Counted from the stretch's first letter, positions 1 through 64,000 are shown. The stretch is DNA of 64,000 bases from Heteronotia binoei (GCF_032191835.1 NC_083234.1:45322001-45386000), one strand, 5' to 3'. The notes: generated by a model from the letters alone, not told the origin. Numbers and translations are program-made.

Positions 1-364
1 ATATTTCACCATTCCATTATATATATATTTATTAACTAGTTTTCACCTTACATATGAAGATATAGCAGCAGCTGCTGAAACACAGTATGATTTGGGATGG
101 TCACAGAAGCGAGCTTTCCTTTCCCAGAGAAAAGCCACCATGAAAGACAAAGCAGATGTGCCGAGCAAACTAAACTGTGCTATTGTGAGCTTGGTGCAGG
201 AACAGGTGAATGGGGAAAGGAGCCTTCATCAAAGAAAGCAGCTTAGAAGTAATACAATTATTATATTGTGGCTCCCAAACATTCAGCCTCCTGCCATGAC
301 TATAAGATGGTGGAGGACTGTGAAGTTATCTTGGAGGATTGTGTTTGTGCAATGAGCTCCTGGA

Positions 365-430
365 TATTTATTTATTATTTATTACATTAGATTTATATCC
401 TGCCCATTCTACAAAGACTCAAGGTGGCTT
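365..430 (-). mobile_element. L2-type LINE 3' tail remnant
   Basis: tttatttatt...atttatatcctgcccattct...actcaaggtggctt is the typical squamate L2 3' end in reverse. Confidence 0.55.
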
Positions 431-464
431 GATCGAACCCCCAAATACTGAAAAGTTCATAGGA

Positions 465-875
465 TCAGGGGTTGTTTTGTAGAAAAAGAGGTGGTGGAGC
501 TCAGCACGACCTGATGCAAGAAAGGAGAGCCCTGGGCGAGTGAGGCCTGCTTGAATTGGCGAGAGATCCAGCCAGCCCAAGTAGACCTCGCTCGCCTGGG
601 GCTCTCCTGTCAAAAGGCCAGCAAGCCACCCGCTGCCCAAAATCACATAAGAAGTGAATAAAGGGTGGTGTGGGCTTCTCCAGGGGTTAATGAGAGTTAC
701 TAGGGATGTGGCAAAGTCCCTGGTGGCTGGCTGGCTGCTCTCCTGATCCAGGGATAGTTATGCAGCTTCACCTACTATTCAATGGACAGGGTAGGTGGGG
801 AGGAAGAGGAGGAACCATCAGAAAGGTTCAGGAGCTATGCTCCTGTGAGCTCCTGCTGAATCTGAGGCCTGCATA
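465..875. mobile_element. Non-autonomous hAT-like DNA element (MITE)
   Basis: Starts caggggttgttttgtagaaaaagagg and ends ...gagctcctgctgaatctgaggcctg; ends are shared with other MITEs in the window. Confidence 0.55.
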
Positions 876-1192
876 GGATATTTACACAAACTCCATCAGA
901 AAAAGGCGGGGGGATAATAACCTGTCGAGGCAACTCTGTGCTTCCAAGCTTTCATCCCAGAAACCCTTCAACATATTTCCTCCAAATAGTAAGGTAAATT
1001 TTAAGCAGACTATGATGACTACAAATGCTTCCTAACCAGAGCTTCAGGACACAGGGAATCTACCTCTGAATATCTAAAGGCGGAGGGGAGGGGGAACGAC
1101 TCAGTTCCTTTAGCCCAAAAGCAGCACCTGCCAAAGGAAGAGTCTCTGTTACTATTCACAGCCTGGTTCTATGAGCTCAAAGCAATACTCAC

Positions 1193-1420
1193 ACGTTTGT
1201 GTGCAGCTGGAAGTCTGCTGCCTTGTATCCCAAAGCAAAGTTATACTGTGACAATTTAGACTTGGCTGTGTCAAAAGCCATCTGGTAGCCACCAAGCCAG
1301 CCTTGGTAGCCCAACACAGCCCAGCCATAGACAGTGGGCCCAGAAAGGTCAATATCGACATTGCACCCTATGTTTAGATACTCCCGTTTGTAGGCTGTCT
1401 TCAACTTCCCACTCTTCTTC
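1193..1420 (-). CDS. VDAC3: VDAC3 coding exon (228 nt; [22 protein letters not shown]...FQLHTNV)
   Basis: Translation matches VDAC3 residues 109-184. Acceptor ctcttcag and donor gtgagt. Length equals the conserved 228-nt VDAC exon. Downstream exons were not found in 1-1192, so they are off-window. Confidence 0.97.
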
Positions 1421-1713
1421 CTGAAGAGGGAACAAATTGAATACCTTGGTTAATTGATACTCGACAACATTTCTAACCTTAAACCAAGAAAGCTTAGAAG
1501 AATTTGGCAGTGACATATCTCTGTGGACTACTTGATCTCATGAAGATAAATCTGAACACTGTGATGCAATCATTTGCAAATAAACACATGGAGGGGAAAT
1601 ACCCTCCCAATGTTCTCTACGAGCGTAAGAGTCGGCTGCAGGTGATACACTCCTCACACATCAGGGAACACACGCAGTTAAAGAATGCCATCTTACAAAG
1701 GATGGATACTTAC

Positions 1714-1766
1714 CCTGTGTTCGGTACAAATATAGTTTCAAGGTCCAGCTTCAGACCGTCAAGCAA
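1714..1766 (-). CDS. VDAC3: VDAC3 coding exon (53 nt; LLDGLKLDLETIFVPNTG)
   Basis: Acceptor tctctctctttcag, donor gtaagt. Conserved 53-nt size and phase; peptide aligns to VDAC3 LAEGLKLTLDTIFVPNTG. Confidence 0.96.
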
Positions 1767-2343
1767 CTGAAAGAGAGAGATTGTATTGGGTTTCTCTTTA
1801 ATATACAAAGGGATAAGTTGTATTTTCGCCTACTTCAACTACTACTCAGCTTTTTTCACTCTTGCTATATAACTAAGGTCATGATTTATGTGCACCAAGA
1901 AGAACATATGATGGAGATTCTAGCAAATCAAAGGGATGGAGCCCAGAGATCCATCTAACTAATAGAAGTACCTTCCTATAGCACAAGGGACTTTTTCACT
2001 GAAGCAAAGGGCTCTTCTGCAGGCAGAAAGCACCACAATTAGCACAGTTGACCTGTGGAATCCAAAGTTTCTTCAAGTTTCTTTAAACACAAGGCTCAGT
2101 CCCATATACAATTAAATCTATGATGGCATGTATTTTTTTAAATTGCACTCTGCTGCTGTACATCCCCTTTACTGGTTTGATGTACCATCATTTCCCTTTA
2201 TCTTCATTGTTATTACAGTTTACTTATTTCAGTTGCCTATTACTAGTGGCCTCATTCTGGTGCCTCCTCCTTTTCCCTCAATCTTAAAATTAGTATCAGT
2301 CTTGTTAAAAAAAGCACTACTGTCAGATGCCATCTCTTCTTAC

Positions 2344-2496
2344 CTTATCCTCCATGGTCACTTGTGTCCCCAGGGTGTTGTCTGTGTTCCATTTCTGGGT
2401 GAATGTAAGACCATAGTTCTTTATTTTATATTTGGTCTCTAGGCTGCCTGTAGCCTTGCCTGTGTCTGTGTTGGAAGAGCCAGCGGTGGTAAATTC
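2344..2496 (-). CDS. VDAC3: VDAC3 coding exon (153 nt; [14 protein letters not shown]...[21 protein letters not shown])
   Basis: Acceptor tttacag, donor gtaaga. Contains Q73, which is diagnostic of VDAC3 (VDAC1 and VDAC2 have Glu at the equivalent site). Confidence 0.97.
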
Positions 2497-5152
2497 CTGT
2501 AAATACACCACATTTTAATTAAAATGCGTATATCTGATCTTTTTTAATTTAAAAAATGTGATTCTGACGAATCATGCAAGCTTAACTCTGCCTCAACATG
2601 GGTTACAGTAACCAGGCACATTTAAATAACATTTATTTACATGACCCACTAGGCTCTACTGCCCTTAACAGCAGAAAGGCTTGTTCCTGGCAAGCTCCCC
2701 CTTGCATAAATGTAGCTGCCTTCACTCCTCTCATCAATGGAAAATAGCAGCTGATTTGTACCAGAGTTCCACTGGCACTTCAGAACACCCATAAAGCTGG
2801 GGGGGGGCGGTTCTACTAAGAGACAAGGTGAACACCTTAGTACTGTTTGCAAGACAGATAAACACTGCTGGCAAGCAACAATTCTTACTGAAAAGCTTGC
2901 CTACAACGTGTCTGTGTTAGTCACATAGGATAAAAGTAAATAAGGCATTTTCAGCAAAACCAGGTCTGGATTTCTGGGACCCAATTTGCTTTCCCTGCAG
3001 TCATACAGCAACTGCAGGGAAGTTTTAAAGCACTGCAGGGGGTGGTGTCAGATTGGGACAATAGCATAGGGGAAAGGAGGGGCTTCTACCTTTCCCTCCC
3101 CGCCCCTGCCATTTTCCCAAAAAGAAATGGTTCCATGTTCTCAATCCAAATGAGAACCCCTGCAGTACTTTTAAAAATTAGTTCCCTGCAAGCTTCCATG
3201 TAACTATCAGGAAAGGGAGTCTGTTCCAGCTAGCATAGGTCTGACTAATGTAAAAACATCATCTCTAGTTTGATCCTCAAGAGGGGGGGGTAGAGGGGAG
3301 AGACAATACCAGCTTTCTGTGGCTGGTTGAAGACAATTCTTTTCTTTCAAAGGCACCCAGGCAAGTAGCTATTTATAAGCCTGATAACTGTCCTACAGCT
3401 ATATTGTGAGGTCCACGTCTGTCTCAATTTATTCTTGTACAGAACTTAGTTTGTAGGTGTTAGTTGTAATGTTGCCCAACAGGTCCTACTTAAAACAAGT
3501 TCCTGACAAGTTTACTGTCCTAAAACAAGAAACCAACCCAGAAGGAACAGAAAACAGAAATAAAGTTATAGATGGGAAAATTGAATTAGCTTCAAAATGC
3601 TGCTTTTCCTTCAGCATACAAGAGTGGGAATGTCTGTGACACGCCATTTTTGTAACATTTAAAATATGAGAATTTCAAACCATGATCCGTTATTTAAAAA
3701 TAACTTCCATCTCATATTTTGGTGGCTGAAAAGACAGAAAAATAGGAGAAATTTCTTAAATCTCCTTTGCTATACACAGAAGAAAAAGAACCTTGTCATG
3801 TGATCAAAAAGGCTTCTCCGGCAGCTGAAACAAGACTTCTTCCCTCAGGGTGCGAAAAGAGTGCATCTAACATGTGTTACTATTAATTTGACAACAGTCA
3901 TGAGCAATGTAATGATAGGATCATCACTAATACCCTCTGCCTCCTGAATGCAGCTTTGCTAGTCTGAACTAGACCCCAATTAAATTACAAAAATGTATAT
4001 CCCATCTTTCCATAGATAGCACAAGGCAACTAACAACATGCTTGTTTGCTTTCTTTCAAGCATATCACAATACGTCAATATTGAACAGCACTAACCAGGC
4101 CCAGCCTGGCAAAAAATGGTCCCAAAGCAATATTAACAGCAGCCGAAACAATCAAAAGGAAGTCTTCTAGAAAAATAGTGCTTTGCAAGCACTTCTGAAG
4201 GAGAAGGGGCCATGCATGTGGCTTTGGAAAGAGATCCCACCTGGCGGGGCAATAAGAAAAACATTCTAATTTCCAGAGGGAGCCAGATGAATGAGGCTAA
4301 ACACAAGGGACACTCATTGGTGAACTTGGGGCAGATCTAAGAAAATTCCGCTTCTGACATTTCAGTTCACCACACGAAGGCAACACAGAGATGATACTCA
4401 GTAAATCACACATGTCACAATTCAAAGCTTTGGCAACAACTAACAGAGATGAAAGGGGAAAGGCAAAAGTAGTATCTCAGGCTTCAGCCTTGGCACAAAT
4501 AATAAGCTAACTAGAAAAAGGGCTCAGTAGTGCCTGGAGCAAGCAATAAACCAGTCCCAAGCTCAGCAGTGAAACTACACAGATTGGATCATTTGCAAAA
4601 ATGTATCTGATACAACAATTCAGCCCAATTTAGAAGGCAGAGAAGACTCCCTTAAATGCCCACACTAAAACCATCCACACGGCTCTCTGTACTTTGGACC
4701 TTTGTATTTCACCCACATATTTTCAAGCTGCTCAGCTAAAAGCTAAATGAGTTAAACCCCAAAACTTGGGATTCTGACCTGCTTTGTTTACCAAAGATGC
4801 GGATGAAGGGGCCTGCCAGAAGGCATGTACAAACTCCTAAAACCTCCCTAACTTGCCTTACTCCTAGAGAACTTGTTTTTAATCTAGAGAAAGCTTTGGA
4901 ATAAATAATATTGTGGTATGAGACTGGCCAGAGATGTAACCTTCTAATTTGACTACACCCCTATCCCCAGTACTTTGGCAGCCAATTCCAGTACCAATGC
5001 TGCAGCACAACCAAATTATGCTCAACTGCAGTACTTCATGCCTAATTACCGGTCCCACTGCTCAATCAGGCATGGCGGTGGGCCATTATGCAAGTATATG
5101 AACACTAAGGAAAAACATACAAGGAACACAAAAGCAAACACTATATTCTTAC

Positions 5153-5155
5153 CAG
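5153..5155 (-). CDS. VDAC3: Putative alternative 3-nt microexon (CTG, Leu) of VDAC3
   Basis: Minus strand reads TACTAAC branch point (5204-5210), tract ttttctcccttttcc, TGC, then gtttattcag|CTG|gtaaga. It lies in the same intron as the mammalian 3-nt ATG exon. Confidence 0.75.
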
Positions 5156-5616
5156 CTGAATAAACATCAAGCCCCAGTGTTGCATGGAAAAGGGAGAAAA
5201 CATGTTAGTAATTAACACCTTTAATCCATCAGTAAGGGATATTCATTCATATGTTACCATTTCCACTTGCAAAGCCAGATCCTTTCCCTTGTCAGTAGAA
5301 CTCTGTTTTGTTTTAAATAGCCATGTCTCTCCTACTCTACTATCTCAAACATGGCAGTCAAGAGGACCACCCACTGACAATCAGCTTCACGTTTCACATA
5401 AAACTAGTCTATAGGATGCTAAGTTATTCAAGGACTGAGTCTTAACACACAGTCAGTAGTATACTGAGGCTACCTGTTTAGTCATCAAATTTCTGAAAGA
5501 TGGAAAAATTATGGAAGTCAATGATGCCCATGGGTCACTTCAGTGCTATCAAGTTAGGACTTATATGGCACCAGCTCTCTCTTCTCACAGCAATGTCAAC
5601 ATGTATTGTTACTTAC

Positions 5617-5666
5617 CACTCCAGTGGAAGACTTGGTCTTCAAGTCTAATTTGACCATTCCGAACC
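5617..5666 (-). CDS. VDAC3: VDAC3 coding exon (50 nt; GFGMVKLDLKTKSSTGV)
   Basis: Acceptor atttcag, donor gtaagt; conserved 50-nt size. Confidence 0.97.
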
Positions 5667-6261
5667 CTGAAATTGCCAAACATGGGTTTCCTATTAATCA
5701 TGCTGAAATCACCCCACTTTCAACAATGAAAGGTTTCCATCAGTTGAGGCAGCTTCACAGGTGCAAGAGCCCAGGGACAGCAATTCTGCCTGGTTCCTAC
5801 TCTTCACTGCAGCTGTCAGCAGATTCAACTGAGTGCTCAAAGCTTCTAAACGAATTTTCACATCTTCCCAACTGGCATAAAATAGAATATACATCATTAC
5901 CTTAGGGTGCATGGCACAGTTGTAATTACTCTTTGAATAACATTATACATTTATATTTCATAAATATACCAAACAATCCAATTGTTTATGTTGTTAACTG
6001 AGTGCATCTAATTGTTTTTAAAAGTAATGTTTAGGTCCTATAAGTATTACATGTATTGTAATTTTTTCAAAAAAAATCAGTTATTGCCTGCAACTTTAGC
6101 AGTTCCATAAACATTGCATCTCTAGTCAACACACCCACATAACTCTCAAGGATAAATACCACTATAAAGATGCTACTTTATAATTTATAACCAATATGGT
6201 CAGCCAATGTAGTGCTGAGATAGCATAAAGCAGAAGATTGTGTGGTCATTACACTACATAC

Positions 6262-6328
6262 CATATCCTTTGTTGAATACATCCCTGGCAGCTTTCCCCA
6301 GGTCACAGTAAGGTGGTGGGATAGCCAT
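6262..6328 (-). CDS. VDAC3: VDAC3 first coding exon (67 nt coding; [22 protein letters not shown]). The exon starts at 6333 with 5 nt of UTR.
   Basis: ctgtctttttcag|ACCCC ATG G..., donor gtatgt; canonical VDAC N-terminal helix. Confidence 0.96.
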
Positions 6329-7084
6329 GGGGTCTGAAAAAGACAGCAGAGATTTAGAAGTAACTATTCATTCAAAAACATGAATGTAGACAGTTCACAA
6401 ATGGAATGGCAATCAACTTACAACCACCTTAGATGTAATGCATAATGAAGAATAAAAAACCTGTATTTAGAGTTCTTCCTTCCAGGAAGAACAGTATTAG
6501 GGGGGAAAGCAACGTAACCCAAAATACACTGGGTGGAAGGTGACTTCATTAGTGGAAAGGGACTTCAGCAATATTTGTTCTAAGGGACAATCTGTTATAC
6601 CAGAACACTACACACATCTAAAGCTAGTGTACAGTTCCAAGAATAACAGATTTCCTCCTTTGTGACAATAACTACTCCCTCCATCAACTGTAAATACTTT
6701 TGATCCCAATTCTCTTGGGTTGGAGTTTCCAGGCCTCTGGCAGCTGAATATACTAAAGGAACGAGAATGTAAGAACAGCCAGCTGGATCAGATCAATAAT
6801 CCATTTAATTCAGTACACTGTTCCATTAAGTGGCCAACCAGAAGCCTATAAACTGAGCACGAAGGCCATGGGTGCTGCCTTTCCTGCAGATCTGGTATTT
6901 AGAGATCTACTGCTTCAGAACAGAGAAGCTCCATTTGGGAGGAGCCAGGGCTCAGCAGAAGACCATCTGTTTGGCATACAGAAGGTCTCAGGTCCAATTC
7001 CTGTCATATCTCCAATTAAGAGGCTTCCACCTTTGACCCTTGCCAGCCTTTGCCAATCTGAGTAGACAATAATATCTACCTAAT

Positions 7085-7230
7085 ATTGCACCTAATAATG
7101 TAGTTTTAAATTGTTTATATGTGTTTTATGCTTTTATAATTTGCATTGTTTTTACTATGACTGTTAGCTGCCCAGAGTCCGCTCGCGGGGTGGGCGGCAT
7201 ATAAATCCAAAGTAAGCAAATAAATAAATA
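7085..7230 (+). mobile_element. L2 LINE 3' end
   Basis: gttagctgcccagagtcc...gggcggcatataaat...aaataaataaat. Confidence 0.65.
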
Positions 7231-7278
7231 TTGACTGTGATAGGCCAATGGTCTGATTCAGTATAAGGGTGAAAGTCT

Positions 7279-7443
7279 AACAGGAGCTCCTTTGCATATA
7301 AGGCCACACACCTCATGTAGCCAATCCTCCAAGAGTTTACAGTAGACCCTGGAATAAGAGCCCTGTAAACTCTTGGAGAATTGGCTACATCAGGGGTGTG
7401 TGGCTTAATATGCAAAGGAGCTCCTGCTAGAATTCCACCCCTG
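7279..7443. mobile_element. Palindromic MITE (aggagctcctttgcatat...atatgcaaaggagctcct family)
   Basis: Long inverted arms; same family as the 40123-40298 copy. Confidence 0.7.
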
Positions 7444-7762
7444 AGTATAAGGCAGTTTTTTCTGTTCATATTTAGTGATCATGGCTACTTCATTTAATGG
7501 CACTGTGTTGCCTTACTATTCTGAACAGTAGTTTTCTTGCAATATTCTAACTTCAGGACACTAGATTAAAATACCGGTAATAAAAAGTCACACTAAATTG
7601 ACCTTTGGTTTTCCAGTGACAAAATTCTTATGTCTCTGGCACTACAAAGAAATATGGCTTTACAGTGGCTTTATTACTATTGCAAAGCTTCTTTTCTGCC
7701 TCTGGAAGCCAAGTGGGTACTCTTCTGACAATTGCTCGACAAAATGTCTAGTCTTCTTAATA

Positions 7763-8064
7763 CTGTTTCTATCATCACTTCTCAAAGGGCAACTACTCAA
7801 ACACAGAACTGATTTGCACATCTCTACTGTGAAGCATGTTAGCAAGCCAGTTGTGTATGGCTGGGTATTTTACTTCTTTGCAGGGTACATATTATCTTAA
7901 CACATCTGTTTTCTAACATCACTTCTCAAAGGGCAACCCTAGTCAAACACAGAACTGATCTGCACAGCTCTACTGTGAAGCAAGTTATCAAACCAGCTGT
8001 GTATGGCTGGGTATTTTACCTCTTTATAGTGTACATATTATCTTAACATGTCTAGTTTCTAACA
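7763..8064. repeat. Direct tandem duplication, ~143-146 bp unit (7763-7905, 7906-8051, plus a short third start)
   Basis: The two units align end to end with scattered substitutions. Confidence 0.9.
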
Positions 8065-8375
8065 ATTTACCTTTACCATCTGAACTTCTGTAAGAATACA
8101 ATACCTGGGGCTCTAGAAGTAGTAGGAGAACAGCTGAACATGGTTGCAGACTTCTTATATGACAACTATGCTCCTAAATCATTTACTTCTCAAATGTGAA
8201 CCTACAGAAGGGCTCTTCTCTAGCTCTTATATAGACCTGTCAAATACACGGGGAAAATGCATGCAACATTAGAGATAAATACCATGTTACTTGTGTTGGA
8301 AACTATACCAGAAAAGGCTAATTTTCTATGACTATATGACTACAGTATCATATCAACTTTAATTTTTAAATATAA

Positions 8376-8590
8376 TTACATAATTCTCAAAACTGTATTA
8401 TCTAATCCCAGATTTGATCTCTTAAACTCATTATTAGAATTTTTCCCCAAAAGAAACATATCTGGTGCCAGTTTTTTAGAGGTAAACCCAATTAGTGATG
8501 TTGGTTTATAAATGCCATTTAAATTATTTCTAAATAGTTCCTCATACAGTTCAAACTTTAAGTTCAAAATATAACTCATGCTTGCTGGCA
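8376..8590 (-). mobile_element. Possible old L1/Tx1-like ORF2 C-terminal remnant
   Basis: AT-rich ORF containing KKLAPDMFLLG, resembling the PExFLLG motif of squamate L1-type ORF2; weak. Confidence 0.3.
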
Positions 8591-9360
8591 ACAGCCATAT
8601 TAAAATTATTTTCTCTCTGTACTACAACCTCAACACCGTCATTCTGAAAGGACCTAAATGAGCCTTTCTGGAATTACTACTCTTTGTTTATAATGTTTCT
8701 TAGAAGTCTTTGAAAAGTACTTAGCCTATTCCTTCTAAATGTGGCACATGGATCACAGGAGTATATACTCTGTTCTATTTTCAAGGCAGAGAGGTGGAAG
8801 CATGTGCAAAACCAGGAAATAAAGTGAGTTAAAATCATTCTCCCACTGACTGCACTCCCAAATGAGAGGTATACAGAATGGGTCACTTTGATAATAACAC
8901 TTCTAACACAGAGTCTCAGGGAAAAATCCATATACGCCATATCCAATGTGCAGTCATCCATGTCCCTATTTTGCCATTTATACACAGATTGTGACCTAGC
9001 AGTTTCCCGAACACACGTACACATGACACAAGAAGTCACATGTACTACTTCCTATATCCACATAAACTGGTGTGTGCAAAACAGTCAACACACACTTCTC
9101 CTTCTGGACACAACAGATTGTATGGCACATACTCAATGCTCCAGAACAGACTTCAGCCTATAGTATAAGGCACAAGAGAAGGGGAACCATATCCCATGGT
9201 TTAAGTAGTTAATTGTTGAACTGGGAACAGTAGAAAGATTCTACTGATTTCCAGTGTCAACTATGGAATACATTGAAAAATACAAATCTACACTAATATG
9301 CTAGGAACAGAGGTGAGGTAATTAACAGTATGCAGGCAGCTTTTGTAACTATGAGCCACA

Positions 9361-9642
9361 GAAGAAGAAGATGATATTGGATTTATATCCCGCCCTCCAC
9401 TCCGAAGAGTCTCAGAGCGGCTCACAATCTCCTTTACCTTCCTCCCCCACAACAGACACCCTGTGAGGTGGGTGGGGCTGGAGAGGGCTCTCACAGCAGC
9501 TGCCCTTTCAAGGACAACCTCTGCCAGAGCTATGGCTGACCCAAGGCCATGCTAGCAGGTGTAAGTGGAGGAGTGGGGAATCAAACCCGGTTCTCCCAGA
9601 TAAGAGTCCTCATACTTAACCACTACCCCCAAACTGGCTCTC
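9361..9642 (-). mobile_element. Squam3-type tRNA/MIR-derived SINE
   Basis: Head gagagccagtttggggtagtggttaag, B box ggtttgattcc, tail (tct)n. Confidence 0.85.
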
Positions 9643-12600
9643 CACAATAATACAGACTGATACACAATAATACAACTTACCTAAACCAGCCTGCAAATCA
9701 GCACTTTCATAGAATCATCCCAAGCCTCATCACTCTTTATAAGATGTTTTAACAATATAGTTGTTCAAGAACATTTCAAGTCACATGTCATGTTTTGCTT
9801 CTTAGAGGTGACCATGTCATTTGCCTGTCCTTCTGACTAGACTAGTGTGTTTCATTCATGTACCACTTTTTCAGATCTGCAACTATTTTGATGTGGTTTG
9901 CTATCCCAAAAAAGGACAAAATTGAAAGCGGGCTAGGAGCAGTCCCTAAATGGACTATTTATCCTCCCTTGGCTACTACCTAATTCTGCTCTTCAATGAG
10001 AAAATTTCTCTGCTGTTCTAATCCATCCCAATCAGCATCCCACCCCTTAAGGTACAACTTTATACCTTGCACTGACTAACTCAGGCTGAATGAATGGTAC
10101 ATTGTCAAAATAATTATTTTCCTCTTCACTTGTTTCAATAAATCGGCCTAGTGAAAGATAGCTACTTCAATCTACACAAAACATTACATGGGACACTAGT
10201 CAAGGCCCATCCTCCCCGCCACCACTTGCTCCCAAGCTGAATAGAGTTCCCATGTGTTTGAGAAGTCAGTTCCCCAATGCCACAATTAAAAGGAACACAG
10301 AAGGGATTGGGGGAATCTGAATGCTATTCATGTCAGAGGTAATATCTGGTTTGGGCCTCACTATATGCCACCTCAGCACTTTGAGCATACCCTGGACAAG
10401 AAACCACAAGAATTTCCACTGCTACAAGATCTTAACAGATGCTGGCTTTGAAAGGTACCAGTGATGCACACTGAATGCAATAATGAGACTACGACCACCA
10501 TATAAGAGCTAGATCAGGGTCCAGTAGCACCTTAGAGGCCAACAAGATTTTTGGGGCATAAGCTTTTAAAAAGCTTCCTACAAAGCTCCCTTCATCAGAT
10601 ACCTCCAACATGCAGACCAATATGGCTACTCACCTGAAACTATGACCTCTATGTCTAGTACATGTCTCTACATCCATTGGTCTCAACATTTATCAGAAAA
10701 GCAGAATTAATCACAGCACTAGTGAAAGTTGAGCGTATCTGACTGAAGTGGCACTCCATCTAAGTTCTATTACTTCAGTGCAATCTAGCTTGCTCTGTAG
10801 TCCAAGTCCCCTTTGCATGCATCTCATCAACTAAGGCTGAGATTCTGAAAGGAGGTGAGTAACACTGGGCTTTCTGAGAGGATCAAAACCACGACAGCAA
10901 AATCAGACGAGTCCCTTCCTTCTCCAATATCAGCATCCTCCTGAGAGATGATTTGTGCAACAAAGGTGGCAGTGGAGGAGTGGGGAAAACAAACTTGTCT
11001 GTATACTTTAAAAAGTTCACACACTTGACTCAGTATATAGATGTACTCCTGTGGAAGAATATTAACCGGTATTCTTGGATGTGGCCCACCAGTAAGCTTA
11101 CATCGTAAACCCAGCCACAGGGAGATACAAAAAGTATACTCATGCCCTATCGCACCCTCCTGTAACCCAAACTGGCACCATTTTAAAAAACATATTCTGC
11201 TATACGAAATCTTGATCCTAGGAATGTTTTTGTCTCATTGTATACTTAGGGGATGGTTGCTTATTTCTTTGATTGGGGGGTTGAGTTAAAGGAACATGTA
11301 CTATTTGATATTATATAATGCATTGAAAAAATGTTATAAATTTAAAATGAAAATAAACAGAATGGGGAAAAATGTATTCTGGAGTTTGTACACATTTCAG
11401 AATGTGTTTAAAAAACAACAACACCCCAGAAGTAGGAAGGGGTCACAGCACTTTTCAGGAAATGGCAACTTCCTGTACTGCTAGTTCTGCATCTTACTAC
11501 AAAATCAGAAATGTAAGAGCAAGTATTGAGGCTTTATACCACGTTAAATCTGTTCATCTTTAAGATGCTTCAAGGCTCTGTTGTTTAGAAAAGGCAGTAG
11601 TACCACTTTAAAAAAGAACTGTTAGACACTCAGTTGCCATGATACCAAACTGCCCTGGGGTTTGCACATCCTTTTCTTGTGTGGACTGTGACAGCTCTGC
11701 TGACTTCACAACTCTTCTGTGACTTCCCAGGTCTCTCATGCAGGCTATCTGAACAAACGTAAAAGTGGAGCCTTTTTTCACAAATGATGAAGTCCCTTAA
11801 CATCACACAAGTAGCATTTTAACAGTAAAGACTGGCTACAGCTATTTAATGATAAAATGGCAATCTGTGAATGCTCATTCACTTCTCACTCATCTCAGAT
11901 TTCAAAACCATGGCTTTATCTTGCAATGGTTTTCAAGGGCTGAAGTAGTTTAAACAAATCCATCCCACCAATGTAAGGGAGCGGCTAAGGAATCAGATTA
12001 GGGGGGATCCAAACTGAAACCAGCTTTTAGTCGTGAAGTGTCTTTGGGGTAGCAACACTGGGCTAGTCATACAAAGTCTAACCCACCTCTTGGGATTGTT
12101 GAGAGAATAAGATGCGGAACAACAACCCCCCCTTGCATATTACACCAAGTTCCTTGGGGAAAGAATCGCAACACAAATGGCATTAATAAATCTCTCAGCA
12201 ATCGTTTAGCACACCCATACCCTTTAGAAGCAACTAAGAACTAGTTCACAGATACAACTTCACCACTTACTGATCAAAGCACTAAAAGCAGCAACCTGCA
12301 CATGTGAACAATCGTTGTCAGTTCAAGACAAGATATGGAGGTTTTCTCTGCAACAATAAAAAATACTTTTAAAAGAATTTGCCCCACTGATTCTCAAAAT
12401 GCCAAGCCTTAAGAAACCCAGACAAAACATTCAGATAAGAGATCACTCACACGTGTCCGCAGCAGAATAACCCGAAAGAGACCATTAAAAACTTCACCTT
12501 ACAGTCTACGCACCGGTTAGGGCCTCTTGAGCTGGTCACTACCTTGCTTTGTGGCTGGTGAAACACCCAACACTTGTGCCCCCGCCGATGCCCCCATCGC

Positions 12601-12729
12601 CTCCAGCCCCCATCACACATACAAATGCCCTCCCTCCTAGAAACCTCTGTGACTTGAGACCTTGGCAACAACCCTCAGGCAAGCAAAAGGGCCAGTCTGA
12701 GGAAGCCCACTCTGCGGCAACTCATTTCC

Positions 12730-13500
12730 ATCAGCGAAGGGAGATGAACGTAGCCCAGGGGAACAACTCAGTGCGGCCCACTTTACAGGGTTGTTGTGAA
12801 AGCAGAATGGCTCCCGCGCCGCCTTACGGCGGGACAGAGATGCGAAAGGCAAATAAAGCATCTTTCAGCCAGCGCCGGGGAAAAGGCTCCTCGCCTAGGC
12901 TTCTCCCCAGGGACCTTCCCAGCCCCCATCTAGGCCAGCTTCCCCCTCCCCCGGTCGCCACCGAAGGGAAGAGGCACACGAAACGGCTCTCCTCCCTTCT
13001 GCTCCTCAAGACCGCCTCCCGCACCTCAAGGCCACCGACGACGAGGCCTCTTCTGTCCCTTCTTGTCAAGCTGAAGGTCTCGCCTGCTCCGTTTCCACGC
13101 AGGCGTAACGCTCAAGGGTCTCGCTCCAGCCCCGCCCCTTCTTTTCCAGAATGGCCCGCAGGGCGCAGGCGCGCGCATCATTCGACAACCACCGCTCCCC
13201 CTCCCCCCCCCCTGCCGTCACGCAGGCTTGTTGATGAGGTTCTCCTCTTCCCTACTGTTGTATGTTAATCGTCAAGCCCGGCAGGACCCGTTAGTCTGCT
13301 GCAACAAAAGGGTTGTGGTGTTGGGAGTCGGGTGGCTTTCTAACACAGATCTCCGCTTCGGAGGAAACGTGCAGAGGATTAAATTCATGCTGTAGTAAAA
13401 ATCCATTAAAGTGATCCCAAGATCGTGACGCTTGGCGTGTACTGCTAAGAAAAGATCGTGTGGACAAGCAGCGCATTCTTCAGTGTTTTAGGGCGCGGCT
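12730..13500 (-). promoter_or_regulatory. VDAC3: VDAC3 promoter CpG island with probable non-coding exon 1 (donor GAG|gtgcgg at 13024/13025)
   Basis: CpG/GC-rich stretch upstream of the first coding exon, with a GC box (cccgcccc, ~13130-13138) and an NRF1-like gcgcaggcgcgcgca (~13163-13177). Exact TSS not determinable. Confidence 0.7.
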
Positions 13501-13725
13501 GGAAGGCCCATGATACACCACCCTTGTTGAGTCTGGTCGATGCCTAGATGGGAGACTTAACCCAATGACACCGTCTACCCGACAGTAGAACAAAGGCAGG
13601 GGGTGGGGAGTACCTTTGACAAAAAATGCTTGTAACACTCCATTTCCTATTTCAAGGGTATTGCAATATTGGAATCATTCAAACGGAAAAAGAACCGGGG
13701 CGCTACACGTGTGTATGTAAGGGTA

Positions 13726-14003
13726 GAGAGCCGGTATGGTGTAGTGGTTAAGTGTGCACTCTTATCTGGGATAACCGGGTTTGATTCCCCACTCCTCCAC
13801 TTGCAGCTGCTGGAGTGGCCTTGAGTCAACCATAGTTCTCCTTGTCCTTGAAAGGACAACTGCTGTAAGAGCTCTCTCAATCCCCACCTACCTCACAGGG
13901 TGCCTGTTGCGGGGCTGTGGGGGGGGGGGGGAGAAGGTAAAGGAGACTGTGACTGCTTTGAGATTCAGATTATAGGGCAGGATATAAATCCAATATCTTC
14001 TTC
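13726..14003 (+). mobile_element. Squam3-type SINE
   Basis: Same consensus as the 9361 copy, forward orientation. Confidence 0.85.
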
Positions 14004-14215
14004 CTCCACCATAGCAAAAAGTCGAAGTTGAAATTCCTTTTTTGTAAGCTGAGTGTACTTTGCTATCAACTCTTCCACCAGTTTAAAAACCATGAGGGCG
14101 TTTGCGTTCCCAGTGCAAAAAATTGAATTGGTTTACTAGGACAGAATATCAGCTGTTGAATATATACCTGCAATGGCAGTCTGTGCTGCATGATGCCCCT
14201 AGTGTTTAGGTGCAT

Positions 14216-14949
14216 AAGAGAACATAAGAACATAAGAGAAGCCATGTTGGATCAGGCCAACGGCCCATCCAGTCCAACACTGTGTCACACAGTGGCAAAA
14301 AAATTTATATATACACACACACTGTGGCTAATAGCCACTGATGGACCTGTGCTCCATATTTTTATCTAAACCCCTCTTGAAGGTGGCTATACTTGTGGCC
14401 GCCACCACCTCTTGTGGCAGTGAATTCCACATGTTAATCACCCTTTGGGTGAAGAAGTACTTCCTTTTATCCGTTTTAACCTGTCTGCTCAGCAATTTCA
14501 TCGAATGCCCACGAGTTCTTGTATTGTGAGAAAGGGAGAAAAGTACTTCTTTCTCTACTTTCTCCATCCCATGCATTATCTTGTAAACCTCTATCATGTC
14601 ACCCCGCAGTCCACGTTTCTCCAAGCTAAAGAGCCCCAAGCGTTTCTTCATAGGGAAAGTGCTCCAGCCCTTTAATCATTCTAGTTGCCCTTCTCTGGAC
14701 TTTCTCCAATGCTATAATATCCTTTTTGAGGTGCGGCGACCAGAACTGCACACAGTACTCCAAATGAGACCGCACCATTGATTTATACAGGGGCATTATG
14801 ATACTGGCTGATTTGTTTTCAATTCCCTTCCTAATAATTCCCAGCATGGCATTGGCCTTTTTTATTGCAAACGCACACTGTCTTGACATTTTCAGTGAGT
14901 TATCTACCACGACCCCAAGATCTCTCTCTTGGTCAGTCTCTGCCAGTTC
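14216..14949 (-). mobile_element. CR1 LINE 3' fragment (ORF2 C-terminus plus 3'UTR) with 8-bp TSD AGGTGCAT
   Basis: ORFs contain HLEYCVQFWSPHLKKDI and RTRGHSMKL. Tail is (ttcttatg)n. AGGTGCAT occurs at 14208-14215 and 14950-14957. Confidence 0.95.
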
Positions 14950-16105
14950 AGGTGCATGAATTTACACAGATTAGACAAATACATATTCCAAGCAAAAATG
15001 TGCAGTACAATTAAGTATACTGAGTTGAACAGGGTTTTACTCCTAAGTATGCACAGGATTGCAGGATAACTTCTAGAATCGTGGGAAATGAGTCCTTGAA
15101 GAATTACCCCAATCAGGCATGCTTAATAAAATATTAACAATGGATTCAAAAGGTAGATCCAGATGGGCAGCCCTGTTGGTCTAAAGCAATAGAACGAAGT
15201 AGGAGTCCAGTAGCACCTTTAAGATCAACAAAGTTTTATTCAGAATGTAAGCTTTCGTATGCATGCACACTTCTTCAAACAAGGAATGAGGTACAGATGC
15301 CAAGCAGTAGGGGATGACTCATGAAATTCTCATTATGATTATATGTACAGAGCATTATTTGATCAGGCTATTGGTCCATTTTAATTCACTGTTGTCTTCT
15401 CCGACTGGTAGCTCTTGGAGACTCAGGCACAAAAAAAGGCCATTCTGTTGTTTGGGATCCTTACAACTAGGTTTGTCAGGGACTGAACCACAATCTTCTG
15501 TATATAACACAATGCTCTGTCACTGATCCAAAATCCTCCTTACAGTGCCTTATATTAACTTTGGCTTTGTAAAATGACTATACTGGTTCTACATTAATAA
15601 CATAAGTGGTGTTATATAGTAGAGAGAAAAAGTGATCTGCAATTTTTTAAATGATTTCGTGGAGGGTGAACTAGTAAATTGGTACCATCCAGTATTGTTT
15701 TAATCAGAACACAATATATTGATAAGGTTTCTGATAGTATTATGAACTAAGAAAGTACTGGAATATTTGAATAATTGTCTTATTCTAGATAAGATATGGA
15801 CAGAATTTGTATTGTTCTCTATTGTTTCTTCCATTCTAGTTCTTGAGGAATTCTGAATTTTGGCACTTAAGTCAACAGCTTTTTGTTTATTCTGAAGTTA
15901 TTCCCTTCTTAAAGCGTTAAACATTATGAAATATTAGCAATACAAATTTAAGCTGTTTATGTACTTTTACAGCTCTTGATGCTTTGTAACTGTTCAGTAT
16001 ATTTCAATAGTTTATTTGAAAAAGTTTAAAAAGTATTGTTTTAATGGTAGCCAGTTTTTCAAGCTGCCAACAGCAACAGAAACAAAGTGTGTGTGTTAAG
16101 TGCTG

Positions 16106-16398
16106 TCCCCCATGGCGCAGTGTTAAAGCTGCAGTACTGCAGTCCTAAACTCTGCTCACGACCAGAGTTCGATCCCCAGCAGAAGCTGAGTTTTCAGGTA
16201 GCCGGCTCCAGGTTGACTCAGCCTTCCATCCTTCTGGGGTTGGTAAAATGAGTGCCCAGCTTCCTGGGGGGGAAGTGTAGATGACTGGGGAAGACAATGG
16301 CAAACCACCCCATAAAGTCTGTCGTGAAAATGTTGTGAAAGCAACGTCACCCCTGTTGGAAACGACTGGTGCTTGCACAGGGCACCTTTCCTTTTCCT
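16106..16398 (+). mobile_element. Sauria SINE (Squam1)
   Basis: tggcgcagtgttaaagctgcagtactgcag head; BovB-like tail acctttccttttcct. Confidence 0.85.
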
Positions 16399-16399
16399 A

Positions 16400-17135
16400 A
16401 GTACTGTCAAGTTGCTTCCAACTTTTGGTGACCCTATGAATAACTTCCAAAGCATCCTATTGCTAACAGCCTTGCTGGGGTCTTGTATACTGAGGACCAT
16501 GGCTTCCTTGAGTCAAGCCATCTCATGTTGATCCCTCCCCTTTTCCTACTACCTTCAACTTTTCCTAGTATTATTGTCTTTCCCAGTGACTTGTTTTCTC
16601 CTAATGTAACCCAAATACAATAGCCTCAGCTTCATTTTAGCTTTTAAAGAGGTCAGGCTTGATTTGATGTAGAACGCACTTTTTTTGGTGGTCCACAGTA
16701 TTAAAAAAACTCTTCCAAGACATTTCAAATCAATCAACTTTCTTCCGGTTGTTTGTTCATTACCATCCATAGTAATGCAGAATACAAGTATGAGTTACCT
16801 TGATCTTGGTCACCAGCAGTGACACATCCTTACACTTAAGGATCCTTTCTAGTTCCTTCATGGCTACCCTCCAATATCAATCCTTCTTGGTTGCAGTCTA
16901 CCTTTTGGCTGATGGAGCAAAGGAATAAGTCTTGAACAATTTCAACTTTTTTCATCACCAACCTTAAAGTTGCATAATTTCCCAGTGGCCATTACTTTTT
17001 TCTCTTGATGTACTGCTTTAACTTTTTATCAGTTGTTTCAGGTCTTCACTATTTTCTGCCAGGAATATGGTGTCATTTGCATATCTCAAATTAATATTTC
17101 TTCCACCAATTTTCACTCCGCCCTCACCTAAATCT
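16400..17135 (-). mobile_element. Degenerate RTE-BovB LINE RT/3' fragment
   Basis: Reverse strand near 17050-17120 encodes GVKIGGRNI..LRYANDTIFLAENSEDLKQL (YADD motif decayed). Confidence 0.8.
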
Positions 17136-18455
17136 GTTTGATATGAAATACTAATAATAATCAAATTTGTCTCTCCCATTTGTGTCAGCTCTCTTGGCAG
17201 AAACCTAGGATATACTTTTAACTAAATGGATAAAATATTTTATATACTGTATTTCAGCTATATATTCCAAATAAATGCAATGTTTTTTTTAAAAAAGACA
17301 CTCACAAAGAAAGATCTCCATGACTAAGATATTCTGTCCAATGAAGATGCTGCTATCCAGTCGGGGGTGGGATCTTGTTTTCAAGGATCTTCCCGCCCAC
17401 CCCATTTATTGTCAAATCTGTCAATTACAGGTGCAAAACTTGGGACTGTGCACCCAGCAACTGTCATGTACTCATTACGAAGCTGGCATTTTAATACTTC
17501 AGAAGCCCAGTACTGAATCCTTGTACTCCCTGTGTAAGGCCCATGCAGCACAGTTATCATTGCATAGGCAGAGGTCTAGTGCCACTTCAAATTTTATTCC
17601 AGCATCAGTGTTCATAGATTAGAACTAAATTCTCTAAGCTGTCAATAGCCTCCCAAATACCCTATCTGCAATGACAAATGCAATTACATCTGTGAAAGTC
17701 AACATGTATCAGTGGATTGCATTGGAAGAATTACTCCGATAAAACCAAATAAGGAACAGATTTTGAGATGACAACTCATGTCCATAAGGAAGACAGCACT
17801 CAGTTGTCATTCACTCCTTTGCACTATTTTGGATATAGTAACAGACTGCTTGGTATTCTTGATAGCTAACAGGCAGGAGTGCTTGGAGAGCCTTGTAGTA
17901 AACCAGTCTGGAACACATAATGAAATGTTCAAGAGGCAGAATGGGCTATGTACTGCTTCAGATTTGGGGGCGGGGGGGGGGAGATATTTTTACACCAGGC
18001 CTGCAAACATGTCACATTGATCTGATTACTTGAACATATGCTTATGCGCTTATCAGATGTGGTATATGCTCACCTGCTTCCCTAGACAAGTCTGCAGGAA
18101 TGCCTCTATATATTTCCATGTTTGAGACCACCACTGGTCCCCACCTTCCTGCCTTGTCCCAATTTGAAGTTCCATGCTATGTAGTTTCTAAGGGCTGCTA
18201 AGCTTGCCAGCTGTAGGTCTGCAAAGTCCTAGAGAGTATCAAATTTTGGACTGAGGCAGCAATGCTAGGTATACTTGTGTACACTTTATTTGGTTAGTAG
18301 TCTTTCTGTGGCAGCAGGAATCTGATAGCGCCTTAAAAGACTAAAAACATATGTGCCAAGTATGAACCTTCGAGTCACTGCTCGTTTCTTCAGTTTGACT
18401 CCTAAAGTACATACCGAGCCACAATTTGTTAGTCTTTTACGCTATTGGACTAAGG

Positions 18456-18710
18456 CAGGGGTGGCCAAACTTGCTTAATGTGACAGCCACACGTCAGATG
18501 TTTGAAGGAAAGAAAGGCAGGCAGGCAAATAGATGGGGGAAAGCAAGCAACTTTAAATGCATTTTCCAAGCCTCCAGCTGACTTGGAGAAGTGATTTAAA
18601 GAGACAAACGCCTTCTCTAAATTGGGCAAAGGGGTGGCAGGGGCTTCAAGAGCCACACAATATATGTGAGTCACATGTGCCTCCCAAGCCATAGTTTGCC
18701 CCCCCGCCCC
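18456..18710. mobile_element. hAT-like MITE (caggggtggccaaac end)
   Basis: Left TIR caggggtggccaaac; degenerate right TIR gtttgcccccc. Confidence 0.65.
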
Positions 18711-21090
18711 CCAGAATAGGGGGGTTCTCCTGAAAAGTAGACTGTTTTGAATGCTGCTGCTTCTCAGCACCAGAGGACAGCACAATACCCTTCAACAAGC
18801 CAGAGACCTGCTGGAAGGTGATAGAAAGTACCATCAAGTGGCAGCCAACCTATGGCATTCCTATGGGATTTCAAGGGAAGAGACATTCAAAGTTTGTCAG
18901 TGCCTGCCTCTGCATAGCAACCCTGAACATCCCTGGCAGTCTCACATCCAAACACTAACCAGATCCAATGCTGCTTAGTTTCTGGGATCAGGCTAGCCTG
19001 AGCCATCCAGATCAGGATAATACACCTACCTTGGTATGGGAAGTCATCAAATTGAATCTGAACCTCATCTTTGCAGATGCCGGTGTAACTAGTTAATAAT
19101 GGCAAAATGGCAGCCTTTCCCAGTCCACCACAATCACTGAAGACCTACAGCCTATTTTAGGACCTCTTTCCTCTCCATCCATTGAGATCAATGAACGCAG
19201 CTTTGCTGTGTCCTCATTTGCCTAACTTGGAAGGTAAAGCCATTCCAACATTAATACATTCTTTTTTAACCTGACAAACTGTCTTACCTGCACAATGGTT
19301 GCCAAATAAGTATACATAGCATTGCTGCCTCAGCCCAGAACTTGAACTTTAATGCAGTTTTTAGATATGCAATTCTTGTTTTGTGCAGGAGGCTAGAAGA
19401 GGTGTGCAGATTTCAGTGCTTATACATACTGAAAAATTATGTGAACTGACTTCAGTAATGGACCTAGAAAGACAAATGAGTGGGAAGTTGCCCCAGACAA
19501 TTCTAACACACCTCAGGCTTAAAGCATGCAGCACGGCTACAGGCACTTTCAGTTAATACCAGCAAGAGTGCTGCTGATCCATGTGTGTTCAAATGGCAGG
19601 TTAACAAGCACAGGGGCAAAGCTGCGAAGCTAGGCTTTACAAGTATGGTTTCACACTAAATCAGAGTAGCAGTCCTAATGAAAGGTCCAATCTAGGCCAA
19701 ATACTACACCAGAGAAAGTGTCATATATATGTTTGGCCAGTCAAGACAACTTCTGCAAAAGCTGCTTAAAAGCTTCAGAAAAGGGGCTCATTACACAGGT
19801 TGCAGCTCATTAGAACAAGAGGCTGGGGTCTGCAATCTGTGTCAGGCTAACCCCCTCCCAAAAGCAGGCTTCAGAAATCTGCCAGGTAGTTAAGTGCTCA
19901 GCTCCACCTGACAGACATAAAAGACAGATCTGTTCCAATGTTGTTCCATACTGTAATGCTGGTTCTGCTTCAACTATAAGTCTGTAGGACATAGTCCAGA
20001 GATTTCAATTGTCCAAGAAGGAAGCAAGGATAGAGAATTACCAATGGCTCCTAGTCAAAGGAGTCTTGAGGACGGCCCCTCCCGCAGCCCAATCATACAA
20101 AAACAAACCCACAACTTACCATTAATATAATAAAACACATCGTCACGTGCACTTTTCCCATTCCAGCCCTCACATTTGTATTGTAACCTTTCTCCAGTAA
20201 GCTCAAGAAGTGTATGTGGCCTCTAAATAAGCAACATATTGACTGGGCCAAAGTCACTTCTCAAAAACAGGCCCACTAAATTCATAGCCAGCTACCAGCA
20301 CCCCAAGCTTATGGTGTTATGGGATTTTGTCACCACAGCACCCTACCCCTCCAGAAGTCTCCAAGGCACCCTCTGAGCTTATAAGGGACGGTATCATGAG
20401 ATTAGTATCTACAAACAAGGTTTAAAGGGCATCCTGCCTATAACTGTCAATATTCTGCTAGAATGCTTCACTGTATTGCAGTCTTAAGGTGCTCTTAGTT
20501 CCTGACAGACTGAAACAGGGACCCTGGAGACATGCCATAAAACATGCCTCAACCCTCCACACCATATAGGAGGGTCTTCAGTAGGCAAGCTTGGAAACTT
20601 TGCACTAGTCGTTCAAGTCGTTGTATCAGCAGATGTTTCCTTGTTCCTATACGAAGGCAGAGCCATCTACAGTTAAAACACTTGCACAATACAGCTTCCA
20701 GCTATGAACTTGGTAAATGAAATCTAGCAGCATTCCTCACTACATATTTTTAAAGGCTGCCAAGTACAGTAACAACCCACTTAATTTATAATTGCTTTTA
20801 GACATAATGTTCTCGTAGTATTTATGAATGACCTGTTCTCTAGGAGTCAAAATTTTGAGCAGCCTGAAACCATCTCCAAAAAGCTCTGCCCAACTGACCT
20901 GGCTTTGGGCCAGGATGTAGAGTGCAGTCTGCATCTATAGAATCCTACTGATCCGCATTGCTTCATCTTCCTGTACTGGCCTTCTTAAAAAAGGCTCCCC
21001 ACACACCTTTGTTCAAGTCAGTGGCCATTTTTCTGACCCTCACTTGCCAAACACAGAACATACAGACAAAGTTGAGATAGAACCTACCAC

Positions 21091-21096
21091 TTTATT
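21091..21096 (-). terminator. Probable MAT2A polyadenylation signal AATAAA
   Basis: First minus-strand AATAAA after the stop codon that I could find. It is followed ~20 nt later by a GU-rich element (tgtctgtatgttctgtgttt) and implies a 3'UTR of ~1.39 kb. Confidence 0.8.
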
Positions 21097-21209
21097 GAGA
21101 TCTTCAATCAACTTGGAATTTCATGAACCAGACATACGTAATAAACACCCAGAAGTGGATCGCAAAAGGCACTTCCTGCTTAGGACACTGACCATGGGAT
21201 GGGCAGGTA

Positions 21210-21245
21210 AACAAGCTAGCTTCTCTGTACAACACCAGCCAAGTT
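21210..21245 (-). promoter_or_regulatory. MAT2A 3'UTR distal METTL16 hairpin (...GCUGGUGUUGUACAGAGAAGCUAGC...)
   Basis: Nonamer at 21221-21229; GCUGGU/GCUAGC stem. Confidence 0.93.
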
Positions 21246-21321
21246 AGCCCTCCCAAGGTCAGCCACCTTAGCACTTGCCCTCCCCTGTTTTACACAAGCC
21301 AGACCCCCTGTAGGTTGTGAC

Positions 21322-21348
21322 CCAAGGCTTTTCTGTAGGACACCTTGG
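21322..21348 (-). promoter_or_regulatory. MAT2A 3'UTR METTL16 hairpin, UACAGAAAA variant (CCAAGGUGUCCUACAGAAAAGCCUUGG)
   Basis: Nonamer variant at 21329-21337; CCAAGG/CCUUGG stem. Confidence 0.93.
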
Positions 21349-21418
21349 CCTAGCAGGGAATACTGGAAACTCAAGGAATTTGTGGTGTCAAAAAGAAAGT
21401 TTAAAAGCTGCCATTTGA

Positions 21419-21449
21419 GACAAGGGCTTCTCTGTACTCACACCCTGTC
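21419..21449 (-). promoter_or_regulatory. MAT2A 3'UTR METTL16 hairpin (GACAGGGUGUGAGUACAGAGAAGCCCUUGUC)
   Basis: Nonamer at 21428-21436 with a long stem. Confidence 0.95.
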
Positions 21450-21533
21450 CCAAACACAATAAATAAGCAATTATAAAAAAAACTTCAAGTATGTAGGGTT
21501 TCTCCCCGCTTCCTTTCCAAATGCACTTGTGTT

Positions 21534-21576
21534 CTGAAGAAAGCTGGTTTCTCTGTAGCTACACCACTAACTTCAG
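21534..21576 (-). promoter_or_regulatory. MAT2A 3'UTR METTL16 hairpin (CUGAAG...GGUGUAGCUACAGAGAAACC...CUUCAG)
   Basis: Nonamer at 21549-21557; GGU/ACC upper stem and CUGAAG/CUUCAG lower stem. Confidence 0.95.
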
Positions 21577-21703
21577 AATGCAATTTGGACCTGATTTGAA
21601 AACTTAAACCCTGGGAGTTTTGTGCAACATGGATTCCTTGGCTTTTCTGAAGAAAAATAATTCCAGGTGCCAAAGTATGCAGCCTACAGACCTTGGATAC
21701 ATC

Positions 21704-21733
21704 CCTGTGATTTCTCTGTAATACATCACGAGG
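21704..21733 (-). promoter_or_regulatory. MAT2A 3'UTR METTL16 hairpin (CCUCGUGAUGUAUUACAGAGAAAUCACAGG)
   Basis: Nonamer at 21712-21720, closed by a GUGAU/AUCAC stem. Confidence 0.9.
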
Positions 21734-22400
21734 TTGGCCAAGTGCCTGTTCTGATAAAAGTTGGTGAGGTTTGGCTAGTGCTAAAACCATGCATAGGATC
21801 TCTTTTAAAACCTTATTACGTACATCCTCCAAGAAGACAGAGTAGGGAAATGATTAAAATATGGTGCTGACTTAAGAGCATAATACCATGGGTTGTCAAA
21901 CCAGATCTGCCTCTGTATAAAAACCACACCATACTGGAGCTCCAGATGGAACTTGTGCTGCATGCAAGGCTATCTGGTAGGAAGATGGCTCACATGAGAA
22001 CTACTTAGCTGGAGGAAAGTGGGCTTTACATTCTCAGTGGAGCCAAGTCATTGCATCATACTGGTCTATATATTTGAACAGAGACTATGTGGAACCACAG
22101 ACTGTGCATGTTACAGTGGAAGTTTCTTTTTCACTGTTTTAAGGAAAGGAGTCCTGTTAGGTTTTGGGAGAACAAAAATATTAGACTGAAGCACTGTTGA
22201 TTACAACCTGTTCCTCTCTACATTATATTGACAACTCCTATGTTCAGCTGGCTCTACTTGTATGTCAAGAAAGAGGGAAAAGCACAGTGCAATTTGTGGT
22301 CCCCATAGGAATTAATATGCCTGGCAATGGACAGTGTGCACCAAGTTAAGAGCAAAGAAGGACAGGACCAGTTTAGGGAAGAGAGCTCTTTCCCACAGAG

Positions 22401-22432
22401 CCTGAAAGTTTCTCTGTAATTACACCAACAGG
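22401..22432 (-). promoter_or_regulatory. MAT2A 3'UTR METTL16 hairpin 1 (CCUGUUGGUGUAAUUACAGAGAAACUUUCAGG)
   Basis: UACAGAGAA at 22410-22418 in a stem-loop ~25 nt after the stop codon; resembles Rfam MAT2A_A. Confidence 0.95.
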
Positions 22433-22456
22433 TCTGGGGAAAGAAGCTCGACATAT

Positions 22457-22559
22457 TCAGTATTTAAGTTTTTTTGGTACTTCCCATGGGAAGCTGTCCC
22501 TACCAAAGTGGCCATAGGCTGCAGTCTTCTGATAAATAGGCTTCTTCAGATCCAGATCC
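22457..22559 (-). CDS. MAT2A: MAT2A exon 9 coding part (103 nt; [33 protein letters not shown])
   Basis: MAT2A-type C-terminus ending PKKLKY; TGA at 22457-22459; acceptor tattccag. Confidence 0.98.
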
Positions 22560-23498
22560 CTGGAATATACAAGTCCGTAACTCAATACAAGGCATTCACC
22601 AAACAAAGCAAAAAGCAGCTACCCCTGAAGGATCAACTTGTATGCGGGATGCTCAATGATGCAGGCCCCAAACAGATCAATGGCTGCCTTGTACAACTTG
22701 CAGTAACCCATTTGCTCCCATTTTGGGAAATGCAGGCAACAGCACAAAGTATGTCCTAAAGCACTAAGCCTCTGGGCTCAATTGGCATTGCATAGTACTT
22801 ACCAGCCTTTGAGAGTTGCTACATCCAACTGCAAATCACCATATGGTTCTCCAGTGGGGTTGACACTATTTGAATAACCAGCTTTTTCTAATCAGACCTA
22901 TCCACTTCCAGAGCACATTCTTAAGGACATAGGCAGCAACACAACAATGTTTGTAGAGCTACTGCAGTGGAGTCACCCCCATGGGGGTGCATTTAATAAC
23001 TGACACCAAGGCTATAGAGTCTTGAGCATCAGTCAATCTAACACTACCTTAAAGATCAGTATTTATCCAAAGAACAGCCTTACTACAGAAACTGGCTTAG
23101 CCTTAAGGCAATCACTACTTATATGAAGCCCTTACAGACTGTTTCCTGGTCAGTTGCACCACCTTGTTTTCATCATGTTTTTGAAATAAACACTGAACAG
23201 AGATCCCTCTGCAAGTAGAGCCCTGGATTCCCTGTAGTGTCCAGGTGATCTAACCTCAGATGCAGCTTGCAGCCACTTCCTTTATCATTAGACCAGCAGG
23301 CTGAATTCCTCATGAACTGCTTCTTTTTGCCCATTTACAGTAGATGGGGGAGTGTCACATAATGGGAGCAATATGAAAACGTTGTACATTCAAGGCAGTT
23401 GACCACAGGCTGGGTCTTGTACATTTGCAGTCTAGTCCCATCCTTATTACCTTGTTTGTATTTATCTGTGCATGCTTATTCTGACCGTGTTTTTTTAC

Positions 23499-23632
23499 CT
23501 GACAATGACCCCTGGGCGGAGGTCAAAGTTCTTCTTCACAATTTCTAGCAGCTCATGTTCACTCTTTTGAGAAGTGCCATAATGGAAAATAGAGACTGAT
23601 AACGGGTCGGCCACACCAATAGCATAGGAAAC
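23499..23632 (-). CDS. MAT2A: MAT2A exon 8 (134 nt; [45 protein letters not shown])
   Basis: Acceptor gctttcag, donor gtaaaa; size and phase as in mammalian MAT2A. Confidence 0.98.
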
Positions 23633-23814
23633 CTGAAAGCAAAATTAACATAAACCACAAGTATTAAAGTATGCTGTAACGTCCGACATCCTGTAGGACC
23701 ACTGGTTTCTATCCCTCCAGACATGTCTCTGCCTGCATTTGACTCTTGAGCTACCATATAACCTAGGTTAGTTCCTAAACTAACTTTTAAAAATGGTTAC
23801 TAATGTTTACTACG

Positions 23815-24240
23815 TAACTAACACTACTTATGCTAGAGGAGAGGCTCTTTTTCAGCCCTGGCCCCGACCTGGTGGAATCACCTCCCGGTGGAGGTTCGGG
23901 CCCTCCAGGATTTGTTACCATTCCGGAGGGCCTGTAAGACAGAGCTGTTCCATCAGGCCTATGGCTGAGGCAGACGGGGATCCTATCATTTAAACTGGGC
24001 CTCCCTGCACTGATTGCACTGTACTGATTCCTTGAAACCAATATAGCCGGAATTTGAGCACCTGGGTTGGGACAAGTAAGCCTAATCAATCTGTTAATAC
24101 CATCTTTGCTGCCCCACCTAATGTGAGCTGTGGCTTAATTGTCTTATTTTAAACTGTTTTAATTGTTTTATTGTGTTGGAAGCTGCCCTGAGCTCACTAT
24201 GGGAAAGGGTGGCCTATAAATCTATGGAAATAAATAACAT
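23815..24240 (+). mobile_element. L2 LINE 3' fragment in MAT2A intron 7
   Basis: gaggctctttttcagccctggccccgacctggtggaatcacctccc... ending with aagctgccctgag...ataaat...aaataaataa. Confidence 0.75.
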
Positions 24241-24273
24241 AAAAGATCACTATTTGTGTGTAAGTCTGATGCT

Positions 24274-24528
24274 GAGGCCCCCTGGCGCAGAGTGGTAAAG
24301 CAGCAATACTGTGATCTGAACTCTCTGCTCACGACCAGAGATCTATCCCAACGAAAGCTGGTTCAGGTAGCCGGCCCAAGGTTGACTCAGCTGGGGGGAA
24401 AGTGTAAACGACTGGGGACGGCAATGGCAAACCACCCTGTAAAAAGTCTGCCATGAAAATGTTGTGAAAGAAACGTCACCCCAGAGTCAGAAACGACTGG
24501 TGCTTGCACAGGGGACCTTTCCTTTCCT
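24274..24528 (+). mobile_element. Sauria SINE with internal deletion, MAT2A intron 7
   Basis: Homologous to 16106-16398 but lacks the central ccttccatcc...ccagctt segment. Confidence 0.85.
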
Positions 24529-24841
24529 GATATTGAGACCTACCAAGTGCCATATATCTACCATTCTGAAAATTCTTCCAGACCACATTACCAACTTATA
24601 CTTAATCACTTAAAGCCACTGTGCCTTGTTTAGCCATCTACCTAACCACCTTTGTCCCAAACAATTAGCTTGTATTCTGCAGTTTTTCTGATTGGACAAT
24701 TGTCAATATAAGGGTGCCTGACGGTTCCATCTCCAGAAACCAGTACTGTAAGCTAACCGCAACTTAACTGTGTTATCATTCTCCTCTTCCCCATTCCCGC
24801 CCCCCCAATCTTTCAGCACAGAAAAAGCAGGGTGACTATAC

Positions 24842-25024
24842 CTGTACAAGTACTCTCCGACACAGACCAGACATTACAAGGGATTTTGCTACCCAGCGAG
24901 CAGCGTAAGAAGCTGAACGGTCGACCTTTGTGTAGTCTTTACCAGAGAAAGCACCACCTCCATGAGCTCCCCAGCCACCATAAGTGTCAACAATTATCTT
25001 CCGGCCAGTCAAACCAGCATCACC
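24842..25024 (-). CDS. MAT2A: MAT2A exon 7 (183 nt; [37 protein letters not shown]...)
   Basis: Contains the AdoMet synthetase GGGAFSGKD signature; acceptor ttgcag, donor gtatag. Confidence 0.98.
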
Positions 25025-25335
25025 CTGCAATTAACAATACTCAATTAAATCATTTAGCCTTCTTTTAAAGTCCAGATGGACACAGCTGCCACCTTCACAA
25101 GACAAAACTGTTGAAGAAAGGGCAGTAAAGAACAGTTATCTTTCACACATACACCATGACTGACATTTTACATTATCAAGGCAATCTGTCCAATTCCACT
25201 TAAATTAATTTTCATATACATAAATAGAACTAAGCTACTGATAACAGCAATTAGGCTATCATCTGCAGCCTCTGAAAAAATTACATTTGTGTTGAACAGG
25301 CAACAGACAAAAAGCGAAAAAACTTTCCCTCATAC

Positions 25336-25554
25336 CTGGGGTCCACCAATTACAAAACGGCCACTAGGCTGCAAGTGATAAACTGTGCTATCATCCAGGT
25401 ACTTTGCAGGCACAACAGCTTTGACCACTTTCTCTTTCAGGGCATCTCGCATTTCATCCAGACAAATTTTATCATCATGTTGAACAGAGATAACAATTGT
25501 ATGGACTCTAATGGGGATGACAGCACCTCGATCCTGCCTGTACAGCACAGTCAC
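25336..25554 (-). CDS. MAT2A: MAT2A exon 6 (219 nt; [12 protein letters not shown]...[12 protein letters not shown])
   Basis: Translation; acceptor ttttcag, donor gtatga; conserved size. Confidence 0.98.
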
Positions 25555-25794
25555 CTGAAAACAAAACCAAGATGAAAAAATAGTATTTTATATGTTCTCC
25601 ATACCTTCAGATTCTGGCAAACTGTTACAACTAAGCAGCTAACTACCTGGCCTCTTCTAACAAAGAAACATTCTATGCATTTACCTATGTGAAGCAGCCC
25701 AATGGAGTTCACCTGCTGCTTTGAAGCATTTACTTGCATAGGCTAGCTTTCATCCACATTTCTCTCACTAGAGTTACACCAACAAGCCATTTAC

Positions 25795-25938
25795 CTGAGT
25801 TTTTGAATCTGGTCGCAGCCAGGGCAAAGTACCATTACGACGGAGTTCTGCCAGTTTAGCATTCAGCTTGTGTGCTATGATAAGTGTCAAGGGCATGCAC
25901 TCTTCAGTCTCATCAGTAGCGTAGCCAAACATCAAGCC
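25795..25938 (-). CDS. MAT2A: MAT2A exon 5 (144 nt; [18 protein letters not shown]...LRPDSKTQ)
   Basis: Translation; acceptor gttacag, donor gtaaat. Confidence 0.98.
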
Positions 25939-26023
25939 CTGTAACAAACAGAGATTTGGAACACCAGTCTCCAAGACAGCCTTAAGAATGCTATCATGTT
26001 CTGTGTAGTTTGTGAACACCAAC

Positions 26024-26136
26024 CTGATCTCCAGCACCAATGTCTTCTTCATTTCTGTCAAGATGAACTCCCTGAGCTATATCAGGGGACTGCTGCTCCA
26101 GAGCAACCAATACATTGCACGTCTTGTAGTCAAAAC
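26024..26136 (-). CDS. MAT2A: MAT2A exon 4 (113 nt; [38 protein letters not shown])
   Basis: GAGDQG signature; the gating loop HLDRNEED is MAT2A-type; acceptor cctag, donor gttggt. Confidence 0.98.
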
Positions 26137-26222
26137 CTAGGAGCCACAAAAGTAATTAAGTATTAATAACCAAACATTTCCATTCACAGCCAGAAAAGGC
26201 TCATCTCATATGGACCACCTAC

Positions 26223-26345
26223 CTTTTGAGGAATCATCATACCCAATGTGTTTGATTGTTTCACGAACTATATTCTGATAGTCAACCGCAGCTCTGGATG
26301 TTATTTCACCAGCCAGGAGAATCATTCCAGTCTTAGCAGCAGCTT
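26223..26345 (-). CDS. MAT2A: MAT2A exon 3 (123 nt; [41 protein letters not shown])
   Basis: Translation; acceptor ttttgtag, donor gtaggt. Confidence 0.98.
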
Positions 26346-26450
26346 CTACAAAAGAAAATTGTACTGGTGTGAGTTCCAAAAGAAGGACTGCTGATCTCAC
26401 TAGCCACACTCCAAACATGTGCTGTTTTCTTTACAGAAGAGTTCACTCAC

Positions 26451-26528
26451 CACATGCTACTTTGGCATCTGGATCTTGTCTAAGATGTGCATCAAGGACA
26501 GCATCACTAATTTGGTCACAAATCTTAT
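26451..26528 (-). CDS. MAT2A: MAT2A exon 2 (78 nt; [26 protein letters not shown])
   Basis: Translation; acceptor atttcag, donor gtgagt. Confidence 0.98.
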
Positions 26529-29376
26529 CTGAAATCAGAAAGTTCACATTATTTTCTAGACATCAGGTTGCTACTATTCCAAAGCTTTAAAAGTTCAGTA
26601 AATTAGCAATCTTAATCGTTTAGAAACACCAGTAATGTCATACAATAGGAAAATTAAATCTAGCATATACTAGTTATTCCCAGACTGCATAACTGTTTGA
26701 TTTTTTTAAAAAAATGACATATTACTAAACCATATGGCAAACTATATTTCTGATGCCAAACAGGGGAACTAAAAACCACCACTCATAGACAACCCTTAAA
26801 ATCCCAACACACAGATAAACTTCAAGACAGCAGAACCCAAATATCTTCTGAACTGTACAGGAGAGTCCAACCTCCCACCCCACCAGTTAAAGGTTTAGTT
26901 GAGCCAATTAGGCTTGCATCCATTTTTTTGCCATTCTTGATTCTTTTCAGACATCATGTTGCCAAGTTCAATTAGAACCTAAAATATACATCTAGACTTT
27001 AACTTTACTGTCTTCATTTGCCCCACAAGAGTTATGACATTAAAATCACATCCAATGTATTGCCTGCACTGTGACACACTTTAAGCAGATGGGGACCACT
27101 CTGTGTAGGTAATTTCATCTAATTATACATAATATGATTCCAAGCCTTAGGATGCTACAACTAAAGCTGGCATCATATAGAGACTTCTGGATTTATAACC
27201 TGCTTTCTGATTACAACGCTCCTTCCCAGGGATTTACGGTACCTTTACAATTTATTTTCTTTTCTCCCTTTCCTTCCCAATGCTTAAGTCCACTGCTTTT
27301 ATGCCCAAGATGTTCCACGGGTGGTATGCCCTGTAACCCTGACAAACTACTCCTTGTAGCAGATGACCATGACAGACCTTTCAGAGCAGTGCAAGGACAG
27401 AGAATAACACCAACAGTTCTATACAACACAGTTCTCCAGAACACAATGATGGGGACTGAACCACAACCAGATTAATAGAAGCAGTCTAGTTTCCACCAAA
27501 GAAGGCCCACAATACCAAAGGAAGTGTCTCCTCACCAGGAATGTCTATTATATTTTAGTTCCAACTTTGAGTACTACCATCCACTATTAAGTATGCCACT
27601 AAGCCAAGAATAGCCTACAACACTGTGTACATAAAAGGCCATAAATGTCATTTCCAGTAACACCCTCTGACATCTAATCAACTTAGCAACTAGAAGAAAT
27701 CATTACACCAAACATATCCAACAGGCAGGGAATGAACATATGCATCTGCCACTGTTCACATGATTAAATCCTGAAGCTCTGAAGTCACAGCAGCAGCTCT
27801 AATTATAAAGTCAGATTATGTTATAGTGTTCAAGGTAAACTACAGATGTACTTATCAAAAAGTTACTTGCTAGATTTTCTATCACAACAAAATATAGTGT
27901 ACAATCACAGAACAACTAACCTTTCTTCCCAAATATAAGATTTAAGCAGAGCAGAACAACATTCTAAAAATCTACATTCAGATAGGTAGATGCATTGGTC
28001 TGAAGCAGCAAAACAAATTTGAGTCCAGTGGCACTTTTAAGACGAACAAAGTTCTACTCAGGGTATAAGATTTCATGTGCATGGTTATGCCTTGAACAAA
28101 ACTTCGTTGGTCTTAAAGGTGCCACTGGACTCAAACTTTGTTCTTCTAAAAATCGTTCATGATGGCAAAACCAAGATAGCTGTGATACAAGAATCTGGAA
28201 TTCATGGGGAACAAAGATCTATCAAGTATAGAAAGAAAAAAGACGTGGTCACAACGTACTTATCAAGGAAAAAACATGTTACTGATGCATCTGTGGGTTT
28301 AAAAACAGAATAAAACCACTGAAATTTGCATAGATTTTCTTGTGCAGGTCTTTGTACACCACCCAGACAGCATAACTGCTCTGAGATGCCACATGGCTTA
28401 ATGAGGCCAAGCCACATGTCTATAGTGTAACTGCTGCTGATTTCCTGCAGCAGAAGACTCACAGTGGCACTGCTGACTTTATTTTGTGCTGGTTCTGCAT
28501 CAAGGACTCTACACATAAGCATACGGACCACCCGAAAATTCTGTAGAGACAATCGTTCCCTATACAAAAGCACACACCCCTAGACCCGAAAACGGCTCTA
28601 CCCAGTCATCTCGCCCCCCCCCCCGTCAGCGCTGGAGACTACCCAACCGTCATGGCGGAGGAAAAAAAGCACCTCCTTCCCAAGCAGTTCGACACAGGAA
28701 CCACTACTCCCCCTTCAGATTAATCAAACCAAGCATTTTCAAACCACTTTTTATCGTCCCTTTTCCCCATACCCGCACTAGTGATTTGGGGGGAAAAATG
28801 CCGGTTGAGGGCTAGCTATAACCCGCCCTTTCTTAATGAAGTCTAGCACCCATCCTGTTCATCATCTCTTTTTTAAGCCTTGTAAGTCTGGGCATCTCCC
28901 TCGTTTTCCTCCTTCCTCACACCACCTCAAAAACGATGTTTTAAAATGGATGCCTCGAATCTTCTCTCTCCCACCCCCCCCCCGCGTCCCCATCCTCTTC
29001 CCCAAGAACTCTCCATGCGGATACCACGTGGTCAGCGCCAGAGTCGTCCGCAATGCGGGGGCGCGTCCACGCCGGCACACGAGCCGGCGGGAGCGCGCGC
29101 CCATACAAGAAGCCGGTCTCGTCATTTTTTTTCGCCCATTCCCGTGATTGCACGAAGGGGGGGGGGGGAGAGCGACAGAAAGGGCGCGCGCGTCTCCCCC
29201 CGCCCCACAATCCAGCGCGACTGAATCGGATTCCCGGGGGTGGGCGCACGCGGTCCCACACCTTCCTCATCACCAGCCCGTCAGCCCGAAACAAGCCTCG
29301 GGTGTCTCTCCCCCAACCACGTCAGCCAGCCTGTCATCCTCCGTCTTCTCCACAGCGAAGTCTTTCTTTCACTCAC

Positions 29377-29455
29377 CTGGGTGCCCCTCCCCCACCGACT
29401 CTGAGGTGAAAAGGAAGCTTCCCTCCTCGATTCTGCTGTCGCGAAATCCGTTCAT
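29377..29455 (-). CDS. MAT2A: MAT2A exon 1 coding part (79 nt; MNGFRDSRIEEGSFLFTSESVGEGHP)
   Basis: gccATGA start; FTSESVGEGHPD motif; donor gtgagt. The nine exons sum to 1176 nt, which is 391 aa plus stop in frame. Confidence 0.97.
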
Positions 29456-29638
29456 GGCGAAACGAAGAAGCTTAAAATGGGGGAAAGCAACAAAAACGGA
29501 ACACGGATACGAGAGAACAAAAAAAATGGCTGAGGGGAGAAAGGCAAACTATACAAACGAACACAACAGACGTCCTAAAACCTTTTTCCCCAAAGCTGGC
29601 GCCTCAAAGGAATGAGAGCGGCAGCCGCTTAACGTGGG

Positions 29639-29646
29639 TATTTATA
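29639..29646 (-). promoter_or_regulatory. MAT2A TATA box (TATAAATA)
   Basis: About 30 nt upstream of a pyrimidine-rich initiator-like ctctcattcc (~29610-29620) and ~190 nt upstream of the ATG. Confidence 0.75.
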
Positions 29647-30685
29647 GAACTAGGCCACACCCACCTCCCGTAAGGCCCGCCCCTTATTCTCCTGCTATAA
29701 CCTAGGCGAGGCCTGGAAAAGACTGCGCGAGCACTATCTCGGCGTCCATCACGCCGTTTAGGCAGGATAATTGCATATTTTGAAAAAAGTCCGCTTCGCT
29801 CATTTCCGTCCTTTAGTGAATGACATTTCCCCCCTATTAAATAAAGGACTACGTGTGTGCAACTCCTATTTATATAATTATTGTGACCAAGGCAAAAATA
29901 ATAATAATAATTAGTAGCCGCACTTCTCCCTGCTACTCCCCCCACCCCACCCGCGCATGTGCCTGGCTTCCTCTAATCGACTCAATCTGTGGCCTGCGAG
30001 AGGCGCAGCGGTACTCATAATTTTCCCGCCTTGGTATGGCAGTGAAAGCGCCTCTTTTAAGAACCCGACCTATCTGTACTCCCTGTTTCACTTACTGGGG
30101 AGTAAACGGGACTTGTTTTTAAGAAAATATGCCTAAATTGGGGCTGTAAGTGTAACTGCTAATATGTGCGGGCGCGGCGCGCAAGGGCCCTGAAAGCTTG
30201 CGTTCTCTTTCTTGAGAAGGAGGGGGGAGCGCGTGGTTCTTTGGGATACCTTGCATAGCCACGACGGCCATGTTGGTTCCGTTTTTGTTTCCTTTTGCTA
30301 TCTCCCAAAGCTCATTCATACAATAACAATCAAAATTTATTAGTGCGGCTTTCAAAAACGAGACAAATATCCGTACTGAAACGCCGGGGCCTGAGCATCA
30401 TGCTCAACACGCACCAAATCCAGACACACCGGGTCCTCTCCAAATTGGCAGTACTGTAAAACTGTAGTCCTATGTATGCCTGAGAGTAAGTCTCACTGGG
30501 AATTCCTGTGCCTTCTTATTTGGGAACAAGTACTCATAGGATCAGGTTGCCTCATTGCAGTGCTTGGGAGTAAACTCAGTGAACATAATGGGACTTCTTT
30601 TGGAATAAATACAGAGCGTCAGGAAAAATGCATAACATTCACAATATGCAATAATGTTCCTGCTTTCATCTCTTAACGATGGAGG

Positions 30686-30829
30686 TAGGGTTGTTTACCC
30701 TGGACTGGGAAATTCCTGAAGATTTGGGGGTGAAGCCTGGGGAGTCTCCTTCCCTTGGGCCTCTGTAGTCTGGAGATCAGCTGGAATTCTGGGAGAAATC
30801 CAGGCCCCATCTGGAGGTTGGCAACCCTA
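30686..30829. mobile_element. tagggttgcca...tggcaacccta MITE (hAT-like)
   Basis: 11-bp TIRs. Related copies at ~38063-38270, 48289-48506, 51504-51688, 58693-58902, 59063-59267 and 62139-62318. Confidence 0.7.
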
Positions 30830-31719
30830 GTTCCAGTCACAGTTCCATTTGGAGTAGTTACTAGAAACAAACTAAAACCATTGTTGCAGTTAGGGCACAG
30901 TAAGTCTTACATTAAAATTCCTTTTAAATTTTGTTTTGGAATAACATTGATTCTATGACAATTTTCATCATATGTGTACTAATGCATTATTTTTTATTTA
31001 GTTTTTACTATTGTGTCATGTTAGCATTTTATTTCAAACCAGCATGAAAAGCTATGGTTGGCTGAAAAGGGGGGTACAGACATAAAGAACTCATACAGTT
31101 CTACAGCTTAATCCAGTGATCTTTCTGGAATTGCCACTGTAATGCTATTGTTTGCCCCCAAACTCTGGTAACATTAAAATGATACAGCCAAACAAATGCC
31201 AAGCTCCAGGTGGGCTCTGAAGACATCCTGGAATTACAATTGATCTCCAATCCATAGGAGCACTATATGGGATTATACCTGCTGAGGTCCCTTCACCCAC
31301 CCCAAACCCTGCTGTCCCCAGGCTCCACCCCCAAATCTCCAGGGATTTTCCAAGACAAAACAAGCAGCCCTAACAAATAACACAATGCCAGCAGAGTCCA
31401 AAAGCAACTGACTGCATCCTTCAACAATACACATATATCTATGGACAACTTCTCCAGCAGTTCTACAGAGAAAGCATCAGACCATGCAGCCATTACACAG
31501 CTACATGGCTTCCAATTAACGTTGATGTAACCATAAAGGGGGGGAAGCAGTAAACAAGCAGACACTGCTGCATCATGCTTGGATCTAGCTCCAGCTGACA
31601 GTCCTGTCTCTCAAGGCACCAGGTTCCATTAATGGGCAAAGCCTATATCTACTTGGTTTCTCCCCAAAGCAATTTTGGATATGCCCTGGGACCAGGCAAA
31701 GTTAGTTCTAAAACGGAGA

Positions 31720-32325
31720 GCGATAGATGTGGAGAGGCAAGCAGATCTTAGTGGATCTTAATTTTTAGAGCGTCTGATTAAACCAGATACAGTTTGGCTC
31801 CTATAGCATATTTAACACATCTTGACATTTATAAGTTTAGGAAAGCCTTTACATTGGCCAGATGTGAGGCATTCCCCTCTGCAGTGCTTGAGGGTAAATA
31901 TAGAAGGGTTTCTTTTGACCAGAGATTCTGCTTATCTGGTTCTGGGGAAGTAGAAACCACTGAACATATGTTTAGATGCAAGTGGTACAATGAGGTCCAA
32001 AGTAAATTCATTATACCATTTGTAAAGCAAAAGCCAGGTCACTCAGACTCAGCCTGTTGTAATAAATTACTCTCTGATGAAAATCATGCCATCACTAAAT
32101 CTGGGGCTAAATTTTGGGCGGCATGCTATTACATTAGAAAGGTACAGCTAAATCTGTAAACATTTCTAAGGAAATTTCAGTATATATTTCTAAGGAAAAT
32201 CGGTATATATTGTATACTTTTATTAATATTGGATATATTTATTTTATTTATTCTGTTTTATAACTTTTGTAGTCATGTATACTGTCTGGCTTGGTACCGT
32301 AATAAATTATTGATTGGTTGATTGA
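31720..32325 (+). mobile_element. RTE-X-like LINE 3' end (ORF2 C-terminal zinc-knuckle region)
   Basis: ORF 31794-32159 reads RKAFTLARC...RFCLSGSGEVETTEHMFRCKWY, followed by an AT-rich 3'UTR and a (ttga)n tail. Subfamily assignment is tentative. Confidence 0.7.
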
Positions 32326-32498
32326 GTCAGCCACAAGTTCTTGCAGAACTGTTCCTCTCAAGAACAGTTTCTGTCAGAGCTCTCTCAGCTCTCCCTACCT
32401 CACAGGTTGTCTGTTGAGTGGAGAGGAAAGTAAGCTGCTCTGAGACTCCTTCGGGTAGTGAGGGGCGGGGGGGGGGGTATAAATCCAATCTCTTCTTC
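32326..32498 (+). mobile_element. Squam3-type SINE, 5'-truncated
   Basis: Matches the 3' half of the 55391 copy. Confidence 0.75.
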
Positions 32499-32889
32499 TG
32501 AAAAGGCACTACCATTATCTTTGTGGGGGAAATGGTATAGGCTACCTTAATAAGTTTTAAAAGAGCAACAAACAATTGTGTTGTCAGTTCGAACATTCTG
32601 AACGCATGGAAAACTAAAATTGTTCCTAAGTTTCATTTATATAAATGTAGCCTGATGATGTCAGCACAGGGAACTGTGTTGGATAGCACCAACGTAGTGC
32701 TGATGCGGCATCCATTGCTGTCAGAACAGCAGTTGTGCAAAGTAGTAGGGGGAAACTGGACAGTCCTAGGGCATGTCATGGCATAAGTGGGTCTTAATCA
32801 AAATCCTATGCTTGGTAAGGGTATCGACCCACCTCCCCCAAAGGTAAATTTCATCATTATGGTGTTATGTTATGCTGTTAGCCATCAGT

Positions 32890-33052
32890 CACATGCTGTT
32901 TACCACCTATGTCTGTAAGATTGTTTACTGTGCTGCTCCTGTTTCATAATGTCTGTTTTTATATTATTTTAACTCTGTTATTTTATTGTTGTAAGCTGCC
33001 TTGAGCCCGTTTGTGGGATAGGGCGGGATATAAATCTAAAAATTAAATTAAA
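32890..33052 (+). mobile_element. L2 LINE 3' tail
   Basis: gttgtaagctgccttgagccc...gggcgggatataaat. Confidence 0.6.
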
Positions 33053-33714
33053 GAGGTGGTCTGTATTAAGACACTGTCACTTAACTCACTGTAAAGCCAG
33101 AAGGACTCCCCCCCACCCCACCCCAACACAAACACTCAACCTCAATAGTGGATAAGATTCCAACCAACTATGCAGCCAATCACATCACCAGCCAGGGCAG
33201 GAAACACTGATCACATATAGCAAAGGAACCACAGTGTTTTGTCCCATATTGAAAGAATTGTGGGTACAAATGCGAAACTTGGTGATGCACAAAGGAAGCA
33301 CTTAACACAAACAAATGCCCACCAGGAACCCAATACATAAGGAGAATTTCACTGAAGTTCCCACTGGGAAGCTCACTTCTTGACAGTGAAAGGAGTGGAG
33401 AAAGTTTGCCACTACACTGCATTGAGTTTTGACAATGACCTTGCCCACTGGAGCATGAATGAACATGAAATTTCAAAGACTTATTGACTCTTGTCCCCAC
33501 CTTTGCCTACTGCTATATACTGAATAGGGTCACCATTGACTTCAATGAATTTGGAAGGTGGTAACTTTGGGTGCGATTACATGAGAAGTTTGGCCCAACA
33601 TATCCACCCCTCCCCTCCAGATTAAATTGGTGTGATCACACGTGCACATCTGTCCCCCATGCCCCACTTATCCTTACACTAAAATGACTCCAACATGGAT
33701 TAAATAGCTACTGG

Positions 33715-33934
33715 CATGAACATATGAACATATGTAGCTGCCTTATACTGAATCAGACCTTTGGTCCATCAAAGTCAGTATTGTCTTCTCAGACTGGCAG
33801 CGGCTCTCCAGGGTCTCAAGCTGAGTTTTTTCACACATATTTGCCTGGACCCTTTTTTGGAGATGCCAGGGATTGAACCTGGGACCTTCTGCTTCCCAAG
33901 CAGATGCTCTACCACTGAGCCACCGTCCCTCCCC
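33715..33934 (-). mobile_element. Squam2-type SINE (tRNA head, CR1-related tail), young copy
   Basis: A box tggctcagtgg, B box ggttcaatcc, tail (atatgttc)n; nearly identical to the 34011 and 46674 copies. Confidence 0.85.
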
Positions 33935-34010
33935 AAAGGGGATCAGACAGATTCATGGAGGAATAGCTCTTTAGTTGTGGTAGATTTTCCAGGCTGTTGG
34001 CCATGGTCTT

Positions 34011-34240
34011 GAACATATGAACATATGAAGAACATATGAAGCTGCCTTATACTGAATCAGACCCTTGGTCCATCAAAGTCAGTATTGTCTTCTCAGACTG
34101 GCAGCGGCTCTCCAGGGTCTCAAGCTGAGGTTTTTCACACCTATTTGCCTGGACCCTTTTTAGGTGGAGATGCCGGGGATTGAACCTGGGACCTTCTGCT
34201 TCCCAAGCAGATGCTCTACCACTGAGCCACCGTCCCTCCC
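34011..34240 (-). mobile_element. Squam2-type SINE, second copy in tandem
   Basis: Same consensus, ~75 bp from the previous copy. Confidence 0.85.
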
Positions 34241-37200
34241 ACTAATTCCAGTGGTTTCCCCAATGAAGCACTTCTATGGCGGATTTCCAGCCATCTGATC
34301 ACTCTGGCAAGCCATGGAAGTGCATGAGTAGTGTGATTGTTCCACTCCATTTCCAGTGCACCCTTTCCTCCCTCAGCCTCACTCTAACATGCACTTCAGA
34401 GTCGCCATAGAACCGGCCAGGAGCGTGTGTGTGCTTGCCTGCTTCTGTGCATGGACAGTAGGAATTCAACCCAGCTGTGAGTCCATGGCTGCAGCACGTT
34501 AGCAATGTGGACAACCAGCCATGGGCCCACAATGCTATTATGCCAGCTTCGGGGCATAATAAACCAGCCCAAATTCACACAGTGTATTTAAAACTGAGTT
34601 ACTGCTGCAGCAACCCACCAGTCTGACCACACCCTTTCTTTAGGATTGTGCTGCTAGTGAGCTTCATAGCCAAGCTGGAGTTTTGAGTCATTCTCTACCT
34701 GATCACATTCTGATGCTTTAAACAGTATACATTACTGGGGCATGATCTGTGGACCTCTTCCCACTTCAAACTAGTCACTGGGAGATATTAACTAAACAAA
34801 ACAGTGTTTTAGTGCTCCTTTTCCCTAATCAGATTAGCAGAGCATTAAGAGTCCACTCACTCCTGGAAATCCAGTGTGAATCAATAAGAGTCCAGTCCCA
34901 TGGAGCATTTGATTAATCCAGGGATTTGCTGATAAAAGAAGAAAATACTTTGCCTTAAAATCCTTCCCTGGAACCTTGCACGTGCCTGGCCAAAGCACGG
35001 TCTGTTGTACTGTTAGAAGAACCGCTGTGCTAAGGTTTAGGCTCTGTTGCATCATGCAGAGCAGTCTGACATGTCCTAGAGGTCATACCACCTCCTATAA
35101 ACAAATACAGACACTTTTCTGATCCATTATCTCTCCCATCACATGCCAGGCTTACTTTGTTATTACTGTAACTTATTAGCGTGACTTGATTAATTTTAAA
35201 GAGGGAGCCAGCCAATCCCTCCTTGTTCATGCCAGAGGCTAGTAACATAAAAAGACTGGAAAATACAATCTCTTAAAATGACTTGCTGTTCTTGTTCGAG
35301 CCAAACCAAGTATTTGGCTTTACCACAGCAGGTGGGGCAGCTGGAACCAGGGCCACTGGATGCCAAAAAGGATGGAGTTTTGGGTGTAGATTACTTATGC
35401 CAAAGTATTTTAATAGATGTAGCTTTCACCTATACCTCCCTCTTCTGCCCTACAGTTAAAGGAGTACACACCTCCTAAGGAATGGACAGGAAAAAGAGTT
35501 TTGAAGGCTATAGGACCAATGCGAATAAAAAGAGGCAGTGACTGGTTAAAATCAATATGGGGAATTCACTACTTGCTGAAACATCTCTATAGCCATATTG
35601 TAAAGAACACATTCTTTTTTCTAACTGGCCCCTTCCCATCTCCTTAGATTTGTTCTCTTTCCCAAACTGGTATATGTCATAACTCTTCCAGTCTGCCTTT
35701 TTAAAGTATATTGCTGCTTCCAGCATGCACCTGTTTCTTGTCACAGCTCTCTTTGCTCTACTACCTGAACTTCACTTATCTTGATTTGAGGCACATCTGC
35801 CTCATTGAAGATACAGGGCTTCAGCAGGAAATGGCAAGCGGAAAAGATTTCACCTCCTGGTTTATCGCAGGGCACTCTTGTGGTTGATAGACCCAATGGC
35901 TATTACCCACTATCTCCTCCAATGCCATTATCTAGAGGAAACAGGGAATGCAATGCGAATCCTAAATTAACAGATATCTGCCATGTTAAAATTAAAGGAT
36001 GCTTTGCTTCAAAGGAACCTTGAATATAAGAAAAATGTTTAGCAAACCATTCCCATTGTGGTCTGATTCATATGTTGCTTGAGTGGCATAGCAAAAAGGG
36101 AACTGATAGGTCTGTGAAGAGCGCCTACCTTGCATAATGGATGGCTATTGATGGAACCCAACAACAAGCTATGAAAAAATCATAATGGAATCCAGACAGC
36201 TAATAGATGGAGAGTCTATGCATAAAGAAGGCAGGCTGGTTGTTAAGTAAACAGTAGTTAAAGCTTGTTGGGGGAACTTTAGTATGGGGTTCAAATCAAG
36301 CTAAACTACAGAGGAGGTGAGAGAAATGTATTTGGGAAAACATAATGGGTAAGTACTTTCAAATATTCTTTGAAAGTATAAAGGAAGACTGGGAACAGGG
36401 CAGGATTGTATGGGAATGTTAAATGAGGGAAATGAATGGGCACAGGTGGGGTAATACAGTTAATAATTGGGAGAAAGAGAGTTTGGAAAGAAGGGAGGAA
36501 ATCATAATGATTAATAATGTCCAATGTATTTTTACATTACTTTGAATTTAAATTATTTTTAAATTGCTTACTCTGGAAGCAATTAGGGGAAAATAGTTTA
36601 AAGGAACCAAGTCTCAGTATGTTCAGTGTACTCTGAAGTTTGTACATTTGTACACAGGATCACAGCCTTGATCTGCTGAGAAAGTTTGAAGGCTGGTGAA
36701 GGCTGAATTTTGTCTTACATGACCAGATGGTGGTGACTCCCCTGGATCATGGTTGAAGCAAAGTGGCAGTGTTGCAAATGGGAACTTTGATGACTGAAAT
36801 GGCTGCCAAAGTTTGAATAGTTCTGAAAGCTGCTTGCTTCCTTCTTCCGCAAAGCCTGAAACATTTGTATTAGCATTGCTGACCTAGCCCCTTCTTCCCC
36901 TTGCCTCCATTCTTTATCTCTGTTGTCATGCTCACCTCTCCATTTTCTGCTTTTGCATTCACCATGCTGAAACTGAACATATCTTGAGCATAGAGAAGAG
37001 GACAAAGATAGCTGAATTCATTTTTGTTTTATGTTTCAGCAGGAAACTTGGCACCCAAAAGACCTGTTATGTTGTGATAAAGGCCTAAGGCATTGAGCTC
37101 CAGGTTAGCTGCGCCAGTGGCTGCTACACCCTTGCTAATACTGGAGTAATGAACTTGCAGTTCTCATGCTCCCAGCAACAGAGTCAAGAACAGCACAAAG

Positions 37201-37379
37201 CTGTAGAAACAAAAGCTAAATACAATCAAGCACAACCATTGCTGAAAGTTCTACCACAAGTTGCAATGTTGAACACCAGCTATGCTCCATAAACCCAGTA
37301 TGAAAGACACCAATCAAGACATGCATTAGAAGCGAGCCATTGTGGATATCAGTAGTTCTGATTAGGAATGCACTACAGG

Positions 37380-37882
37380 CAGTGGCGGACTGGCCAGGGT
37401 GTCAGCTTGCCCGATGGCAATTGGGCCCCTGATGAAGTGGGCCCCCATTAAACTTTAGACAATATGTTAAAAACGTTAATGACCTGTTAGTAGCTTGAAA
37501 ATATAACAGACATTCCAATATTATTACTGTAATGCAACTAAAATTTATGTTGTATTTAGGGTTGCCAGTCTCCAGGTGGGACCTGGGGATCTCCTGCTTT
37601 TACAACTGATCTCCAGCTGCCAGAGCTCAGCTCCCCTGGAGAAAATGCAATCTGTATTTACATTCAGTATCTACTCTATACTGCCAATAATATGTACAAT
37701 ATATGTACACTGTGATTACTAAATATATATATTGCAAATGTTTTAATTGTATCTTTTTTCCTCTTATGTATTTTTTGAAATTTTTATTTATTTCTTATGC
37801 AAATTAAATGTTAGCCTTACAGTTGTGGGTGGGCCCCCCATGTCTCCTGGCAACCAATATTTTTAGACCCAGTTCACCAATG
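37380..37882. mobile_element. hAT MITE with 8-bp TSD and a nested tagggttgcca MITE fragment (~37556-37650)
   Basis: TIR cagtggcggactgg / ccagttcaccaatg; TSD actacagg (37372-37379) / actatagg (37883-37890). Confidence 0.8.
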
Positions 37883-38330
37883 ACTATAGGTGATCTTGAG
37901 CTAATCGTATTCTCTCAACCTCACGTATACTCTCCAAAATTGCTATGAAGAAAAAAATGAGGCAAGATCACCCTGAGCTGCTTGAAAGAAGGATGGAAAA
38001 TCTAATTAATAAATTATAAAATAAAATCCACTTCTGTCTAGATTCTCAACTGTGGTGGCAGTATAGTTGCCAACTTCCAAGTAAGAGCTGGAATTCTCCC
38101 AGAATCACAATTGATCTTCTTAAACATCAATTCTCCCTGAGAAAATTGTGGTTCCACAGGGTCAGCTCTATGGCATTACATCCCTGCTCCTTCCTCTCCT
38201 GAAACTCCATCCTCCCCAGGAACCATCCCCAATCTTCAGGAATTTCCCAAAGCAGAGCTGGTAATCCTCAGGCTGTAGGCACACAGTTGTGTGCAAGGAT
38301 CTCAGCATTGTGCCACATGTAACTGATGCT

Positions 38331-38537
38331 AGGAAAGGGCTGCAGTTCAGTGTTAGAGCATTTGCTAGGCATGGCGAATGTCCCAAATTCAATCCCTGGC
38401 ATATGCAGTTCACAGGATCAGATAGGTGATTTAAAAAACCTCCACCTGAGACTCTCAACAGCCACTGCCAGCCTGAATAGACAATACGGACATTGATAGA
38501 CAGGGGGTCTGGAAGTATAAGGCAGCTTCATGTGTTC
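38331..38537 (+). mobile_element. Older Squam2-type SINE
   Basis: Diverged tRNA head; tail gtataaggcagcttcatgtgttc. Other old copies at ~39346-39480 (+), 41338-41553 (-) and 55755-55954 (-). Confidence 0.7.
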
Positions 38538-39889
38538 AGGGTCTCAAGAATGTAATCTTAGAAAGGGATATCTCCCTAGGTTTGAGAAAGGTTGTATCAT
38601 TGTCTTCAAAGCAAACTAGGTCAGAGCAACTCACATATTTGTATGTCTACATCCTTAAAGCAATAACTTGTGCTCTAATCCTACTGATTTTTAAGCCACA
38701 GTTTGCAGGCTCGCAAGCCGAAATACCTGCTCTGATGCTGACAGGCAGATTAGGAATATTGGACACCTTTAGGCAATCCATCTTTTACAATGGGCTGATG
38801 TAAGACAAGGCAGCTGGTGCTACACAATGGCAATGCACGACAGCAAGAGTCTTGTTCAGAGCCCGGTTCCAAGACGATAGAGGTTTTCAGTTTAGCTATG
38901 TGAAATGCTACCATATATTTGTTGCTTTTTTCCTACTTGCCCTATTTCTGGACTTTTAACAATGAATATTTAACATCTTTTTCCAGCATGGAATGAAGTG
39001 ATAGGGAAGCTTCATCAGCTAGATGTGTGTGAAATATAGACTCTGTTAAAAATAGTTGGCAACCCATCCATGATTAGCAAGGAAAAAGAAAGAGTGGAGG
39101 GGCATCCAAACATTTATGCTAAGTTTTGCTTGGCCTGGCAGCACCCTTGGTCCATCCTGAGGACAGTAGTATAGTTGAGCCAGGTTTAAGTTCAGCTCTA
39201 AGACTTTCTGGCAGCCTGCATGGTATGGTGGTTAGAATGCTGGACTAGGATTTTGGGACACATAGGTTTGAATCCCTGCTCTGTCACAGAAGCTTGCTGA
39301 GTGACCTTCGGCCAGTCACTCTCTTGCATACCAGGATAAAATACAGGAGGGCAAAATTTGGCTCAATGGTAGAATACCTCCCTGGCATTTCCATGTAAAA
39401 AGCATAAAGTAGTAGGTGATGTGAAAGGCCTCTACTGGATGTTGCCAGTCTGAGTAGACAGAACTGATGTTGAAAGAACAATAGTCCCAATCAGTAGAAG
39501 GTAGTTTCTTGTCTTGATGGAAGCTGCTTTGAATCCCCATTGAGAAGAAAATTGATTTATAAATATCCAAACAAATGAATATTGGTCTCAGAGAGGTGAT
39601 GTCATCAACCAGAGCTGCTTCCCTCTCTGTCCCATTAAGTGCTAGCCTCAGTGTTTGGTGCTGTTCTGTTCTGCACATCATGCTCAAGTTCTGTAGCAGG
39701 TATGGAAAGTTGCCAGCTGCATGTATAAAGCCACCACCTCTCTGAAGAGCAGAAGCCATCGCTCTCCCCTCCACCCCTGCCATGGTGAAGCCATCTCTGT
39801 GTCCAGCACAACTTCCATGTGTTCTCACTCCTTTTTTTTTTTTTTTGGCACACCAATATTTTCACAGATATACTTTGCATTTCATAGGG

Positions 39890-40025
39890 CAGGGGTGGCC
39901 AACGGTAGCTCTCCAGATGTTTTTTGTCTACAACTCCCATCAGCCCCAGCCATTGGCTATGCTGGTTGGGGCTGATGGGAGTTGTAGGCAAAAAACATCT
40001 GGAGAGCTACCATTGGCTACCTGTG
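39890..40025. mobile_element. 136-bp palindromic hAT MITE with a perfect 8-bp TSD
   Basis: Near-perfect inverted arms; tcataggg at 39882-39889 and 40026-40033. Confidence 0.9.
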
Positions 40026-40122
40026 TCATAGGGCATTCAGACAAAAAAGGTTGCCTTCTCCTGAAATATACAATACATGGGCTGCTTTGTGCATTTTTAT
40101 GGGAAAGAACTATAGAAGTTCT

Positions 40123-40298
40123 CAGAGCTTTTTTTGTAGCAGGAACTCCTTTGCATATTAGGCCACACACCCCTGTAGCCAATCCTCCAAGAGCTTACAG
40201 GTCTCTTAGTACAGGGCCTACTGTAAGCTTCAGGAGGATTGGCTACAGGGGGGGTGGGGGGTGGCCTAATATGCAAAGGAGTTCCTGCTACAAAAAAG
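40123..40298. mobile_element. Palindromic hAT MITE with 8-bp TSD gaagttct, right TIR clipped
   Basis: gaagttct at 40115-40122 and 40299-40306; arms ...aggaactcctttgcatattaggccacac / gtggcctaatatgcaaaggagttcct. Confidence 0.85.
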
Positions 40299-42720
40299 GA
40301 AGTTCTAAATAAATACATAAACATCAGAATAATGGGAATACATCTATAAACAAATCCACAACCTTTTGTCATACTCCTGTTACCAAGAAACAGGATGGAA
40401 CTCTGCAGACTGCAGAAAGAAGACCTGGCTTGGTCCTTAGTGGCTGAGGCACCAGGATCAGGTCAACCCACCTACCCCACCAATGGTAGGGGAGGCGTAT
40501 CAGCTGGGTCTCTTAAAAGAACATACAGCTGGCACTCTCTTCTTCACAAACACAGTTGAATCAGCTGGTGAAATAGGGAACATTGTTCTTGCAAATGGTA
40601 AAAAACCATCATGAAATTCTATTTAAAAACAGCAGCACAAACATTATTAAAACGTTAATTTAAAAAGCTTTAACTGATCAGTGAAAGGTGAACAACTAAG
40701 TGGCATACTGGACATCTCTGTGGGCATCTCTTGGGATAGAGTTCAGGAGTATGGAACTCCCAAATGGAAGGAATTACAATACATATTTAAACATTACCAA
40801 TTGAATAAAAGTTACACTTAGTCCCACTTTGAATGACAAGCAAGTTTCAAAAGCATGCTGTGTGCCTGTCCCTAACAGCTTGCCTTTGTAAGGTAGACCT
40901 TATGAACAATTTCAAAGGGGGTCTAGCTTTGTTGAGAAGCTAGGGATGAAGTTTTAAAAAAACCAAATCTAGTCTTGCCAGCTGCTCTGCTATATTTATT
41001 TATGTTACCTATAGTCTGCCTTTATCACTTGGATTCAAGGTAGATTACACAGTTAATATAACTGACAGGAAAGGACATTCAATAAATAATACCACAGAAT
41101 TAGGGAATCAACCAGAGATCTCAAAACAGAACTGAAGCAAGGTGTAAATATTAACATGACACATTCGATGATGCAAAGATGACACAGTAGGATAGGGTCG
41201 TAGTTCAGCAAGTTAAATACGGTAGTATGGACCATGGTCCCTAATAATTTATCCAAGTAACTTTGGGAATCATTAAGTACAAAGCCACCCTATTGCCTGT
41301 TTCTTATATGAATTAGTGGAAAGGGAACTGATATCTTGAACATATGAATCTACCTTATACTGTTAGACCATTGGCCTATTAAGGTCAGTACTGTCTCCTC
41401 TGACTGCTAGCCACTCTCCAGGATCTCAATAAAAGGTCTTTCAGATCACATAGCATTCAATTATTTAAGTTAAAACTAGAGATGCCAGGGAGGAATTGAA
41501 CCTGTGACCTTCTGGATTCAAAAGCAGATGTTCTACAACTGAGCCATGGTTCCATCCACAACCCTATTTTCCATGTTAGGCACCTACAATACTTGGGAGG
41601 CCTTGAGATTTATTATGCATGGTGAATAAATCTGCTGACACATATGTATGCTAGATATTGTGACACATCAACAGTCAAAAAGGAAGAGGGCAGGAAGCAG
41701 TTATTTTACTACTGAGAAGCACTTCTCTGACTGGTTGTCTGAAGGCAACTTTTCCTCACCACAAGAGAAGTGCAAATGAGCATTTACAAGTCTGAAATAT
41801 ATAACTGGGTTGTTTCTGAACAGCATAACATCTATTTCAGTAGTTGCTACTGAGCAAGTAACACCTTGGTTATTAGAAGTGATGGACATAACCACATGGA
41901 CATAATTAGGCATCTTTGCTTTCATTTCTACAGGTGTGATGTTACGACATCCATTTTTCAAAACACTCATATTTGATTACCAAAGCTGTATGCTTACACA
42001 GACTATACAATTCTACACTGACTAGTATCTCACAACAACAAATTGAAACTTAAATCTGACAAAACAAAGATGCTACTGGTTGCAGATTGGTGGAGTTGGT
42101 GACTAAGGACATGGGATGTGGAGAAATGCCTAGTCTCCTGGTAGGTTAGCAATCAGCAGGGTTTCACTGTGTGTTTTGCCAGGCTTTTTTCTTTCTAGTC
42201 AGAGGAGGAAGTCTTTTTGCTGGCACATCAGCTCGCTTCCTTACAAATGCTAATGACTCCAGCAAGAAAGACAATGGGACAGATAAGCCTCCCCCCCCCA
42301 CACACACCTTCTCACCCCTTTTCTCCAAGCAGGGAATAGAAGTGGAGGTGGTCATTGGTAGACAGGTTACAGGAAGGAGCTTCCAGGAGATGACAGGAAA
42401 AGAAGCCTTGACCAGGGTCAAGGGGGAGGAGACACAGATTTGTTTAAACAGCCTTGCAAGGGGAAGGTGGGCTCTCTTTTCCTTGGGATGCTGAGCTGAA
42501 CAGACCTCTTGACTGAGATGGGAGCAGGCAGATGTTTTTGGACCATGCGTCTGGTCCAAAGAGCTGGAAGCAATCATAAAGGTAATGGAAGATTACATTG
42601 GTCTTGCTTTGGTTGGTTCTGTATCAATTTAACAGCAAAGAAGACTATATTATATTAATATTCATGTACCTTCTCATCATGACAACTCAGGTGAATCACA
42701 AATAGTGTATGATGTTCCTA

Positions 42721-43017
42721 AGAAGATGAAGAAGATATTAGATTTATATCCCACCCTATACTATGAATCTCAAAGTCTCAGAGCGGTCACAATCTCCTCT
42801 ACCTCCCCCCCCACACACACACACACAAAAGACACCCTGTGAGGTAGGTGGGACTGAGAGAGCTTCTTATAGCAGCTGCCCTTTCAAGGACAACTCCTGT
42901 GAAAGCTATGGCTGATCCAAAGCCATTCCATCAGGTGCAAGTGGAGAAGTGGGGAATAAAACCCAGTTCTCCCAGATAAGAGTCTGTGCACTTAACCACT
43001 ACACCAAACTGACTCTC
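42721..43017 (-). mobile_element. Squam3-type SINE
   Basis: Same consensus as the 9361 copy. Confidence 0.85.
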
Positions 43018-43429
43018 TAACCATCAGGCACAGCTGGAAATATCGCAGCTTTTGCTGAACATCATCAGCTAGCGAGTGAGTTCTAATAGCATCATTGAAG
43101 CAAACTGTTCTAATAGCAAACTGTGGCACAACAACAAGAAGTGGCTGTGCTTTCTGTTGTCCCTCCCAGTCATGGTGGGAACTTAGCAGGATTTGGGGAT
43201 TTATGGCCAACAGAGGCCCTCTTTCTATTCAGTGTACACTTATCTTCTCTGTGCTCAAACCTGCTGAGATTCTTTAGCCAGAACGCAATCACCCCTGATT
43301 TCAGAGGAGTGAATGGGACACTCTGTGACCATGAGTTTTTGAAAGCACTGCACAAGCATTTCTTGTCAGAGAGGAATGAAGGAAACCAAGGAGTCCTCAT
43401 CTGAAGCACAGCCTCATTCTCCCTTGCTT

Positions 43430-44595
43430 ACATAAGAACATAAGAGAAGCCATGTTGGATCAGGCCAATGGCCCATCCAGTCCAACAGTCTGTATCACAC
43501 AGTGAACCTCATCTGCCATGTTGACAGGGTGCCACTCACCCAGCCTCAACAGATCCCTTTGGAGTTCCTCACAATCCTCTCTGGTTCTCACCACCCTGAA
43601 CAATTTAGTGTCATCTGCAAACTTGGCCACTTCACTGCTCACTCCCAACTCCAAATCATTTATGAACAAGTTAAAGAGCATGGGACCCAGTGCTGAGCAC
43701 TGTGGCACCGCACTGCTTACTGTACTCCACTGCAAAGACTGCCCATTTATACTCACTCTCTGCTTCCTATTAATTAGCCAGTTTTTGATCCACAAGAGGA
43801 CCTGTCCTTTTACTCCATGACTCTCGAGCTTACTAAGGAGCCTTTGATGAGGAACTTTATCAAAAGCTTTCTGGAAGTCAAGGTAAACAACATCTATTAG
43901 GTCCCTTTTGTCCACATGCTTGTTCACCCCCTCAAAGAACTGTAACAGGTTAGTGAGGCAAGATCTTCCCTTACAGAACCCATGCTGAGTCTTCCTCAAT
44001 AACTTGTGTTCATCAGTGTGCCTACCCATTCTGTCTTTGATAATGGCTTCTACCAACTTTCCTGGTATTGAAGTCAGACTGGCTGGCCTGTAATTTCCCA
44101 GATCTCCTCTGGAACCCTTTTTAAAGATGGGGGTGACATTTGCTACCTTCCAGTCCTCAGGAACGGAGGCAGATTTCAATGAAAGATTACATATTTTTGT
44201 CAGGAGATCCACAAGTTCAACTTTGAGTTCTTTCAGAATTCTTGGATGTATGCTATCCGGACCTGGCGACTTATTAGTTTTTAATTCGTCAATCAGTTGT
44301 AGGACCTCCTCTCTTGTCCCCTCAATCTTTCAACACCCCTTCCAAAATTAGTGGTTCTGGAGTGGGCAAACACTTCTCGTCTTCCACAGTGAAGATGGAG
44401 GCAAAAAATGCATTCAGCTTCTCAGCCATTTCCCTATCCTCCTTCAGTAATCCTTTGACCCCTTGGTCATCCAAGGGCCCCACTGCCTCCCTGGCTGTTT
44501 TCCTGCTTCTAATATATTTGAAGAAATTTTTATTGTTGGTCTTTATGTTTTTTGCAATATGCTCATAGTCCCTTTTTGCCCGCCTGATCTGCTTA
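43430..44595 (-). mobile_element. CR1 LINE fragment (RT domain) with internal deletions
   Basis: ORF 43460-44212 has NYRPASLTSIPGK, YLDFQKAFDKVPH and FADDTKL. The 3' tail is shared with the 14216 copy. A deletion joins the RT region to the 3'UTR near 43505. Confidence 0.95.
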
Positions 44596-44760
44596 CTCTG
44601 CTTACAGTTTGCAGAGTCTTGTTTTTATAACAGAGAAGTGGTTTGGTCCTCCACATGCACTCTGTATGTACAAGAGTGTTTGCATATGTTTTGTCTTTAT
44701 CTGGGCTTCTTCCGTACTGTTCCCTCTCCAAAAGCCAAGGAGCAGCTTGTGAGACTGATA

Positions 44761-45063
44761 AAAAGGTAAAGGTAGTCCCCTGTACAAGCACCAGTCGTTT
44801 TCGACACTGGGCTGACGTCACATCACAACGTTTTCATGGCAGACTTTTTATGGGGTGATTTGCCATTGTCTTCCCCAGTCATCTAAATTCCCCCCCACAC
44901 CCCCAGCAAGCTGTGTACTCATTTTACCAACCTCGGAAGGATGGAAGGCTGAGTCAGCCTTGAGCAGGCTACCTGAACCCAGCTTCTGCCGGGATTGAAC
45001 TCAGGTCGTGAGCAGAGCTTAGGACTGCAGTACTGCAGCTTTACCACTCTGCGTCACGGGGCT
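44761..45063 (-). mobile_element. Sauria SINE
   Basis: Reverse complement of the 16106 consensus. Confidence 0.85.
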
Positions 45064-46673
45064 GATACCTGTTCTTTTAAACCTACAGTCTACAACAGAT
45101 AGGTACAAGATACTCCTATTATTACGGCGACATGAAGGCACAGAAATAACATCCTCTAGTATTTGCTGCAGATTGAATGGTTAATAAAAGGGACAGCTAG
45201 AGAGGGACCAATTTAAAGTTAGCAACCCTAGACAGCAATGTACACTTTTCTAGGGATAAGATACCAGCTCATTATCTTTACTTTAAATTTACCAGTGAAT
45301 TGGATGGCATGACAGCTATGCTTTTCATGCCATTCCCCCACCCTTTTTGTCTACCTTTCCTTTCCACTATGGAGCGCACAGCTCGCTCTAAGGGTTGGTG
45401 TGTAGTGGATGTAAGGGAGTACAGGGGGAATGGCCAGGAGAAACAGCCTCTATATCACTTCCTGCTTCAATTATGCATTTATTGCAGTGTTGTTTTTAAT
45501 ATAGCCTGCTTCTCATCCCATGTCAAAGCAGTTTACAGTAAAAACATATTGTAAAATGGAAGAAAACAAAATAACCCCAAAGGGCTATGCCCTGGCAATG
45601 TTAGTTTGGACACGAGGAAATAGAAAAATATTTGCCATGCCATGCCTAGTTTTTGCATTTGAGGCTGCTGTTAAAGATGAAGGAACAGAAGAGCAGTAAG
45701 GAAACATAAAGAAATAGCTAACAGCAATTAAAGAGTGCTAGGAATAGTATTTGTTTTTACAAGAAATGCTTAATCTTGCTTTTTACTTACTAAAGAAGGC
45801 TTCAGTAAACAGAGATTTAGTATACATATTATTTAAACACAGTAGGTAACCACCAAAAATGCTTCAAATTAATACTTGGCAGATGTGGTATTAAGAAATT
45901 AGTTATGTGGCTGCCTGTGCAGAAAATACTTTTGATGCACATAAGCTCAAAGACTCAGGTTTCTGAGAGTTTAATGTTTCACAGTGGGAAGAAAAAAAAA
46001 AGCAGGGAAGTAGGAAATGGTTCAAAGCCCTAAGGGTGGCCAGAAGTACATTTACTGAATGATCTCCCATTCCAAGGTTTACTATTTGTTTCAATACCTT
46101 TATGTCAATAATAAACACCACAGCTAGCTGCAAGAAAACACTCCATAGGAAGGTTTGGAAGCTCCAGATGTGCCTGATTTTCAGATCATGTAAAATTATT
46201 CTTCAGAAGCACCTCTGGTTCTGGCCAGTCAATTCTGCTGTGCAATGAGTAATTTGTTAAACAATTAATGGGTCTGGCCCCTAGCTATGCATGCATTCCT
46301 CATTTACCAGGGATATTTTCTATTTTCCAGCCATGGCCCCTGGTAAATCATTGTCTCCATTTTGTCCCTATATTTGCCTTCTGTTTAATCTACACATGTA
46401 TTCATCCTGCATTTTGAGTCAAAGGAACTCAAACCTGCTTGAAGAGGTCTTGTTAAAACATTGTTTGTGCAAGTTGTTCTTCCTCCCAAAAACAGTTGAG
46501 TCTTCTGGGTATTCATATGTGTATGAATGCATTTTGACTATAGCATAGATGCTATTTACAAGCTGTCATGTTACACTCTGCAGCTGGAAAAGCTGATTTT
46601 GATGTGTCAGATATGTAGTATAAAATAATTATGTTTCCCTGACACAGCTTTAATCCAAAGAATGACACCCCAC

Positions 46674-46887
46674 CATATGAACATATGAAGCTGCCTTATA
46701 CTGAATCAGACCCTTGGTCCATCAAAGTCAATATTGTCTTCTCAGACTGGCAGCGGCTCTCCAGGGTCTCAAGCTGAGGTTTTTCCCACCTATTTGCCTG
46801 GACCCTTTTTTGGAGATGCCAGGGATTGAACCTGGGACCTTCTGCTTCCCAAGCAGATGCTCTACCACTGAGCCACCGTCCCTCCCC
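46674..46887 (-). mobile_element. Squam2-type SINE, young copy
   Basis: Nearly identical to the 33715 copy. Confidence 0.85.
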
Positions 46888-49800
46888 TATCTTTCAAGAC
46901 AGTGCTGGACAGGCTTTTGCAGCCAGGTGGGAACTGGCAAGTGGGAATAGCAGCCTTTCAAGCATGCTCTTATTTCCATCTGTTAAATGCTGAAGATACA
47001 GCGATGCACATCAAAAGTTAAAATCCCTTTGCTTTAAAAAGGGTGAATGTTTGACCTTATTGATAACATGGTTGTAGTGATTATATTAAAAAACCATGCG
47101 TACATAACCCAATTCCCTGATTAATAGCACATTTGAGGGCAGTCTTCTCCTGGTATCCAGCATATGATGGTGCTTATTCATCCATCATTGTAGCTGCTTG
47201 TTGGTGACCAGGAAACGTACCTGTTGTATAGACCGATCCATGGTCAGGTTGATGAAGAACTCAATAGACTTGCATCAGTGCTTAAGCGTAATTAGTTTTT
47301 AAAGTATGAGAAAGAAGGAAGATCATCTTCTGGCTCTGCATGGTCATAAAATACTTTTAAATATAGGACATCCTGTTATGGAGTCATTTAGTCCATTCAA
47401 ACCAAGCCTCATTTTACAATCTTGTGTGATTTAGAAACCTTTTCAGGAGAGGAATTCCTTGTGGCCATATGCAGAAAGCTGATGCAACCAAAACTCATCC
47501 CTGCCTTACAGGAAACATCCACAGTGAGTTTACTAACCTTGAAGGAAATGGTAATTAAGGAGCATTATTTATCTACTGCAATCATTTTTATCCCACATTC
47601 CCCTCAAGGAGCTCAGTGTGGCATACATAGTTCTCTCTTCTACATTTTATCCATTCAGCTACCTTGTGAGGTTGACAAAATATAACTGGCTCAGTGTCAC
47701 CCAAAGAGTTTAATGGCACAGCAGAGATATGAGCATGGATCTTCAGTATCATAGCCTTATATTCTAATTGCTAAACACTGGTCCCTTAATTCATGCTATA
47801 CTTTTTATTCCCAGAATACCATCCCCTGTAGATCCTCAAAGACTCCATAGATAAACTATATGGCGACAAATAACACAGTTGATGTAATCAAAGCATCAGA
47901 AGATTTCAACAGATGCAGCTGTCAGCTTCTTTATTTCAAAACTCCTGTTTCACCAAGGAAGTGCCAAGGGGGGGGGGGGGCGAAAGCAAAGATGAATCAC
48001 GGACGGAAACTAGAAAAAACAGAATGAAAGGGGTCTGCAGCCTTTTATAATCATACAGCCAAAAACTGCATCAACATTCAGAGCAAGAGATCAACAGTTT
48101 AAGATTACTGATAATTCACATGTTGATTGATAATCCATAAAGTTTCTATGGTCCAAAAACTGACTGTTGTGAATCTTTTATTAGAAAGCAGCAGAGATGA
48201 AATCTCACAATAAGTAATAAATATGTACAGGAGCACATTGCAGAGTTTTATTAGTGCATTGGCATAAATCTGTCCATAAGTCACTTACAATTGCCAACCC
48301 TGAGATTGAGAAATACCTGGAGATTTTGGGTATGGAGCCCAAGGAGGGTGTAGTTTGGGAAGGGGAGGGACTTCAGTGAGGTATAATGCTATAAAGTCCA
48401 CCTTCAAAACCAGCAATTTTTTTCCAGGAGAACTGATTTTTATCACCTGGAGGTCAGTTGTAGTCCCAGGAGATCTCCTGCCATCACCTGGAGGTTGGCA
48501 ACCCTATCTGTTCTTTACCTCTATAATTTCCCTTTCTATACAGTATCTCTAATAAATCCTTCACAAAATCTTTTCCTGCTTTACTCCTCACATACTGTTT
48601 TAGTATCCTGCCTACCCTGACAATATATCTTAGCTTAATTATTTCATTTTATTTTTAAAAGCCATATTTGGTTCCAGGCTAAAGCCATATTTGGCTCTAG
48701 AGCCATAGGTTGTGGGTCCCTGAAAATGAGGATAGAATTTAGCAAGTCAAAAGTGTTCATCAGGACCTGGTTCAGCAGACGTGGAGTTAGGGTGGAGATT
48801 ATCGGATTAGGAATCTGTTCCCCTCCATCGAATCTGTGTTCGGTAGATCTCAGACTAAGAGTGTAAGAGTCTTGCTTGAATCTACACCAAACTACATTTG
48901 TTCTCCATTGTGACCACTTCATGCCCCAAAGAAACGTAGGAGCAGAGCATGAAAGCAAAAAAACCCACATACCTTACCCTGAGTTGGAACTGTTATTCAG
49001 AGACTTAGTAGCCCCAAATCTAGAGATTCCATTTAGTTATCAGGGCTAAATGGAGTCAACTAATGCTGATTAACGTCTACCAAACAGTTTTGCTAAGCAG
49101 ACGAGTGAAGCAAAGTCTGGTTAGTAAAGCTTAACAATTATTGGCAGAGATTTTACTAAGTAACTGACGTTTTGTACCCAACCTTGCATTTATCAGATGC
49201 AAAACCATAGAGTACAAAAGGGCAGGCAGCTGAGACACAGACTCTCTCATTTAAAGTGCACTACAATCTATAAAACTATTTTTATATCAGAATTAAACTG
49301 GTACTGCTATTCATCGTGGTGAGCAGAAGGAGCCATTGCATCCACCCAGACTCTCAGCCAATCAGATCTTTTCTGCCAATATAGCATTTTGTTTTGTTAG
49401 CTCAAGGGAAAAGAAGAGATAGGAGATGTGGAAGAAACTGTATCGGCAGGCAGAGCTTTGACCCTGAAGAAATAAGAACAGACTATGGGTACTGAACAAA
49501 GTTTTGTTATTTGAAGCCAGAAGTTTAAGAATCTCTATAAATTGCTTAAGTGCCAAGAATGAGCTGAAACAGAGTAAAACAATTAATTCAACCAGGGAGC
49601 TTTATATCAGCATAATTTCTATTTATGGAGTGGAGCAAGTAAAAACAAACTCCTGCAGGTGCTGCTGTTCTTAGTGTTTTGGCACTATGATACCAAATAT
49701 CACTTGGAGCCCTTGACAATGAGAAGTGGATACACATGTTCTAATAAGTAATTTCATTTTTAAAATTGTCAGGAAAAAACAAGTTTAGCCTTCCCTCCAA

Positions 49801-51096
49801 GATGGGAGTTCCATGTTTAGAACTTCCAAGTACAAATAGTAGCCACTTGGTACTCTAGTCTGAGACCACAGAGCAGGGAATGGGCTGAATCCTTTTGCCA
49901 GCATTATTTTCATGACTTGAAATGACCCCACAGAATGAGATGATATTTGTCCCTTTGATGCCTGGAAGCTTACTCCAACAGGGTGAATAACAGCTGTATG
50001 GGTTCACTTCAAGTTGGAAATGTGCAGGGGAAAGGGCTAAATAAACACGATTTCCCCTGGGTCTCAACCTTGTCCCAATAGAGAACTGCTCATTTAATAA
50101 ACACAAATCCCTAAGCAAGTGAAGCTTTCCTGGCAGGAAGAGAGATATTGCCTGCTTATTGCCCAATGGACATGCACATCAAACTGCTGTTAATTAGTCA
50201 GCTAGAGGGGAGATGATTTCAAAGTTAACAATTGTTGTTGTGACCCATCCCTCACGTATAGCTATTCAACATCTCCGTCTCTCTCTCACACACACATACT
50301 TTTATCTTTAATCCGAGTCCCTTCATTAAAGGACCATTCTACAACCAAGAAAAACTCTTCTGCACAAATTCATAGTGATGAAAAAAATACTCAGTTACCA
50401 ACAGGGCTTTTTTTCTGGAGAGGTGCCAGAACTCTCAAGTGTGAAATGAAGGAGAAACACATGGGTGCCCCACATGAACATTTAAACATTTTTTGAAAAT
50501 TTTGTTTTCACAAAGAGGTTATGGAACTCCATTCCATCATGTTCCCCCAGAAAAAAAGCCCTGTTTACCAACAACTTCAGGCCTGTCATCAGCACTGAAA
50601 ATTCCCAGGACATAGCATGGAGGATCATGCAGATCTCTTTTCTAAGGATCAAAAAAGGAAGTGCCACCCACAACACCACTCTGAGAGCAGAGTCTAATTT
50701 AAAATGTCACCACTCACCTTGGTCTTGTCCCAAGCCATCTGGAGTAAGAATGCAATGAGCAGCTGAGAATGACAGTTCCTTAACTATGGCAGGGGAAACG
50801 CCAACTTAATTTCACCCTTGGAGCAATATTTCCCGACTTTTTACTAGGAATTGTGCAATATTTATTCCACAATTATATTCAGAGCTTTTTTTTTTAGAAG
50901 GAATGTGCAGGAATGCAGTTCCAGCTGGTTTGGTGTCAGGGTGTGTGGTTTAATATGCAAATTAATTCCTGCTGGGCTTTTTCATAGAGCCGTGTGTGTG
51001 TATAATTTTCATACATACCACATTTCTAGAACAGCTCAGAGCCAAGATTAACCAAATACTTGCTGTAAAAAAAAGGTCTTAGAACATTTTCAAAGC

Positions 51097-51283
51097 CAGG
51101 GCTTTTTTGGTAGAAAAAGTCCAGCAGAAACTCATTTGCACATTATGCCACACCCCCTGATGTCACCATTGTTCCACACGGCTTTTTGTAGAAAAAGCCC
51201 AGTAGGGACTCATTTGCATATTAGGTCACACTCCCTGATTCCACGCCAGTTGGAACTGTGTTCCTGCTCAAAAAAAGCCCAGT
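51097..51283. mobile_element. cagggcttttt...aaaaaagccc MITE with an internal direct repeat carrying the octamer ATTTGCAT
   Basis: TIRs cagggctttttt / aaaaaagcccag. Related copies at ~50880-51000 and 58063-58230. Confidence 0.7.
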
Positions 51284-52963
51284 TCAAAACAATAAAAGAA
51301 ATGGGTTTACTAACCACTGGAAGGATGTTTTACAGTTTAGGAGCTACAGCCTAAAGGAGCTACTTGTATCCAAATAATGGCAATCATAAAGTGCTTTACA
51401 GTAAGCAACATACTTCACAACTATCTAAGAAGTTCTAACAATCCTGCAAGGTAGGTCTATACGGTTACCCCATTTTCCATATTGCAAAATGGGACCTGAG
51501 GGAAGGGTTGCCAGCTCTGTTAGAAAATTCCTGGAGATTTTGGGAGCAGAGCCTGTGAAGGGCAAGGTTTGAGGAGGGAACTCAGCAGGGTATAGTGCCA
51601 CCCTCGAAAACAGCCATTTTCTTTAGGGGTGCTGACCTCTGTCATCTTCTGGGAGATATCCAGGCCCCACTTGGAGGCTGGCAACCTTGCAGAGGGGTAT
51701 ACATTTTGAAATGTAGTAGGATAATTACATTTTTCTAGTATACCTGTAACCATCTTGACTTTTAAATCCATTTTAAAAAGTAACTAAAATACAGCATATA
51801 ACAAGCAAAGACTTTTCAGCAATGTGTGGTATGGAGGTAAGGACCTCTAATAGGAATATTAGCTATGAAAATAGAGGGGTTACAACTTTAGCTGTATTTT
51901 TAACCTGTGAAATTCTGGAAAGCATGCATAAGGATTCAAAACAGGCTCCCACCCAGTCACTAACCAAACCTAGTTGCTTCTGCAAGGTTTAGCCAGCTGA
52001 AGCAGGTTAAAATAGAAGGCTGTGCACCACATGGTTTCTCCACAAGAAAGCGAAAGTACAATCAAAATGAATTTAACCATCATTTCACTCAAAATTTTAA
52101 CTTCCACAGACCTTAAGGAAGGAGTTGAATCCTGAAGAACTGTATCTTGTCATACTAACAGCATTTTTTTAAAAAAGGATCCCCCATCAAAAAATAAAAA
52201 CAACCCTCAAAGTATGGATAGTGATTTATCTGGAACATCCACCAAAACCAAAAGGAACTGTCCATGGCAAATAAAGACACTTGGGACATATTCTATTTGG
52301 AAATGTGTAAGCTGAACAACAGATTTTGAGTATTTAACTTTAGAAACATCTCCTCAAATACGTTATCCCTAATCCCCTCTAAATATCTTGCTATAGTAAT
52401 TAATTAGATATAGATCCATTGTGGGGATTGGTGGGTAAAACTGGATAAGCCAAATTAGTGGAGCCCAGGGCATTTCCCCTTTTCCACCACATCAGCTGGC
52501 ACTGTTTTCAGGGTAAACAGCCGAGCCTGGGTGAGTCATGCAAGGTGCATGGTGCAAGTCACCGAGTTCTTGCCTCTTGGCCCAGCCCAAACTGATTGCC
52601 TAGCAACACACACAACAACCACTCAGAGAACATTTGTTTCTGAAAGCTACAGGCACTGCTTCTGTAATTTGGGGCAGTTTAACACACATGCCCCCCCCAC
52701 ACACACACCTTTTTATAGATTTCAGATTTTTCTGCAAACCTGGAGTCTTTCCGTGTTTGTCAAAAGATCTATCCTGTCTGTTCATGGCTCCAGTCTCTGG
52801 ATTTAAGTATCCACAGATTTGGTCATGTTGAGAGTTATACTGATGACCAGGTGCTTATAGGCATTGCTCAGAATCATAGTCAGGAGTTCCCATGAAGGAT
52901 AATATTGCTTTGTGAGGGGTGAATGTTATGTGTGCATGAGCACATAAAAGCCTACCAATTCAC

Positions 52964-53485
52964 TAGGGTTGCCAGGTCAAACTCAGGAAATATCTGGGAC
53001 TTTGGGGATGGAGCCAGGAGACTTTGGGGATGTAAGCCAGGAGCAAGGGTATGACAAACACAATTGAACTCTGAAGGGAGTTCTGGCCATTACAGTTAAA
53101 GGGACCACATGCCTTCCCTCCATTTGGAAATAATGAAGAATTGGGGCGCCTTCTTTGTGGCTCATAGGATTGGACCAGGGGGTCCAATTCTATGATCCCC
53201 AAAATAAGGTGCCCCCATCCTTCATTACTGAAACTTGGGGGGGGGGTATTTTGAGAAGAAGCACCAGATGCTAAGCTTAAAATTTGGTGCCTTTGCCTCA
53301 AAAAACAGCCCCCCAGAGCCCCAGATACTCACAGATTGATTATCTATTATACTCTATAAGGACTGGTCTCCATAGGGTATAATGGAGTGCCCAGCAGACA
53401 TTTCCCTCCTCCACCCCTGTTTTCTGATAACCCTGAAGTAGGAAGAGGGGGATCCCCTGCCCACAACTGGGGATTGAGCAACAAG
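52964..53485. mobile_element. Long (~500 bp) tagggttgcca-family hAT element
   Basis: Collinear with the 61277-61765 copy along its length. Confidence 0.75.
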
Positions 53486-54553
53486 CAAAGAGCTACGCAG
53501 ATCAGGAACAAAGAGCAGAGAAACAAGGTTAGAAAAAACCTCCATGAAAACCAGCCTCCAAAGTTATACACAAATCATACACTTTATTAATTATTCAAAA
53601 ATATTCAAAATTATTACAAATAATCTGTATAACAATAAGAGTATAGAAGGAACATATAGCCTCACCCAAAGTCATTCAGAAACAAGTAAAATGTCCAGTA
53701 TCTCTCAAAATTTATATTCCAACAGGGAAGTCTTTCACAGAGAACAATGCTCCAAAAAGTTTCTCTTCTGTACAGCAAGGCACAGGAAGTGATCTGCAGT
53801 GTGGCAGTACTTTATCCCACATTTTTCATTCGCTTCTACGAGCTTTCAAAAATTTTTTATCTAATTCAAATGCTGATGCTTGTATTAACTTCTATTCGGT
53901 ATGGTCAATTTCCACTATTGAACAATTTAATTTAAAACATAATAAATACATAAATAAAATGAAATCTCATTCAAAAAAGTAGAATTTGCCATGATCATCT
54001 AAAACAAATAATGGTCATGTTATCTTGGCAAGCTGAAAAAGATCTGCTTTCAAAATTTTGCTTCGTAAACGCGACTTGTTATTTTGAACAGGCCAATTTA
54101 GCATCATACTGTTGATGTGAAAGCATATTATGTTATTATAGCTTGTGATAGCAAAAACAACAAACAAACCTTCCTTGCTCAATAAATTCATAGGAATTAT
54201 ATTTGAATGAAGGGTAGGAATTATTTTGTTTTGTAATGTTACCTCCAGCCATAAGGGTATCCAGAAATGTTTAGCACTAAACCTCTTATACATAGAATGT
54301 AGAATCTGGTAATTTTACACTGTGATGTTGTCCCTTCCATCATTCAAAGATTCTAAATTATAGTTCCCACCAGCAGATGAAAGTGACCCTTCCTCTCCTC
54401 TTCCAATCTATTTGTGTATGTCCAGGTTTAGTCAGAGCAGCTGATGCACGCACCTGAGGGCTCTTTCTGCTCTTCAGCCTGCAGGTTCTAACACGCTGGC
54501 TTGCCGTCCATCTCAGGCTTCAGAACAGCACAGGGCTGGCTAGGCCTGAACAA

Positions 54554-54567
54554 GTTGCCATGGCAAC
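54554..54567. promoter_or_regulatory. Perfect RFX X-box palindrome GTTGCCATGGCAAC
   Basis: Exact 14-bp consensus palindrome outside any recognisable repeat; splice donors point away from it on both strands. Confidence 0.6.
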
Positions 54568-55390
54568 CAGTGATTTGAAATACCATCTTGGAGTGAGCTT
54601 ACTGAAGCAGCATTGAAAGAGCAGGAAGGAGGGGGAGAAAGTAAGTATGCAAAGGCTGGCCTTTTGTCATTTCTCACTCCTCCTGCCAGCCAGGGCATTA
54701 TGGTGTAGGTCATTTTTTAATCTCCTGAAGATGGCCTTTGGTTAATCTTATTAGAAACTGCAAAATAAATTACATTGGAGACGGGAAGAAAAATACTAAT
54801 TTCCCTGCAGGTTTTCGTGGTGACGCACTAAAAGCTAAACCTCCAAGGCACTATTAAAACTTGGCACCTGTCCATTGTTAAGGGAATACAGCAGATTCTA
54901 GAAGCATTTGATTTTTTTTAATTACCTAGAATTATTTGTAAATATACATCATTCCTGTTTTCAATTTGTATCTGCTTTATATCATGTCATAAATTTCAAG
55001 CAGGCTGCAAGGTACTGTGTTCTGTCAAAATGTGGGAGCTGTTATCTTGGGGAAAGTATCTACAGGCATTGAACTACAGCACCCTCCCCTAGGCAACTGC
55101 CTAGGGCTGCCTAGTAGATGGGTCACCTCCAATTATCACCAAAACCTGCAGCACCCTAAATCAGGGATGATTCAATATCCTCCATGATAATTATCTGCAT
55201 CATATTGGACAAAAAGGACCCAAACCATCCTGAAACTCCTAAACCAGGTTCCAGACAGTATACAGGATAGTATAATTGAACATATCATACATGTCTTACA
55301 AAGCAAGTATAGTTGAGGTCAAATATCCACTATCTTCCTGTAAATAGAGGTTGTCTACCAGCACAACCAAAACTGTTGTCTCGCAGATAA

Positions 55391-55667
55391 AAGCCAGTTT
55401 GGTATAGTGGTTAAGAGTGCAAACTCTTATCTGGGAGAACCAGGTTTGATTCCACACTCCTCCACATGCACCGCTGATGTGACCTTGAGTCAGTCACAAG
55501 TTCTCACAGAGCTGTTCCTTTCAAGAGCAGTTTCTGTCAGTGCTCACTCAGCTCCACCTATCTCAGAGGATGTCTGTTGTAGAGAGGGGAAGGGAAAGGA
55601 GATTGTAAGCCACTCTGAGACTCCTTTAGGTAGTGAAGGGTGGGGTATAAATCCAATCTTCTTCTTC
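55391..55667 (+). mobile_element. Squam3-type SINE
   Basis: Full head and (tct)n tail. Confidence 0.85.
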
Positions 55668-56845
55668 TCTAGGGTTCCAAACAAACATGGGGGGGAAAGT
55701 CTTGTCCCTTTAATACTAATAATCAGCCGCTGAATCTTTTCATGGCATGGAGATACACATGAAGCTGCTTTATACTGAGTCAGACCACTTGTTTAGGTTT
55801 GTCTACTTTGTCTGCAAGTAGCTCTCAAGAGTCTCAGGTTGAGGTCTTTCCCATCACTTACTGCCTGAGCCTATTAACAGGAGATGTCAGGGGTTGAACC
55901 TGGCTGGGATCTTCTGCCAAGCAGATGCTTCATCACTGAGCCATGTTCTCTCCCTACCCAACATCAGCTGGTAAATAGTATCCATTAAGCCTTTATCAAA
56001 GGGACAGGACATTTTCCTCCAAGCAATTGGCAACTCTTTATCTTATAACTAGGCTTGAAGTTTTATCGAACTAGATCCTCCATTCTTCTCTCATCCTTTA
56101 TTATACTTGTGAACAAAGGACATTTGTTGGAAAGCAAAAGTTCCATCCATATGCTATCACAAGATCTTTGACATTTAACAGAAGAAAATAGGGACATGCT
56201 CATAATACTCAGGTGCTCATACTAAGAATCACCACTCAAGCTCTAAGTCACTATCCCCCCCCCCCTTTTATATGTTGCATTTGTTTGCTTTGCAATCACT
56301 ATTTTCCACTAGGAAGGGGGGGGGTTGTTAAAGATATACTAGAAAAACCTGATTATCCCACAGCAGGTTATAAAACAGTTCAAACTATGCTCTTTGGCTG
56401 TAAAATGGGAGGGTATGCACTGCATGATGCCTTATGGTTCATGGACATGCTATGACACTACTAGCAAGGTACTCTCTCCTGTGAGCTTTAATAATATATT
56501 TATTCAATGAATTTATATATTGTTCTCACCAATAATTTGCCCACACAGACACAAAAAGCATAAAAAAGAGAACAAGCCCAAAGTAGAAAACCAGCAACAA
56601 TACTTCAGATAAAATTAATCCTGTTTGTTTCCAATGGGTATGCATCCAGTTCATTGCTTGATTTACAGAAACACCCCCCCTCCCATTGTGCAGTACGTCA
56701 AGACTGAGAACAGAAGTCTTCAATTTGCTCTACTTTGGTGGAATGTTTGAATGCAGTCATTGTAATAAACTGAGATTAGTTTATTCCACAGTAAAGTATT
56801 ATTAAACTCTGTAACCTCAACAGTGATGATAGTTCACTTGACTAA

Positions 56846-56959
56846 GGGTGTGTTCACACTACACTAAAAAATGCATTTTGCAACTGGATTTTGCTGTTTT
56901 CATACAGTTAAAATCCAGTTGCAAAATGCATTATTTAGTGTAGTAGTGTGAATGCCCCC
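56846..56959. mobile_element. Palindromic PIF/Harbinger-like MITE
   Basis: Flanked by TAA (56843-56845 and 56960-56962); arms aatgcattttgcaactggatttt / aaaatccagttgcaaaatgcatt. Confidence 0.8.
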
Positions 56960-59305
56960 TAAGTGTTGGAATCATGGCTGTCTTCTCTCCAGGATAGGAC
57001 AGGATAAAAGCAGCATCTGGCAGCTGCCACCACTGTTGCACAACCATTAGAAATCCAGTTTTGAGTTCCAGTGCCTTGACTACTGTGAATGGACAGCCAC
57101 ATTACAGACTGTTTACTGGCACATTAATTTCAAGTATATAGTAGGAATGCCAAATGCTAGAATAGCTACATCAAGACACGGATATTCCAAGCATCCACCC
57201 ACCATGTTCAATTAGTATTACTCAAGAAGGGGAAGCAGAATGCCAAATGATAGCATGGAAGGAGACAGAATAACTGGTTATAGCTACCTATCCCATACTG
57301 GTTTCAGGGAAAATCCAGTGTGGTTGTGCTGAGTTACCTCTCTACTCTGGGGTATGTTGAGTTACTCAGTCCAAATTACATCACACTGGACTGAGAACCT
57401 CTTAAGTGGAAATGCTTTAGTTCTTCCCAAGGCAGCCAGATCCTTTGTACTAAAGTATTCCTTAGTTGTCCAGATTAATGGTCTGAGGGCTAGCTAAATA
57501 AAAAGACTTATTTCTTTCTGAGACTGCTGCCATTCCCAGTGGACATGAGGAGATGCTGAATTGTGCCTTTTTGACCTTTGAATTGAGGATGTCTCAAAAA
57601 TTATTTATTGGGTTTCGTGTGATTGACAGAGAAAAAGATGGATAAAGGATGGGTGAGTCCAACAAAACAGAGGTGGGATGGCAGCAAAATATTGTTTGAT
57701 AAGTATGACTTTATCTGTTAGAATACTGCACCTATCATAATTTGGCAAAGTAGGTCACACTCTCCTGAGTATGGGGGCAGAAAAAAACAATTTGGAACCT
57801 GTTTTACAGTTTGTATTTAGGTAATGACAGAAGATTGAGTTTAGCTGGAATTCCCCACTCCTTCATTCTTTTATGTTTAAGATCCTCCCTATGGTTGGAA
57901 TATGAATTGTAGAAGCCCCTTCAGCTATCTGTGAAATAGATGTGTTACCCACCTCAGCTATTTGTGGAATAGATATGTGGTGCCATCCAACAGTAGATTA
58001 AATCATTGGACAGTATTAGAGTATAACTGTATTGTATGTATCTTACTATGTATTGATGTACAGCAGGGTATTTTTTTGAGCAGGAACGCAGTTCTCGCTG
58101 GTTTGGTGTCAGAGGGTGTGGCCTGGTATGCAAATGAGTTTCTGCAGGGCCTTTTCTACAAAAAGCATAACGATGGTGATGTCAGGGGGTGTGGCCTAAT
58201 ATGCAAGTGAGTTCCTGCTGGGCTTTTTAGTAGAAAAAGTATCGTATATGTTGTACGCTGCCACGAGTTCTGCTAGCAGGAAATGGAGTGGGATAGAAAT
58301 CAAATAAACTAAACAGCCTGGAAGCCTGTGAGGATCCACATCATTGCTATCTGATTATTCATTTTTTCCCTACCTGTATTTAGGACAAAATATATCAAAT
58401 AGGACATTTGCACCCAGTAGATTCTACTCATAGATCAGTAAAAACACATACGTTTCCTCTACTCACTTTTTCTTTCTCTTGCATGCCAAATCCTTCTGCA
58501 TTGATCTGGAATTTCTCACCTCTCAGAGAAGGGAGACATGTAACAATACTAAACCAAAAGAGAGGTTAGGTCACAGTATGTTTGAACAGATTGCTGTTGC
58601 CATACTGTAGTCAGTTATTCTTCTGCTAGATATCATATGTAGTCTAAGGCAGCATTTGTTTGGTCTGTAGGTGATTGAGAGAGAATATTTAATAGGGTTG
58701 CCAGCCTCCAGGCGGGGCCTTCACTTTTACAACTGATCTCCAGCTGGCAGAGATCAGCTCCCCTGAAGAAAAAGGCTGCTTTCAAGGGTAGACTCTATAG
58801 CATTGTACCGTGCTGAGGCCCCTCCCCTCCCCAAACCCCACCATCTCCTGGATCCACTCCCAAAGTCTCCAGGTATTTCCCAACACATACCTGGCAACCC
58901 TGGTTAACAAGCTTCCTGACACTGCTGTTATGCAGTTTCCAACCATTTAAATTAGGCTTGCACAGCAGTCAGCAGAGCTTCCTGACAGACTGGGTCCCAT
59001 GTTATTTAGCAAGGAAAAGGATCCCATTTGGATTTTTTTATTTGCCAGCAAAAGCTACTTCCAAGAGTTGCCAACATCCAGGTCGCATCTGGAACTCTCC
59101 CACTATTACAATTATTTCCAGACGACCAAGATCAGCTCCCCTGGGGCAAATGGCTGATTTAGAGTGCAGACTCTATGGCATCCTACCCTGCAGAGGTCCC
59201 TCTCCTCCCAAAGCTTCACCCCTCCCACACACACAAACACACTTTCTAACCCAAGCTGGCAACCCTATCCTTCAACTTCACTAGATGGAAATTTGCTACT
59301 GTGTT

Positions 59306-59599
59306 GGTCCTTGTCGCAGAGTGGTAAAGCTGCAGTACTGCAGTCGGAACCCTCTGCTCACGACCTGAGTTCGATTCCAGCGGAAGCTGGTTCAGGTAAC
59401 CGGCTCGAGGTTGACTCAGCCTTCCATCCTTTTGAGATTGGTAAAATGAGTACCCAGCTTGCTGGGGGGAAAGTGTAATGACCGGGGAAGGCAATGGCAA
59501 ACCACCCCATAAAAGGTCTGCCGTGAAAACGTTGTGAAAGCAGCATCACCCCAGAGTCGAAAATGACTGGTGCTTGCACAAGGGGACCTTTCCTTTCCT
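59306..59599 (+). mobile_element. Sauria SINE
   Basis: Same consensus as the 16106 copy. Confidence 0.85.
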
Positions 59600-59919
59600 C
59601 ATCCTTTAGAAAGAAATCCACCCCCACTCCCTATTGCGCTACTGTTGCGCTCCTGTTTGGATCGTCTTTCAAGTCTCTCCTTGGCTCTCCATGTGCCGAG
59701 ATAATGTGTCATTCTTTCTTCGGTGGATATGAGTTGATTCACAGTGCAGCCAGAGTCATCCCAGATGAGAATTGGCATGCTGATTATGCGTGGATTAGGA
59801 TTGACTGCCTGGGGGAGGGGGGTGGTGCATGATCATGCTTACCTCCCTACTTTGCAAGGAATTTGTGGGAAGAAGTTTGCTCATTATTCCTGTTACTGTT
59901 AACACCTGCCAGAAGCCTT

Positions 59920-60010
59920 AGTGCTGCATTTCAAACCAGTTGAGGCTTTTGGTCAGTCTTCAAGGAGCACATTGTAGCAATCTAACCTGGATGTAAAGAG
60001 GGCATGGCTG
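59920..60010 (-). mobile_element. L2 ORF2 remnant
   Basis: Reverse strand reads TSRLDCYNVLL, a decayed form of the L2 TSRLDYCNALY motif. Confidence 0.5.
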
Positions 60011-60964
60011 GCATGCTGTTGACCGCTCTGCAACAGCAAGAGTTCAAAATATCTCAGCAGCTGCAGCATGCGAAATGGCAGGCTGCACTGCACGGTGCAC
60101 TCAAGAAGCATTCATTCCCCAGTTAAATCTCCCTTCCCAAAATTCCTTGCCATAGTTTTTGACTACTGGGACTGTAATGGGTAGAATGATATGCCTCCAT
60201 TTAACAGTGTATTACCTAACAGTGTTAGGTAACCAGCAACTGTGGCCTAAATCTGGCTCCCTGAGGACCTGTTGCTCACCCAGCAGCAAAGGCAATAATA
60301 TACTGCCACAAGTATAACAAATTTCTGGGATTGCTGGTCTAGCCTACAGTCTCCTCCCACTTTCTTTTTTAAAAAACCCTCTGCATATTCTAGTTGCTGA
60401 CTGACTGGGGACATGAGGTATACTTGCAAAGGTAGCCTTGCCCATTTTTAAGCTGCTCACCCTTAGCTGGCCGTTTAATATCAGTTTGATTTGCTAGTAC
60501 TTATCAGATCATGTATTTAACATCATGCTATGGAAAGTTCAACTGGCTATTTTCACTCCCTAGACAACTATTCAAGGGATATGACCTCCTCTCCCCCCCC
60601 CCTAATAGCAAAAGGCCATCTTGGACAAAGCATTTGAAGTGAGAATAGGCACAAAGATCCACACTGAAGCAGGACCCTGTACAAGCAGCACATGAGTAAT
60701 AATTCCTGAAAATTCCTTCCTATTCTCTCTCTCTTCTCACTCACCTTTTTAAACTATTTTCTGCTGAGTAATAGCTGGCAAGCATCACCTATTTTCTACT
60801 GAGTCATAGCTGACAAGCATCACAGCAAAGGCATAACTATTTTTTACAAAGGGCAGGAGAGAGAAAGGATCCAGGACTGTAAATACCGCCTCCTCTGTTC
60901 AGGGATGCAAAACAGCTGAAGCCCCTCTGCCTACTTCTCACAATTAGTGCCATGTTAATGTAGA

Positions 60965-61143
60965 AAAGAAGAAGAGTTGGTTTTTATACCCTGTTTCTTT
61001 CTACCCAAAGGAGTCTCAAGCAGCTTACAATTGTCTTCCCTTCCTCTCCCCACAACAGCCACCTTATGAAGAAGGTGGGGCTGAGAGAGTTCTGAGAACT
61101 GTGACTGGCCCAAGGTCATTCAGCAGGTTTCATGTGGAGGAGT
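60965..61143 (-). mobile_element. Squam3-type SINE lacking the head
   Basis: gaagaagagttggtttttatacc...gtggaggagt. Confidence 0.75.
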
Positions 61144-61276
61144 AATGTGATGTCAGCACAACAGCACATCTCTTCCTATCCAGACTGGCTCGTGAAGGCA
61201 TTGAACAGTTTAATTTAAGGCATCTGCACCAGTCTGGTGCACAAAAAAAGGGCCCATTACACAAGTTGTTTTCACC

Positions 61277-61765
61277 TAGGGTTGCCAAGTCCAACTCAAG
61301 AAACATCTGGGGACTCTGGAGGTGGAGCCAGGAAACTTTGGGGGTGCAGCCATGATCAAGGTGTGGCAAGCACAATTGAACTCTGAAGGGAGTTCTGGCC
61401 ATCACATTTAAAGGGACCACACTCTTTTTAAATGCCTTTCCTCCATCTGGAATAATGAAGGATAGAGCACCTTCTTTAGGGGATCATAGAATTGGACCCC
61501 CTGGTCCAATCTGTTTTGAGGAGAGTCACCAGATGCTATGCTGAAAATGTGGTGCCTCTACCTCAAAAAACACCCTCCCTGAGTCCCAGATACTAATGAA
61601 TCAATTTTCCATTATACCCTATGGGAACTGGTCTCCATAAGAAATAATGGAGTGCCCAGCAGACATTTCCCTCCCCCTCATCTCGCACTTTCTGATAACC
61701 CTGAAGTGGGGGGAGGGCCTCCAAACTGGGGATCCCCTGCACCCACCTGAGGATTGGCAGCTCTG
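61277..61765. mobile_element. Long tagggttgcca-family hAT element with 8-bp TSD
   Basis: ttttcacc at 61269-61276 and 61766-61773; TIR tagggttgcca / tggcagctctg. Confidence 0.85.
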
Positions 61766-64000
61766 TTTTCACCGACTGCAGGAGACTCTTGACTTGTCCT
61801 TTGGGAATGTATGACTGCCCTTACCTGTAAGTAACATGGAACTCCCTTCTAAGTAAATAAACATATGCTAGAGGTAACTGTGTTATTCTGGTGCAAGCAA
61901 AAGAACAAACACTTCTATGGCATTTTAAAGACTAATGCACTGATTGTGGCATAAGTTTTAATGAGCCAGAATCCATGTCATCAGATGCCTGAAGTTGACA
62001 GATACATCTGTATACAAGTGGCAGCCTGCAACATTCTATTGCCCTCTGTTTTAAACTGATTCCTCCCTTCCCCTCCAACCCCAGTTCAATAGGACAATTT
62101 CCCTGCACGTCTGCATTTCGTAGCTTCAGGGCCTCAAGTAGTGTTGCCAGCTCCAGGTGGGGAAATTGCTAGAGATTTGGGCACTTCAGCAGGGTGTAAT
62201 GCCATAGAGTCTGCCTTCTGAAACAGCCATTTTCTCCAAAGGAACTGATTTCTGTCATCTGGAAATAAGTTGTTATTCCAGGAGATCTTTCGGCTCTGCC
62301 TAGAGGTTGGCAACCCTAGCTTGATGATGATCCTAGTTTAAACATGACTGTTTAAAATTGAAGCTGGGAAGTTGATCCCATAGGGAAAATTGCCCTATGG
62401 TGCTGGAATGCCCTTCCAATAGCAGTTCTGCAGTCAAATTTCCAGGGTTATGGCTTGAAGAATTCCTGAACCTGAATTATTTGGTTTGCAATGCTATGGG
62501 GAAATTTCCCCCCAGCATTGCTGATAGGGTGGATGTTGGTAAAGTTTTTTGCTCAGCAAGTCCCATCTCCATCCGCCAACAACAGAGCTATAGTGAATTC
62601 CACCAGATGGTTGGAGACACAACCATGGCCCTCCAATTCCTGTCTGCAGGTGGTTCTGTCTTGCTACCATTGTGATAGGCACTTTAAGGTACTGCATGGA
62701 TTTTATTGGTTTTGAACTGAAACATGACCCTACCTTAGGCCTTGAAATGCTCAGAGTCAGAAGAACAGCAGGCATATAAATATTTTAAATAAACTTTGGA
62801 TTGTGGGGGCGGGGTGGGGGGTGGGAAACCATGCTGGACAGGGCCGGATTAACAATAAGGCAAACTGGGCACCTGCCTGTGGACCCCGCAACGTCAGGGG
62901 CGCTGGGGCAGCTTCCCCTCCCCCCATTTTCATAGCCGGCATGTTCCTCTCTGCCCTCCTGTAGTGCTGTGGGGACTGGTGGGGGCAGGGAAAGCATGTC
63001 AGCTGCCCTCCCCTGCGGCCGGACCTGACATAGTGGCCCTTGGGGCTGTAGCTGCCAGCCGCCTGCTCTGCTGGCTTCCATAGAGCAGCTGTAGCCTGCA
63101 AGAGCAGCTAGCCAAAAGCAGAGCTACTTCCTCAGCACCTCCTCTGCATTGGCTCTGGGGATTTAGCAGCAGCAGGCTGAGACTCTGGGGCTGCTCTTTG
63201 CCGGCAGCAGCACAACTCTGCCCCCACCCCCTTTCCCTTTTGTCATGTGTGTGAATCAGGCAGGGAAGAGGGTAAACAGGACAGGAGAGAGAGAGAGCGC
63301 GCATTGCCCAAGCTAAAGGGCCTCATAGAATAAACTGCAGCAAGCTGTGGGGGGAAGATATCAGCAGACCACAGGTAACTGTGTTTTGGTGGAGAGGAGG
63401 GTTTGGTATAGCTTGGTCTGCTCCCCAGCCTATGGCAAGGGAGGGTGAGTAGTGTGGGCTGTAGTGACTTCTTGGCCCGATACAGGGGAGCTTGTGCATT
63501 GTGAGGAGAAAGGAGCTGTGGATTTCTCCAAGAGGCTGCTGGGCAGAAAGACTTGTTGTGAGGGCAGTCCCTGCTGCAAAAACTTAAGTGATTGGCATGC
63601 ACACGAAAGCTGATATTCTGAATAAAACTTTGTTGGTCTTAAAGATGCTACTGGACTCCTACTTTGGTCTGAGTGATTGGCTGTTTGTAGGGCTTGGAGT
63701 CATGTTGTTATTTACTGTTGCTTGTATGTGGCCTGATTTTGCAGTCGTTGACATGAGCCACACATATGCGCACGCACACACACAGTACAAACACAAGAAG
63801 GATGGAGTGGGAGACTGGGTTACAAAATGAGGCTAAGAGATCAAACAATCAAAGAAAGAGAGATATAACATAATTACGCAGAGTATATATGAAAGTAAGA
63901 TCCAGACAAAAGATAAAACATATAATCCCAAGGGAGTATAGACCACTTTTGCTCTGCCAGAAAATATTTTTGAGATAAGGGAAGTGGATTTAAAAAAATA

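What the first reader, a model, noticed from the sequence alone, without database searches (positions are those of the whole stretch)
5148..5210. VDAC3 3-nt microexon recoded from ATG (Met) to CTG (Leu)
Seen: in the intron between the 50-nt and 153-nt exons the sense strand reads TACTAAC (perfect branch point), a pyrimidine tract, TGC, then ...ttattcag|CTG|gtaaga, a fully equipped 3-nt exon. Known: mammalian VDAC3 has a tissue-specific 3-nt ATG exon in this intron, included in brain, heart and muscle, that inserts Met after V39. Inference: this is the orthologous microexon, giving ...STGV-L-EFTT. A non-ATG codon would show that selection acts on inserting one hydrophobic residue, not on creating an internal start codon. 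Gene predictors will usually miss it.
Basis: partly seen in the sequence, partly recalled or inferred. Interest (0 to 1): 0.78.

Follow-up and report, generated by a model that had tools for sequence, protein, structure and literature searches.

The report
Gecko VDAC3 3-nt microexon encodes leucine
This is the gecko copy of a known, deeply conserved 3-letter alternative exon of the mitochondrial channel gene VDAC3; here, as in the other lizards, birds, monotremes and one marsupial checked, it reads CTG (Leu) instead of ATG (Met), but no RNA from this species yet shows it being used.

Summary
On the minus strand, 461 nt into the 3,120-nt intron between the 50-nt and 153-nt VDAC3 exons, the sequence reads tttattcag|CTG|gtaaga (window 5153-5155). 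TACTAAC, a pyrimidine tract and a TGC lie upstream.

The motif alone is weak evidence: about 0.5 such sites are expected per shuffled intron. Conservation carries the case. The block is the best or only part of this intron that aligns to the same intron of another gecko, an iguanian lizard, a bird, platypus and Xenopus. In Xenopus the 3-nt exon is ATG; in all five amniote genomes it is CTG.

Public protein models with GV-L-EF exist for several lizards, many birds, both monotremes and a possum. Eutherians, an opossum, amphibians and fishes have GV-M-EF. So the Leu codon is old and widespread, not peculiar to this genome. At least three Met/Leu switches are implied, and their direction is unresolved.

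The window's exons match Heteronotia binoei VDAC3 exactly. Neither RefSeq isoform of that species carries the exon. The only RNA available (contigs from three runs, tissue unknown) skips it, so inclusion here is inferred, not shown.

The argument against an internal start codon was already made experimentally (Decker and Craigen 2000). This is an unannotated member of a known microexon family and of moderate interest.

The parts
5153..5155 (-). Candidate 3-nt alternative exon CTG. If included it inserts Leu between V39 and E40 of VDAC3.
   Evidence: Sequence. Orthologous CTG with AG/GT flanks is present in Sphaerodactylus L009:3674-3676, Sceloporus L010:3707-3709, bird L005:3356-3358 and platypus L011:12310-12312. 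Xenopus L004:9645-9647 has ATG (alignment A2).
5147..5152 (-). 5' splice site gtaaga of the microexon.
   Evidence: Best donor score of the 13 AG-NNN-GT sites in the intron. GTAAG is invariant in all six species.
5156..5210 (-). Upstream splicing signals: acceptor cag (5156-5158), TGC at 5182-5184, pyrimidine tract at about 5186-5202, TACTAAC branch-point-like heptamer at 5204-5210, and a 63-nt AG-free zone.
   Evidence: TTTTCCATGC is conserved from gecko to Xenopus. Branch-point use is inferred, not tested.
5104..5237 (-). Conserved intronic island centred on the microexon.
   Evidence: Intron-versus-intron blastn. It is the best HSP against Sceloporus (intron 380-492) and the only HSP against the bird (399-513, E 6.5e-13), platypus (417-524, E 4e-5) and Xenopus (415-443, E 0.002). 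Between the two geckos it is the most conserved 60-nt window of the intron: 95% against a mean of 68%.
5617..5666 (-). VDAC3 50-nt exon (…FGMVKLDLKTKSSTGV).
   Evidence: RNA contig joints. The translation is an exact substring of H. binoei VDAC3.
2344..2496 (-). VDAC3 153-nt exon (EFTTAGSS…MEDK).
   Evidence: Pfam Porin_3 at E 9e-12, RNA joints and an exact match to P0219 residues 40-90.
6262..6333 (-). VDAC3 exon carrying the main start codon ([22 protein letters not shown]).
1713..1766 (-). VDAC3 54-nt exon (LLDGLKLDLETIFVPNTG).
1192..1419 (-). VDAC3 228-nt exon. The rest of the gene lies beyond the start of the window.
   Evidence: Porin_3 at E 2.5e-17, PDB VDAC hits.

Best explanation
The CTG at window 5153-5155 (minus strand) is the Heteronotia (gecko) orthologue of the ancient vertebrate VDAC3 3-nt alternative exon. 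That exon is known as the 'ATG exon' in mouse, rat and human, and as VastDB DreEX0084235/HsaEX0070291 in zebrafish and human. When included, it adds one hydrophobic residue, here Leu, between V39 and E40. This is at the turn between beta-strands 1 and 2 of the channel barrel, and the rest of the protein is unchanged. Shown: the exon architecture; the orthology; the CTG state in five amniote genomes; and long-term conservation of the exon with its splice signals after the A-to-C change. Inferred: that it is still spliced in, in a tissue-restricted way, in this gecko; that recognition uses the distal branch point, pyrimidine tract and UGC layout typical of regulated microexons; and that the selected property is a one-residue hydrophobic insertion, not a start codon.
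For: Host gene: Porin_3 exons. All five exon translations are exact substrings of H. binoei VDAC3 XP_060106441.1.

Position and signals.

Orthology: Xenopus laevis has ...ctccttttccatgcggcactgg...ctatag|ATG|gtaagg in the same intron. Unbiased intron-versus-intron blastn finds this block as the best or only match in Sceloporus, bird, platypus and Xenopus. In alignment A2, AG-NTG-GTAAG-A and the TGC are invariant. It is the most conserved 60-nt window between the two gecko introns.

Leu isoforms: models with GV-L-EF are annotated in Sphaerodactylus, Sceloporus, Varanus, Pogona, chicken, duck, quail, pigeon, many passerines, platypus, echidna and Trichosurus. I confirmed genomic CTG in three of those species.

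Met isoforms: models with GV-M-EF are found in eutherians, Gracilinanus, frogs, lungfish, coelacanth, ray-finned fishes and sharks.

Literature: the 3-nt exon is reported in mouse, rat and human (PMC8374620). It is neural and srrm3/4-dependent in zebrafish, with dPSI 87.6 and -41.0 (PMC12626424 supplementary file 1).

Structure: an AlphaFold model of the Sceloporus +Leu isoform (pLDDT 72) places L40 as the first residue of strand 2, after the 37-39 turn.
Against: No RNA shows inclusion in this species. Contigs from three metatranscriptomic runs (two studies, tissue unknown) join 5617 directly to 2496 with no letters between. Contigs drop minor isoforms, so this is not proof of absence.

Neither RefSeq isoform of H. 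binoei has the residue.

No Logan transcript-derived protein with the Leu insert was found in any species.

RefSeq Leu models may be partly protein-guided rather than RNA-based. Pelecanus carries both an L and an M model (P0204, P0478).

The structural placement rests on one medium-confidence model. The minus-Leu model was poor, with pLDDT 46.6.
Confidence: 0.8

Rival explanations
1. It is an orthologous relic. The block descends from the microexon but is no longer spliced into mRNA in this gecko, or in sauropsids generally. The annotated Leu isoforms would then be artefacts of homology-guided annotation.
For: Only the skipped junction is seen in the available RNA. H. binoei RefSeq lacks it. 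No Logan transcript protein has the Leu insert. Pelecanus has both L and M models, which shows that 3-nt exons can be placed without species RNA.
Against: A dead exon should decay. Instead cag|CTG|gtaagaat is essentially invariant across gecko, iguanian, bird and platypus, while the rest of the intron is unalignable between those lineages. It is also the most conserved 60 nt between the two gecko introns. The change to CTG therefore predates a long period of purifying selection on the exon and its splice sites.
Confidence: 0.1
2. It is a conserved intronic regulatory element, for example a decoy or recursive-type splice site or a splicing-factor platform. Its AG/GT pair would matter for processing of the intron, but its 3 nt would not be meant to code.
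For: The conserved island extends about 60 nt upstream of the exon and includes a TGC and a pyrimidine tract. Inclusion is unproven here.
Against: In zebrafish and mammals the same element is a bona fide included exon, translated as an extra Met. The second and third exon bases (TG) are invariant and the first varies only A/C, so the codon stays hydrophobic. The intron is only 3.1 kb, which is short for recursive splicing.
Confidence: 0.06
3. It is a chance AG-NNN-GT motif with no relation to the mammalian exon.
For: AG-NNN-GTRAG is expected about 0.5 times in a shuffled intron of this size.
Against: Positional and sequence homology extends to Xenopus (ATG) and four other amniotes. The stricter motif has P of about 0.026.
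Confidence: 0.01

Closest known systems
Mammalian VDAC3 'single ATG exon' (Sampson et al. 1998, pmid 9804816; Decker and Craigen 2000, pmid 10833333)
   Same: Same gene and same intron, between the 50-nt and 153-nt coding exons. Same 3-nt length and same insertion point after V39. It has AG/GT flanks and a hydrophobic inserted residue.
   Different: The codon is CTG (Leu), not ATG (Met), so it cannot serve as a canonical internal start. Tissue pattern and inclusion are untested in this species.
Zebrafish vdac3 neural microexon DreEX0084235 (PMC12626424)
   Same: It belongs to the same orthology group, linked to HsaEX0070291 in that paper's table. It is a 3-nt exon in the same intron.
   Different: The zebrafish exon is strongly neural (dPSI 87.6) and srrm3/4-dependent (dPSI -41.0). 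The human orthologue is not (1.6 and 5.6). Regulation in reptiles is unknown. Other ray-finned fishes sampled encode Met; I did not read the zebrafish codon itself.
RefSeq Leu-insert VDAC3 isoforms of other sauropsids and monotremes (e.g. Sphaerodactylus townsendi XP_048368039.1, Sceloporus undulatus XP_042329133.1, Varanus komodoensis XP_044293264.1, Gallus gallus XP_015157906, Ornithorhynchus XP_028921559.1)
   Same: They have an identical cag|CTG|gtaagaat core and the same conserved upstream block. I checked the genomes of Sphaerodactylus, Sceloporus and platypus.
   Different: Those are annotated, whereas the H. binoei models (XP_060106440.1, XP_060106441.1) omit the exon.

Membership tests
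VDAC3 3-nt microexon orthology group (HsaEX0070291 / DreEX0084235) | The host gene is the VDAC3 orthologue. | tested here: met
   Porin_3. Five exon translations are exact substrings of H. binoei VDAC3. VDAC3-named proteins dominate the top hits of the search that returned P0219.
VDAC3 3-nt microexon orthology group (HsaEX0070291 / DreEX0084235) | It lies in the intron between the 50-nt exon (…SxGV) and the 153-nt exon (EF…), is 3 nt long, and has AG and GT flanks. | tested here: met
VDAC3 3-nt microexon orthology group (HsaEX0070291 / DreEX0084235) | The flanks are homologous in sequence to the microexon of other vertebrates. | tested here: met
   Xenopus ATG block, blastn of whole introns, alignment A2 and the gecko-gecko identity profile.
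VDAC3 3-nt microexon orthology group (HsaEX0070291 / DreEX0084235) | The exon sequence is ATG (Met), as in the original description. | tested here: not met
   CTG here and in four other amniote genomes. This trait describes the first-characterised species and does not define the orthology group.
VDAC3 3-nt microexon orthology group (HsaEX0070291 / DreEX0084235) | It is alternatively included in mature mRNA (brain, heart and muscle in mammals; neural in zebrafish). | tested here: inconclusive
   Only skipping contigs were found in three metatranscriptomic runs of unknown tissue. No brain, heart or muscle runs were served.
SRRM3/SRRM4 (eMIC)-dependent neural microexons | A UGC motif lies between an upstream pyrimidine tract and the acceptor, with a distal branch point and a strong 5' splice site. 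The layout is recalled from the general literature. | tested here: met
   TGC at -29, pyrimidine tract at -47 to -31, TACTAAC at -55, and GTAAGA donor. The TGC is invariant in A2.
SRRM3/SRRM4 (eMIC)-dependent neural microexons | Inclusion falls when SRRM3/4 are lost, and inclusion is neural-specific. | not testable with these tools
   Zebrafish dPSI_eMIC is -40.96 but human is 5.56, so dependence is not uniform even among orthologues.
Eukaryotic porin (Pfam PF01459) | Profile match above the gathering score. | tested here: met
   45.4 and 63.6 bits against a cut-off of 28.4. PDB VDAC1/2 hits down to E 2e-33.

The most novel reading that the evidence does not exclude
The so-called 'ATG exon' of VDAC3 is CTG (Leu) in every sauropsid, monotreme and the one diprotodont marsupial sampled. 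Met and Leu have swapped at least three times in amniotes, while the second and third bases (TG) and the splice signals stayed fixed. On this reading the selected function is a one-residue hydrophobic spacer at the beta1-beta2 turn, and an AUG is dispensable. I found no paper in the held library that states this.
Probability: 0.6. Interest if true: 0.45.

Novelty: new member of a known kind. Interest (0 to 1): 0.4.

Why it matters
It adds a missing isoform to the annotation of this gecko's VDAC3. More generally, it shows that one of the smallest known conserved exons has kept its position, splice signals and hydrophobic character for over 400 million years while its single codon switched between Met and Leu. 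That is comparative support for the experimental conclusion that the exon works as a residue insertion and not as an internal start. It also gives a natural Met/Leu pair for testing what one extra residue at the beta1-beta2 turn does to the least understood VDAC isoform. It is also a caution for annotation. Several database 'isoforms' with Q or V at this site look like artefacts of forcing a 284-residue template onto the genome.

Tried and rejected
1. RNA test. The look-up of sequencing runs offered only four small metatranscriptomic runs held as contigs. Read laying showed the skipped junction in three of them and nothing on the microexon.

2. Big HMMER search with the 76-aa exon. The hits were mostly fragments. 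It was useful only for giving a near-full-length query (P0032).

3. Word search with the 51-aa exon. It gave exon-ORF fragments on genomic contigs. L001-L003 and L007-L008 had too little upstream sequence. The weak TTCCATGC match in L007 was judged not homologous.

4. Locus look-ups that failed. P0298, P0316 and P0253 are not on record, because only the longest product of a gene is indexed. P0184 (sheep hybrid) turned out to be an intronless retrocopy. As a result, no eutherian or marsupial genomic intron was compared. Their states come from protein models and the literature.

5. Eutherian reversion from Leu to Met. I considered this, then dropped it when the opossum Gracilinanus proved to have Met (P0464). 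All scenarios then need at least 3 changes.

6. V (Pygocentrus P0265) and Q (Macaca P0190, Anser P0496) inserts. I did not count these as real states. V equals the gta of the upstream donor and Q the cag of the downstream acceptor, so they are probably annotation fudges. This is an inference and was not checked in DNA.

7. AlphaFold of the minus-Leu isoform was too poor (pLDDT 46.6) to compare with the plus-Leu model.

8. No repeat or transposon copy of the block exists elsewhere in the window.

9. No contig taken for human was fetched or compared.

Full report
**What is there.**

The gene lies on the minus strand. Read on that strand, the 50-nt exon (…ACTGGAGTG|gtaagt, window 5617-5666) is followed 461 nt later by ...attactaacatgttttctcccttttccatgcaacactggggcttgatgtttattcag|CTG|gtaagaatatag. 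In + coordinates:
- The CTG occupies 5153-5155 and the gtaaga donor occupies 5152-5147.
- The acceptor AG is at 5156-5157 and a TGC is at 5182-5184 (-29).
- A pyrimidine tract lies at about 5186-5202 and TACTAAC lies at 5204-5210 (-55).
- No AG occurs in the 63 nt before the acceptor.

The next exon (GAATTTACC…, 153 nt) is at 2344-2496.

**The host gene.**

The 153-nt and 228-nt exon translations hit Pfam Porin_3 and solved VDAC1/VDAC2 structures. Transcript contigs from three public RNA runs confirm five exons: 6262-6333, 5617-5666, 2344-2496, 1713-1766 and 1192-1419 (boundaries refined). Each exon translation is an exact substring of Heteronotia binoei VDAC3 (XP_060106441.1, residues 1-184). 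The window is therefore from that gecko or a very close relative. The 3' part of the gene lies beyond the start of the window.

**Is the motif more than chance?**

By itself, barely. The 3,120-nt intron has 13 AG-NNN-GT sites. This one has the best donor score and the longest AG-free zone, and none of the 13 is ATG. However, AG-NNN-GTRAG is expected 0.52 times per Markov-shuffled intron (P of at least one = 0.40). The stricter YAG-NTG-GTRAG is expected 0.026 times. The case rests on comparison with other species.

**Orthology.**

I searched exon by exon, by reference, and did not join exons.
- The 51-aa exon found exon-ORF fragments on genomic contigs of other vertebrates.
- The 76-aa exon gave a route to named full-length VDAC3 proteins.

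From these I fetched the loci of Xenopus laevis (L004), an accipitrid-like bird (L005/L006), the gecko Sphaerodactylus townsendi (L009), Sceloporus undulatus (L010) and platypus (L011).

In Xenopus the same intron is only 456 nt. It contains ...ttgtttgctccttttccatgcggcactggaaaccctatag|ATG|gtaagg. The upstream CTCCTTTTCCATGC…CACTGG string matches the gecko block.

A scan of each intron for AG-NNN-GTRAG gave the following sites:

| Species | Locus | Sequence at the site | Distance into the intron |
|---|---|---|---|
| Heteronotia (window) | window | cag\|CTG\|gtaagaat | +461 |
| Sphaerodactylus | L009 | cag\|CTG\|gtaagaat | +465 |
| Sceloporus | L010 | cag\|CTG\|gtaagaat | +715 |
| Bird | L005 | cag\|CTG\|gtaagaat | +1129 |
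| Platypus | L011 | cag\|CTG\|gtaagaat | +2925 |

Each site lies within the same conserved block (A2), which in the four sauropsids carries the TTCCATGCAA motif.

An unbiased blastn of the whole gecko intron against each other intron found this island as follows:
- Against Sceloporus it is the best HSP.
- Against the bird it is the only HSP (E 6.5e-13).
- Against platypus it is the only HSP (E 4e-5).
- Against Xenopus it is the only HSP (E 0.002).

Between the two gecko introns, which are 68% identical overall, the most conserved 60-nt window is the one holding the microexon (95%). In the six-species alignment A2, the AG, the TG of the exon, GTAAG and the TGC are invariant. The first exon base is C in the five amniotes and A in Xenopus.

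**How widespread is the Leu codon?**

I scanned the fetched proteins for the junction …K(T/S)KS..GV[x]EF….

An inserted Leu is found in:
- Lizards: Sceloporus, Varanus, Pogona and the gecko Sphaerodactylus.
- Many birds: chicken, quail, duck, swan, goose, pigeon, pelican, dipper, thrush, tit, manakins, finch, plover, fulmar and nightjar.
- Both monotremes.
- The possum Trichosurus.

An inserted Met is found in:
- Eutherians: mouse, cat, horse, bats, hippo, lemur and others.
- The opossum Gracilinanus.
- The frogs Rana and Leptobrachium.
- Lungfish and coelacanth.
- Polypterus, paddlefish and teleosts.
- Sharks and a chimaera.

CTG is therefore an old state shared by sauropsids, monotremes and part of the marsupials. 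It is not a gecko novelty. Because the two marsupials differ, every scenario needs at least three Met/Leu changes among amniotes, and the direction cannot be resolved. I had considered a Leu-to-Met reversion in eutherians and dropped it on this evidence. Turtles and crocodilians were not sampled.

Single cases of V (piranha) and Q (macaque, goose) at this site coincide with the gta of the upstream donor and the cag of the downstream acceptor. I take them for annotation artefacts. This is an inference.

**Is it used in this species?**

This is not shown. The only runs offered were four small metatranscriptomic libraries held as contigs. In three of them (two studies) the transcript contig joins 5617 directly to 2496 with no letters between. 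That is the skipped isoform. Contigs drop minor isoforms and the tissues are unknown. In zebrafish it is strongly neural (dPSI 87.6) and falls by 41 points without srrm3/4, whereas the human orthologue shows neither bias (PMC12626424 supplementary file 1).

Both H. binoei RefSeq isoforms lack the residue. I found no Logan transcript-derived protein with the Leu insert in any species, while the mouse Met isoform and several skip isoforms do occur there. The pelican has both an L and an M model, so RefSeq can place 3-nt exons by homology. The Leu models are therefore not by themselves proof of RNA.

The positive argument for function is evolutionary. cag|CTG|gtaagaat and its upstream signals have stayed essentially unchanged across gecko, iguanian, bird and platypus, in an intron that is otherwise unalignable between those lineages. 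That implies purifying selection after the change to CTG.

**Likely mechanism.**

This part is inferred. The layout is a distal branch-point-like TACTAAC, then a pyrimidine tract, then a conserved UGC, then a non-pyrimidine spacer, then the AG, together with a near-consensus donor. From general knowledge, this is the arrangement described for regulated, often SRRM3/4-dependent, microexons.

The A-to-C change sits at exon position +1, which is also donor position -3. C and A are both common there, so it should be close to neutral for splicing. The TG is part of the donor context and also fixes an NTG hydrophobic codon.

At the protein level, the residue is added between V39 and E40. An AlphaFold model of the Sceloporus +Leu isoform (pLDDT 72) has strand 1 at 28-36, a turn at 37-39 and L40 as the first residue of strand 2. 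The minus-Leu model was too poor to compare. What the extra residue does to gating or partner binding is unknown.

**Relation to what is known.**

- The exon was described in 1998 (Sampson et al.).
- Human proteomics detected the Met-insert isoform (PMC3424414).

The Leu codon is independent comparative support for it. Searches of the held literature found no paper that mentions a Leu or CTG version. That library is incomplete.

**Verdict.**

Orthology is well supported. The 'recoding' is real, but it is ancient, widespread and already present in database models of relatives. Inclusion in this gecko is probable but unproven. I class it as an unannotated member of a known microexon family, with a modestly interesting evolutionary twist.

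Relatives' database proteins were used instead.

Noticed in passing
window 21210-26061 (minus strand): A MAT2A-like gene lies immediately upstream of VDAC3 on the same strand. An ORF at 25774-26061 reads …[47 protein letters not shown], and earlier notes of the scan place its 3'UTR at 21210-22432. In Xenopus, birds and Sphaerodactylus the neighbour seen beside VDAC3 is IKBKB. From memory, MAT2A and VDAC3 are on different chromosomes in human.
   Followed up: no
window 8105-8141 (minus strand): An alternative upstream coding exon, ATGTTCAGC…GCCCCAG|gtat, encodes MFSCSPTTSRAP. It gives the N-terminally extended RefSeq isoform X1 (P0297). It is supported by a loose end of an RNA contig in run X3. 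A second, non-coding upstream exon is also implied by another loose end.
   Followed up: partly
window 1399-1421 and 2344-2396: One 128-nt contig of run X4 joins the 153-nt and 228-nt exons with 52 other letters in place of the 54-nt exon, and has 5 mismatches in the 153-nt exon. It may come from a paralogue, another organism or a chimera.
   Followed up: no
window 14328-14910 and 43460-44212 (minus strand): These are ORFs resembling reverse transcriptase of non-LTR retrotransposons (CR1/LINE-like), judged by eye from the translations.
   Followed up: no
proteins P0336 and P0464: The two marsupials differ at the microexon. Trichosurus vulpecula is annotated with Leu and Gracilinanus agilis with Met. 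The codon has therefore switched within or around marsupials.
   Followed up: partly
proteins P0204 / P0478 (Pelecanus crispus); P0190, P0496, P0265: The pelican has both an L and an M one-residue-insert model. The macaque and goose models have Q and a piranha model has V at the same site. Q and V match the acceptor cag and the donor gta, which suggests template-forced annotation artefacts.
   Followed up: no
L012 (sheep hybrid, CM043055.1): The 'hypothetical protein' P0184, 283 aa and VDAC3-like, is encoded by a single 852-nt uninterrupted ORF. It is probably a processed retrocopy and not the parent gene.
   Followed up: no
PMC12626424 supplementary file 1: The zebrafish vdac3 microexon is strongly neural and eMIC-dependent, but its human orthologue is listed as NO_REG (dPSI neural 1.61, eMIC 5.56). 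Regulation of this exon has therefore diverged among vertebrates.
   Followed up: no
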